Translations under genes and position numbers: made by a program | Part shown: positions 1 to 64,000 of the stretch, piece by piece | How the letters are laid out: each line of letters starts with the position of its first letter | How positions within the stretch are numbered: the first letter of the stretch is position 1 | Notes under the pieces: model-generated | The model's database searches: none | Told to the model about the DNA's origin: nothing | Seen by the model: only the letters and a program-made list of their open reading frames with translations | Assembly: GCF_006345805.1 (NCBI RefSeq) | Contig: NC_043000.1 | Span: 160,270,001-160,334,000, forward strand | Source of the DNA: Octopus sinensis | Taxonomy: Eukaryota | Length of the DNA stretch: 64,000 nt | Direction of reading: 5' to 3'

Positions 1-197
1 GATCAACCTGTTTGGAGTACGGGTTAACATTGATGGTTCACGGTCTGGAACGACCTCGTTGTGGATTATCTATCTCCTGTTAATTCCACTGGATGCAGCA
101 ACACCTTGTATTCGAAATGCCCATATTTGGTGCCAGGTTCCGGAAACTGGCTCCTGCTTCACCAAAGCTTTCGCACTTTATGATTGCGGAGTAATAT

Positions 198-401
198 CAC
201 TCGTATTACTTGTTCCAATTCATGGCTCACTTCCTGTGCTCGTAACGCATCACCAACCAAGTTGTGGTAGAGTCTTCAGTAAAGGAGTTCTTTACTTCGA
301 AGAACATGAACTGTTCAATAAAAGAACAAGAAAATTGGCTTCAGATGGTGCAATACTCTGGACTCTACATTGAATGCTTGGCTTCCTTTACTGTAACATG
401 A
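198..401 (+). pseudogene. Degenerate mariner transposase C-terminal fragment
   Basis: A frame not in the ORF track reads HSYYLFQFMAHFLCS*RITNQVVVESSVKEFFTSK...ENWLQMVQYSGLYIE. This resembles the mariner C-terminus (SDYHLF...EFF.SK...RW..V...G.Y.E). Confidence 0.5.
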
Positions 402-474
402 CAAATAAAGCTAATAAGAAAGCATCACAATATCTATGATTGTGTATGTGTGTGTGATTGTGTCTGTCAGCAAT

Positions 475-578
<104 letters not shown>

Positions 579-774
579 ATATGTATAAATACATATGTAT
601 AAATATGTATGGATAAATATGTATGTATATATATATGTATGTATAAATATATATGTTTAAATCTTGTATACTATAAAGCTATCTATTATATCTAAATATG
701 TATGCATAAATATGCATGTATAAATATGTATATACAGATATGTATATATATTGACATATGTATATAGGGGGATG

Positions 775-839
775 TATATATGTATATATTATATGTCTAT
801 ATATATATGTATATATATATATATTATATAATATATATA

Positions 840-914
<75 letters not shown>

Positions 915-945
915 GTGTGTGTGTGGTGTGTGTGTGTGTGTGTGG
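775..945. repeat. (TA)n/(TG)n compound microsatellite
   Basis: Seen directly; explains the poly-YI ORFs. Confidence 0.95.
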
Positions 946-2602
946 TTATAGTTGAATTCACTGAAAAACAGAAGACGAAGACAGATCAGATGTATAAACA
1001 ACAAACAGGTGTAATAGATTGACGCTGTATTAGTTTTGGCAAAAGTCATCCAGACCTACAAAGCCTCTTCTCACTAACTGGACAGCTCTTAACTTCTCAA
1101 CGTTTAGAATATTATCATTCAAACAAAGTAGGATAACTCCATTCACCTTTCATCCTGTACCGCCTTCCAAACATCACAATCAACTTTGTAGAATCTTCCC
1201 ATTCTCCACTACACATCATAATGTTTTGCTCCATGAGCAGTGTCCAGTAGAATAAAGTTTCTCGTAGATTCGAACCAGTCACTGGCCTACAAGCTTATCA
1301 CCCTCCACTGTCTCGTTACTGCTGATACATTAGCCTCTACATGCTGACCACATGCAACCCAACTTAGGCACTCTCAACATAGCTGTAAGTCTCTCACCAA
1401 CCAATGATATTTCCAGCCTCCAAGAGCCTGTTCCTAGCTAAGTCCCCTAGCTTCATGCCCTCATTCTAATTCCAGCTCCTCCCATGCCATTTCCGCTGTC
1501 GTCAACTTAGAGAATTTGAGCGGAATATTAAAGTACTCGTGAAACAGGTCTCGATGACCCTACAAAAGCTATGGATACTGTCATTTCCTCAATACTAAGC
1601 TATTAAAAGAAATAGCTTAGCGAGCAAATATGGTATTTCAAATAATTTCATTAATAACGCTGAACAGTCATTTCATAACCAGAAATCTATAAATTCGTAT
1701 CATTATATCAATGAGTAGAATACCGTACAGTAACACTTCAAATACAGTTTGAATTCTTATAGAATATTAATGACATGTTTGACAGTATATTAACTTAGGA
1801 AGCAACAATAATATTTCAAGAAATGTAAGAACATTACAATTTCTCCGTCTGATTGGCCTCATATATCTTAGAATCGAAACAATGTGAAATTAAGAAAAGT
1901 ATAGATGGCAAATATTTTTGTAACAAATCAAACATCTGTTATGTTCTAGCATTCTAAATTCTAAATTCTACAAACATTGAAAAGCTCTTAATCCATCAAA
2001 CATTGATAACATGAGTAAAATTCTTAAGAGGATTTATTGAGATATGATAGAACTTATCTATGTGTGAAAAAAATATCAAAGATGTTCGCAGCTAGGAATG
2101 TAAATTAAACGCGCAGAAATTTTATAACCATCCTCCAGTTTCTCTCTGTCATTGGGTGCGTTTCTGTGCGAGTGTAACCATATGAATAATGAGTTTTATG
2201 CAGCACTTTGAAATGCGGATAGATATGTATGGCCAATTAAGTATCTATCAACCAACGTATCAATTATAAACTGCCTATCCAATCTTAATATTTATTTTAG
2301 TGTGAGGTTATTTGGTGAGTGTAGACTTTTCATAGCCTAGCCTTATATAATTTGAATCTGGTTATATGCATCTTATGGAAAAGATGAAGGCTAAGTTACA
2401 TTTTCTCGTTAACTCATTAAAGTATACTGTATACATTTTTTTGCATTGAGCCCTCTCGTAATCTATGATATTCTCAGATATATGCTGGGTATATTCCATG
2501 TAAACATATGTGTGCGCGTGTGTGTACTTGTGTGCGTGTGATTTGCGTTGGTCTGTGTAGGCAGGCAGGCGCAATAAAAACCGTATAGGCACATAAATAT
2601 AT

Positions 2603-2675
<73 letters not shown>

Positions 2676-3459
2676 GGAGAGAGAGATTAATGTAGATAGT
2701 GAATGCTAAAATACTTGGGATACGTGGAAAACATCTTGATTAATAGAATTCTAATTTAACTTCAATCATATGAGATAAATATAAATTCGTGTTTAGATAT
2801 GTAAAAGAAATAATTCCGCTAGATTTTGTCGTTGCACACGTTGGATGTTGGTTTGGGTAGAGAAATATACAAGTCAAATTTATGATTGAATAGTAAAGAT
2901 GATAGTAATCTGCCTGTAATCTGCAATGCTATGTTATTACATTGCTCTTGTTAGTTTTAGCTAAGCATTTATCGTAATTGGTGATAGCACCAAAGATAAT
3001 GTAGATATGTATGTGTTGTTCTTTAGTGCATTCTTTTAATGTTGTTGTTGTTTCTTGTTTTGTGTTTGTTGTTCCCTTCATGCCTATCTCACCGAAACAA
3101 CAATTCATCTCCGTCCCAGAGGACTACCAAATTGTGTCAGCTTTGATCATCACATCATATTTTTAAACGTTACACGTGAAGCTGCATTGGGAAATATGTC
3201 ACTGCATCTTGTGTGGTTGGGGGTGGCTGCTATATTCCACCCGTGGTAGTATCAATATTTATTTGCTTGGAGTTAGGAGAATGCAACTGTAAATTCCTAG
3301 TCTAGGTTTTTAAAAACTATCAACACTGGTTGGTTATTAAGTAAACAACTGTCAATGGGCCGGGTTCAAAATATTACCGAGAAAGATATATTTCATAATC
3401 GAGTTTCGACAAAATAGCGCACGGGGCTACGAAATAGAGATTGTCGAAATACATACATT

Positions 3460-3602
<143 letters not shown>

Positions 3603-3999
3603 ATGTATATAAGGAGAAAGAGGATTCGAAGACTACAGATCTAAGTCATCACTGGAACTGTAAATATCTGCAAACCTTTTCAGAATTTTATCATTTAACC
3701 ATATATGAGCATGTATAGACTATATGCAACTATATGCATAAAAATGCATACATAAAACAAAACATAAAAAATTGCACATACAAATCTGCACACATGCATA
3801 CAAACATACAAATAGAATATAACCAGTTGAAATTCAAAGAGCCTTAGATCTTGTTTAGGAAACGGCTCTTTCTCTATTAACAAGAAATGTTTATATGAAA
3901 CTGAATATGACATAGATAATGCTAGCTCTGTGTCGGTTACAACGATGAGTGTTCCAACTGATGCGATCAACAGAATAACCTACTCGGGAAATTAACCTG

Positions 4000-4228
4000 C
4001 AAGGTCAAAAACTCCACAGAAACGCATACCATTACCGTCGTTGTAAGAGAGACTCAGCATGACATACAATGTGTCAAGCCTGTCTCCTTGAATTCGAAGT
4101 ACAGCTCATTTTAACAGCTGAGTGGACTGGAGCAATGAGAAGAAAAATTGGCTTGCTGAAAGACACAATGCGGCGCCGAGTATCGAACATATAACGTTAC
4201 GAATGTGAGCCGAATAACCTAACCAATA
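4000..4228 (-). mobile_element. Decayed tRNA-derived SINE
   Basis: Minus strand reads TGGTTAGGTTATTCGGCTCAC...GTTCGATACTCGG (A/B-box-like head), followed by a body similar to the copies at 26536 and 53020. Confidence 0.65.
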
Positions 4229-5871
4229 ATTCATGCACCATCATACATATATACATACATGCATACACACACATTCATACATAAATATACACACATATAT
4301 ACATGTATACATTCATGTATGCACACGCATACACACTCATGCACATACATAAATACATAGATATATGCGTAAGCTAGAGGACAACAACAACATTGACAGG
4401 AAGAGTGAACTCTTCTGGACCTGCAATGGATTCGTTACAACCCACCTAGAGGGACTTACCTTCGCTATCAAGTTATAAGAAATATCTACTAAATACTTGA
4501 TAAACTAGAGATAAATATCAATCAAACCTCCAATTTGTGATAAAATATGTCAGCTCTGCTTATCCAGTGTAGAATATATCACCCATATCACAAGCAGCTG
4601 CTCCATAATGTCTGCCTCTGAGGCAATATGTAGTTGCAAAGACTATTTGCAATGCCATCCATAGGAAGGACTACTATGCCGTATTCGTCAAAGGCATATC
4701 AGAACAAGCAGATATTCACTGCTTAAAAACAAGTAATCTTGGTGGAACACCCCACTAAAATCATCTATTCGGTGCAAACATACCAGAGAACAAAATTCAT
4801 ACACTGTCGTAGCAGACAGCTGCCCAGCAGATGTGAATGCGCGATCAAATGGAGCCGAATCTCCACATCGAATCTGTTAGTGGCACAACGAATATATGTA
4901 AGACATTCCTTAGAACTTTCATTGTGAGATACTTATGTAAATAGATGCAAATACTTGGGTGTACCTATCGACAGTTCAATCAATATACAAACTCAACCAC
5001 ATAATTAGAAACACTGGGAATTTTCTTTACTCAAAAGTCTTGTTGCTTTGTTAACGACCGGCTCGAACTCTCTGAAGAACTGAAATTAAACTCGAAGAAA
5101 AATCATATATAAGTAACAGGAATAATAACCAATTGTAAAACTTAAAAATTGATCCCGGATCACCAGAGAAAAAATGGACAAAAGACAACTGAAGGACACG
5201 ATTGTCATTCACTAAAATATTACTAGCGTCGTCAAAAAATCTGATAATTAGAGAATTCATGTGAAACCGGATCTCATATCAATAACATCTATGACGTACA
5301 TTTTCTCATTAAGATAATCACTATATATTCAGCGAAGTTTGGCCAGTAGAATCAGACTGCAAACAGACGGAGAGAAACAACAGGCAGTCATTGTGAACCA
5401 GCAACTGACCAAAGCAATACAAGAACAGTGGACGGCAGCGGCAACAACACACCGTAACCAACCAGCATCAAGAAACTACCGACTGCAACTAGTAGCATAC
5501 TTAGTCCAACATCACTAAGCTTCGGACTATCTCGGTGTAAACATTATTTCTTTGTCTTTCGTAGTAACGTCAGCAATTATTTTGTTAACGATAAAACCAT
5601 ATTTCTGCATTAAGAATCCCATGAGAATTTCTGCTCTTTATCGTAACACATACATTATTTTGCTCAAGTCAGTCTCTTACTACACTTAATTTCCCTTGTG
5701 GGTACACAAGGTTTTCTTGCAAGAAACATAACGTTTTTGAAGATGCCGAACACCCACTTATAAAACGTTGGGTAGCAAGAATCTGACTTGACCAAAATAT
5801 AGATATGCGCAAGGTCAGAAATTTTGTCGGGAGGAGGCAAGTCGAATACATCGATTACAGTGCGCAACCGA

Positions 5872-6055
5872 TTCTTCTTCTTCTTCTTCTTCTTCTTCTT
5901 CTTCTTCTTCTTCTTCTTCTTCTTCTTCTTCTTCTCCTCCTCCTCCTCCTCCTCCTCCTTCTTCTTCTTCTTCTTCTTTTTCTTCTTCTTCCTATACTTT
6001 TTCTTCTTCTTTTCTTCTTCTTCTTCTTCTTCTTCTTCTTCTTCGTCTTTTTCTT
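5872..6055. repeat. (CTT)n/(CCT)n trinucleotide tract
   Basis: Seen directly; source of the poly-K/E/L/F ORFs. Confidence 0.97.
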
Positions 6056-7139
6056 CATGCGACTTAACAGAGCGTCGCTGCATCCACCTTTTTATTAGTG
6101 ACAACTTTACACGGCTCAGGGGCCAACTCTCCAACCTATGGTCCATTGATTGCTGATGACGGTTTTACGAGATCGGAGTGCCAATCTTACCTCAAGCTCT
6201 TTTAGACGCCTTTTACGACACGCAGAGGAAACATTCGATCTATTCTTTGATATACTTGTCCCCACACTTCTGTTGTGAAATAGTTCCGTCATGTAATCTG
6301 ATTTCGAAAATGGATAAGGTAATCGAATACGATAATTGTATTAACTTTTGTTCCGTTTTGGAAAATCTGTTTAGTTAACTATCCTTTCTTATTCGGCCTG
6401 CTATTCATTGTAAACCAACTTTTTAATCATTGGTGATTTTGCTACAAATATTTAGAAATGAATATAATAATTCGTCCAAATTTTATTGATATGATGTTAT
6501 TGGATGACGACTTTTTTGTCACATGAATCAGCTCAAATTCGAAGTAATTTGGGGTAACTTGCGCTTTGCTCGACCCTAGATCTACTTTATTCAAAATAAC
6601 CTATATTCAAAGGTTATAACGAAATAACCCAGGATTGTTTTCTATTGAGGTTTTCTCAGAAAAAATTATCTATTATCGTACGTGTTAGATAATAAGTCTA
6701 TTTTGCATGATGTTAAAGGGAGATAAAATTGAGATTGGATAGTTGTTCCACAAACATAAATTTGATTGAAAGAATACTTTCGAATGATAGCCGTGGCAAT
6801 TGACTTGGAGATAATTTCAACCTACGAAAGTTAAAAGGCAAAGTTGATCTCTGCATAATGAGTCGTCACTAAATACAGCCTGGGACGAAATCTTGCCATC
6901 GATTCCTTCTGCCATATATCTAAACAATGCAATCTGCATATTTTATTATTTATGTTCCACTGCAGCCGACAGAATAGTCACTAGTGGTTTGATTATGTCA
7001 ATTGAAACTAAAGTACTGCATTGTTTAGAAAACAATTACCTTGGGACATAGTAAGATAATTAGTTTCTTGCTGTCAATACTAGTTTGCAATAACAGGCTA
7101 GGACTTATCTTCTTTTCAGTCTTATATAGCCGCAAGCTT

Positions 7140-7273
7140 AGTGGTAAGCACTTGGCTTCTGACGCATGTGGTTTCGGGTTCAGTCCCTTTCGTGCGGTAC
7201 TTCTTTCTTGTGCTGGATTGATCGAAACCTCGTGTGTTGATTTGGCAGACAGAAATTGAATGAAACCCGACTT

Positions 7274-7275
<2 letters not shown>
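7140..7275 (+). mobile_element. Decayed SINE fragment (same family as 48038/50324)
   Basis: GTGGTAAGCACTTG...TTCGGGTTCAGTCCC...GATTTGGCAGACAGAAATTGAATGAAACCCG matches the cleaner copy at 50324-50730. Confidence 0.6.
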
Positions 7276-7304
<29 letters not shown>

Positions 7305-7360
7305 TATATATGGAAAAAGTCGAGATAGAAAATGCTAAAATAATTTTATAAAAATCAATT

Positions 7361-7396
7361 CAGTACCGGTTTCAGTCATTGAGACTTTTTCAACTG
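7361..7396 (-). ncRNA. Minimal type I hammerhead ribozyme motif, U3-A8 core variant
   Basis: Minus strand: CAG [UUGAAAA] AGUC-ucaau-GACU [GAAA] CCGG U A / CUG. Stem I is CAG:CUG, stem II is 4 bp, stem III is the palindrome ACCGGU, and the cleavage triplet is GUA. Confidence 0.6.
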
Positions 7397-7491
7397 TAAG
7401 TATGGAAAACAATTAAATTTCGGAAAAATGAAAAGAAACGGTTTTTTAAAAGAATATCTACATAGTGTTCAAATTAAAGTCGTATTTTCCT

Positions 7492-7555
<64 letters not shown>

Positions 7556-7557
<2 letters not shown>

Positions 7558-8260
7558 CATGGTACATTCAAAAAGATTTTAGACATCTTTAGGAGAAACT
7601 TATTTTGGAAGAAGTACAAAATTCTAATCGCCTTAACGGTAGGATTCTCTGACGGCAATGCACTTGTTGTAATGCTCCAGATTAGTGAAGGCTCCATGGA
7701 AGTCTTCCAGAGTAAAAGTGTCCCTGCTCCTTGCTACAGCCACGGTCATTTTCTTAATGTCAGCAAAATGACTGCCACTGAAGTTCTTCATTTTGGGAAA
7801 AACACCAAAAATTACAGGCTGCAAGTCATAGACTCTATGGAGGGTGGGCGACAATTTTTACGTTTCTCTCTGCCAAGTAGTTGGTTACCAGAATGGAATT
7901 ATGGACCTGTGCATTGCCTTGATGCAGGTGCAACAGAACCGAGTGAAAAAGTTCCAAACTTTTGTGATGGAATCTCTTAATGGACTCCTTCAAAATCTCC
8001 ACAAATTACTCTTTGTTGACCTCTTGGTCTGAGGAAACCCAATGGATGTACATAGATGCAAATGCGGTCGAAAAAGTGGATCATCATGAGCTTCCCGGTG
8101 GACTAACTTTGCCTGGACTTCTTAGGGCATAGAGTACAATAATGCTTCCATTGGTGCTTGATTACTGTGTTCACTTTGGAAATCTATCAAGATTTGTATA
8201 TATTCGCCATTTCACTATACCTGAATTTCATCAAATCTAGTCTTTATCCAATTCATTTCA
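7556..8260 (-). mobile_element. Mariner transposon relic (3' half of transposase plus right TIR)
   Basis: Minus strand across frameshifts: KKSRQS*STGKLMMIHFFD...VNKE*FVEILKE...LHQGNAQVHNSILVTNYL...IVAHPP...CNFW..PKMK...EDFHGAF...YNKCIA (DD34D C-terminal half). A TIR-like TACATGGTACATTCAAAAAG lies at 7556. Confidence 0.88.
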
Positions 8261-8573
8261 CTCGCTTACCACTAAGTGGCTATAATTTGTGCATAAGTTT
8301 CTGGGATTAGGCTTCCATTTGTCCGCGATCTCTGCTTCCAGCACTATCGGTTTGCATGAATTGGATGTGGAACTAGTTCTCTTCAATTATTTGTTCTTCT
8401 TTCTGTTCTGATATATTTGTACATTAATCAATATGTATGTATGTCAGTGAAGGATATCATGTGATTTCATTACTTACCCACACAGAAATATTAAAGCCAT
8501 TCCAACAGCTGCACTTGCACTGAAATCGAGCCAGGAGATAGCTCACTTAGTAGAGTGGTGGACAGTAGTGTGG

Positions 8574-8607
<34 letters not shown>

Positions 8608-8772
8608 CATACACCACACGCTATGTGAATTAGGAATTAAAAAGTAGAAGATGCATCGATGGCAGAGAGAGATCATAATGATGGAGTTAAAAGTCAGAGA
8701 AATACTAAGGATAAATTTGCTTTAAGAGTTCTAACGAAATGTCTATAGATGCTTATAGCACAATATATGATG

Positions 8773-8860
8773 TATTTCGACGGCCGTTTCTGGAGTCTAT
8801 TTGTCTACAAGTTATGAATCCTTCAATTTCAACTGACAATGTCCCCTTCATCAGGAAATA
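8773..8860 (-). ncRNA. Type I hammerhead ribozyme motif with long stem II (Penelope pLTR type)
   Basis: Minus strand: UAUUUC [CUGAUGA] AGGGGAC..UUGUC..GACAA..GACUCCA [GAAA] CGGCCG U C / GAAAUA. Stem I is 6 bp, the core is canonical, stem III is the palindrome ACGGCCGU, and the triplet is GUC. Confidence 0.75.
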
Positions 8861-11408
8861 AGAGAAATAGATATCAAGGTTCGAAGAAATATAAGAGACA
8901 GGAGAATTTAAGGGTACATTATGTTGGCTGTCGGTTATTGGATCATATACCGACAACTTTTACAATGATTCGCGCTTGTACATGTAAAGAATTTTTTTTT
9001 GTGTAGGATGATGGGAGACCAAAAACTTTTGGGAGTTACGGATAATGGCGAAAACATTTTTAAAAAACAATTCTTGGTAATAATTAATTAAGAATAGAGG
9101 GAAAACAGAGCTGCAAAATCATTCCCTATATCGCGTCTTATACTTAAGGGACTGAACACCAATTATAGAAATGTCAAATACTCTACTCTGCGATGCATTA
9201 ATTATGCTTTACTAATGAAGTAAAACAAGATTGGAATACACTGCCGTTTTTATCATTTGGTTTTAAAGAACAGATTCGAACCTAACTCTACTTATTTAGA
9301 AGCAAAGTGGATTAACTGAAAGGTCAGGTTATTTTTAGATTTCAAAAACTCCTACAATTTTCTGTGTTCCCATGACAAAGATAATCTCAGATTATCGAAA
9401 GTTTTCTACTTACTAGATATAGTACACATACAAGATTAACATATCCGTCCTTTACTAAGGATTTCTCTCCATAACAGTCCTTTACTCAGAATTTCTTCTC
9501 ATATCAGATATTCTATCTGTAAGCAAACACCAAGAAATTTCTCAAAATTATGCAGTTATTTGTTTCTGTTGTTGCTGCTATTGTAGTTATTGTTCTTCAG
9601 TCCTAAGGCAGATCTAAATTTCAATGAACTAGGAACCTACATATCTCTATAGAACTTCAGTTTGTAGAATTCTGGTGATTCTGTTAGAATAAAAATTGTG
9701 TTTAGACGTGAATCTTGTTGTTGTTGTTGTTGCTCTCGTTATTGCGTCCGTCGTTGTTCTTGGCACTCCTCTTAATACTGTAGGTGCCGTTGGTTGTATT
9801 TCGATACTGATTGAGAAATCCTATGACCAAATGAATTTCTGCTCCGATGAAGTCGTATTTTTGTATATAAAATACGTTTGCCTCTAACTTCTTCCTTTTT
9901 GCAGAACCATATGTTTTTCAATTTAAGTGGCGCTTTACTAATACGACTTGCAGTATGACTGACTCTCTAGAAGCTTTTTCTCTCAGACCTAAACATCATT
10001 CGGCTCGGTGCCTTTTACGAAAACGTACGTTGTTTCTGAAAATTTATTTATAGAAGTGGTTTGCTATTTAAACACGAAGTATCATTATGTAGTCTATAGT
10101 TCTCTAAATGATTCATTGCTGCAGCGCTGCTATAGCAATTACGATAACAAGATTCAACAATCTCCAGCATTGTAAATGAATCAATATCAATATCAGAAAT
10201 AATACACTAAAACACCAATAGATGTGTAAGTTTTAAAGCAAACATAAATTATACTTATCGATAAACGAAACTAATAACCTTGAATCATAATCAATTCTAC
10301 AATCACGCAACGGTCTGTGCAAAAACATATCCACACAGCTATAAACAAACATCATTTTCTTTCTCAAAGTCTACTTCTGAGGATTCAATAACTGAACAAC
10401 CTTCTACGTAATTTCACTGAAATACAGCAGTTCATGGTTTTATTTTAATATTGAGATATATAGATAAATAGATAAAATGGGTTGAAAACGTGTGCTGATT
10501 TCTAAAACGGTAAAAGTGTAAACAACACATTTTAAAGGGTGACTTAATAGCAGTTAGAAACTAAAGGCACTCGCCGCTAGCGGCTTTTCCCAACAAATAG
10601 AATGCATTCATAACACCAGGCTCAAACAATACATATCTCAAATCACATCTCAAACACACACCAACCATCACAATCGCAACCAACCACACACACCCGTCGA
10701 TGGAACCCTGGCAGGTCTTACACCTAGGCAACCTAGACCCAACAGACATTCATTTAACACTAAGTCAAAAACGAAAACAGCTAAAACAGCTAAAACAGCT
10801 AACAACAACAGGCCTCGCCACTCACATACATTCTCCAAAAATATAGATAGCACTCCTTTATCTAAAAACCTAGATAGCACTACTATACCCGCTAAAAAAT
10901 AGCGGCGGACGCTCTATTCTATGGCACACACTCCCATTCTCACTTAACGCTAATAATTTAGCTAAATCCTTCTTTAAAATACTAGACTGTGACTTCTTCT
11001 AACTTCCCTATCTTTAATCGACCCACCCTAAATCTATCTTATTCTACCCCACCCATCTTCAAATCTATTGTAGCAGCCTCTAATAAGCAAAAGCTTTCTC
11101 TTTACTAGCAACACTCACATAATTACAACTCTAGTCATAGGAACATTCAACACAAACACACCTCCAGCACAGATACCCTTACATTAGACCACAACCCAAC
11201 CCATCCTACTAACGCTGCCCTGAACACCACCACAATCTCTAACACCCTTACAAATAGTACAATTAATAACAAAAATTTTAATGATAACAATGATGGTAAT
11301 GATAACGCTAATAATACTAATAATCTAGAATCTACCCCCGTCTCTAACCTCTCCTCTGAAGATATTACATCCTCTATTCTCGAACACATTCTCCGAAATT
11401 CACCTAAT

Positions 11409-11828
11409 TGCAATTGTCATCTTAGAACCATCTGCCCGTTACAAACCCATTGCAGACGATATAATGTAATTTACACATGCACCGCCATTAATCTATTACT
11501 CAACTCTACAGCCATATACATAGGATCAATCAAAAATTTTAAGCACCGATATGACGCTCACCTCCATTCTTATAGATACGATAAACATAGTCAATCTACA
11601 CCACTCGTCAACCACATGCATCATATCAAAAATACAAATATACCCTATAATCTATCATGGTTCATACAGGTTTCAGGGCTTCCCTACTGATGTCAATGCT
11701 CAACCAGCAAGTTTTGTCCGAATGAGGCACTTCACAAATTAAAGCACAACTCTCCAGCACTGCTAAATAAACATAACGAGTCTCTAAGCACATGCAACCA
11801 CCGCTTTTTTCACGCATACAAATTCTAA
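11409..11828 (+). pseudogene. GIY-YIG endonuclease domain of the Penelope-like element (one internal stop)
   Basis: Hand translation shows a CNC..CPL..C Cys cluster, VIY and YIG motifs, the catalytic R..H and a C-terminal LLNK.NE..C.HR. There is an in-frame TGA near 11688. Confidence 0.85.
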
Positions 11829-12870
11829 TACAAATCCAAAAGCCTGAACGACCATACATTATATTTCCACAGTACCCCTTAGGTGATCCCAATAAACTTA
11901 TAAATCTACATTTTGTCTCCTAATCTCACTCATATTCGAATATCACAACCATCTAATTATATACGTGTGCATATCAGTGCATGCATATGTGCGTGTATAT
12001 ATATGTGTGTGTATGTGTGAATGTATGTATGCAAAGTATATATACCAGCATGTACAGGGGCTATTATACATACAGATACACGTATATATGGGTGAGCATG
12101 TGTACATATACATATGAGTACGAGTTGTATATGAACATATTGATATTTATAGATATCTATATAAATATATACATAAATGTCTAATATATGCATCTTCACA
12201 TATATATTTTCTTCCACTACTAAGCACTGACCTGCCCAACCACCTACTCTATATTCCTAAATTATTCATTCCACCATATTACTACTCAATTCTCTGCCCC
12301 ATCACTTAGACTCTATCCCTACAAAACTGACACTCCTTTACCTTTTACACTGTTATACCTCTCTCTCTCTCAATCACCAGCATTCCTTCTATCTGACACT
12401 CCTTTATTCTTTACCCTGTCATCTTTTTACATCCTCATCTCCCCATTCCTACTTTCAAGTTATCTTGTCTGACCACTATCTTGAACACTTTCCGTTTTCA
12501 TCTCTTTATTATCTCTCTCATTGTTTTTCTTTTTTTCTTTCTCTTTCTTTACTCTCTTCCTGTTTTCGATTTGACTTACAAATACATTCCCTACTTTTAG
12601 GCCACGTTAAATAAAACCTTCGATTCAATAGCACTGTGTACACATTCTATACTTGGAATGAACAATTTTAAATACCATTGGAATTTACAATAAATACTAC
12701 TGGAATTTACTCACAAGGTATTGGAATCTTATATGTATACCATTCTCCCCAAATATTGGATCTACAAATGCAATATACCAGCATGTCGCACATCTATTTT
12801 CATTCCTCCACTTCATTCTCCATTTCTTATCTTATCTAAATTAACTATTGCTTAACCATCTTCTCACACC

Positions 12871-12918
12871 GTCTCCGATGAAGGAATATAATAAATATCC
12901 TGGAAACAGTTGTAAGAC
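12871..12918 (+). ncRNA. Type I hammerhead ribozyme motif, CCGAUGA core
   Basis: GUCU [CCGAUGA] AGGAAUAU-aauaa-AUAUCCU g [GAAA] CAGUUG U A / AGAC, with a near-palindromic stem III (ACAGUUGU). Confidence 0.65.
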
Positions 12919-12976
12919 CTATTTATAAATGTTCTATAACATTCGCAGCCTTGGTTTCTTTATCTCATTCTAGAAA

Positions 12977-13016
<40 letters not shown>

Positions 13017-13206
13017 GATGAGTGTATTTTACCTTGTTAACAATTAACACGGATAAATGAATGAATAGTTACCAGGGCAGCAAAAATCTCACAAGTAAAG
13101 ATGTTGTAACTCCTTGTTTATAAAGGTTGAAACTTCGTGTTTACGTTGAATATTTGAATAATATGAATAAAAAATGGAGTTAACGCAGGTTTAAACAAGT
13201 ATTTTT

Positions 13207-13293
13207 ACTTTCTACATATGTTTCAAAAATTCCACTGATACTTATTCAAAAGAATAAAAGGTATAAACAATGCAATCTTCTCTTCGGGAAAGT
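13207..13293 (-). ncRNA. Type I hammerhead ribozyme motif with long stem II, CCGAAGA core
   Basis: Minus strand: ACUUUC [CCGAAGA] GAAGAUU..AUUG..AUAC..UUAUUC-uuuu-GAAUAA GUAU CAGU..AAUUUUU [GAAA] CAUAUG U A / GAAAGU. Stem III is the palindrome ACAUAUGU. Confidence 0.7.
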
Positions 13294-13337
13294 GAAAAAA
13301 CGAAACTTGTCAGTCTAATTGTAAATTCAATTACATA

Positions 13338-13735
13338 TATTCCATCACAGCTATGTAAATATACATACTTGACAAGATCACCGGTACTGATAGGAAGTGC
13401 GTCGTCTGTACATTTAAACCAGAGGTTAACTCTAAAATTAGAAATATAGTCTACCGTATAAAAAGTATGGCGGATGAATGTAAGAACTCAACTACGGCAT
13501 GTATTGCCGAAGCCTCTATTATATATGCATATATATACATATATATCGATAGATAGATTGTTTGGTACGTTGTAGAAAAGTGTGTGTATATGTGTGTGTC
13601 CGTTGTGCACGCGCGCGTGGGTGCGTAAATGTGTGCGCAAATGTGTAAGAATATACGACAAATAGTGAAATATATGGATTTATATACAGGCTGACTGGCA
13701 GACGAACAGAAAGATAAAGAGATAGATAGATAGAT

Positions 13736-13815
<80 letters not shown>

Positions 13816-14154
13816 GATAGATTTTTACGTAACTAACTTCTTAATTATTTGTTTTAAAACTAATATGATTCATTATGCGGCCATGTTTAATCTTTAGCAT
13901 GTTGACTCTAACGAGGATTGTTTCTTGTCCTTAAACTCCCGCCAGTTCAAATTCATACTCCTCGCTAAACTTCTAGAGGTTTCGGCAATACATGCCGTAG
14001 TTGAGTTCTTACATTCATCCGCCATACTTTTTATACGGTAGACTATATTTCTAATTTTAGAGTTAACCTCTGGTTTAAATGTACAGACGACGCACTTCCT
14101 ATCAGTACCGGTGATCTTGTCAAGTATGTATATTTACATAGCTGTGATGGAATA
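13338..14154. repeat. 181-bp near-perfect inverted repeat (13338-13518 / 13974-14154) around a ~455-bp microsatellite-rich spacer
   Basis: The arms are reverse complements; I found one mismatch by eye (GAAGCC vs GGTTTC). The spacer includes (GATA)n at ~13722-13822. Confidence 0.92.
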
Positions 14155-15019
14155 GACACTCCTAGATTTTCTACCACCTAAAAAGTTAGAATTGTAAACT
14201 CACATACACATATTTTCGTTCACAAAACCAATCTCACAATCACGCACACACACGCATATTCCCGCACACGGTCATACACACACATACGCACTAAGGGGTA
14301 ACCACGGCTGAAAATACACACTTTTCTTCACATAAGAAACTCAATGCACCTGTAGACTCTTTTGGAGATGACAAGCAAGAATATTTTAAGCGAAGCTGTC
14401 CTGTGATACAGAGGCCAGCTCGCTAAAGCGGCCACTAATGATCAATGTACACGTGCTCGCGCACACACATCTAAGCAGGCACGCGAGCGTAAACACACTC
14501 GCATATACACTTCTTTTGACTACAACCCTTTAGTTTTCTCTTAATTCATCACACCTTTACACCCCCACATGTACGTAGAGATAAGACTAATACTCAATCA
14601 CAGAGCAGGCTGGAGGACGGAGGGCTTTTCATTGATGAGATCGTTGTGAGCTATGAAAAGCGTTAGCAAACAATTGATAAGTGGCCACCCTCTAAAAAAA
14701 AAATTAAACAATCTGTTGATTAGTTGAAATCGAATTAGTGCGTATATTTACTATTACTTGCATAAAGATGCTCCGTAGATACAAGAACTGCAAATATTCC
14801 AAAATGAACGGATCGTGGCTATATATTTTTGAGATGTCTCTGTGTGCGTATATATGAGTGTGCATGTGTATGTCTCTATATGCATGGATGTGTATATGCA
14901 TCTCTGTATGGGTATATAAACATAAACTCACACACACACATACATACATATATTAAGAAAAATAAGGTAGGCATAAATTTGGATAATTTTGGATGTGTAT
15001 ATGTGTGCGTGTGTGCATG

Positions 15020-15061
<42 letters not shown>

Positions 15062-15997
15062 CATACATACATACATACATATTGATATACATATATATGC
15101 ATATGTATATGTATATAGGCATGGGCTTTGTATGTAAAAAGATAAATGGATAGATAGAAAATGTATGCATAAATGTATATTCATCTATATATATCATACG
15201 AATATATGTAGGCTTATATGTAAAATGAACATAGAAAGCAGTGAAATGTAATAATCAGCTATATAACTGTGTGGACTTGCGTACGTGTTTGTGCGCATGC
15301 ACGTGAGATTGTGAAAGCTTGTTATCTCTTCTGACACAAAATACACATTTCATTGCTATTTTTAATGTATATATAATCGTTTGTAAGTGTCTATAGAGAT
15401 GTTTGTTTTCATGTGTGCGTATAACTGTGCATTTCTGTTTTCAGCATAGCTAGTGATGTATGCATACATATTTACATACATACATGTGTACGTATGTGAG
15501 AGGAGAAAGGAAGTGAGAGAAGAAGGAAAAAGAGAGAGAGAGAGATTAAGAGAAAGAGATACGTGTGTTTATGTGTGTACCCGTAACAACATATGTCCAG
15601 TCCGGGACTTGTAACTGATAAACATCGGTTGGCTTCATATGAACATGGCACTAGTGATATTCAGAAAACAGATGTTAAGCATTGCAAGAGATGGACTAAG
15701 GCATTGGGTGAATAGGCAATATTTATCTGCGTTACGTAACAGTTGCTAAGAATAATTTTGTTCATTGTGGAGTTACGATGGGTATCATTTCTTGGGAAGG
15801 CGAAGATTCGGGCAGAAATTCGATCTGCAGTTGTGACTACTTTAATCATTCCATTCTATTAATCACTGTTCTTATGGAAGATAAGCCATCATTTCTTTTT
15901 CTTCTCTCTTGTCTCCTCCCAGAAGTGCTTCCTAATATTTCATCACATGAGATTTCAAAATACCACTTAAAAAGCTATATCGCATTTACATATTTTG

Positions 15998-16331
15998 CAA
16001 GGGTTCTCAACCATTTTTTATCTATGGATTTCGATCACTATTCTCTTCTGGTGGGCTACCATACCTATTCAATGTTAAAAAATTACTTTTATAGAAACTT
16101 CTTTCAAAATTACATTTTTTTCTTTTCAAACATTCACTTGTATAGTTTGAAGTATGTAAAATGTTAGTGTAAAAACTTAGTTGCTTCTTGCAATACGTAC
16201 ATCTAAAGCAACGATTTCTCAGGGTATTTGGAATACTATTGTGGATTACCAATTCCCCATTTAGTGCATAAACGCCCCAAAATCATATATAGACTCTCAG
16301 GGGCCATATGGACCCCAGTTGAGAACCACTG
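15998..16331. mobile_element. hAT-type MITE relic
   Basis: The ends CAAGGGTTCTCAAC and GTTGAGAACCACTG are imperfect TIRs of the CAGTGGTTCTCAAC (Charlie-like) type. No TSD is recognisable. Confidence 0.55.
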
Positions 16332-16445
16332 GTTTACATATATATATCTAAATCTATCTCACTATCTCTCTCTTTATATATATATACACACACACACATA
16401 CACACACATATATATAGAGAGCTAGACAGATACATAATAGATAGA

Positions 16446-19400
16446 TATATTGTATAAAGGGCATTATTACACATAAATGCCTCACACTAGGAGGGACAAA
16501 GTCATTACTACCAAAAATTATACTAATCATACCCAAATGCAGTTTTTCAAAGCAAGACATTTAAAAATGAATTATGTTCTGTATCACCGTGATTTCACAT
16601 ACAACTTGCGTCTAATGATCTTCAGCAGAACTGATTCTGAATACATCATAAATAAACCAACCTTATGTAGCGAAGACGAACAGACAACTGTTCACTCCGG
16701 CCAAGCACATGGAATGTTTATAAATCATATATCCGGTAAATGGCGGGCTTTTTACGAACTGCATGTCGGTAGTAATGAAGTATTTCGGAATAAGTTTAAC
16801 AATTAAGGATAATCTCTTAATAGGGATCTTAACAAGAAATTATCGGGTAGCTAGCGTGAAAACCTCATAAAAGAAAAGAATCCGAAAATAATTTTTTTCT
16901 TTTGAACAAATTAATTATATCTATATGTATAAAGGGCATTATTACACATAAATGCCTCACACTAGGAGGGACAAAGTCATTACTACCAAAAATTATACTA
17001 ATCATACCCAAATGCAGTTTTTCAAAGCAAGACATTTAAAAATGAATTATGTTCTGTATCACCGTGATTTCACATACAACTTGCGTCTAATGATCTTCAG
17101 CAGAACTGATTCTGAATACATCATAAATAAACCAACCTTATGTAGCGAAGACGAACAGACAACTGTCACTCCGGCCAAGCACATGGAATGTTTATAAATC
17201 ATATATCCGGTAAATGGCGGGCTTTTTACGAACTGCATGTCGGGTAATGAAAAGTATTTCGGAATAAGTTTAACAATTAAGGATAATCTCTTAATAAGGG
17301 ATCTTAACAAGAAATTATCGGGTAGCTAGCGTGAAAACCTCATAAAAGAAAAGAATCCGAAAATAATTTTTTTTTTTTGAACAAATTAATTATATCTATA
17401 TTGTATAAAGGGCATTATTACACATAAATGCCTCACACTAGGAGGGACAAAGTCATTACTACCAAAAATTATACTAATCATACCCAAATGCAGTTTTTCA
17501 AAGCAAGACATTTAAAAATGAATTATGTTCTGTATCACCGTGATTTCACATACAACTTGCGTCTAATGATCTTCAGCAGAACTGATTCTGAATACATCAT
17601 AATAAACCAACCTTATGTAGCGAAGACGAACAGACAACTGTTCACTCCGGCCAAGCACATGGAATGTTTATAAATCATATATCCGGTAAATGGCGGGCTT
17701 TTTACGAACTGCATGTCGGGTAATGAAAAGTATTTCGGAATAAGTTTAACAATTAAGGATAATCTCTTAATAAGGGATCTTAACAAGAAATTATCGGGTA
17801 GCTAGCGTGAAAACCTCATAAAAGAAAAGAATCCGAAAATAATTTTTTTCTTTTGAACAAATTAATTATATCTATATTGTATAAAGGGCATTATTACACA
17901 TAAATGCCTCACACTAGGAGGGACAAAGTCATTACTACCAAAAATTATACTAATCATACCCAAATGCAGTTTTTCAAAGCAAGACATTTAAAAATGAATT
18001 ATGTTCTGTATCACCGTGATTTCACATACAACTTGCGTCTAATGATCTTCAGCAGAACTGATTCTGAATACATCATAAATAAACCAACCTTATGTAGCGA
18101 AGACGAACAGACAACTGTTCACTCCGGCCAAGCACATGGAATGTTTATAAATCATATATCCGGTAAATGGCGGGCTTTTTACGAACTGCATGTCGGGTAA
18201 TGAAAAGTATTTCGGAATAAGTTTAACAATTAAGGATAATCTCTTAATAAGGGATCTTAACAAGAAATTATCGGGTAGCTAGCGTGAAAACCTCATAAAA
18301 GAAAAGAATCCGAAAATAATTTTTTTTCTTGAACAAATTAATTATATCTATATTGTATAAGGGCATTATTACACATAAATGCCTCACACTAGGAGGGACA
18401 AAGTCATTACTACCAAAAATTATACTAATCATACCCAAATGCAGTTTTTCAAAGCAAGACATTTAAAAATGAATTATGTTCTGTATCACCGTGATTTCAC
18501 ATACAACTTGCGTCTAATGATCTTCAGCAGAACTGATTCTGAATACATCATAAATAAACCAACCTTATGTAGCGAAGACGAACAGACAACTGTTCACTCC
18601 GGCCAAGCACATGGAATGTTTATAAATCATATATCCGGTAAATGGCGGGCTTTTTACGAACTGCATGTCGGGTAATGAAAAGTATTTCGGAATAAGTTTA
18701 ACAATTAAGGATAATCTCTTAATAGGGATCTTAACAAGAAATTATCGGGTAGCTAGCGTGAAAACCTCATAAAAGAAAAGAATCCGAAAATAATTTTTTT
18801 CTTTTGAACAAATTAATTATATCTATATTGTATAAAGGGCATTATTACACATAAATGCCTCACACTAGGAGGGACAAAGTCATTACTACCAAAAATTATA
18901 CTAATCATACCCAAATGCAGTTTTTCAAAGCAAGACATTTAAAAATGAATTATGTTCTGTATCACCGTGATTTCACATACAACTTGCGTCTAATGATCTT
19001 CAGCAGAACTGATTCTGAATACATCATAAATAAACCAACCTTATGTAGCGAAGACGAACAGACAACTGTTCACTCCGGCCAAGCACATGGAATGTTTAAA
19101 TCATATATCCGGTAAATGGCGGGCTTTTTACGAACTGCATGTCGGGTAATGAAAAGTATTTCGGAATAAGTTTAACAATTAAGGATAATCTCTTAATAAG
19201 GGATCTTAACAAGAAATTATCGGGTAGCTAGCGTGAAAACCTCATAAAAGAAAAGAATCCGAAAATAATTTTTTTCTTTTGAACAAATTAATATATATAT
19301 TGTATAAAGGGCATTATTACACATAAATGCCTCACACTAGAGGGACAAAGTCATTACTACCAAAAATTATACTAATCATACCCAAATGCAGTTTTTCAAA

Positions 19401-21277
19401 GCAAGACATTTAAAAATGAATTATGTTCTGTATCACCGTGATTTCACATACAACTTGCGTCTAATGATCTTCAGCAGAACTGATTCTGAATACATCATAA
19501 ATAAACCAACCTTATGTAGCGAAGACGAACAGACAACTGTTCACTCCGGCCAAGCACATGGAATGTTATAAATCATATATCCGGTAAATGGCGGGCTTTT
19601 TACGAACTGCATGTCGGGTAATGAAAAGTATTTCGGAATAAGTTTAACAATTAAGGATAATCTCTTAATAAGGGATTTAACAAGAAATTATCGGGTAGCT
19701 AGCGTGAAAACCTCATAAAAGAAAAGAATCCGAAAATAATTTTTTTCTTTTGAACAAATTAATATATATATTGTATAAAGGGCATTATTACACATAAATG
19801 CCTCACACTAGGAGGGACAAAGTCATTACTACCAAAAATTATACTAATCATACCCAAATGCAGTTTTTCAAAGCAAGACATTTAAAAATGAATTATGTTC
19901 TGTATCACCGTGATTTCACATACAACTTGCGTCTAATGATCTTCAGCAGAACTGATTCTGAATACATCATAAATAAACCAACCTTATGTAGCGAAGACGA
20001 ACAGACAACTGTTCACTCCGGCCAAGCACATGGAATGTTTATAAATCATATCCGGTAAATGGCGGGCTTTTTACGAACTGCATGTCGGGTAATGAAAAGT
20101 ATTTCGGAATAAGTTTAACAATTAAGGATAATCTCTTAATAAGGGATCTTAACAAGAAATTATCGGGTAGCTAGCGTGAAAACCTCATAAAAGAAAAGAA
20201 TCCGAAAATAATTTTTTTCTTTTGAACAAATTAATTATATCTATATTGTATAAAGGGCATTATTACACATAAATGCCTCACACTAGGAGGGACAAAGTCA
20301 TTACTACCAAAAATTATACTAATCATACCCAAATGCAGTTTTTCAAAGCAAGACATTTAAAAATGAATTATGTTCTGTATCACCGTGATTTCACATACAA
20401 CTTGCGTCTAATGATCTTCAGCAGAACTGATTCTGAATACATCAAAATAAACCAACCTTATGTAGCGAAGACGAACAGACAACTGTTCACTCGGCCAAGC
20501 ACATGGAATGTTTATAAATCATATATCCGGTAAATGGCGGGCTTTTTACGAACTGCATGTCGGGTAATGAAAAGTATTTCGGAATAAGTTTAACAATTAA
20601 GGATAATCTCTTAATAAGGGATCTTAACAAGAAATTATCGGGTAGCTAGCGTGAAAACCTCATAAAAGAAAAGAATCCGAAAATAATTTTTTTCTTTTGA
20701 ACAAATTAATTATATCTATATTGTATAAAGGGCATTATTACACATAAATGCCTCACACTAGGAGGGACAAAGTCATTACTACCAAAAATTATACTAATCA
20801 TACCCAAATGCAGTTTTTCAAAGCAAGACATTTAAAAATGAATTATGTTCTGTATCACCGTGATTTCACATACAACTTGCGTCTAATGATCTTCAGCAGA
20901 ACTGATTCTGAATACATCATAAATAAACCAACCTTATGTAGCGAAGACGAACAGACAACTGTTCACTCCGGCCAAGCACATGGAATGTTTATAAATCATA
21001 TATCCGGTAAATGGCGGGCTTTTTACGAACTGCATGTCGGGTAATGAAAAGTATTTCGGAATAAGTTTAACAATTAAGGATAATCTCTTAATAAGGGATC
21101 TTAACAAGAAATTATCGGGTAGCTAGCGTGAAAACCTCATAAAAGAAAGAATCCGAAAATAATTTTTTTCTTTTGAACAAATTAATTATATCTATATTGT
21201 ATAAAGGGCATTATTACACATAAATGCCTCACACTAGGAGGGACAAAGTCATTACTACAAAAAATTATACTAATCAT
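16446..21277 (-). repeat. Left arm of 476-bp HHR satellite (retrozyme-like array): 10 full monomers plus a partial one
   Basis: The period of ~475-476 bp is shown by recurring ORF starts (16477, 16952, 17428, 17904, 18379, 18855...). HHRs lie on the minus strand at plus-coordinates 16576, 17051, 17527, 18003, 18478, 18954, 19425, 19897, 20372 and 20847. Confidence 0.97.
16576..16631 (-). ncRNA. Type I hammerhead ribozyme motif of the 476-bp monomer (first left-arm copy)
   Basis: Reverse complement of the motif detailed for 21596-21651; identical sequence. Confidence 0.75.
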
Positions 21278-24200
21278 TTATGTGTAATAATGCCCTTTAT
21301 ACAATATAGATATAATTAATTTGTTCAAAAGAAAAAAATTATTTTCGGATTCTTTTCTTTTATGAGGTTTTCACGCTAGCTACCCGATAATTCTTGTTAA
21401 GATCCCTTATAAGAGATTATCCTTAATTGTTAAACTTATTCCGAAATACTTTTCATTACCCGACATGCAGTTCGTAAAAAGCCGCCATTTACCGGATATA
21501 TGATTTATAAACATCCATGTGCTTGGCCGGAGTGAACAGTTGTCTGTTCGTCTTCGCTACATAAGGTTGGTTTATTTATGATGTATTCAGAATCAGTTCT
21601 GCTGAAGATCATTAGACGCAAGTTGTATGTGAAATCACGGTGATACAGAACATAATTCATTTTTAAATGTCTTGCTTTGAAAAACTGCATTTGGGTATGA
21701 TAGTAGTATAATTTTTGGTAGTAATGACTTTGTCCCTCCTAGTGTGAGGCATTTATGTGTAATAATGCCCTTTATACAATATAGATATAATTAATTTGTT
21801 CAAAAGAAAAAAATTATTTTCGGATTCTTTTCTTTTATGAGGTTTTCACGCTAGCTACCCGATAATTTCTTGTTAAGATCCCTTATTAAGAGATTATCCT
21901 TAATGTTAAACTTATTCCGAAATACTTTTCATTACCCGACATGCAGTTCGTAAAAGCCCGCCATTTACCGGATATATGATTTATAAACATTCCATGTGCT
22001 GGCCGGAGTGAACAGTTGTCTGTTCGTCTTCGCTACATAAGGTTGGTTTATTTATGATGTATTCAGAATCAGTTCTGCTGAAGATCATTAGACGCAAGTT
22101 GTATGTGAAATCACGGTGATACAGAACATAATTCATTTTTAAATGTCTTGCTTTGAAAAACTGCATTTGGGTATGATTAGTATAATTTTTGGTAGTAATG
22201 ACTTTGTCCCTCCTAGTGTGAGGCATTTATGTGTAATAATGCCCTTTATACAATATAGATATAATTAATTTGTTCAAAAGAAAAAAATTATTTTCGGATT
22301 CTTTTCTTTTATGAGGTTTTCACGCTAGCTACCCGATAATTCTTGTTAAGATCCCTTATTAAGAGATTATCCTTAATTGTTAAACTTATTCCGAAATACT
22401 TTTCATACCCGACATGCAGTTCGTAAAAGCCCGCCATTTACCGGATATATGATTTATAAACATTCCATGTGCTTGGCCGGAGTGAACAGTTGTCTGTTCG
22501 TCTTCGCTACATAAGGTTGGTTTATTTATGATGTATTCAGAATCAGTTCTGCTGAAGATCATTAGACGCAAGTTGTATGTGAAATCACGGTGATACAGAA
22601 CATAATTCATTTTTAAATGTCTTGCTTTGAAAAACTGCATTTGGGTATGATTAGTATAATTTTGGTAGTAATGACTTTGTCCCTCCTAGTGTGAGGCATT
22701 TATGTGTAATAATGCCCTTTATACAATATAGATATAATTAATTTGTTCAAAAGAAAAAAATTATTTTCGGATTCTTTTCTTTTATGAGGTTTTCACGCTA
22801 GCTACCCGATAATTTCTTGTTAAGATCCCTTATTAAGAGATTATCCTTAATTGTTTAACTTATTCCGAAATACTTTTCATTACCCGACATGCAGTTCGTA
22901 AAAAGCCCGCCATTTACCGGATATATGATTTATAAACATTCCATGTGCTTGGCCGGAGTGAACAGTTGTCTGTTCGTCTTCGCTACAGAGGTTGGTTTAT
23001 TTATGATGTATTCAGAATCAGTTCTGCTGAAGATCATTAGACGCAAGTTGTATGTGAAATCACGGTGATACAGAACATAATTCATTTTTAAATGTCTTGC
23101 TTTGAAAAACTGCATTGGGTATGATTAGTATAATTTTGGTAGTAATGACTTTGTCCCTCCTAGTGTGAGGCATTTATGTGTAATAATGCCCTTTATACAA
23201 TATAGATATAATAATTTGTTCAAAAGAAAAAAATTATTTTCGGATTCTTTTCTTTTATGAGGTTTTCACGCTAGCTACCCGATAATTTCTTGTTAAGATC
23301 CCTTATTAAGAGATTATCCTTAATTGTTAAACTTATTCCGAAATACTTTTCATTACCGACATGCAGTTCGTAAAAAGCCCGCCATTTACCGGATATATGA
23401 TTTATAAACATTCCATGTGCTTGGCCGGAGTGAACAGTTGTCTGTTCGTCTTCGCTACATAAGGTTGGTTTATTTATGATGTATTCAGAATCAGTTCTGC
23501 TGAAGATCATTAGACGCAAGTTGTATGTGAAATCACGGTGATACAGAACACAATTCATTTTTAAATGTCTTGCTTTGAAAAACTGCATTTGGGTATGATT
23601 AGTATAATTTTTGGTAGTAATGACTTTGTCCCTCCTAGTGTGAGGCATTTATGTGTAATAATGCCCTTTATACAATATAGATATAATTAATTTGTTCAAA
23701 AGAAAAAAATTATTTTCGGATTCTTTTCTTTTATGAGGTTTTCACGCTAGCTACCCGATAATTTCTTGTTAAGATCCCTTATTAAGAGATTATCCTTAAT
23801 TGTTAAACTTATTCCGAAATACTTTTCATTACCCGACATGCAGTTCGTAAAAAGCCCGCCATTTACCGGATATATGATTTATAAACATTCCATGTGCTTG
23901 GCCGGAGTGAACAGTTGTCTGTTCGTCTTCGCTACATAAGGTTGGTTTATTTATGATGTATTCAGAATCAGTTCTGCTGAAGATCATTAGACGCAAGTTG
24001 TATGTGAAATCACGGTGATACAGAACATAATTCATTTTTAAATGTCTTGCTTTGAAAAACTGCATTTGGGTATGATTAGTATAATTTTGGTAGTAATGAC
24101 TTTGTCCCTCCTAGTGTGAGGCATTTATGTGTAATAATGCCCTTTATACAATATAGATATAATTAATTTGTTCAAAAGAAAAAAATTATTTTCGGATTCT

Positions 24201-24754
24201 TTTCTTTTATGAGGTTTTCACGCTAGCTACCCGATAATTTCTTGTTAAGATCCCTTATTAAGAGATTATCCTTAATTGTTAAACTTATCCGAAATACTTT
24301 TCATTACCCGACATGCAGTTCGTAAAAAGCCCGCCATTTACCGGATATATGATTTATAAACATTCCATGTGCTGGCCGGAGTGAACAGTTGTCTGTTCGT
24401 CTTCGCTACATAAGGTTGGTTTATTTATGATGTATTCAGAATCAGTTCTGCTGAAGATCATTAGACGCAAGTTGTATGTGAAATCACGGTGATACAGAAC
24501 ATAATTCATTTTTAAATGTCTTGCTTTGAAAAACTGCATTTGGGTATGATTAGTATAATTTTGGTAGTAATGACTTGTCCCTCCTAGTGTGAGGCATTTA
24601 TGTGTAATAATGCCCTTTATACAATATAGATATAATTAATTTGTTCAAAAGAAAAAAATTATTTTCGGATTCTTTTCTTTTATGAGGTTTTCACGCTAGC
24701 TACCCGATAATTTCTTGTTAAGATCCCTTATTAAGAGATTATCCTTAATTGTTA

Positions 24755-24755
<1 letters not shown>
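21275..24755 (+). repeat. Right (inverted) arm of 476-bp HHR satellite: ~7.3 monomers
   Basis: Reverse complement of the left-arm unit. HHRs lie on the plus strand at 21596, 22072, 22546, 23021, 23494, 23971 and 24445. Confidence 0.97.
21596..21651 (+). ncRNA. Type I hammerhead ribozyme motif of the 476-bp monomer (first right-arm copy)
   Basis: GUUCUG [CUGAAGA] UCAUUAGAC-gcaa-GUUGUAUGU [GAAA] UCACGGUGA U A / CAGAAC. Stem I is a perfect 6 bp and extends via GAAU:AUUC. Stem III is the near-palindrome AUCACGGUGAU. Predicted cleavage is at 21645/21646. Confidence 0.75.
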
Positions 24756-24787
<32 letters not shown>

Positions 24788-24889
24788 TACAAGCGAAAAG
24801 AATGTAGTGAACAAGACTTTTTAATACGTTAATTTACGATTGTTGATCTGAATACTGTCTGATCAATCGTGCTGTAACATTCGTTTATA

Positions 24890-25765
24890 TATTGATCTCT
24901 GTCGGCATGCTCTTTGATCTCTGTCGGCACCCTTTTTGATCTCTGTCGGCACCCTCTTTGATCTCTATCGGCACCCACTTTGATCTCGGTCGGCACCCTC
25001 TTTGATCTCGGTCGGCACCCTCTCTGATCTCTGTCGGCACCCTCTTTTATCTCGGTCGGCACACTCTTTGATCTCTGACGGCACCCTCTCTGATCTCTGT
25101 CGGCACCCTCTTTGATCTCGGTCGGCACCCTCTTTGATCTCTGTCGGCATCCTCTTTGAACTCGGTCGGCACCATCTTTGATCTCTGTCGGCACCCTCTT
25201 TGATCTCTGTCGGCACCCTCTTTGATCTCGGTCGGCACCCTCTTTGATCTCGGTCGGCACCCTCTTTGATCTCTGTCGACACCCTCTCTGATCTCTGTCG
25301 GCACCCTCTCTGATCTCTGTCGGCACCCTCTTGGATCTCTGTCGGCACCCTCTTTGATCTCGGTCGGCACTCTCTTTGATCTCTGTCGGCACCCTCTTTG
25401 ATCCCGGTCGGCACCCTCTCTGATCTCTGTCGGCACCCTCTTTGATCTCGGTCGGAACTCTCTTTGATCTCTGTCGGCACCCTCTTTGATCTCTGTCGGC
25501 ACCCTCTTTGATCTCTGTCGGCACCCTCTTCGATCTCTGTCGGCACCCTCTTTGATCTCGGTCGGCACCCTCTTTGATCTCTGTCGGCACCCTCTTTGAT
25601 CTCATTCGGCACCCTCTTTGATCTCGGTCGGCACCCTCTTTGATCTCGGTCGGCACCCTCTTTGATCTCTGTTGGCACCCTCTTTGATCTCGGTCGGCAC
25701 CCTCTTTGATCTCTGCCGGCACCCTCTTTGATCTCTGTCGGCACCCTCTTTGATCTCTTTCGGCA
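24890..25765. repeat. 22-bp GC-rich minisatellite (GATCTC[T/G]GTCGGCACCCTCTTT), ~39-40 copies
   Basis: The unit is read directly; three units give the 22-aa period seen in all three minus-strand ORFs. Confidence 0.97.
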
Positions 25766-26535
25766 CCGTCTTGGTTATTGTTGTCGTCGTCGCTCTTATT
25801 GTTGCTGTTGTTGTTGCTGGTGGTAGGAGTGGCTATGGAAATAGAACTTTAAATCCCCAAATAAGAAATTTTTTATTGACTCTTCTCTTGACTTAGCTAG
25901 TATTTTCCTGCTATCGTCATAATGAGCACCTTTAGTTTTAATTATGTTAGTTGGTAGCAGAGGAATTAGTACCTCTAAGTATTAGTATTATTGTTTATTT
26001 AGCTTGGGTTGGATTATATTAACTTAGTTCTTTTCTCTGATTTTTCTCACAATTTCACTTGGACAGTGTAGTTTGTAGAATGTAAATACTATAAATATTT
26101 TCCGACCACATGTAGCTAGGTGGTTACTGAAATGTATCTAATGGACATGCTGGTGCACACATGAAAGTTCTGATCGACTCATCAGATGCCATTAAGATGG
26201 CATATTCAATGAACGAGACTCATCGGAAATACGTATATAAGCTATTTGTAATTTCCTTTCATGGGTCTGGATCGGTGTGTGCCATGTTCAACTGCATATA
26301 TTATTGCATAATGTAAAAGGATTGATGAAATCGAATTCAGATGAAACGACCGTAAATTGATGTATTTAAAAGACTTGTTTTCTCCATTTTTGCTTGTAAT
26401 TTCAGAACCTGTTCAGATATTCTTGTATATGTAGATGGTTTGTTTTTATAAAGCAAGAAGTCCTCGAAGTAGTTTTATGAAAGTCGAATAACAAAAGTGT
26501 GCAGGTCAGCTCACTCAATTGGTAGTAATGACATT

Positions 26536-26925
26536 GTGGAGGCGCAATGGCCTAGTGGTTAGGGCAGCGGACTCGCGGTCATAGGATTGCGGTTTCGATT
26601 CCCAGACCGGGCGTTGTGAGTGTTTATTGAGCGAAAACACCTAAAAGCTCCACGAGGCTCCGGCAGGGAATGGTGGTGATACCTTCTGTACTCTTTCACC
26701 ACAACTTTCTCTCACTCTTACTTCCTGTTTCTGTTGTACCTGTATTTCAAAGGGCCGGCCTTGTCACTCTCTGTGTCACGCTGAATATCACTGAGAACAA
26801 CGTTAAGGGTACACGTGTCTGTGGAGTGCTCAGCCACTTACACGTTAATTTCACGAGCAGGCTGTTCCGTTGATTCGGATCAACCGGAACCCTCGTCGTC
26901 GTAACCGACGGAGTGCTTCCATTCC
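26536..26925 (+). mobile_element. Full-length tRNA-derived SINE (tRNA-Arg-like head) with 12-bp TSD
   Basis: The head has an A-box (TGGCCTAGTGG) and a B-box-like GGTTTCGATTCCC. The TSD AGTAATGACATT occurs at 26524-26535 and 26926-26937. Confidence 0.9.
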
Positions 26926-27057
26926 AGTAATGACATTCTATAATTGCAAATATCCAGGACAGTTATCAGTGCGCTACTGAAAAAGTCTCAAATGCTATGG
27001 AATGCACCTTATTTGTTTTTTATTAATTATCAATAGCAATAGCTTTATATATATGAT

Positions 27058-27081
27058 AGAGAGAGAGAGTGAGAGTGAGAG

Positions 27082-27113
<32 letters not shown>

Positions 27114-27137
27114 AGAGAGGAGAGAGGAGAGAGAGAA
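27058..27137. repeat. (GA)n microsatellite
   Basis: Seen directly. Confidence 0.95.
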
Positions 27138-28533
27138 AGGGTGGCAGGTTTACTGAAATACAGACCAACACACGATAAGGATGTCAAAATTGCATTTCTG
27201 TATTCCTTACTGTGAAGAACAATTATCATCTTATACTTCTTAAAATCATGTTTTTGAAGATGGATATATAAATTCAGTATAACTAAGCTCATATGTGAGT
27301 TAGATACAAATTAGTGTGATTGTATATACGTGTTATGTTTGTATGTATTCGTGTGCTTTTGTTTGTGAGTACACATCAAAACAATGAAAGAAACAGCTAA
27401 TATTTTCGCTTCAAGACATTGTAAAGTAATAGCCATAGGCGTTTACAAAGGACTCCAAATGAGAAGGGGAGATAATCTCCTAAAGTCAATATTAACAAGT
27501 GAAGAGCTGTGAACACCTGTTTCTGCTTTAAAAGGCATCATTCCAAAAGCAATCCACTTCCGTGACTGCAGACAGACGTAAGAATTTGACATACAGTAAA
27601 CAATTAAGAATATTTATAGCATGGTAGAATGTGCATAAATGATCGAAAGTGTCCTCGGGGAAATAATTCAGTAAGGCTAGTATGCACGACGTAAAAATGT
27701 ATAGGTATACTAAAGACCGAACAACACAAATTTACAAAATATATATTTTCGCTTAAGGAATGTATAGTTTCATTGGAAAGTATCAAAATTCACATTTCAT
27801 TATAGCTAATAGTGATGAGAGAGCAGAAGAAAATATGTGCTATAGGAATCTCATCCAATTCAGAAATGTTACCCTTCAATAATTACTCCATCTCACACAT
27901 TTGGGGAATACTATCAGCGCTGAAGTATAATACTAGAGTAAATGAAGTACTGATGATGTCGTATTCGTGTAAACATAAGACAGAGACATAATATCTTGCG
28001 CATCACCAATCCTCATACTATGTCTGCGATAGATGCTTATTGTCACCGAAGTAATTGCCAATATTACAGAGCGTTCAATGCTATCACGTGTTACGTATTT
28101 ACAATTAGGTAAACCGGTCTGATTAGATAGAATATATAGAAGGGCGTTGATAACAGACTAACAAGTAATTGTTCTCGCTGGTACACAACAATACCTGTTA
28201 ATGAGCAAAGAATTGCTGGATAGGTGTTCCGAATTAACTAACAATAATAGCCGTTGTGGTATACTGAAATATGTTTTCAGTCAGTTGTTTCGTGAACAAG
28301 ATTTATAACAGAAGCACAAGAAAGATGCGCATTTGGGAATAAAATGTGTTTCTTTTTACTGCAATACCGTATTGTTTATACTTTATCTAAACCGGAAGGA
28401 TGAAAGGCAAGTAAAGGACGAAAAGCAAAGTGAAGCTTGACATTGATTGAAACTTGAAGCATAAAGCGACGTTTTTGTTCCATGTACGATGGCTTACATG
28501 AAATAAAACACACACAGACACACACACACATAC

Positions 28534-28573
<40 letters not shown>

Positions 28574-29207
28574 TATATAATATATATATATATGTTTATA
28601 TATATATATATATATATAGGTAGATAGATAGATAGACAGATAGATAGACAGACAGACAGACAGATATATAGATAGATAGATAGATAGATAGAGAGAGATA
28701 GGTAGATAGATATGTGTGTGTTGTGCTTTGCTCTCGTGTTAGATGTCGCTGTCAATGTCATAAGTTCCAAGTTTCTATTCTTGTACCAAGAAACATACTA
28801 TGTCGTGTAGCAATGCATCTTATGTTGTCTCGTTTAATCAGCTGAAAATGAGGTCCAGCGTGACCTGGACTGGTGTATCTATCTTTTCGTGTAACAATCA
28901 CACCCTATATTATTATATGTTTATTTACAGCCAGATACGTAATTTATAAGTTTCGAGATTTCCATAATCTCGCCTCATATGGGTTCCACACGCGTTCAAA
29001 TAATTTGTTCCTTGGTCCTTTTATTAGTGTATAGTAGCGATTATTTTGCTGCACACTATTTGCTGTTTTGTTGTTTACTATCAATAATACTTTTCATTGT
29101 TTAAACTAATTATTGTAAAATAAGTTTACATTTATTTTCATTAAAATTCATATTTCTTACTTAAGTGAAATCTAAACGCCTTGCGAAATTCAATATTTGT
29201 TATTAGG

Positions 29208-29420
29208 AAGGCGGCGAGCTGGCAAAAACTTTAGCACGCTTCTGCGAAATGCTAAGCGGTATTTCGTCTGTTTTTATGTTTTGAGTTCAAATTCCGCCGA
29301 TATCGACTTTGATTTTATCATTTCGGGGTCGATAAATTTAGTACCAGTTGCGTATTGGGTCGATCTAATCGACTGAACACTCTCCAAAAATTCCGGGCCT
29401 TGAGTCTAGAGTAGTAAATC
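29208..29420 (+). mobile_element. tRNA-derived SINE (GGCGGCGAGCTGGCA family)
   Basis: GGCGGCGAGCTGGC...GAGTTCAAATTCCGCCG...GGGGTCGATAAA...GTACCAGTT. Related copies lie at 36972, 46006 and 59460. Confidence 0.75.
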
Positions 29421-29778
29421 ATAAAATTCTTATAGTTAGTGTTTATATTCCGAGTAAATAGACTTGAAAATTTAATATATAACCACAAACAAGGTTTTAC
29501 GACGAATTAAAAAATATAGACTTATAGTAGTTCTTTGCGTTCCAAAACATATATACAGCCATTTATTTTACTAAGTGGCAAACACTACGCGCGCACACAC
29601 ACACACACACACACGCATACACGTACAAATATGCTATACCTCCAAGTATGTAGAAAGTTAAACTGTCCCGTTCGTTTTATTTTATTTTCTCATATATTAT
29701 ACTTTTTTTACATTCATTTCATGCCTCTGCACGCATTTTTTTCTCTCCTTGTTTCTTTCTGTGTTTCTTTTCTGTGTA

Positions 29779-29816
29779 TCTTTCTGTTGAAGAGCGTAGG
29801 CTCGAAACGTAAAAGA
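29779..29816 (+). ncRNA. Minimal hammerhead-like motif with non-canonical CUGUUGA core, in a short pLTR-like repeat
   Basis: UCUUU [CUGUUGA] a GAGC-guag-GCUC [GAAA] CG U A / AAAGA. Stem III can form only intermolecularly (ACGU). Confidence 0.45.
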
Positions 29817-29959
29817 CTTGTTTTATTTTTATTCCTAAGCGCCATACTAATACAATTGTTTGTTTATATTCCACCTGCTTTCGTCTTTTGTTTATTTTCA
29901 TAAAGCTTCCCGTTATATATACATGTATATATACATACATATATATATACGTACATACT

Positions 29960-30038
<79 letters not shown>

Positions 30039-31276
30039 TTTTATATTTTCACATCAATTCCATATTACACTTCAATTATTTTAGAATTAAACCATTGTAA
30101 ATGTGTAACCGTTTATACGCTGGGTTGACCCATACTAATCTATTGCATTTCAGTTTGATATTATAGCGATCGATCATAGAATATGCATCGTTCTTTTTTC
30201 CTGTTTATATTTCTCCACTTTCTCCTTCTGTTTCCTCTTAAACCACCCACTAACTGGATTATCTGCTGAATCAGCTTCTTGAATTAAATGATGAACAGTT
30301 ATTTCCGTGAAATGAATATTTTTGCGAAAATGTTTAAGGCAATATAAATTAAAAGTTATGCAATAAAGTTGATGCCCATAAAGTTAGACAAAGACATATT
30401 ATTGCAACACTCTTTATACGCTGTTTAATGTTTGTATTATATTTCGGGAAAGCATTAATATAAGATAGAAATAATGCAATACTCCACAGAAAAGTATAAT
30501 TATCGCTAAGCAAATGTGCGATGTTCTGGCCTGCCGATAATAAAATATATTCTCCAAACTTTTTTCATTATGTTTTATCTTATATTTGATAAGGTGACAG
30601 TTTCCCACAATATAATAGAAACATTAAGCAACCTATATGCTTCGATGTAATATTTTGTAGATATCTTTAATAGCTTGTATTTTGTCTTTATTCATTAGTA
30701 TCGTTTTACAAATTTTACATATTTTCTCACCTCAACTATTTGAAAGTTTTTCTCAAAATATTACCATTTTATTATCTTCATTTTATACTTGTCCCAGCTT
30801 GTACCACCTTACGGAAAGTTACAGGAAAGAATCGAAACCGATTCCATCAAGGTAAGACGAAGGAAGAAGTATTGCACCGAGTTAGAGACAAACGTCATTT
30901 AACGATTCGTGCTACTAGTAGCCTAATACTAGGTAGGCTTTTATAACACCCTGTGGCCTAACATATTGAAAAATCTCAAAATTCAGAAAACCTACATTAC
31001 ATACATATAGCAGGGATGACTTCTAAGTGGACATCCATTGGGTTTGTGATTAATCTTTATATTTTGTATCTTTTCATTTGTCTTGCTCGCCTACGTTCTT
31101 GCGTTTACTGAATGCTTTTGAGAACAATCTTTCCTCAGTGGTCAGACCATACAGGGTGTACCTCTAGCATAATGGATGCCGACTTAGTGGTCATCCCTCA
31201 TATATATATATATATATGTACATATACAAATACATATACATACGTACATGCGTATATACACACACAATATATGTAT

Positions 31277-31379
<103 letters not shown>

Positions 31380-31420
31380 CATATACGTATGTGTGTGTGT
31401 GTACCACACACACACACACA

Positions 31421-31654
31421 ATAATTCTGCCAAAAGTCACCCGACAGCAAATCAAAATTTCATAAATACTATCCGTAATTCTGTATTGACTCGAATGGAA
31501 AAGTGTGTCGCTCAAGGAGGACTTCAGTTTGAACAATTTTCATGATGTTTCATATTTAGATGCTTTTATCAAATTCATTCCGTTGTTAAACATAAACGAA
31601 TCTTGGAATTAAATGTTTCTGATTTACTGTCAGGTGACTTTTGGCAAACCTTAT
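31421..31654. mobile_element. Tc1/mariner-type MITE with ~34-bp TIRs
   Basis: Left ATAATTCTGCCAAAAGTCACCCGACAGCAAATCA matches the reverse complement of right TGATTTACTGTCAGGTGACTTTTGGCAAACCTTAT. Confidence 0.8.
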
Positions 31655-32571
31655 ATGTGTATATATACATGTGTGTGTGTGTGTGTGTGTGTGTGAGTGT
31701 GTTTGTATGTATGCATGTATGTATTTATGTATGTATGTATAGAGCGTTTAAAGTAGAATACATATATTGTATATTGTAAAAGAGGAGGCAGTCAGAATTT
31801 TGGATAATCCTTTACTAGCGTTTTCGTTCATTTACTAAGTCAAGACCATCAAAATCAAAATGATAAAACTGGAACTTTCCTTGTTCATTTATGTGAATCG
31901 GTTGTTACTTTGTTTTGCTTAATATTGTTGTTGTTTTTTTTTGAAAAACAGAGAGAGAGAAAGAAAGCAAAGCGCTGTAGGGAAATAGATTGAGAGGTTG
32001 TACTTAGTTGCGCAATGCTCAGTTTCGTTGCCTGTTTTATTCTCTCCTTCATTAATTCTAAGGTGTATTTCTGCTTCATAGGTTAGATTTGACGTAATTT
32101 GCGGTAAATCACCATAGTGCAAATACAACTTGTCATGCTGTATGGGATGTTCCTTTTGACGTGAGGGATGGCAAGAATAGAAATTCAAATATTGGTGCGT
32201 GACCGCTTTTTTTTGTTAAATATGACTAATTTATGAATGTACTGGTACTTAACATTTGTCCATACAAAACAGAATTACACAGAATATGGGACCTGGCTGC
32301 ACATTGTGAAAGAATATACGTTATCATAGGAGTTTGAACTCTTTTTTTATTTTTCAGTGATGGCGGCATCCACCACCTTTTCTTATTTCTTCCAACCTGC
32401 ATCCTAAGATTGACACCTTTGAAAGGTCACCAACCCTCGTGAGAAAATGGAATAAGTAAAAAGAAAGAAAGGAGAAAGGAAAATAGAAATGAGATTTCAA
32501 TAAATTGACCATACCAAATTGAAAAGAATCCTCTCTCTTTCTCTCTTAGTCTATCAACCCTTTCCCCATCC

Positions 32572-32605
<34 letters not shown>

Positions 32606-32613
32606 TATTATTA

Positions 32614-34570
<1,957 letters not shown>

Positions 34571-34799
34571 GTTGTTGTTTTTTTTTATTCTCCTCTTTCT
34601 TGAATGTCCTGAAACCTCCCTCTCTATCTATCTATTACTCCTGCTTTGCTTTTCTTTCACTCTCTCTCATTCTTTTTTTTTAAATGATAAAAGCAATGTT
34701 AAAGGTCACCAGCCCTTGTGAGAAAATACGTTTATTTACAAATATGTTGATAGGTATACAAAGGAAATAGAAAAAAAGAAAGAATTGAAGAGACACCAT

Positions 34800-35720
34800 T
34801 ATAATCGTTAAAACAAAATTCATTTAAATCTGAAAAAATACACTCAAATTATTCATTAAGTCCTTTGTATTTTTCAATGCAAGCACCCTGTTAGACATGC
34901 TACTGATCAGATGATGAATATTCTCAAGAGGGATTTCTCGTAGAAATCTCAGAAAATCTGGCTTTGAGGATGCTTTCTTATACTTTTGCGAAATGTCCTG
35001 TACATGATGCTCCACAGGTGTTCAATAGGTTTCATATCTGGTAACTGGCTTGGTTATGTAAGCTTTTTAATATCATTCTCTTCCAACCAGTCTTCGGTCT
35101 TTTTAGTTGTGTGACAAGCAGTACCATCTTCCATAAAGAGACTTCTTTAATCATGTCACAACTGGAAAAGATTGGAAAGGGTACGTTCTGCAATTTGAAC
35201 ACATGTTTATCTGTGTTTGTGTTTCCCTCACACTCCACCAGTTCTGATCGATCATTGCTCCAAATTGCTCCTCAGAGCATCACGTCCAATTCATGATCAC
35301 AGTTTCCAGACGCCCACTTGAGCAGTCTCACAAACTACTGCAAATCTGGACCCATCAGAGAACATGAGAGTGTCCCAAAATTCTAATGGCCTCTCCCCCA
35401 TCTCACTGGCACAGTCTGCGTTATATTGCCTGGTAGAAGTGACTGCCTTCTTGCTACTCTGTCATATTATCCAAGTTTGTGGAAAAGCCTGACAGCTGTT
35501 TTGGGACTGACATCAACTTGTTCTGCTATGTCAGGAGCCTTACATTGGGGATTATTGTCAACACTTCTCTTAACAAAGCGAAGGGTCCTGTCAGAAAGCC
35601 CTGGTCAACCTGGGCGAGGTGATGTGACTCTTTACTCTCTCTTGTGAATTGCATTCTATTAACTGTAGAAAGCAGGATCCCAATGTTTTCTGCGATTTTA
35701 CGCTAAGTTCACATTCAGAT
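34800..35720 (-). mobile_element. Tc1 transposase relic
   Basis: Minus strand fragments: PRPG*PGLSDRTLRFVKRSVDNNPQCKAPDIAEQVDVSPKTAVR (HTH), then EDG..CHTTKKT.DWLEENDI and PSQLPDMKPIEHLW (DD34E motif region). Confidence 0.8.
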
Positions 35721-35912
35721 TGACCCACAACACGACATCTTTGAAATTCAGACAGTTGCAAGCATTCTTTTACGCTTGAGATGATTAAACGGTCACATAT
35801 ATAACCTGAAACATAAAAATGCCTATTAATAAAAAATATATAAATTTGTAAGGTAAAATAAGCATGTTGTTACATGTATTATGTGATGTCTATTCTATCA
35901 TGTCTGTGTGAA

Positions 35913-35991
<79 letters not shown>

Positions 35992-36971
35992 TCGTGGAAT
36001 TCTAAAGTATATCAACACATGTATTGCATAGTTATAAATTTTAAAAACATATATAACCGTTGAGATTCAAGGTTAACGTTATGGAACATAGTAGAAATGA
36101 TGTACACTGTAAAATATGTAGAACAGCTCTGAAATCCTGGTACCAAATGCATTAACACTCTATGCAGTCCTTCTCTTATTTTGAATATATACTAAGTATT
36201 CTGCTATAATTCATAGGAAATTTTGTTAGAAGCTAGTCTCGAAATAATATAGATTTCGGAAGGATGGTGTTCATTCTAATTATTCAGCACCCTTAATTGG
36301 ATAATATATTGTGAGGCTGTTTTCTTAATTTCTTGTTTTTATGAAACTGGAGTACAAAATCTTTGTAATAAATTGTAGTACAGATAGTGTTTTCCTCTAA
36401 TGCATGGTCGAAAAAATATGGAAGTCGCTCGTTATTTATTAAGTGCTGATGCAGCACACAGCAAAATAACGCAACTCAGCAGATTCCATGTAATCGTATG
36501 TTGTATTTGATGTTCAGATTCGGTTGTTGTTGGCATAAAGACAATTCAAAATAGATTACCGCATATCGGCTGCTAGTTCTTTTAATATCTCGGTACTCAG
36601 TTGACTTTTACAGACAATACTTCAGTTTTACAAACGAACAATGTTATAAACCAATAAACTAAGAACTAAAAGTTAAGGTTATATTTTCATAGGTCTCCTT
36701 GCGTCATCTCTATTTGTACAGGGACATCAATGGATAAACGGTGCAGTCGTCTGTCGGGTAGATATGGCCTATTATTTCATGGTAGACTCAACATGTCATC
36801 CGCTTTAACAACACCAATTTATTTCTTCTTCCTTTAAGCGGAGATCACTCTGTTTCAGTCATTGGAGTCTCACTTTTCCGCACTAGTCTTGGAAAAGACA
36901 CCGTCCGTAAAATTCTAGTTGAGCCATATAAAATATAAATGAAAGGCATCTCTTAATATTTTTATCGACAG

Positions 36972-37085
36972 AGGGCAGTGAGTTGACAGAACCGTTAGCC
37001 CGACGGGCAAGATTCTTAGCGGTATTCCGTCTGTCTTTACGCTTGTTGATCAGATTCCACCGAGGTCGACTTTGCCTTCCACTCT
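36972..37085 (+). mobile_element. SINE 5' fragment
   Basis: GGCAGTGAGTTGACAGAACCGTTAGC...GAGGTCGACTTTGCCTT matches the 29208 family. Confidence 0.65.
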
Positions 37086-38104
37086 CTTATGTTTGTAGTG
37101 CTGTAGGTACCTAAATAGTTGAATGATCACCCTTGCAAGAAAGATCATAGAGTAACCTCCCTTTTCTAAGTCTATCGAAGCATCTGTGTCATAAGACGTG
37201 ATTCTTAATTATTCAAGAAGCTTAGAGTTTTTCTTGAAAGTTTCTAGAATGTCTAGCGTTCCATTAATAAAAACAGTTTGCTAACCCAGCTTTTCGCTTC
37301 TGAGTCGATTAGACTGAGAGTCTGTCACGTCATTGCTATGTCCATCTATTTCTCTACGCTACAGGTTCAATGTAATCAACTCACCCCACTCTCCCCCAAT
37401 TTACTGGCCTTGTGCTAAAATTTGAAATCAATATTTTTATCTGCAGCCACACCGTTATCATTATAGGGAATATTTTACTGTCGTTATATGGATGACTTTT
37501 GAATAGAGAGCCCTTACGTAAATGATAACTTGAGGTTTCATTTATGATGGATGCAGTCATAATAAGCGGTTCAACTGATTGCATTAGAGTTCGTTGCTGA
37601 CTCATTAGTTTGAGTAAAAAATATGTTGCATTTCTTTTTCAGGATACATTTTTGAACCAATGTTTTGAAATATAGCGCAATATAGTCCAAAGTCATCTGT
37701 CATCATTAAAAAGTGTTTCTACAAAAGTGATTAATTTTGCCAATTAATTCTAATGATATAGTAATTCTTTTAAATCCAAGTAAAAAATTTTTTCAAATCC
37801 AATTACTTTGCCTTGTCTTTCAGCACAGGTTCCCGAAAGCCGATATATATAGCGTAATCTACAGGCAAACCCACGAACTGATAAGAACAAATTGGCAACC
37901 ACATCGCACACAAATACACACATATTATTACTAGCGTTCATTACTGTGGCTCATTACCTACAGGTATATAATTAGTTTAATCTCTAGCACGGTATACATT
38001 TCTTTTGGCTTAGTAATTGTTTTCTGGTACAAAGCGGAGATGATACAATACAAAATTCAAGCAATTATAAAAATCCCTGCGCTAAATATATCGTATGTTT
38101 GCAT

Positions 38105-38158
<54 letters not shown>

Positions 38159-38390
38159 TTGTGCATGTTTTTGTATGTGTGATGGTATGTTCACTTATAT
38201 ATAGGCTTAATTACGTATGTAGAAGTTTCTCAAAACACAGCGCAATCAAAATGTGGGAGTAAATAACAACAATTGTCTGTTGATATGATTGTGTGTAAGT
38301 ATTATACGTCGCAAACCAGCGCTTGCAGAGATACAGATGCATTTGTAATTTGAAGTTCATTTGGCTGTTACTTCTGTTAGCTCAAGCAGT

Positions 38391-38436
<46 letters not shown>

Positions 38437-41400
38437 TGCTTTTCTACAGCGTCTATAAACCAGTAACATCAAATTGGTTATCCTGGTTATATTGGGAATA
38501 AAATAACTGCCAAGAACAAGAGGCCTGTACACACACACACACATACACGTATGTATATATATATATATATGGGAAATATTCCTCTGTATATTGAATCAAC
38601 TGAATCAAGACAGGTTTCCTTACAGCAGCAGACGTTACTAGCGCAATCGTAACTTGATCTGCATAAATTACCAATCGAAGTCTCGGGGAAAGATTTATAT
38701 CTCTATTGATATGCGTTTTCTGCTCCCCGATACATATTTGTGGCTTAATTTGAAGCAGAAAATATGGTTGATACAAAGATGGCTGGTATTTTCAGCTAGT
38801 AAATATTTTGTAGACAGATTTCAACAAATGATTGCTTACATTTGCCTTTGTAATCTTTATTCAGAAAAAAATATAGTCTAAAGTAGCTACCTGTCTGATC
38901 AGTTGTGTAGCATGTTATTTTAATAGTGGATAATAAAACCCTTGGAAAACGTTTCAAACGGAGGCTGCTTCGAATGTCCATATATGAAACTGTAGCCAGT
39001 TCTTTCCAATATAGATTGACATATCATCGTAGAATTGTGGCAGAACTTCTTGAATGATTGTTAGACAAAAAGAAAAAAATGTCTTAATCCGATGCGCTTT
39101 CTATATGCAATTAACACAAAATATCAATTATTGCAAAGCCTAAAATGCCTGCTGATACCAATGAAATGTTTCTACCTGTCAGTAGAGGAATACAAGCTGC
39201 CGATAGTACAAATGTTACTAGACACGAGTTTACATTAATGTTTACCTTACTTATGACAAGGAAGAATTGAGTTTTAAAAAAGGATGAATTTTATAAAATA
39301 AGTAACTCTCTTCTGTGGGTCCTATTATGTAATTTAATTGCTATGGAAGTGTGGAAAGGAAAGGAGTTTTGGGTTTCAACGAACAGTTTCCAGGTTTCAA
39401 ACGGAATCGCATACCTCAGAGCAAAAGGTTGCATGTAGATAAGACTTGCTATCATGCAGTATCGCAGCTGTAACTCCTCTGGTCTCATCTCGCATTATGA
39501 GTGGTTATGAATTCTGACTCGATAGAAGAAGGCTGATCATCCGACGCCGGTCTCCAGGTGTCTAATCAATCTGACCACAAACAGCAGTTGTTTGAGTTGG
39601 TTGAGGTAATAACGGGCATCTGCAACAATCAACTACTTCCACTTACGCAATTTCACAACATGAAAGAAGTAGCATATATAGTCACGTATCTCGGATCGCT
39701 TACACATTCACTCACTTTTGTAGATGTCCTATTGGGAGTGTTTTCAGTGCCCAAGAAGACCAGAAATGTTTCTCTTCAAAAATAAATGCCGACTAAGAAA
39801 GCAGGTAAATACATATAGTAGATTCAAAAAGAAATAGGACGTTATCGTCATCATCGCTGACATCGGAGTCGACATCATCATTATCGTCACATCTCGTCGT
39901 TATCATCAGATTCTCACTCGAACTCAGCATTTTGTGTTTCTTACGCTGCACTTATACATTTGGTTTATTTTACATTTATTTAGGTCTTCATTTTATTAAT
40001 CTACGAAATGCTTAATTTCATTTTCTCATTTTAGTAATATCTAATATAGATTTCTAAGTTTATGATACTTCTACTCATACATTTTTCCTCATCTAAATTG
40101 TTTATAATTTACTTTACGAACATATTTTCGTAAAATCAGCGTTTTTTAACAATTTGTATGATTCTAAACTTTTCTATATTTTATATTAATTGTTCTTGAT
40201 GATACTATCATTGGTAAATTTCTAAATAGCTTTCTAGCAATTTCAAACTAGCTTTTGATTCCTCCTTCACGTTTTCTGGGGGTTTTTACCTCTTTTTTCT
40301 CTTTTTTTTTGTGTTTCAATTTTGCTCTTCGTTTGGCTTTCTAGCAATTGTAATATTTATACTTGTTTACTTCATCCTGGCTGATTACTACTCATTTGGT
40401 TTAAGGACATTTATTTCCATTCTATAGATCCCATTTTTGCCATACAAGGTAATGCAGTGATAATTTTTATTAGAAATTAATAAGCCAGTGTCTTCTGTAT
40501 ATATATGGCTGTCGGTTTTCATAGATTCAATCGGCAATCTTCCTATCGCACTTCTACAACGGAAGTAGATGTGTAGGCGATCCATGATTCATGACTATAC
40601 ATGCTATATCTATGTTATGAACATTTCCTTGTATATATTTAACTTGGCCTGTGCACACAACTTTGTCTACTCCTGTATTAATTATAAATTCTAAGGGATT
40701 TCCGTTCAGTTCTTAACAGTGTTTTTCTTTTGCAATAGATTTCGTTTTTGGTTATTAAATGTCTTTGTCACATAATTCGTGTTTCGTTAGGCAATAAATC
40801 AATTTTGTAGGTTTTTACCATGTCAAATACCCAATAAATTCTATAGAGCATCGGCAAACATTTCATTCATATAATCATTCTACATCCTGTGGTTTTTTAT
40901 TGTTTCCTTTGCAGGTTTACACTCCTTGTCTCAATATCACTCTACAAGATATTCATTTTTTGCTTACATCTTTATGCTGAATAAAATTCTTTCCTGGATA
41001 AATTTCAGTAATACTTTAGTCATATAACGAATTGAGTTGATCTATAAAAGATGTATTCAATTACGAATTCTTAATGTAGAAATACACACACGTGCCCGCG
41101 CGCATACACACATACGTACGTGAGTATATAAATATCTATATAAATATATATGTTTGTGTGTGTGTGTAACGTGAATGTGTTAGTGGTGGTGGTGGGAGGG
41201 GAATATATCTATGTCACTCTGAGACTAGATTCCATATGATCCTAAGAATGAATATTCTGATCCTGCTTTACCGTTTAGAAGCTGAACAAATCATACTAAT
41301 GTAATTCTAACTATTCTAACGTAATTCAGTGTTACACATAATGTGCCAAACCATGGCTTGTAAATTAGACACCAACCTCCCGACGGACCTCCTTAGTTGC

Positions 41401-41699
41401 TGTCACTTCACTATTCTATTTCGCTCACAAATTATAAGATCTATATTATAGGTCATACAGAAGTTAGAGAAAATGACAAGTGGCCAAAATGATTCGAGAT
41501 CCACATTGAAATCTTACCACTGTGAACTTAAAGCAAACATATTCGTTTGTTCCTTACCATTTATCTTAAAAATTAACACTAAAAATATACTTCGCTCTAT
41601 AGTTGCATTTTTCCTCTATAATTTTGTTATGCATTTACATATTTATATAATGTTTTTACCTGATTATAGATACAGGATAATAGACAGCAAAGCAAAAAT

Positions 41700-42770
41700 A
41701 AATAAATTAACCATTTTCGACACCTACTTTTCTTCGCTTTCAATGAAAATACCAGGCTACCAAAGCTGCTCGCAGCATTTATGTTGTCTATGGAGAAACT
41801 GCCATTACTGAAAGAACAGCACAGACTTGATTTCCATGCTAAGAAAAGGGGAAATTCAACCTCACATTATCTCTGCGTACCGGCCACCAGTTCATCTCTT
41901 GAGAAGACTCGTAGAACTAGCTATCCACGATGATCCACGCCAATCTAGGAAATGCTCGTAATTCTCTCTCGTGATACAGTCGGCCACCACCTTCACTCGA
42001 TAATTGAAGCCCAAAACCTCAATGCCTAAGTTCCACGTGCTCTAAACGAATGAAACAAATTCTAGTCTCCTCTACGGCCGTCTGTTTGCTCGTTCCCTCG
42101 ATACGATATCAGGCTAAACGTTATCAATGCATTACTGTCGATGGCAAATGGCGTCTTTAGGTCAGTTATGAAGTGGAGAGAAGAACGGCTGAACACTGAC
42201 AATCAGCGTCTCGAACCAAGCAAAGGTTGCATTCATCCATGACCGTGATCAGCGCTTGGTGGGACTGGGAAGAGATAATGCTCCTGAAAATACATGTAAA
42301 CAATCACCCGGTCAATGTAGAGCTTGACGTTTAGCAAATTCTCCTGCTCAACAAGGCAATCTAGCCGAATCGATAGGATCGGTGAAACCATGTGCTTCTT
42401 CAAAACGACAACGATCGAACTTACATCGCTAATTTGACCAAACATTTTGTTCGGAGCTCGTTTAGGACATTCTAACACCACCACCGTATCGTCCTAATGT
42501 AGCATTTTCGGACTATTATACTTTAGCCGCTCTTCAACGGACTGCGAGGCATTTCATTCAACAATGCCGTGGAAATGAAAACGTGACTCGATGAAATTTT
42601 CGAGTCGAGACTCAGTGATTTCTACAATCAAAGTCTTTACATTGTAGTGGAATGTTGGCAAGATGTCATCAACAACGGAGGAGAATATATTATTAAATAA
42701 ATTCTTAACATTGTTGATAAAGTATAAGGATTAAGATAATGGACAAAAGGGAACAGATTTATGTACCGAT
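41700..42770 (+). mobile_element. Near full-length degenerate mariner transposon
   Basis: Across stops and frameshifts: NHFRHLLFFAFN..ATKAARSIYVVYGETAITERTAQT*F (HTH), CITVDGKWRL (first D), LLQNDN (second D), HPYRPNVAFSDYY (third D region), and LDEFFES..DFYNQ...WQDVINNGGEYII*. Confidence 0.85.
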
Positions 42771-43084
42771 CTATGTATGTATGTATGTATGTATGTATGT
42801 ATGAATGTATGTATGTATGTATGTATGTATGTATGTATGTTATTATTCAGTTCATTTCAATATTTCATGCCAATACAGAAAGAACTTCTAGGTTTCTAAC
42901 CTAGATCTAAGGTTCCTTTATTGGAATTTCAGCATCAACAACAGGGTATTTTGTTTGTTTGTATGCATGTAGGGATGTATGTATGTATTCTCATGCATAT
43001 AGTTACATATCTAGACATGCTCATATATATTTAAATGATAAAATTCTGGAAAGTTTTATAGATTTTTACAGTTCCAGTGATGGA

Positions 43085-43960
43085 TCGGATCTATAGTTTT
43101 CAGATTAGCTTTCTCCTTTCTGGCTTTGAGAAGCCTAATTTCTCAAGATTGGCATTTAGATAGTGTGTTACATACCCCAGGGCATTAATAATTACAGGTA
43201 TAAACCTTAACTTGTAGTCTGGATAGAGTAACTGCAGATTTCTCATTAATTCAGCATAGGTGTTCTCTTTTACACCGATGTTCAGCTTTGTTAACATCCG
43301 CTAGGCAGTTAATCTCCACAACTGTGCACAGTTTCTCTTCTCTATCCGAAATCATTATTTCTGGTCTGTTGTGCTTAGCTTTTGCTGAGGTATTCACTGG
43401 TACATTCCACCCGTGTTCCTTTTTATTATGAGTAGCTATGGTTTCTACCATATTGTGGGTCTTTATTTCTTTGCCCTCAGGATTATCCTTCCGACGGATT
43501 TCATTATAGAGTGTCGTAGCTACAATGTCATGGCTCATCAGTAGATAATACCGTGATAACATTTTCAGACAACTGGTTATGATGTGAGTGATATCTTCAG
43601 TGAGTTATCCACAAAGTCTGCATCAGTCGTCACATTTTACGGCTTTTGATGCATCTCTATCCCTTTTGTGCATCAGGTACTTGGTTGATATCTCCTTTCC
43701 TGGATTGCAAACGTATACCGTTCAAAGTGGGAGGTGGTAATTCGGCTATTCGTCCATGATAAAATGCTTTGATAATCGATGATACTATCATCACAGAGCT
43801 CTCTTCTAACCTATCTATGCATTTTCTTCTTCATATATAGGCTCATCCTTTCATTTGATGATATGTTGGGGGTAGAGTTCTGCGACTTTTTTGGGCATGT
43901 ATTTAAGGTTATCAGACAAAGAGTGCTGCTCAAGGAGCGGCCCTCCAAATCTTATATATA
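43085..43960 (-). mobile_element. Older R4/Dong-like LINE 3' fragment (zinc finger plus RLE)
   Basis: HDIVATTLYNEI...WNVPVNT..K.KHNRPEIMI.D...CTVVEINC..D...KENTYAELMRNLQLLY...FIPVIINALG. Confidence 0.8.
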
Positions 43961-45019
43961 TGGCTGTGGCCATGCTGGGGCACCGTCATTTTGTATGTAT
44001 TTATGTATGTTCGCTTTCGCTTTTCCAATTCAGAGTAAATTTTCACGAACCCCCTACGGCGTAGCTATGTTGTGATAGTAAGTATCTTTTTTTAACCATC
44101 ATCATTTAAATCTTACGATGATCTGGAAGATTTTTGTAGTTCCAGATATCGTGATCATTTGTAGATTATGAAATAAGGATTTGCAAGATCTCCGTGTCCC
44201 AAGCTCAGCCATATTTTGCACTAGACTGGTCGGTGTAGCGTTGGTCCAATAATTATGTATGAAACTCTAAGTGTAACTTGGGTACCAGGTTTGCAAACTG
44301 CTTATCAATAGCCCATAGATATCTGGCCAGTTGTGTATGTCTGTATGTATGTATGTATGTATGTGTGTATGTATGTATCTATGTATGTACGTATGTATGT
44401 CTGTATGTAATTAGGCAGGTATGCCTATATGTATGCTTGGATGCATCTCTGTATGTATACATGTATGTATCATGTGTACGTATGTGTGCATATATGTAAG
44501 TGTGTACGTATGTATGTATGTATATATGCATGTATGTATATATGGGTGGATGGATGGATGGATGGATTGATGTCAGTATGAATGCACGTAAAATATAAGA
44601 ATGTACAAAAACACAAACACACTTTTGCACGTGTTTGTGTGTTTTATGTTTCTATGACGAAATTGATCCCTCGAATGACAAGTAGAAAAAGATTTATTGA
44701 AATGCGTAATTTTGCAATTTAGTCATAGATTTGTTATTTATTGAGCCAACTTTCGAGAGGCCAAATTCTGTTTATATGACATTCCTGTTTAAGACGTTTT
44801 GGTTGTTTTATTGTAGATAATTAATTTTACAACATGTCATCACTCAATGCGCAAAATATATGTGCAATATTTATAGAAATATTTGAAATTAGATTTTATT
44901 TATTCGATCGCTAATGAATCAGTATCTGTTTGTTATGTCAAAATACTTTGTGATGATGTAATGTAGTGTTCAAAGATGAAAGATACCCACAATGGACACA
45001 TTCATGTTAAGTATATTAA

Positions 45020-45810
45020 TATGAACTTTTCAAAGCATTCAACGGTTTTGAAACGTACCCAACATTCCTGTCGCTTTTCATGTCATCATGACATACTGAT
45101 ATTGAAATGGAGAGTGATGCTTCTAGCAATAAATCTTTTAACGTAACTAGGAGTGGAGTACCAAATACGGTTAAAATGTTTATTGTACCCGCTGTTAAAG
45201 AAGTCATAGAAACCCTAAAAGGGAAGATATCTGAACGTATTCTTGAAGTTATCGCTCTGCATAACTCCACAGTGCAATGTCATGCTGATGGACTGTCAAA
45301 ATTATTGAAGAAAAAGTAAGTCTATCTTCGATCCAGTAGGATGAATAGAGGCGAATAAATACTTGCCTAACGTAACAAACGTAGTCTCAGTAAAACATGC
45401 ATTGTTCATAGATTTCTATTCGTCACAATGTCTTAAAACCTCCAACGGTTTTCTTTTGTTTGGAAAGTATTTGATATAAGATGCAATTCATCATAACAAC
45501 ATGATGGCGCTTTACTCTAATGGTGTTTCACTTTAATGGCACTTTACTCTAATTCTTTAAGCCATTGAAAGAAAGTTTTGCAAATCATGACTGGTAGATT
45601 CCAAGGATGTCAGCTTTCCAACAGAAAATAGAATGTGATGTTTGCAGTATACATTCGGAATTATACAGACTATACTTTGTAAAAAAAAAAATCCGCTGCG
45701 ACTTTCACGATTATCTGCAAGTATGCATCCGGTTTTCGATATTATGCATTATTATATGCCATGAAAAGTGTCTCAAAAATCTTCTTTTGCATAATCAAGT
45801 ACGTTGGTAA
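45020..45810 (+). pseudogene. hAT (Charlie/Buster, ZBED5-like) transposase relic
   Basis: ASSNKSFNVTRSGVPNTVKMFIVPAVKEVIETLKG..ILEVIALHNSTVQ resembles the Buster-type ASY.ISL.IA.SGKPHT.GE.LILPA.KEV...L..IPLSN.TV motif. Confidence 0.55.
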
Positions 45811-46005
45811 CACATGGAGAGAGCTTACGAAAGTTACATGAACATTTCTTATTCATGGATTTTTTCTAAAGATGTGGTGTTTGTTAAAGTTGTGAATCCA
45901 AAACTCTGGTAATGAAGAGTGGCTGTGTGAAAACATGGCATATAAATGACATTTCGAATACTATGCATAATTGCTATTATTAAAGATAGATTGTAAGATG
46001 GTGAG

Positions 46006-46200
46006 TTGGCAGAATCATTAGCAGTACGGGCAAAATGCTTAGCGGTGTTTCGCTAAGTTCAAATTCTACTCAGGTCGACTTTACCTTTCATCATTTTGGG
46101 GTCAATAAATTAAGTTGCAGTCAAATACTGAGGTCAATGCGATCGACTTACACGCTCCTTGCAAATTTCAAGTCTTGTGCCTATAGTAGAAAGGATTATT
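46006..46200 (+). mobile_element. SINE (29208 family)
   Basis: GGTGAGTTGGCAGAATCATTAGC...GTTCAAATTC...GGTCGACTTTACCTTTCATC...GGGGTCAATAAATTAAG. Confidence 0.7.
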
Positions 46201-46663
46201 AAAAATAGATTATCACAGACAGTAATTTGATTTAATTAACGTATTTATATCGTCAATCCTGTAAGTTCACTCGACTACACCACATAATTTTTACTGTGTG
46301 CAATGTGTAAAAATTTATATGTGTGCAATGGTAAGGGAGGTAGCAGGTGTTAATGTGTTTGTTATTGGGTCGAGTGAGGATGAAAATTCAGCACCCGTAA
46401 GTTTACACCAGTAACATAACCACGTTTTACCATTGAACTACAGTGAAGCATGCCAGCTTGTTTGTACAGAATATGTGGCTACAAAGATTTAGATATATTA
46501 AGAACGTGTCTGAAAAATATGGTGTTAAAAATTTCAAAGATATCATTCTAAAATATGAAAAATCGTGATAAAGAAAATTAAAGTTAGAGAACAGTTGTAC
46601 TTTCAATTCAGGATTACTGGAAAATATGCCTCTCCACATACTATATACATATACTTGTGTGTT

Positions 46664-46694
<31 letters not shown>

Positions 46695-48037
46695 TGTGTG
46701 TGTGTTTGTGTGTGTGCACGTGCATTTCGAAGTTGTACCTTTTTTCAAAAGTGAGTTGATTTGTAACCGTATTTCGAAACCGAAGCAATATAATATCGAG
46801 TAAGATCACTTTTTTTCTATTTTAACATCTATGTATATATGTCACTGGACTACAAATGAAGGAAATATTTTTGTTGTGAATGTTAGAAAATAATGACATA
46901 TTGATCAAAATCAAACATTTACAGACGTGAAATGGACTCGAATTTATAATAAAAGAGCCATGATTCTCTGATCGTTCGTTCATTTGACTGTTCATCGCGC
47001 TATTTCAATGATTTCACGAAACCAGGCGTTTTGTAGAATGTGAAAATTATGTATTGTAACGTTATTTCTATCGAATTTTCAACACGGCAAATTAAAAGGT
47101 AGGTATTATGTGATATTTTTCCTTTACATTTTATTTCGTTTAAAAATGTCGATACACCTCTATTATGACGTCATAATTTGCCGATTCTCTCATAAATACG
47201 TGATCAAAGATTTCCTGAAAATTTATTTTGCGAAACAAATTAAAAAGCAGTCGATGTATTCAATTTTATTGCCTTCACAATATGCAATGCAAGAAAAATA
47301 ACGTTCATATTTTACTTTTGGTCAAAATCATTTTTTCTTACCACCGAAAATAGAATGCATATAAATATTTCACCCTCTACTAAACAATAAATTGTATGTA
47401 AAAAGGAAACAGATGAAAATGTCGAGCAGTCAAGAAGAAGGAGAAACATAACAAAAATAGCAATTGACTTACAAAAACTTTCAGTCGATAAAACTGTTTA
47501 TTCAGCAGGAAAGTTGTTCTGAACGTATTTTGTTTTATTCAATGGAATTTCTTGTAACACTTAGAACTGCTTATTTTTGGTGATGAGAAACTATTTCGTA
47601 CAACAAATTACTCTGTATAACATTAATTTCTGCTACTTGTAAAACAAATATAATATATTCCACTTAAATATTTGTTGATATACAAAAATTTATAAATTTT
47701 CAAAAAGTCATAACAAAACACATCTTGGGAATAAAAATGATTCCCTGACACTTCTGATTTGCTACTGTATGTATGAGGTAGCATAAGCTAAGTGATTTCA
47801 CCTACATACCAAGGAGAAACCTTATAAATCTCTTTGATATTCTTGGTCTGTCAGAAAAGTTGCTAACATGCAAGCTCGCACTCACAAATACATGAGCTTT
47901 TCTCTGGTATCCATACCTGCTAAAAATAGCAGACAAAGCTCCCTGAAATTATCAAAACGTCGCTTCATGATAATGAAAATAGATCTTTCATTATGAATGT
48001 TGCTTATGGAAATTAACTTATCTCAGTAAATGAAATA

Positions 48038-48074
48038 GGTGTAGGAGTGGCTGTGTGGTAAGTAGCTTGCTAAC
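48038..48074 (+). mobile_element. SINE 5' head, split by the retroelement insertion
   Basis: GTAGGAGTGGCTGTGTGGTAAGTAGCTTGC continues at 50324 (AAGTAGCTTG..CAACCACATGGTTCCGGGTTCAG). The uninterrupted junction is visible in the minus-strand copy at 63131-63166. Confidence 0.85.
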
Positions 48075-48758
48075 ACACATGCGCAGTTAGTCAGTTGCTT
48101 CCTGTTCAGCCAGAGTGGACGCGAGTCAACCAGCTCCGTCCAATTAAAGAAAAAAGACCAAAAACGGAAAGTTGTCGAGGTAAGTGAGTTGGGCATAATT
48201 TATTGCGTGCCAATTATTATTTCAGTAAGTTGTGTCCAACTCTGAGACAATTTCGCCAGCTCTCGGCGGCTGCCGTTTTTGTGTTCATTGAAAAAAAAAG
48301 AAAAAACAGTGGAGGGACGTATCCTCGGAATTCAATACAGTTACTGTTAAAATTACCGTTGGCGGTAGCCAGTGCTGTGTTTGGGTTTGTTGAATTTATT
48401 CCCTTGTCAGAGTACTTCGCAAGAAAATTATAAAAATAAGCCACTATTGGATTACCTTTCGGACCCATTTTTGTGGAGGTTGTGTTGCAGTTGCGGCGTT
48501 CCAGGTTCAACCCAGGCTGGGAGTACCGCAACGCCAGAATATTTTTGCTGTGTTTTTTCTGTTTATTAACTTTCTTTTCAACTTCATTTAACCCCCCCTT
48601 TTGTTTTTTTTCTTTATTGCGACTTTCCGTTGATTTCTTCCCTTCTGTTGTGCTTTCTCCTTTTTGTTTTTTCAAAAATCTATCAAATTTTATTTGGACT
48701 TTTGAACTTTTTTTCTTCTTGCTTTTTGAGTTTAATTTGAATATATTAAAAAAAAAAC

Positions 48759-49999
48759 ATGGCAATGAAAAATAACAAAATTTTGGAATGGGAAATCATA
48801 CCACCTAAAAAGTGGTTAAAAGACCGTGAAGATAGGACGGTGGTGTTGAGAACCTACTCCAAGGCACTCGACATCATCGCCCTATTCGAAAAGACGGCAA
48901 TTGAAAAGGAGTTGGAAGAGTATTTGCCAACAATTAAATTCATTTCCAGGGGTGTCAAATATGCAACGGTGTGGTTGCTATTTGACACCCCTGAAGAGGC
49001 TTGCAAATTTGCTAGCAAACCCCTGGAGGGTAAGGAAATCTTATTCCTGCCCACGTACAAAAAAAGAAATTGATGAAAGCTTGGATTTGCGGGCTGCCAC
49101 CCGACATAGAACCCGAGTGGATAGAGGAGACTATCCGCCGGGGTCTGGGTGGCAGCGAAACTAAGCTCCTTAATGTAAAACTTCTTCCTGCGGCTGCTTG
49201 GGTTGGGTCAAAAGCAATTTTGACCCTGTGGACCCAATCAGCCAATCTGGTTCTTCCAGATTTTTTGAAAATGGCCGGGTGCAGGTACCCGGTGATGCTT
49301 GAGGGTCGCCCCCCTAAGTGTCATCGGTGCTTGGAGTCCGGCCACATAAAGAAGAACTGTCCTCGGGAACAAAATAGGATCCCGGAACAGTTAAGTAAAA
49401 CCCCTCTAGAAGAGGGAACGATAACGGCCGAGAAAGCAGAGGACTCCTCAAACAGAGGCCGAAAGAGGAAGGTGAGCAACAATGGGTGCTCACCAAAGGA
49501 TAATAGGGATGAGGAGAGGAAGGCGAATCTTCCAGCCACGGAGGAGACGCACCCTCCCTCAGTTGAAAAGGGAAAAAAAAAGAAAAAGAGGAAGAAAAAC
49601 GGGACATTACCGGCTGTCAGTGTAGCACCGGAATGTCCCGGAACTACGTCGGTTGGGGTTGTGCCACCGACAAGAGAAGGAATACCGTTGGCGGGAACTG
49701 TGCCGCCAACGAAAGAACTGAACGTATTGGTCCTCTTCTATAGAGGAGGAGAAATTGAAAAAAAAATGATGGAAGAGCACCACAAGGGAGCAACTTTAGC
49801 CTTCACACAGGACCCCGAATGGCCTCCGCAGATAGCTGTGGAGGCCGTGGCGTTCGACGTAACGCTTGGGCTAAAGGAGCTCAATGAAGATTATAGCTTG
49901 GTCCCGGGCGACGCGCACTCGGAACTTGATTACGTTCTGAGGGAGGCGTGGTTGATGGTGGAGGGCGCGGGCACAAGCTATTTCGAGGACGATATGTAA
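48759..49999 (+). CDS. ORF1p/gag-like nucleic-acid-binding protein with CCHC zinc knuckle, interrupted by one -1 frameshift at ~49060
   Basis: ORFs 48759-49073 and 49070-49999 overlap at an A run (TACAAAAAAAGAAATTGATG). The product has an RRM-like N-terminal part, CHRCLESGHIKKNC (CX2CX4HX4C) and a basic/low-complexity tail. Confidence 0.78.
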
Positions 50000-50014
50000 T
50001 TATTGAACTGTTAG

Positions 50015-50150
50015 TATTAATAATGGACTGCTAAGTCCAAAAATTGAAAAATTGTAAGAGGTTTAATACCTCGTTTTGTATGTCTATTAATAATGGACTG
50101 CTAAGTCCAAAAATTGGAAAAATTGTAAGAGGTTTAATACCTCGTTTTGT
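50015..50150 (+). repeat. 65-bp tandem duplication (period 70) in the retroelement 3' UTR
   Basis: TATTAATAATGGACTGCTAAGTCC...CCTCGTTTTGT occurs at 50015-50079 and 50085-50150. Confidence 0.93.
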
Positions 50151-50323
50151 GTTTATCTTTAAAAAGAACAATGTTTTAGAGAAGCGAAAGTCGGCGGGCG
50201 GTTTTTGTCTTCTCCCATCCTTATTATCTGTCTTTCATTATCATTCACTTCATTAATGTCCTCGTCCAGCCCGCAAAGCTAACTTAATCTGTGTACTGCC
50301 TTTATGGCAAATGTTTTGAAATA

Positions 50324-50730
50324 AAGTAGCTTGTTTATCAACCACATGGTTCCGGGTTCAGTTCCACTGCGTGGCATCTTGGGCAAGTGTCTTCTACTAT
50401 AGCCTCGGGCCGACCAAAGCCTTGTAAGTGGATTTGGTAGGCGGAAACTGAAAGAAGCCCGTCGTATATATTTATATATATATATATGCGTGGGTGTGTT
50501 TGTGTGTCTGTGTTTGTCCCCCTAGCATGGCTTGACAACCGATGCTGGTGTGTTTATGTCCCCGTTACTTATCGGTTCGGCAAAAAAGACCGATAGAATA
50601 AGTACTGGGCTTACAAAACAATAAGTCCCGGGGTCGAGTTGCTCGATTAAAAAAGGCGGTGCTCCAGCATGGCCGCAGTCAAATGACTGAAACAAGTAAA
50701 AGAGTAAAAGAGTAAAAGAGTAAAGAGAGT
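50324..50730 (+). mobile_element. SINE body and (AAGAGTA)n tail
   Basis: B-box-like GGTTCAGTTCC, an internal TA/TG tract, GGCGGTGCTCCAGCATGGCCGCAG and an AAAAGAGT tandem tail. Confidence 0.85.
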
Positions 50731-51459
50731 GTTCAAGATATTCACTGAGTTTGCAGACTCTGGTTTAAAATGTTTTCATTATTTTATAGTTAGAAAATAT
50801 CGAAGTATTATTTATTATACTTTCGCTGAGTAAAACTAAATTTTCCATAATTCCCCAATTAAAATGTGCCTAATATGAAATCTGTTTTCTGAAAATAAAA
50901 TTGCGATGAAGTTAATAAATTCTGCATTCCCTAAAAGGCCATTTGTATTTAAGTTGCATGCATTTTATATTAAATGATGCTTTGCAAATGTCAAAAAAAA
51001 AAAAAAAAAAAAAAGGAATATAAAATCTTACCATCTTGGCTTCAACAAAGCGACGATTATTGAAATACTTTAGCCGAAAAACTGGTTAATGTAAGTAGGT
51101 AAAATACTTAAAATTTATGGATGATTATTTATGAAATAACAGGCTATGTTAACAAAATAAAACAATCAAAATCTGACAGAGTTTCATAGAAATGGATGCA
51201 TGTTAAGCGATAGATAATATAAGTGTGTGTGTGTGTGTGTGTGTGTGTGCATTCCCTCGACTAATGCTGTGTTACGTTCCAAAAGCCCTCGCCATTGGTG
51301 AATCCGCGTAGAAACTCTACTGTACTGCATATATATGTTATTACTTTTTTAATATGTATATATCTATATGATTATAAATACATAACACCACAGCGGAATC
51401 GACGTAACCTTAAATAATAAACTGCAATAGGTGAACCGCGATATGGTGAGGGATTACTG

Positions 51460-51688
<229 letters not shown>

Positions 51689-53019
51689 ATATGCGTATAT
51701 ATGTGTATATATAAGTATATGTACACATATAAATATACATACATACACATATATATGTATATTGCGTTGTTGTGTTTTCTCTTTGCGTTTTCATGTTCGG
51801 ATTAACTATATATATATATTTATATTTTATTTTTTATTATATATAGTTTCAGCTCACTAGGTGTGGCCATGCTGGGGCATATATATAAATATATATATAC
51901 ATATATACAGTGTGTATGTATTTGTGTGTGCGTGCGTGCGTGCGTGCGTGTGCTTGGATGCCTGTGTGCGTATCCATGCATATCTTTTTCAAAGTTTAGT
52001 TGACAGCGATTTTGAAATTTCGGGCTGCTTAGGATTCATCGGATTGTGGCATATTTGAGTCTATCTTCTAAACTAGGTTGAACTCCTGTGTTGAATGATA
52101 TTTAGGCTGTGAGTTAGGTTGTCATAGAAAGCTCTGATGGAAAATTGGATCACATAAGGCGTTTATAATGTTTTAAAAGCTATGCTTCTTAATACTTTGT
52201 AACCACGCGTCTCTTTCAGTGTATCAGCTTCAGATCCTGGGATTTATATGTATGAGTTTGTGTGTGAGCGCGTGTATATTCATATTTACATTACATTACA
52301 CACTACCCGTGAAAATTTCGATTATTCAAATAATTTAAATAAAATTTAATTAAAATAATGCAATAGAAAAATTAAGCAAGTTTTACCTTTAACAATGATG
52401 TTGAATTGATGCGAATAAAACCAGAATAAACGGAAATGGATAGTAACTAATGGAAGCTGTCTTGGTAAGTCAAAAGCTGTGGAATAATTTCTTACTAGTA
52501 AAGAAATGTTTCGTGATAGCTATTAGGAGACTAGAATATATTACGTACGTTATGGGATTCTAATATTATAACAGAAATTATAATTAGACTGTTAGCGTAA
52601 GGGAATTCTTTATAATATGAATTGAATTCCATGACGGATTCACACGCTGGCAATAAATTGAAGTTACATATCTATTCGTGAAAAGGGTGAATTATATTAG
52701 AATGATTATTCTTCGAGAGTAGTGAACAAGTTAAGAAGAACAATGTAAATAAAATTCAGGTATAATACCTGGCCATTGCTAATAGCCTGCGAAAACTTTT
52801 AAGATTAAGCAAAAGGGTTTTAAGTCTGTAAAAAGAAATTTTGTGATTTATAAGGGAGATATTCAGTATCTGCTGTTTCTCAGAAGTGTAGAGCTGGTAA
52901 AATATAGTGACGTATCGGGATATATGACTCCGCTTTTGATCTTTATAGGAAAGTTAAATAAAATGGCTTTCAAGCTTGTTTTTTATGTCTATATTAAAAG
53001 AAAGGAGAGAAAAAGAACT

Positions 53020-53340
53020 GGCATTCCGTTGGTTACGACGACAAGGGTTAGAGCTGATCCGATCAACGGAACAGACTGGTCATGAAATTGACGTGCAAGT
53101 AGCTGAACTATCAACAAGCGTACTCGTGATGTAGTTCTCAGACAGATTCAGCGTGACACAGAATGTGACAAGACTGGCTCTTTGAAAGACAAGTACTATT
53201 CATTTTCGCTAGATGAGTAGACTGGAGACGCGTGAAATAAAACCTCTCGCTCAAGGACAGAATATGCCTCCAGGAGTCGAACTCATGACGTAACAATCAT
53301 GAGCCGAATACCCTAACCACTAATCCGCGCGCCTTCATCA
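53020..53340 (-). mobile_element. tRNA-derived SINE related to the 26536 copy
   Basis: Minus head AGTGGTTAGGGTATTCGGCTC...GAGTTCGACTCC. The 3' part (CTGTTCCGTTGATCGGATC...GTCGTCGTAACC) is shared with 26865-26910. Confidence 0.75.
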
Positions 53341-55149
53341 AAGTGAGGAAAATACAATGTTCGCCTACACAAGTTAATGAATTGTATTTAAACTTGTATA
53401 AATATTGTAATCTTTTATAAAATAGTTCTTCCAGTCGTGAAAAACAATATCATAATCGTTAAATTTGCAATAATAACATTGTAAAATATAATACATAATA
53501 ATTTTGCTCTCTAATAATAAATCATAGTAACCTGAAAAAAAAGGTATTAGCAAAGTATGAAAATTATGTTTCGAGAAAGCAAATTGAGAAATGTGAGAAG
53601 AGATGGTTAAATATTACAAATTAAAATTTAATACACGGGATAGATAAAAGAGGTGTGAAGAGAGTTATTTAAGCGAAAGAAAGAGAAGTCATGAGTAGAA
53701 AAGATTGCGTGAAGATTGATGAAAGTAGGATGTGCAAAGTTTTGATAGTCTTAGATAAAGAATAGAAGTGAGTAAAGAACATTATTTAGGGAAAGGAAGA
53801 AAGGAGACCTGTAGAAAGGAACGCATGATGTTGGTGGTGTTTGGTTTTAAAATATCATGGATGCTACTGAATATATGATGAATATCAGAGCAATGAATAT
53901 AGACAACAATGAATATATACACAAATAAGTTGTACGTTCGTACATACATACATACATACATACATACATACATAGACATACATACTCCATGTATAGATAC
54001 ATGGAGTTTTATTCGTTAGAAAGCAGTATCTTCCTTCTAAGAAGAATTCAAATAAAGCTGATCTTACATCCTCTACCTTGATATCCTCCCAATTTTATCC
54101 TAAATTTCAAGTGTATACAATATGTAACAACGAGCACATTTTGTAATAATTGCAATCATACTTTATGCGGTAGAAAATTAGGTATTATATACTGAATCTT
54201 ACAAAGCGAATCGGTCGAAGCTGTCGTCAACCATTTACGTAAAATTGTCTTAAAATTCTATTCAGTTAGAAGTATTTTTGTTCAAAACTCATATATTTTA
54301 AATATTCTTAATAAAATTGACAATAAAATGTATTTAGCATCATCATGCTATTTACTACATCTTAATTTCAAGAGCAAAGCAAGTGTGTAATATATAGCGT
54401 TCATTTTATAAGACATCATGAAAATTAGGGTTTCCTGTAGAAATTTCACCTTTATCCATAATAGAAAAAAAATTTATTATTATGGGGAACTGAAATATTT
54501 CAACTTGCGGAAGAAACAGACAAATCAAAGTTAGAATGTAATTTAGACTTCCTCAGGTGTATACTTCTGAACAACGCTCAGTTCAGTACTTAACCTCTAT
54601 GCAAATTAGTTGATTATATATTCTAATTTCAAATATGAATATATCTCACAATTAGTGTTCGATTTTTGAACTGCATTAATTAAACGGTTCCATGATTTAG
54701 TGTGTTTAGACAATTACATTCATGTATCTCGTAAAATGTAATGTTCTTCCTGCCTCAACAAGATATTCACAAGTAGTTCTGCAGTTCAGATTTCTCTTGT
54801 CTATATTCTAGTGAGTTTCACTAGTAAGGGTGTACTTGTCTACACCAGTAGAAGTTCGGTATTTAACAATCTCAAATTAAATGTCACGTTTCAACTGGTC
54901 AAAAATCTAGGAATGTAAAAACGGAATTTAGTGTATAGCTGAAATGATGGTAACACTGTTACATGAAGATGTTCGCGAAAGATGGACATATGAACATGGA
55001 TAAAAATGGCACTCTTAATACGCTTCTCAACGGAATAGCATTCAGCTGAGAAGCTGAATTCTATATTTCACTTTCTTTGGAGGTATTCAAAATCTCATTA
55101 AGAAAAAATTTGGTATCATTCCATCTTAGATAAGTATAAAATAATGACG

Positions 55150-55158
55150 ACGATCATG

Positions 55159-55193
<35 letters not shown>

Positions 55194-55234
55194 TATTATT
55201 TTTATTATTATTATAATTATTATTGTTATTATTA

Positions 55235-55327
<93 letters not shown>

Positions 55328-55340
55328 TTATAATTATTAC

Positions 55341-55403
<63 letters not shown>
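55150..55403. repeat. (ATC)n/(ATT)n tract
   Basis: Seen directly. Confidence 0.97.
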
Positions 55404-55404
<1 letters not shown>

Positions 55405-55567
55405 TAATTGTCTTTTCACAACTCGTAACGCTGGAGATGTACGACGGAGTCAGATGTTCACTACCAGTGAACTAAGGTAACACCCGTTAGTTTTCAAGCA
55501 TCACCTGGAGTATTGGAGGGGTTGCAAGCATTGCTGTTTTCTGCAAGTGCACCCTTATTACATCCCC
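55404..55567 (-). mobile_element. Extreme 3' end of an R4/Dong-like LINE with a (TAA)n tail
   Basis: Minus strand GDVIRVHLQKTAMLATPPILQVMLEN* resembles the RLE C-terminal LQK.ALLGT..ILR.VL motif, followed by a short UTR and the TAA repeat. Confidence 0.55.
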
Positions 55568-55600
55568 TATTTTTTCCATGTACTTGTCAAGACTTTTACT

Positions 55601-55638
<38 letters not shown>

Positions 55639-56498
55639 AATATATATACATCATATAATTAAGGGCTAAAGAGGGTTATTCTAAAGCTAATACAATGATT
55701 TATCCACTTATAATCCGCTTGCAACAGGAGAATTGAAACTGAAAACGGGCAACTAACCTTTAGAAAATTTAAATTTCGTTATCTCTATATTGAATCAATT
55801 TCGGAATTAATCTTATAAAAAGATATATTCTTTCTTCAGTAGAGCTTTCGATGGGATATAAATAAAATACTCACGCATGATCATGGAAAAAGCACAAGCT
55901 AAAAACATAACTACACTTGAGTACATCACTTATATCTAAAAATAAAAATTCTTTGGTCAGCCTCAGAAACAACGTCTTGACCTTTCGCCGCTACAAATTG
56001 TAATGGTTACCGGTCCTCCCGTAGCAAGCAGCGAGTTTACTACTAACAATATAGGATGAAGTCCCTTTCTCTACAGAAAAGGAATCCATCAGGAAGCGTG
56101 GGCAGTATATTTAAAAAAACCCGTTACGGTTGAAGTATAAACATCATATAATTAAGGGCTAAAGAGGGTTATTCTAAAGCCAATACACTGATAGTAAATA
56201 TAGTAGTAAATAACTAACTAACTAACATATATATATATACATATACGTATGTATATACATATTCATATACACTATATATGTATATATATATATATACATA
56301 TGCATATACTTATATATATATATATATATTATATCGTGACACATATTTGCCATTTGAATATGGCTAACCCCTAAGGGTGGATGCTACTGTAGTTTGTAGC
56401 CCCAGGAAGATATCTCCTCCAGCTGGCTATAGACACACTATCTGTGTCCTCTCAGTATTTGTGAAGGGAGTCATCCTCCCCGTCTTCAACTCATGATA

Positions 56499-56543
56499 CA
56501 CACGGATCCGAGTTTCAAGGTGTTTACCTTTCATCAGCGTGTG
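56499..56543 (-). ncRNA. Type I hammerhead ribozyme motif of the 351-bp monomer
   Basis: Minus strand: CACACG [CUGAUGA] AAGGU-aaac-ACCUU [GAAA] CUCGGA U C / CGUGUG. The core is canonical and stem I extends into a long rod. Confidence 0.8.
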
Positions 56544-56976
56544 ACAATCATGGTTGTCGACGAGAAGTCAGCTCCCTTCACAAATACATATACTTTTTCC
56601 AGTGTCGATTGACACTGATATTGAAAAAGTGAAATCAAACAATGATAAATCTCAGAGCGAGTTATAAACAGTAGCGGTAACATATCGTGACGCATATTTG
56701 CCATTTGAATATGGCTAACCCCTAAGGGTGGATGCTACTGTAGTTTGTAGCCCCAGGAATATATCTCCTCCAGCTGGCTATAGACACACTATCTGTGTCC
56801 TCTCAGTATTTGTGAAGTATTTTTTCCATGTACCTGTCAAGACTTTTACTCATACACACTCGCTCTGAGATTTATCATTGTTTGATTTCACTTTTTCAAT
56901 ATCAGTGTCAATCGACACTGGAAAAAGTATATGTATTTGTGAAGGGAGCTGACTTCTCGTCGACAACCATGATTGT

Positions 56977-57021
56977 CACACGCTGATAGAAGGTAAACAC
57001 CTTGAAACTCGGGTACGTGTG
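56977..57021 (+). ncRNA. Second copy of the 351-bp family HHR (core CUGAUAGA variant)
   Basis: CACACG [CUGAUAG/A] AGGU-aaac-ACCUU [GAAA] CUCGGG U A / CGUGUG. Confidence 0.65.
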
Positions 57022-57839
57022 TATCATGAGTTGAAGACGGGGAGGATGACTCCCCTTCACAAATACTGAGAGGACACAGATAGTGTGTCTATAGCCAGCT
57101 GGAGGAGATATCTTCCTGGGGCTACAAACTACAGTAGCATCCACCCTTAGGGGTTAGCCATATTCAAATGGCAAATACGCGTCACGATATGTTACCGCTA
57201 CTGTTTATAACTCGCTCTGAGATTTATCATTGTTATATATATATTATATATGTGCATATATATATATATATATATACGTACATATATATACGTATATATA
57301 TACATACATACAGCAGACATTCATACATACATGCTTATGTGTATGTATGTTTTATTAGCGGAGGAAGCATTATTTGTACTAAAAAGTAATCTTTTTATCC
57401 AACGTAACGTAGGTATCTTGTTGAAATTTCTCAAGTGCATATATTTAAGGTTGCCTCAAGATTAATAATGCAACACAAACACACATACACACACACCCAT
57501 ACATGCATGCATTCATATATATGCATATGTATGCATGCGAGTGCGTTGCGTGCATGCGTGGAGGTAATAACCGACCTCCTCCTGGTAAAAGTAAAATGCT
57601 TTCTTTTGATCTAGCGAAGAGCATTGAGTGATCCTTCAATTTAATATCTGGATATTTTCATGTATATCCTTGTAAAGGAACAAGCACGTCTTTGTGTGTA
57701 TTTGTGTGCGTGTGTGTGTGTATGCTTGATGGGTGTGGGCTTGTGTGTGTATGTGTGTGTGTACGTGCGCGCGCGAGTGCGTGTGTGCAAACTAACACGT
57801 AAATCGCAAAGCTTCATAGCATACAAGTACACGTAGTTG

Positions 57840-57930
57840 TATGTATATGTATGCATATGTATGTATACCTACTTTACATACATACATATTTATATATGTA
57901 TATATATATGTATATATATATGTATGTGTG

Positions 57931-57967
<37 letters not shown>

Positions 57968-58160
57968 CCATATATATATGTATGTTTCTATATATACGTG
58001 TATGTATATATATATATATACATATGTATGCATGTATGTATCTTTATATGTATGTACGTATGTATCTTTATATGTATGTATGTATGTATGTATCTTTATA
58101 TGTATGTATGTATGTATCTTTATATGTATGTATGTATGTATGTATGCATGTACGTATATA
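57840..58160. repeat. (TA)n/(TATG)n low-complexity tract
   Basis: Seen directly. Confidence 0.93.
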
Positions 58161-59459
58161 TGTTATGTGTTCTCAAAGAAACGACAAAAGTTAAAAATGT
58201 ATTTCAAGCATGCAGCTTGATATAATTTATTATGATCATGTTAAACATATACTTTGTATATAGCTATTGCAACATCAACAAAGTCTAGCTACATGACATA
58301 TATTACCAGTAACATGGTTGTTACTTGAAAGTAATCGTATGCTAAATTTATGTTGCTTTATACTCCACGCGGTAGATTACGTTGAATTCTATAAGGTAAT
58401 ATGTACCATTACTATATACCGTTTCTTGATAGAAGCGCCATAGTTGAAAATATCGATTACTATAAAATGTTACCAAATAATAGCAATGTGATGTAGAAAT
58501 AATTAGCATATACCCGATTGAATGACAGATAAATAAACACTCTCAAATGTACAAACGCAGACACAGATGCAGACTCACATATACACATGCCCATAGACAG
58601 ATTTTAATTCAACCATTTCTTTTATTTAGTCTGTTGATTTTTCTTAAGAATACTTCTTTTTCCTTCTCATGGAAGCCCAATTCTATTTGTTCTCATGAAT
58701 TTTGTCGAAGTGTTTTTTTTCTGAATTCAGCCAAGTTGTTCCGATGTCAGAAGTATAAGTAAAGGAGCAGTCGATAAGAAACAGATATTGTCTGCTTGCT
58801 GCTCAGTATTCTTTGTGAAGATTGACGTTATCAGATAGATGCTCTGAGGTGACAATGACTAGTTTGGCTTTAGCATCTTAGGAACCAAGATTGTAAAGTT
58901 ATTGGTGACAGTGCCAAGAGGGAGAGCGTGGTTGCGTTGTTATTTACACTTTCGTGTTGTGTTCTTTTTTCGCTCATTTTTGTTCCTTTCACATGGTGAA
59001 TAGTTGCATTTCAAGTTCTGAGATACGGTTGTGGATAAAGATTCTTGCATATGCAAGTAAATACACGTTTTACATCATTATGCTGGGCTTAAGCTAGGGC
59101 GCCATAATTGGGAGAATAGTTAAGGTGAAGATGGAAACAGTCTCTTTCCCTTATATCAGCTAGGCATACACGTACACAACACACTTACACATGCACACAT
59201 GAAAACACCCACAAATACACACACTCACACATACACACGAACACACACACACGAGTACACAAACACACACACATATGTATGCACGCATATATTTACAGCA
59301 AGAATTTTATTGAAGCTGTGACGTTTTGGCTGACATCATATCTGACTATACATATTGCCGAAATTTAGACGTAACAGTCAAATTCTTCCTTGCAAACTTA
59401 TAATAAATATGTTACTCGGATGAAGAGTATTCAATGACTCTTCAATGTAATATTTTCTA

Positions 59460-59815
59460 CTATAGGCACAAGGCCTGATGCTTAGGGTGATGATTTTATC
59501 GAGATTACATCAAGCCCAATTCTCAATTGCCACTTATCTCATCGACTCCGAAATGAAATTCAAAAGTCGAACACTGATGAACTTCACAGACAAAATACTA
59601 CTAAGATTTTATCCCGGTGTGGTAACGATTATGCTAATTCGACGCCTTTAAAGATCCCTTAATGTAATATTTGTTTTCAAGTTCTACGTTTGTAGGTTGA
59701 ATCCGAAATGAAATTCAAAAGTCGAACACGGTCGAACTTCACAGAGGAAATATCACCAACGATTTAGTACGGTGTGGGAACGATTATGCCAGTTCGACGC
59801 CTTTAAAGATCCTTT
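59460..59815 (-). mobile_element. Two tandem SINE remnants (29208 family), period ~155 bp
   Basis: CCGAAATGAAATTCAAAAGTCGAACAC...TTCGACGCCTTTAAAGATCC occurs at ~59548-59657 and ~59703-59812. It is the reverse complement of the SINE head. Confidence 0.6.
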
Positions 59816-61963
59816 ATTTCGATATTCTATTTTTCTAGGTTAACAAGAAGTCGTCTTACTCTGGAATCTTCGCAGAATTGTTTTCTATTCTTTAGGAAAA
59901 GACTGCTGAAATGCGATCTTACTCTCGACAGTATCCTTTTAGATGATACTTTATTTGCTAATTATTTCTAATGCATATATGTGTGAGTAGTTGTGTGTGT
60001 GTGTGTATGTGTGTGTGTGTATGTGTGTGCGCGCGTGTGTACCTGTGCGCGCGTTCATTGCTGTATATACATAAAAGTGAGTTTGAAGTGAGTGCGAGCG
60101 TGTATGTTCCTTATGCATTCGAAAACTGAGATGCCGATTTTGACGTAAAGGGTATCAAAAGATTCAGTAATCTTTCGGCTACCAAGTAAACTTTATTTTC
60201 ATTTACATATTTTCTACGTTATCTCAACAACCAGCATTAGTTATTTGATAGACACTGAACTACAACGACCAGGTTTCATTAGAAAGTGAAAATTGTTTCA
60301 CACTTTCAATATGAAACAAATTTACAAAGTGTTGCATTACGCGAGTGACGATGTGTGAAAAATGAAACTAATGTTTTTCCAAATTAGTCACATCTGTACA
60401 ATAGTAAAGAAAGCTGCTTATCATTTACCTATATATATATATTTTATAAATGCTACCAAGTAAACTATGTTTTTAGCACAACTCTTTTTACTACTAAAAT
60501 AACCTGGGAAACTAGGTCAGTCGCTCAATTTTGAGCTCATTTTTGGTCAATATTTCGATTTGCTTCGTCCAATGCTTCATATATGCTTAGAATTCTGCTC
60601 AGGCAAACATTTATGAAAATGTACACATAAATATTGTATTAAAAGAGGCCACAAAAATCCTTTAAAAGACATCCATTTCTCTATATGTTATGAGGAAATA
60701 CAGTCACGCCCCCTCCTATCTATCTCACTGTCTCTCTCACACACACAGGAACATGCACACATACATGCAATTACAGCTCCATTCCAATTGAAATGACATT
60801 TTCCTATTCTGTAATTCGTTTGTGATGAGCGTATTTAAGAACCTGATCTTCGATATAAACTTAAAAGGAAGGTTTCCCAGAAATCCTGTCTTTTACCTGT
60901 TGTTTATAGCATTCCAAGGTGACATTTGCGCTGCACCTTGTTTTTCTCCTAAATTTCTTTCGATTTCTAAGTTTTCTATACAGGAGATTAGGATTTCGCC
61001 TAAAAAACACGTTCTCAATATTTCAATTTTCTCCCTCCCCATCACAAGTTCTTTAATTTAAAATTTTTCCAGTTTTTTAAAAAAATATTTTATTATCCAC
61101 GGAGAATTCTCTTCTTCCTCTTTTCTTAAAGAAACACTAATATATCCTTCCCGAGCATCCACCCCTTTAAAGAAAGCTATAAGCTCCTAATGTTTCACTT
61201 CTAGCTTTTTGGAAAGCGAGGAAGTTTCTTGAAAAACAATGTCGTTTACCAGTTGTTTCTAGAATGTTGGGTTTTCTGGTGGTGCTCTGGTATTTTTTAC
61301 ATCTGCTATTTCAGTACTGATGTTTCTACGCATGCGTGAAGCATCAGGCGAAAGTGAAACATTGGGAAGTCTTAGCTTTTTGAAAGCGGGTATGGTCGGC
61401 GACGTGGGGGATGGGGCATTGAGTGTTTCTTTAAGAAAAATTAAACCTAAAAAAAAACATATATGTTTCCTAGACTCGTAATCCCTGTATTTTTCTACGA
61501 GGTTAAAAAAAAAAATTGGGGGAAAAAAGTCACAAACTAAAAAATTGCAGTGGGGACGGGGCTAAAATTTAAATTTTGAAAACGTGACTTCTGGGCAAAA
61601 TCGATGAAACAATACGTAATTTGTGATCCTTCTTAAGAACCGAAAGCACTTTCATGCAAGCCTATGCAAATTGTACCTTCCCCCTTTCAGTTTTAAACAA
61701 ACAATAACTTCCATTACGCCAGTAATCCAGTTCACTATATATCCGCTGTGCCGATTCTGCCCATAAAAATAGAACAAATAATACAATGTGGCTGTTGGTC
61801 ATAACAGTGGTGCAACGCCGGGGTGCATTGCTAGTGTGTGTGTGTGTGTATGTGTGTATGTATAATATATATAATATATATATAAATATATATACACATG
61901 TATCGATTCATGTGTGCGGAGATGTATAGATGTGTGTGTGTGTGTGTGTGCGTGCGTGCGTGC

Positions 61964-61997
<34 letters not shown>

Positions 61998-62049
61998 GAC
62001 TGCTATGATATAATTTAGATTATTCAGTTCAGACTTCTTTTTATCAAGA

Positions 62050-62700
62050 AATATCTACATCACTTCGTACGTTAGACATGACAGCCATTCATTCAAATCC
62101 ATTAGATTGTGAAAATTCAGGCTTCTGAAAGATATGAAGGCAGAATATCTTCAGATAACAGCAATTAGTTAATGTTCTTTAAATCCTTTTAAGAGATATC
62201 GTTACTTGGTGTAATATCTGAAAGTATTCGATACGAAATTTTCAGTTTAGCGATCCAATGAAAAATGGAATTCTTTGTCGTCGATGACACATGTTCTTGC
62301 TAGGTGTTCAGTTCCCCCTTCCGAGGTATTATAGACAAATTGAAACAAGATTTTTTCGTCACATCCTTGAAAGAAATTTATCAAATATCTGTAGTAACTG
62401 CTTTGGGGGAGTGTTTACAACGAGAGTCAAATAATTCTTTCGGTATTCTCTAATGAGGTAATAGGTCTCTGTAGATCCTAACCGTGTAAAGATAAGATCC
62501 GCAAAGTGAGTGTGCAGAAGGATTTCGAAAAATACACAGTAACTGCTAGGATGAGGATTTATGAGGAGGAAAAGCTTTCGAAATTAATGTGAGAAGTTAG
62601 CAGTCATGTTGTTGTTGCAAAGATAGCTGATCTCGATGTATGTTAAACAGTTTACTGTAAGTGCAATTCGGTCAGATATGTGATAAAATAGCGCGTTTTC
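62050..62700 (-). pseudogene. Possible very degenerate Penelope GIY-YIG remnant
   Basis: Only short pieces (GCDEK...R.C.HRRQ) resemble the PLE endonuclease; there are many stops. Confidence 0.25.
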
Positions 62701-63064
62701 GCAGAAAATATAGAGTGGAATAAAGCCTCCCTCTTACTTTCAAGTTCTAGTTTTTATTTCAAAAGGGCTAGATAAGCGGTGGATTATCATCATCTTTCGA
62801 GTGTCGGACAAACCCGAAACTACAAGTGCTGAGATAAAATTCCTTCAACTTTAAATTTCAATTTCATATTTTAGTGTTGATAAATAGAACACAAGTCAAA
62901 TGCAAGGCGGTTGACATGTTCTTTCCTCTTTCTCCATCTCTCACTTTCATTTAATCCCTTTCAACCAGGTGTGTGAAAACTTCGATTGTGAAGTGGTGGT
63001 GTGTGTGGGTGGGGAAAAATTAGACATCCAGTTACACATACATAGATATATGTACATGTATATG

Positions 63065-63175
63065 AGACGAGCTACTTTCAGATTCCGTCTACCAAATCCA
63101 GGCATAAGGCTTTGGTCGGTCCGAGAACGAAACCCGGAACAATGTGGTTGGAAGCAAGCTTCTTACAAAAACAGA
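63065..63175 (-). mobile_element. Internally deleted SINE (48038/50324 family)
   Basis: Minus strand GTAAGAAGCTTGCTTCCAACCACATTGTTCCGGGTT...GACCAAAGCCTT...GATTTGGTAGACGGAATCTGAAAG. Confidence 0.7.
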
Positions 63176-64000
63176 TACATATTCAGACACACACACACAC
63201 ACACACACACACACTGACACACACACTGACACACACACTGACACACACACAAGCACATACACACAAGCATATATTTATGTATGCGTGTACTCACACATAT
63301 AAATAATACTATACATATGTATATGTGTGTGTGTGGTTTAAAAGTCAGGCAGAGAAGGGAAAAATAGACGTAAACTAGGCGAAAACATACCGGGCAGGAA
63401 AGTGAGACAAAAAGCATGACACAAGGAACATTCGCAGCTGATTCTCTCACGAGTTGCTTTACGAGACGTCTTAGTCGTTTCACGCTATTTTAAACCAATT
63501 CCACTGTTATAAGCTACAGGAAAAAGCTGACAAATGTGTGTGAGAACAGGACAATAAGAATAATGCGTGTACAATAAGAAATAATGAGAAGATATAACAG
63601 ACCAGGAATAGTATATATACAATAGAAAATGCCTTACGGCTGTACAGTGAGTGTCAGGAAAGAATTATACAGTATAAAACAATAAGATACAAACAGAAAA
63701 AGCCTTAACGGTTATCAAGTCAGACGTAATGTGATACGGTAAAGAAATGGAAAAAGTCCTTGACAGACAGAACATAAAGCGTGTCTGGTTTGGTCAGCAG
63801 TAGGCCGAAAAATCAAGATGCTTTAATGGGACACTGATCATTGCCTTAACTTGGAATAATTATTATGCTGCTTAAAAGCCTATCTATAACACAATGTCTA
63901 TGCAACGGAACTCGCTTGGATGTACTTCAACTCCACGAGCATAGCATCGAAGCATCATTTATAAGGGGATCTTATTCTCACATGATAGTACTGATTCCAA

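Follow-up and report, generated by a model that had tools for sequence, protein, structure and literature searches.

A candidate retrozyme-type repeat with an atypical hammerhead motif, arranged in two head-to-head arrays within a (TAGA)n microsatellite of Octopus sinensis

An 8.3-kb block (16446-24755) of a ~476-bp repeat was analysed in a 64-kb stretch of Octopus sinensis DNA (NC_043000.1, 160,270,001 to 160,334,000), which is referred to below as the window and whose first letter is position 1. The block is probably, at a probability of about 0.6, a retrozyme-type repeat, that is, a non-coding, AT-rich unit with a type I hammerhead. The repeat looks like a new family of the known class of metazoan non-LTR retrozymes and not like a new kind of system, and the best reading of the folding predictions is that its hammerhead is atypical and dimer-dependent. 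An initial annotation, made from the letters of the stretch, had proposed a hammerhead-bearing tandem repeat like newt satellite 2, Schistosoma SMalpha, pDo500 and the non-LTR retrozymes, with a self-cleaved RNA of ~476 nt as its product, and this proposal gained from a motif beyond chance, the GC content, the self-pairing of the monomer RNA and a predicted double-hammerhead fold, but the single array and a match to Rfam models were not found.

TRF reported a period of 474-475 bp with 98% matches and divided the block into two arrays with mutually reverse-complementary consensus units. A search of the window for the 56-nt hammerhead-like motif returned 17 copies with 0 mismatches (0 expected from shuffles). 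The minus strand carries 10 of them (16576..20902), and the plus strand carries the other seven (21596..24500). The initial annotation had described 17 identical motifs, as were found here, but placed them in a single array at 476-nt spacing; there are instead two inverted arrays, and the spacing holds inside each of them (471-477 nt) but not across the centre, where the arrays stand head-to-head (divergent) and the innermost motif pair is ~0.7 kb apart. The mirrored arms form inverted repeats that are 98.7% complementary over ~3.5 kb. Read on the minus strand, the left arm runs from monomer coordinate 52 (window 21277) to coordinate 136 (window 16446), and the right arm starts at monomer coordinate 103 and ends at 263 (Table 1).

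Table 1. Features of the repeat block and its flanks, in window positions.
Feature	Position	Strand	Remark
Left flank ATAGATAGA	16437..16445	+	Piece of target (TAGA)n microsatellite
Left arm	16446..21277	-	10.2 units, period 475; hammerhead sense is minus
Hammerhead motif copy	16576..16631	-	Motif search
Hammerhead motif copy	17051..17106	-	Motif search
Hammerhead motif copy	17527..17582	-	Motif search
Hammerhead motif copy	18003..18058	-	Motif search
Hammerhead motif copy	18478..18533	-	Motif search
Hammerhead motif copy	18954..19009	-	Motif search
Hammerhead motif copy	19425..19480	-	Motif search
Hammerhead motif copy	19897..19952	-	Motif search
Hammerhead motif copy	20372..20427	-	Motif search
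Hammerhead motif copy, innermost of left arm	20847..20902	-	Motif search; predicted cut between 20853 and 20852
Asymmetric spacer, 48 nt	21227..21274		Left-arm monomer coordinates 55-102, between mirrored arms
Head-to-head junction	21275..21277		3-nt overlap CAT/ATG common to both arms (microhomology)
Right arm	21275..24755	+	7.3 units, period 474; hammerhead sense is plus
Reference hammerhead with stem I extension	21590..21658	+	Motif proper 21596-21651
Hammerhead motif copy	22072..22127	+	Motif search
Hammerhead motif copy	22546..22601	+	Motif search
Hammerhead motif copy	23021..23076	+	Motif search
Hammerhead motif copy	23494..23549	+	Motif search
Hammerhead motif copy	23971..24026	+	Motif search
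Hammerhead motif copy	24445..24500	+	Motif search
Right flank (TAGA)7TA, beginning TAGATAGATAG	24756..24785	+	Same strand and register as left flank

The 56-nt motif has the order GTTCTG-CTGAAGA-...-GAAA-...-GATA/CAGAAC (the slash marks the predicted cut) and carries the full core CUGANGA...GAAA...UH in type I order, as CUGAAGA...GAAA...UA/C in 17 of 17 copies. All elements named in the initial annotation were located in the reference copy. Its stem I is the 6-bp helix GUUCUG:CAGAAC (5' strand 21596-601, 3' strand 21646-51) and, as had been noted, is extended across a 2x3 internal loop, CA (21594-95) against AUA (21652-54), by the four pairs GAAU (21590-93):AUUC (21655-58). CUGAAGA lies at 21602-08, GAAA at 21631-34, and the near-palindromic stem III, AUCACGGUGAU, at 21634-44, where an A-U pair and 3 bp enclose a 3-nt loop. 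A17 is 21645, so that cleavage is predicted at 21645/21646, after the dinucleotide UA and before C21646; the cut 'after GAUA' at this position, as first annotated, applies to the plus-strand copies but not to the minus-strand copies, which have the opposite orientation.

Stem II (21609-30, GCAA loop at 21618-21) consists of 3 + 3 bp around a 2x2 mismatch, an inner mismatch pair of U-U/A-G, and the earlier caveat that it opens with U-U and is only partly paired was confirmed. Positions 10.1 and 11.1 are U21609 and U21630, and the quasi-invariant G10.1-C11.1 pair that closes helix II is absent; alternatively, two unpaired U's may be read as flanking a reversed C-G pair. Loop 1 would be represented by the 2x3 loop 6 bp up stem I, and loop 2 by the mismatch pair and the GNRA loop in stem II. 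None of the archetypal conserved loop 1/loop 2 bases is present in the motif, and mussel retrozyme hammerheads likewise lack them (PMC7229834).

Chance does not explain the motif. A permissive, deliberately loose descriptor of type I hammerheads matched only the 17 known sites in the window. Run on 400 Mb of random sequence with the same composition, it gave six matches, which corresponds to 1.5e-8 per base or ~1.4e-5 per 477-bp monomer on both strands. The covariance-model search suggested in the initial annotation came out negative: Rfam hammerhead models had no match at gathering score in the whole window, and none at E<=10 either on 16000-25200 (9.2 kb) or on the 111-nt slice 21570-21680.

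In the RNA folding predictions, the hand-drawn hammerhead fold of the single motif was calculated at -9.0 kcal/mol versus an MFE of -10.4 kcal/mol, and the isolated motif was no more stable than shuffled sequences (z +1.6). By itself, the stem III hairpin came to +0.8 kcal/mol and is therefore predicted to be stable only in a dimer; two co-folded motifs formed a double hammerhead at -32.3 kcal/mol. Among metazoan type I hammerheads, a helix III that is short and palindromic is the rule, as is action as a dimer (PMC4209133; PMC7229834). For the 568-nt stretch with two motifs (21578-22145), the unconstrained MFE structure (-147.5 kcal/mol) was itself the double hammerhead. In its ensemble the shared stem III had pair probabilities of 0.88-1.0, the crosswise stems I reached ~0.8, and core bases were unpaired at 0.68-0.98; the base of stem II had a pairing probability of only ~0.3.

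The monomer cut at the predicted site, in whose fold CAGAAC pairs with GUUCUG, reached -125.7 kcal/mol (z -5.9), as compared with -95.7 kcal/mol (z -2.6) for the antisense monomer. In the circular consensus (z -5.4), 68% of bases were paired and 18 of the pairs were G-U, and its antisense gave z -2.8 with eight G-U pairs. Strong self-pairing of the monomer is thus predicted to be confined to the ribozyme-sense strand.

The unit is 471-477 bp long with a GC content of 33%. The copies are ~99% alike and differ mostly by 1-nt (homopolymer) indels, so that they allow neither covariation analysis nor a real test of core conservation. Across the array ~39 variant events were counted, with 0 in the 56 nt against ~5 expected by hand count (Poisson p ~0.006), which is weak evidence because most of the variants are homopolymer indels. 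The adjacent units M3 and M4 share variants, which shows that some duplication in place followed insertion. The longest ORF of the monomer had no homologue in the protein database, and no tRNA-like element was detected in the monomer. No second locus or relative was present elsewhere in the window, and no relatives were returned from the protein database, two metagenome scans and one viral scan.

Joined to each other, the flanks ATAGATAGA and TAGATAGATAG... give an uninterrupted (TAGA)n in a single register. The two flanks are not reverse complements. No target-site duplication was discernible within the microsatellite flanks, and in microsatellite targets such duplications are hard to discern for Penelope-like insertions too (PMC8557442). 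Insertions of Penelope-like elements have been described as comprising partial tandems with an inverted 5'-truncated copy and as biased towards microsatellites (PMC8557442). The same traits are present here, namely a head-to-tail partial tandem, an inverted 5'-truncated copy abutting its 5' end (starts 103 and 52) and a (TAGA)n microsatellite target, and by analogy the architecture of the block matches the Penelope-like description. Neither a Penelope-like reverse transcriptase nor a GIY-YIG endonuclease was detected in the window; Penelope elements have been reported generally in cephalopods (PMC6962438).

In the proposed mechanism, each arm would be transcribed outward from the centre as a multimer. 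Since a lone stem III is too weak, the self-paired monomer body would draw adjacent hammerheads close enough to form a double hammerhead, in which they share a 10-bp stem III and form their stems I crosswise. Cleavage after ...GGUGAUA would free monomers of 471-477 nt starting with CAGAAC, the GUUCUG:CAGAAC helix would set their ends side by side, and a cellular RNA ligase might join these ends into a compact circle. The monomer or circle could then be a template for a reverse transcriptase acting in trans, most likely from a Penelope-like element, and such an enzyme would account for the head-to-tail multicopy array, the inverted 5'-truncated array at its 5' end and the microsatellite target. 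It is possible, though doubtful, that the locus is a near-pristine record of one integration, in which circular or multimeric retrozyme RNA underwent rolling-circle reverse transcription, with priming at the two ends of a nicked (TAGA)n by twin priming or in Penelope-like style, to yield two outward-facing multimer arrays joined by the 3-nt microhomology; on this tentative account the RNA would carry a hammerhead variant invisible to current covariance models (U-U at 10.1-11.1, long interrupted helix II, AUA triplet) that would still be active, but solely in the form of a double hammerhead brought together by the rod of the monomer itself.

It seems unlikely that the block is an ordinary, recently amplified satellite that grew by unequal crossing-over, with no RNA life cycle and with a non-cleaving motif that is a decayed relic or a coincidence. 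The negative Rfam result at all thresholds, the U-U at 10.1-11.1 with a partly paired stem II, the instability of the isolated motif, copies too alike to reveal purifying selection, DNA-level duplication as indicated by the common variants of M3 and M4, and the occurrence of a single locus within the window would all suit such a satellite. However, the motif is expected by chance in only ~1e-5 of monomers despite the permissive descriptor, and a dead or fortuitous motif would not be expected to have an excess of RNA structure on exactly the ribozyme strand or a whole-transcript MFE structure that is the complete double hammerhead with open cores. The depletion of variants in the motif points in the same direction, weakly.

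Two further explanations concern the inverted layout. That the block serves as a source of hairpin RNA, with read-through of both arms giving a near-perfect dsRNA of ~3.5 kb for small-RNA or RNA-editing pathways and with the hammerhead being incidental, is suggested by inverted arms that are 98.7% identical over ~3.5 kb around a 48-nt spacer. This is quite improbable: the arms diverge from the centre, and ribozyme-sense transcripts would therefore run outward and not pair mutually, so that only read-through from outside would form the hairpin, and the inverted layout is more simply explained as a by-product of insertion (PMC8557442). A hairpin-RNA role is compatible with the retrozyme explanation. 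It is very improbable that the inversion is an assembly or long-read artefact, caused by a chimeric fold-back read or by the mis-joining of separate arrays, and that the true locus is one direct array. Differences between copies that are mostly 1-nt indels are typical of a noisy long-read consensus, and tandem/inverted structures of this kind are reported to cause assembly problems (PMC8557442), but a fold-back predicts reverse-complement flanks, which are instead the same microsatellite in the same strand and register. Furthermore, the palindrome is imperfect, with arm starts at 52 and 103, the 48-nt spacer and the 3-nt microhomology, and copy-specific variants are not mirrored between the arms.

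The retrozyme reading matters because repeats of this type have recently come to be recognised as abundant producers of small circular RNAs in animals, and their route back into DNA is still open. If the family is active, it would add a lineage, the cephalopods, for which no described retrozyme was found in the literature, and it would indicate that standard Rfam screening misses some hammerheads. It would also provide an unusually clean insertion for study, in which two arrays stand opposed, the microsatellite target is intact and the junction shows microhomology; such a site bears directly on the rolling-circle copying proposed for Penelope-like elements. If the motif does not cleave, the repeat would be one more young satellite.

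Metazoan non-LTR retrozymes are known from many phyla, among them molluscs (mussel), and have been proposed to be linked to Penelope-like elements (PMC7229834; 10.64898/2026.07.22.740005). They are non-coding, have units of 150-450 bp with a GC content below 45-50%, and lack an LTR, primer-binding site or polypurine tract (PMC7229834; 10.64898/2026.07.22.740005). The octopus repeat resembles them as a short, non-coding, low-GC tandem repeat with one type I hammerhead per unit, with a highly self-paired monomer RNA (z -5.9 linear, -5.4 circular) and apparently with no LTR, primer-binding site or polypurine tract. Retrozymes have been delimited by two or more consecutive units in tandem, every one of which carries a complete hammerhead with an MFE below -5 kcal/mol (10.64898/2026.07.22.740005); the octopus arrays have 10 and seven consecutive units and a motif MFE of -10.4 kcal/mol. 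Unlike these retrozymes, the octopus unit of 476 bp is slightly over the quoted size range. Its hammerhead, which is invisible to Rfam and is known here from the sequence of one locus, combines an AUA triplet and a U-U at 10.1-11.1 with a GCAA-capped helix II that is interrupted and spans nine positions. Twin inverted arrays have not been described as a trait of the class.

Newt satellite 2 and the axolotl repeats share the weak helix III, owing to which a lone motif performs poorly and cleavage requires a double hammerhead of adjacent units of the multimeric transcript (PMC7229834; PMC4209133), the same fold that is predicted here; unlike them, the octopus motif has no similarity to Rfam Hammerhead_1, the model under which their ribozymes fall, and its helix II is much longer. 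Penelope-like elements carry hammerheads with a larger-than-usual helix II, a small palindromic helix III and an odd nucleotide that separates A9 from the first pair of stem II (PMC4209133), all of which recall the octopus motif. Pairs of motifs on opposite strands, at distances of 100-700 bp, have been reported for these elements, whose non-autonomous derivatives insert as multiple head-to-tail copies (PMC4209133; PMC8557442). The conserved G10.1-C11.1 of their hammerheads is absent from the octopus motif, and, unlike these elements, the octopus block has no reverse transcriptase/GIY-YIG gene in or near it in the window. Dolichopoda pDo500 is similarly a satellite, named for ~500 bp, with a hammerhead per monomer that can act singly or doubly (PMC2837043); it shows conservation and compensatory changes across many species and populations (PMC2837043), in contrast to the ~99% alike octopus copies. 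The AUA triplet is shared with the natural active hammerheads of sCYDV-RPV (+) and ELVd (+) (PMC1636495), which, unlike the octopus motif, are of type III and belong to viroid or satellite RNAs of plants, and this likeness is one of tolerated core-adjacent variation and not of ancestry. Proven natural hammerheads include examples of the AUA triplet and of a helix II that is long, interrupted and capped by a tetraloop (PMC1636495).

Tandem Repeats Finder identified a repeat of 474-475 bp, with 98% matches, spanning 16446-24755, which is the extent given in the initial annotation. The count of 17 identical copies of the 56-nt hammerhead-like motif was likewise borne out, with 0 mismatches in all 17 copies compared with 0 copies expected from shuffled sequences, and all of the listed motif parts were present. 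The description of a single array at 476-nt spacing was incorrect, since 10 copies lie on the minus strand and 7 on the plus strand in two opposed arrays. The consensus units of the left and right arrays are mutual reverse complements, and neighboring motifs within each block are 471-477 nt apart. The two arrays stand head-to-head, and their ribozyme-sense strands point away from the centre.

Features of the repeat block and of other repeats and elements in the window
Feature	Position	Strand	Remarks
Left array	16446-21277	ribozyme sense on minus	10.2 copies (Tandem Repeats Finder)
Right array	21275-24755	ribozyme sense on plus	7.3 copies (Tandem Repeats Finder)
Motif copies	16576..20902	minus	n=10
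Motif copies	21596..24500	plus	n=7
22-bp minisatellite (TTGATCTCTGTCGGCACCCTCT)	24892-25772		40 copies, 91% matches; begins 137 bp past the array's right end
Decayed reverse transcriptase C-terminal fragment, non-LTR (LINE) element	33129-34229	minus	weak zf-RVT match
309-aa ORF	49070-49999	plus	weak sub-threshold CCHC zinc-knuckle match
71-bp unit	50015-50150		1.9 copies, 98% identity; after the 309-aa ORF
(TTC)62	5872-6056		
(AT)90	31200-31378		
(TA)152	51460-51762		
(ATT)71	55192-55404		

The hammerhead core is complete, with its elements in type I order, and a hand-drawn hammerhead fold had an energy of -9.0 kcal/mol, close to the MFE of -10.4 for 69 nt. Its chance occurrence was assessed with a permissive type I descriptor, which called for 5 or more stem I pairs with G-U accepted, CUGANGA, 3 of the first 4 stem II pairs, GAAA, a stem III with A-U and 3 or more further pairs, and a U then a non-G base at the cleavage site. 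The 17 copies of the array were the only matches in the window, and the same descriptor gave 6 matches in 400 Mb of random sequence of the window's composition (1.5e-8 per base), or a chance rate of ~1.4e-5 per 477-bp unit with both strands counted. Dozens of chance matches would arise genome-wide, but it is very unlikely that one would fall by chance in a particular tandem-repeat unit.

These frequencies bear on the alternative that the block is a plain satellite with a dead or fortuitous motif, which is considered unlikely, and to which several properties of the single motif are relevant. Rfam was searched three times and returned no hammerhead or other ribozyme family: the hammerhead models had no match at the gathering score on the window, and none at E<=10 on either 9.2 kb or a 111-nt slice. 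The U-U opening of stem II, noticed initially, was seen at 10.1-11.1, the first helix II pair, in place of the quasi-invariant G10.1-C11.1. The isolated 95-nt motif region was no more stable than its shuffles (z +1.6), and the stem III hairpin by itself was at +0.8 kcal/mol.

The sole Rfam matches were weak resemblances to miRNAs and snoRNAs within microsatellite or AT-rich sequence and were rejected as chance. They included mir-1277 and mir-3688 look-alikes (26-29 bits compared with gathering scores of 81-84, most likely chance) at 16353-16432, a near-palindromic compound (TC)/(TA)/(CA) microsatellite directly left of the array.

In metazoan type I hammerheads, helix III is typically 1-2 bp long and capped by a small palindromic loop, and in transcripts of tandem units these ribozymes work as double hammerheads (PMC4209133; PMC7229834). 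Two copies of the motif were predicted to co-fold at -32.3 kcal/mol, compared with 2 x -10.4 apart, and the co-fold structure was exactly a double hammerhead. The unconstrained MFE structure of the 568-nt natural stretch 21578-22145, which contains one monomer (a 471-477-nt unit) between two complete motifs, was also a double hammerhead (-147.5 kcal/mol), in which both AUCACGGUGAU segments pair mutually as a stem III of 10 bp around G-G, each GUUCUG is joined to the CAGAAC of the other copy as stem I, the two stem II hairpins are formed, the two cores are open, and the monomer's own rod is retained between the motifs. Forcing two separate stem III hairpins in this stretch carried a penalty of 5.1 kcal/mol. 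Ensemble pair probabilities were 0.88-1.0 for the shared stem III and ~0.8 for the crosswise stems I, and the CUGAAGA bases were unpaired at 0.68-0.98. Pairing in stem II was ~0.66 at the tip and only ~0.31 at the base, and the base of stem II is therefore the weak point of the prediction, coinciding with the U-U. The ribozyme is atypical and probably dimer-dependent.

The 476-nt RNA cut at the predicted site folded at -125.7 kcal/mol, compared with -94.4 +/- 5.3 for shuffles (z -5.9), with its 5' six bases paired to the GUUCUG close to the 3' end, and the antisense monomer folded at -95.7 kcal/mol (z -2.6). As a circle, the ribozyme-sense consensus had a z of -5.4, with 161 pairs including 18 G-U and 68% of bases paired; the circular antisense had a z of -2.8, with 131 pairs including 8 G-U. 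The extra predicted structure belongs to the ribozyme-sense strand, which argues that an RNA of this polarity has been under selection. In being strongly structured, the monomer is similar to retrozyme RNAs, which were described as 'highly self-paired' (PMC7229834). The unit has a GC content of 33% and contains no tRNA-like element, and a 125-aa ORF through the array had no match in the protein database.

Alignment of the 15 full units revealed 42 variable columns out of 479. Nearly all of the differences are single-base indels or singletons, which makes the array very young, noisy or both. Two adjacent units (M3 and M4, 19902-18960) have in common 137G>T and the loss of 3 nt at 140-142; some duplication therefore happened in place, and these shared variants are evidence for local duplication or conversion within the array after its formation. 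None of the ~39 variant events in the array fell within the 17 x 56 nt of the motif, where ~5 would be expected (Poisson p ~0.006, hand calculation); this is weak evidence, since the variants outside the motif are mostly homopolymer indels of 1 nt. A single multi-base substitution occurs in the array, an 8-nt block at monomer coordinates 282-289 (positions in the unit consensus) of left-arm unit M9 (17056-16582), where TTCATTAC is replaced by sequence wholly unlike the consensus, which may reflect either a small local rearrangement or an artefact of alignment or assembly.

On its own strand the left arm runs from monomer coordinate 52 to 136, and the right arm runs from 103 to 263, with 3 nt (CAT/ATG, 21275-21277) common to both. 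The arms mirror each other for ~3.5 kb at 98.7% identity with a 48-nt spacer between them, an arrangement that could also be read as a hairpin-RNA locus, which is improbable here and would be compatible with a retrozyme. The left flank ends in ...ACATAATAGATAGA and the right flank starts with TAGATAGATAG...ATAATTAC; joined, the two form one unbroken (TAGA)n, in register. The two flanks are not reverse complements of each other, which excludes a fold-back chimeric read, and an assembly artefact as the source of the inversion is considered very improbable. A simple inversion at a later time would require that the break fell precisely on the edge of the array. The most economical explanation is deposition of both arms during the insertion, with the 3' end of each facing outward.

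With the observed motif, topology, strand-specific RNA structure and insertion layout, and the predicted double hammerhead, the array is most likely a non-LTR retrozyme, i.e. a member of the hammerhead-bearing tandem repeat class established in cnidarians, molluscs, amphibians and others (PMC7229834). The array would be transcribed, the transcript would be cleaved to 471-477-nt monomers with CAGAAC at the 5' end, and the monomers might then be joined into circles by a cellular ligase and reverse-transcribed by an enzyme supplied in trans. Rfam-detectable hammerheads and Penelope elements have already been reported from cephalopod genomes, with 235 Rfam Hammerhead_1 matches in the giant squid genome (PMC6962438). 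Apart from that count, no account of the array family, of cephalopod hammerhead repeats or of cephalopod retrozymes was found in the literature. DNA-pattern relatives numbered 0 in two metagenome scans and one viral scan, and elsewhere in the window only 12-23-nt matches at chance level were found. The parts that merit further work are the layout of the insertion and the hammerhead variant that Rfam does not detect.

No Penelope-like reverse transcriptase or GIY-YIG endonuclease was found in the 64-kb window. In its long ORFs the Pfam matches, to zf-RVT and zf-CCHC, were all weak and below threshold, nothing credible was seen in ten further stop-to-stop ORFs, and 31922-32215(-) was dropped as a Penelope-like motif, having neither a Pfam match nor a homologue. 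The LINE reverse transcriptase fragment has 647 database relatives; the best match to 33738-34229(-) was 65% identical, and the only named matches were from a fish and a sea anemone. The fragment adjoins a very long (ATT)87 (34287-34547). The 309-aa ORF is gag-like and probably part of another retroelement. The 22-bp minisatellite yields long spurious minus-strand repeat ORFs (e.g. 24829-25722, 297 aa) that lack a credible Pfam match. Long pure microsatellites are unusually abundant in the window, with 77 TRF rows in 64 kb.

It is through its architecture only that the array suggests a link to Penelope-like elements. A 2026 preprint (10.64898/2026.07.22.740005) argues that vertebrate non-LTR retrozymes come from Penelope-like pseudo-LTRs. 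The hammerheads of Penelope-like elements occur as paired motifs on opposite strands, 100-700 bp apart (PMC4209133), and the innermost motifs of the two arms are ~0.7 kb apart. Penelope-like insertions include partial tandems with an inverted 5'-truncated copy adjoining the 5' end, have microsatellite targets at which target-site duplications are obscured, and in non-autonomous derivatives are multicopy and head-to-tail (PMC8557442); the layout of the array is the same.
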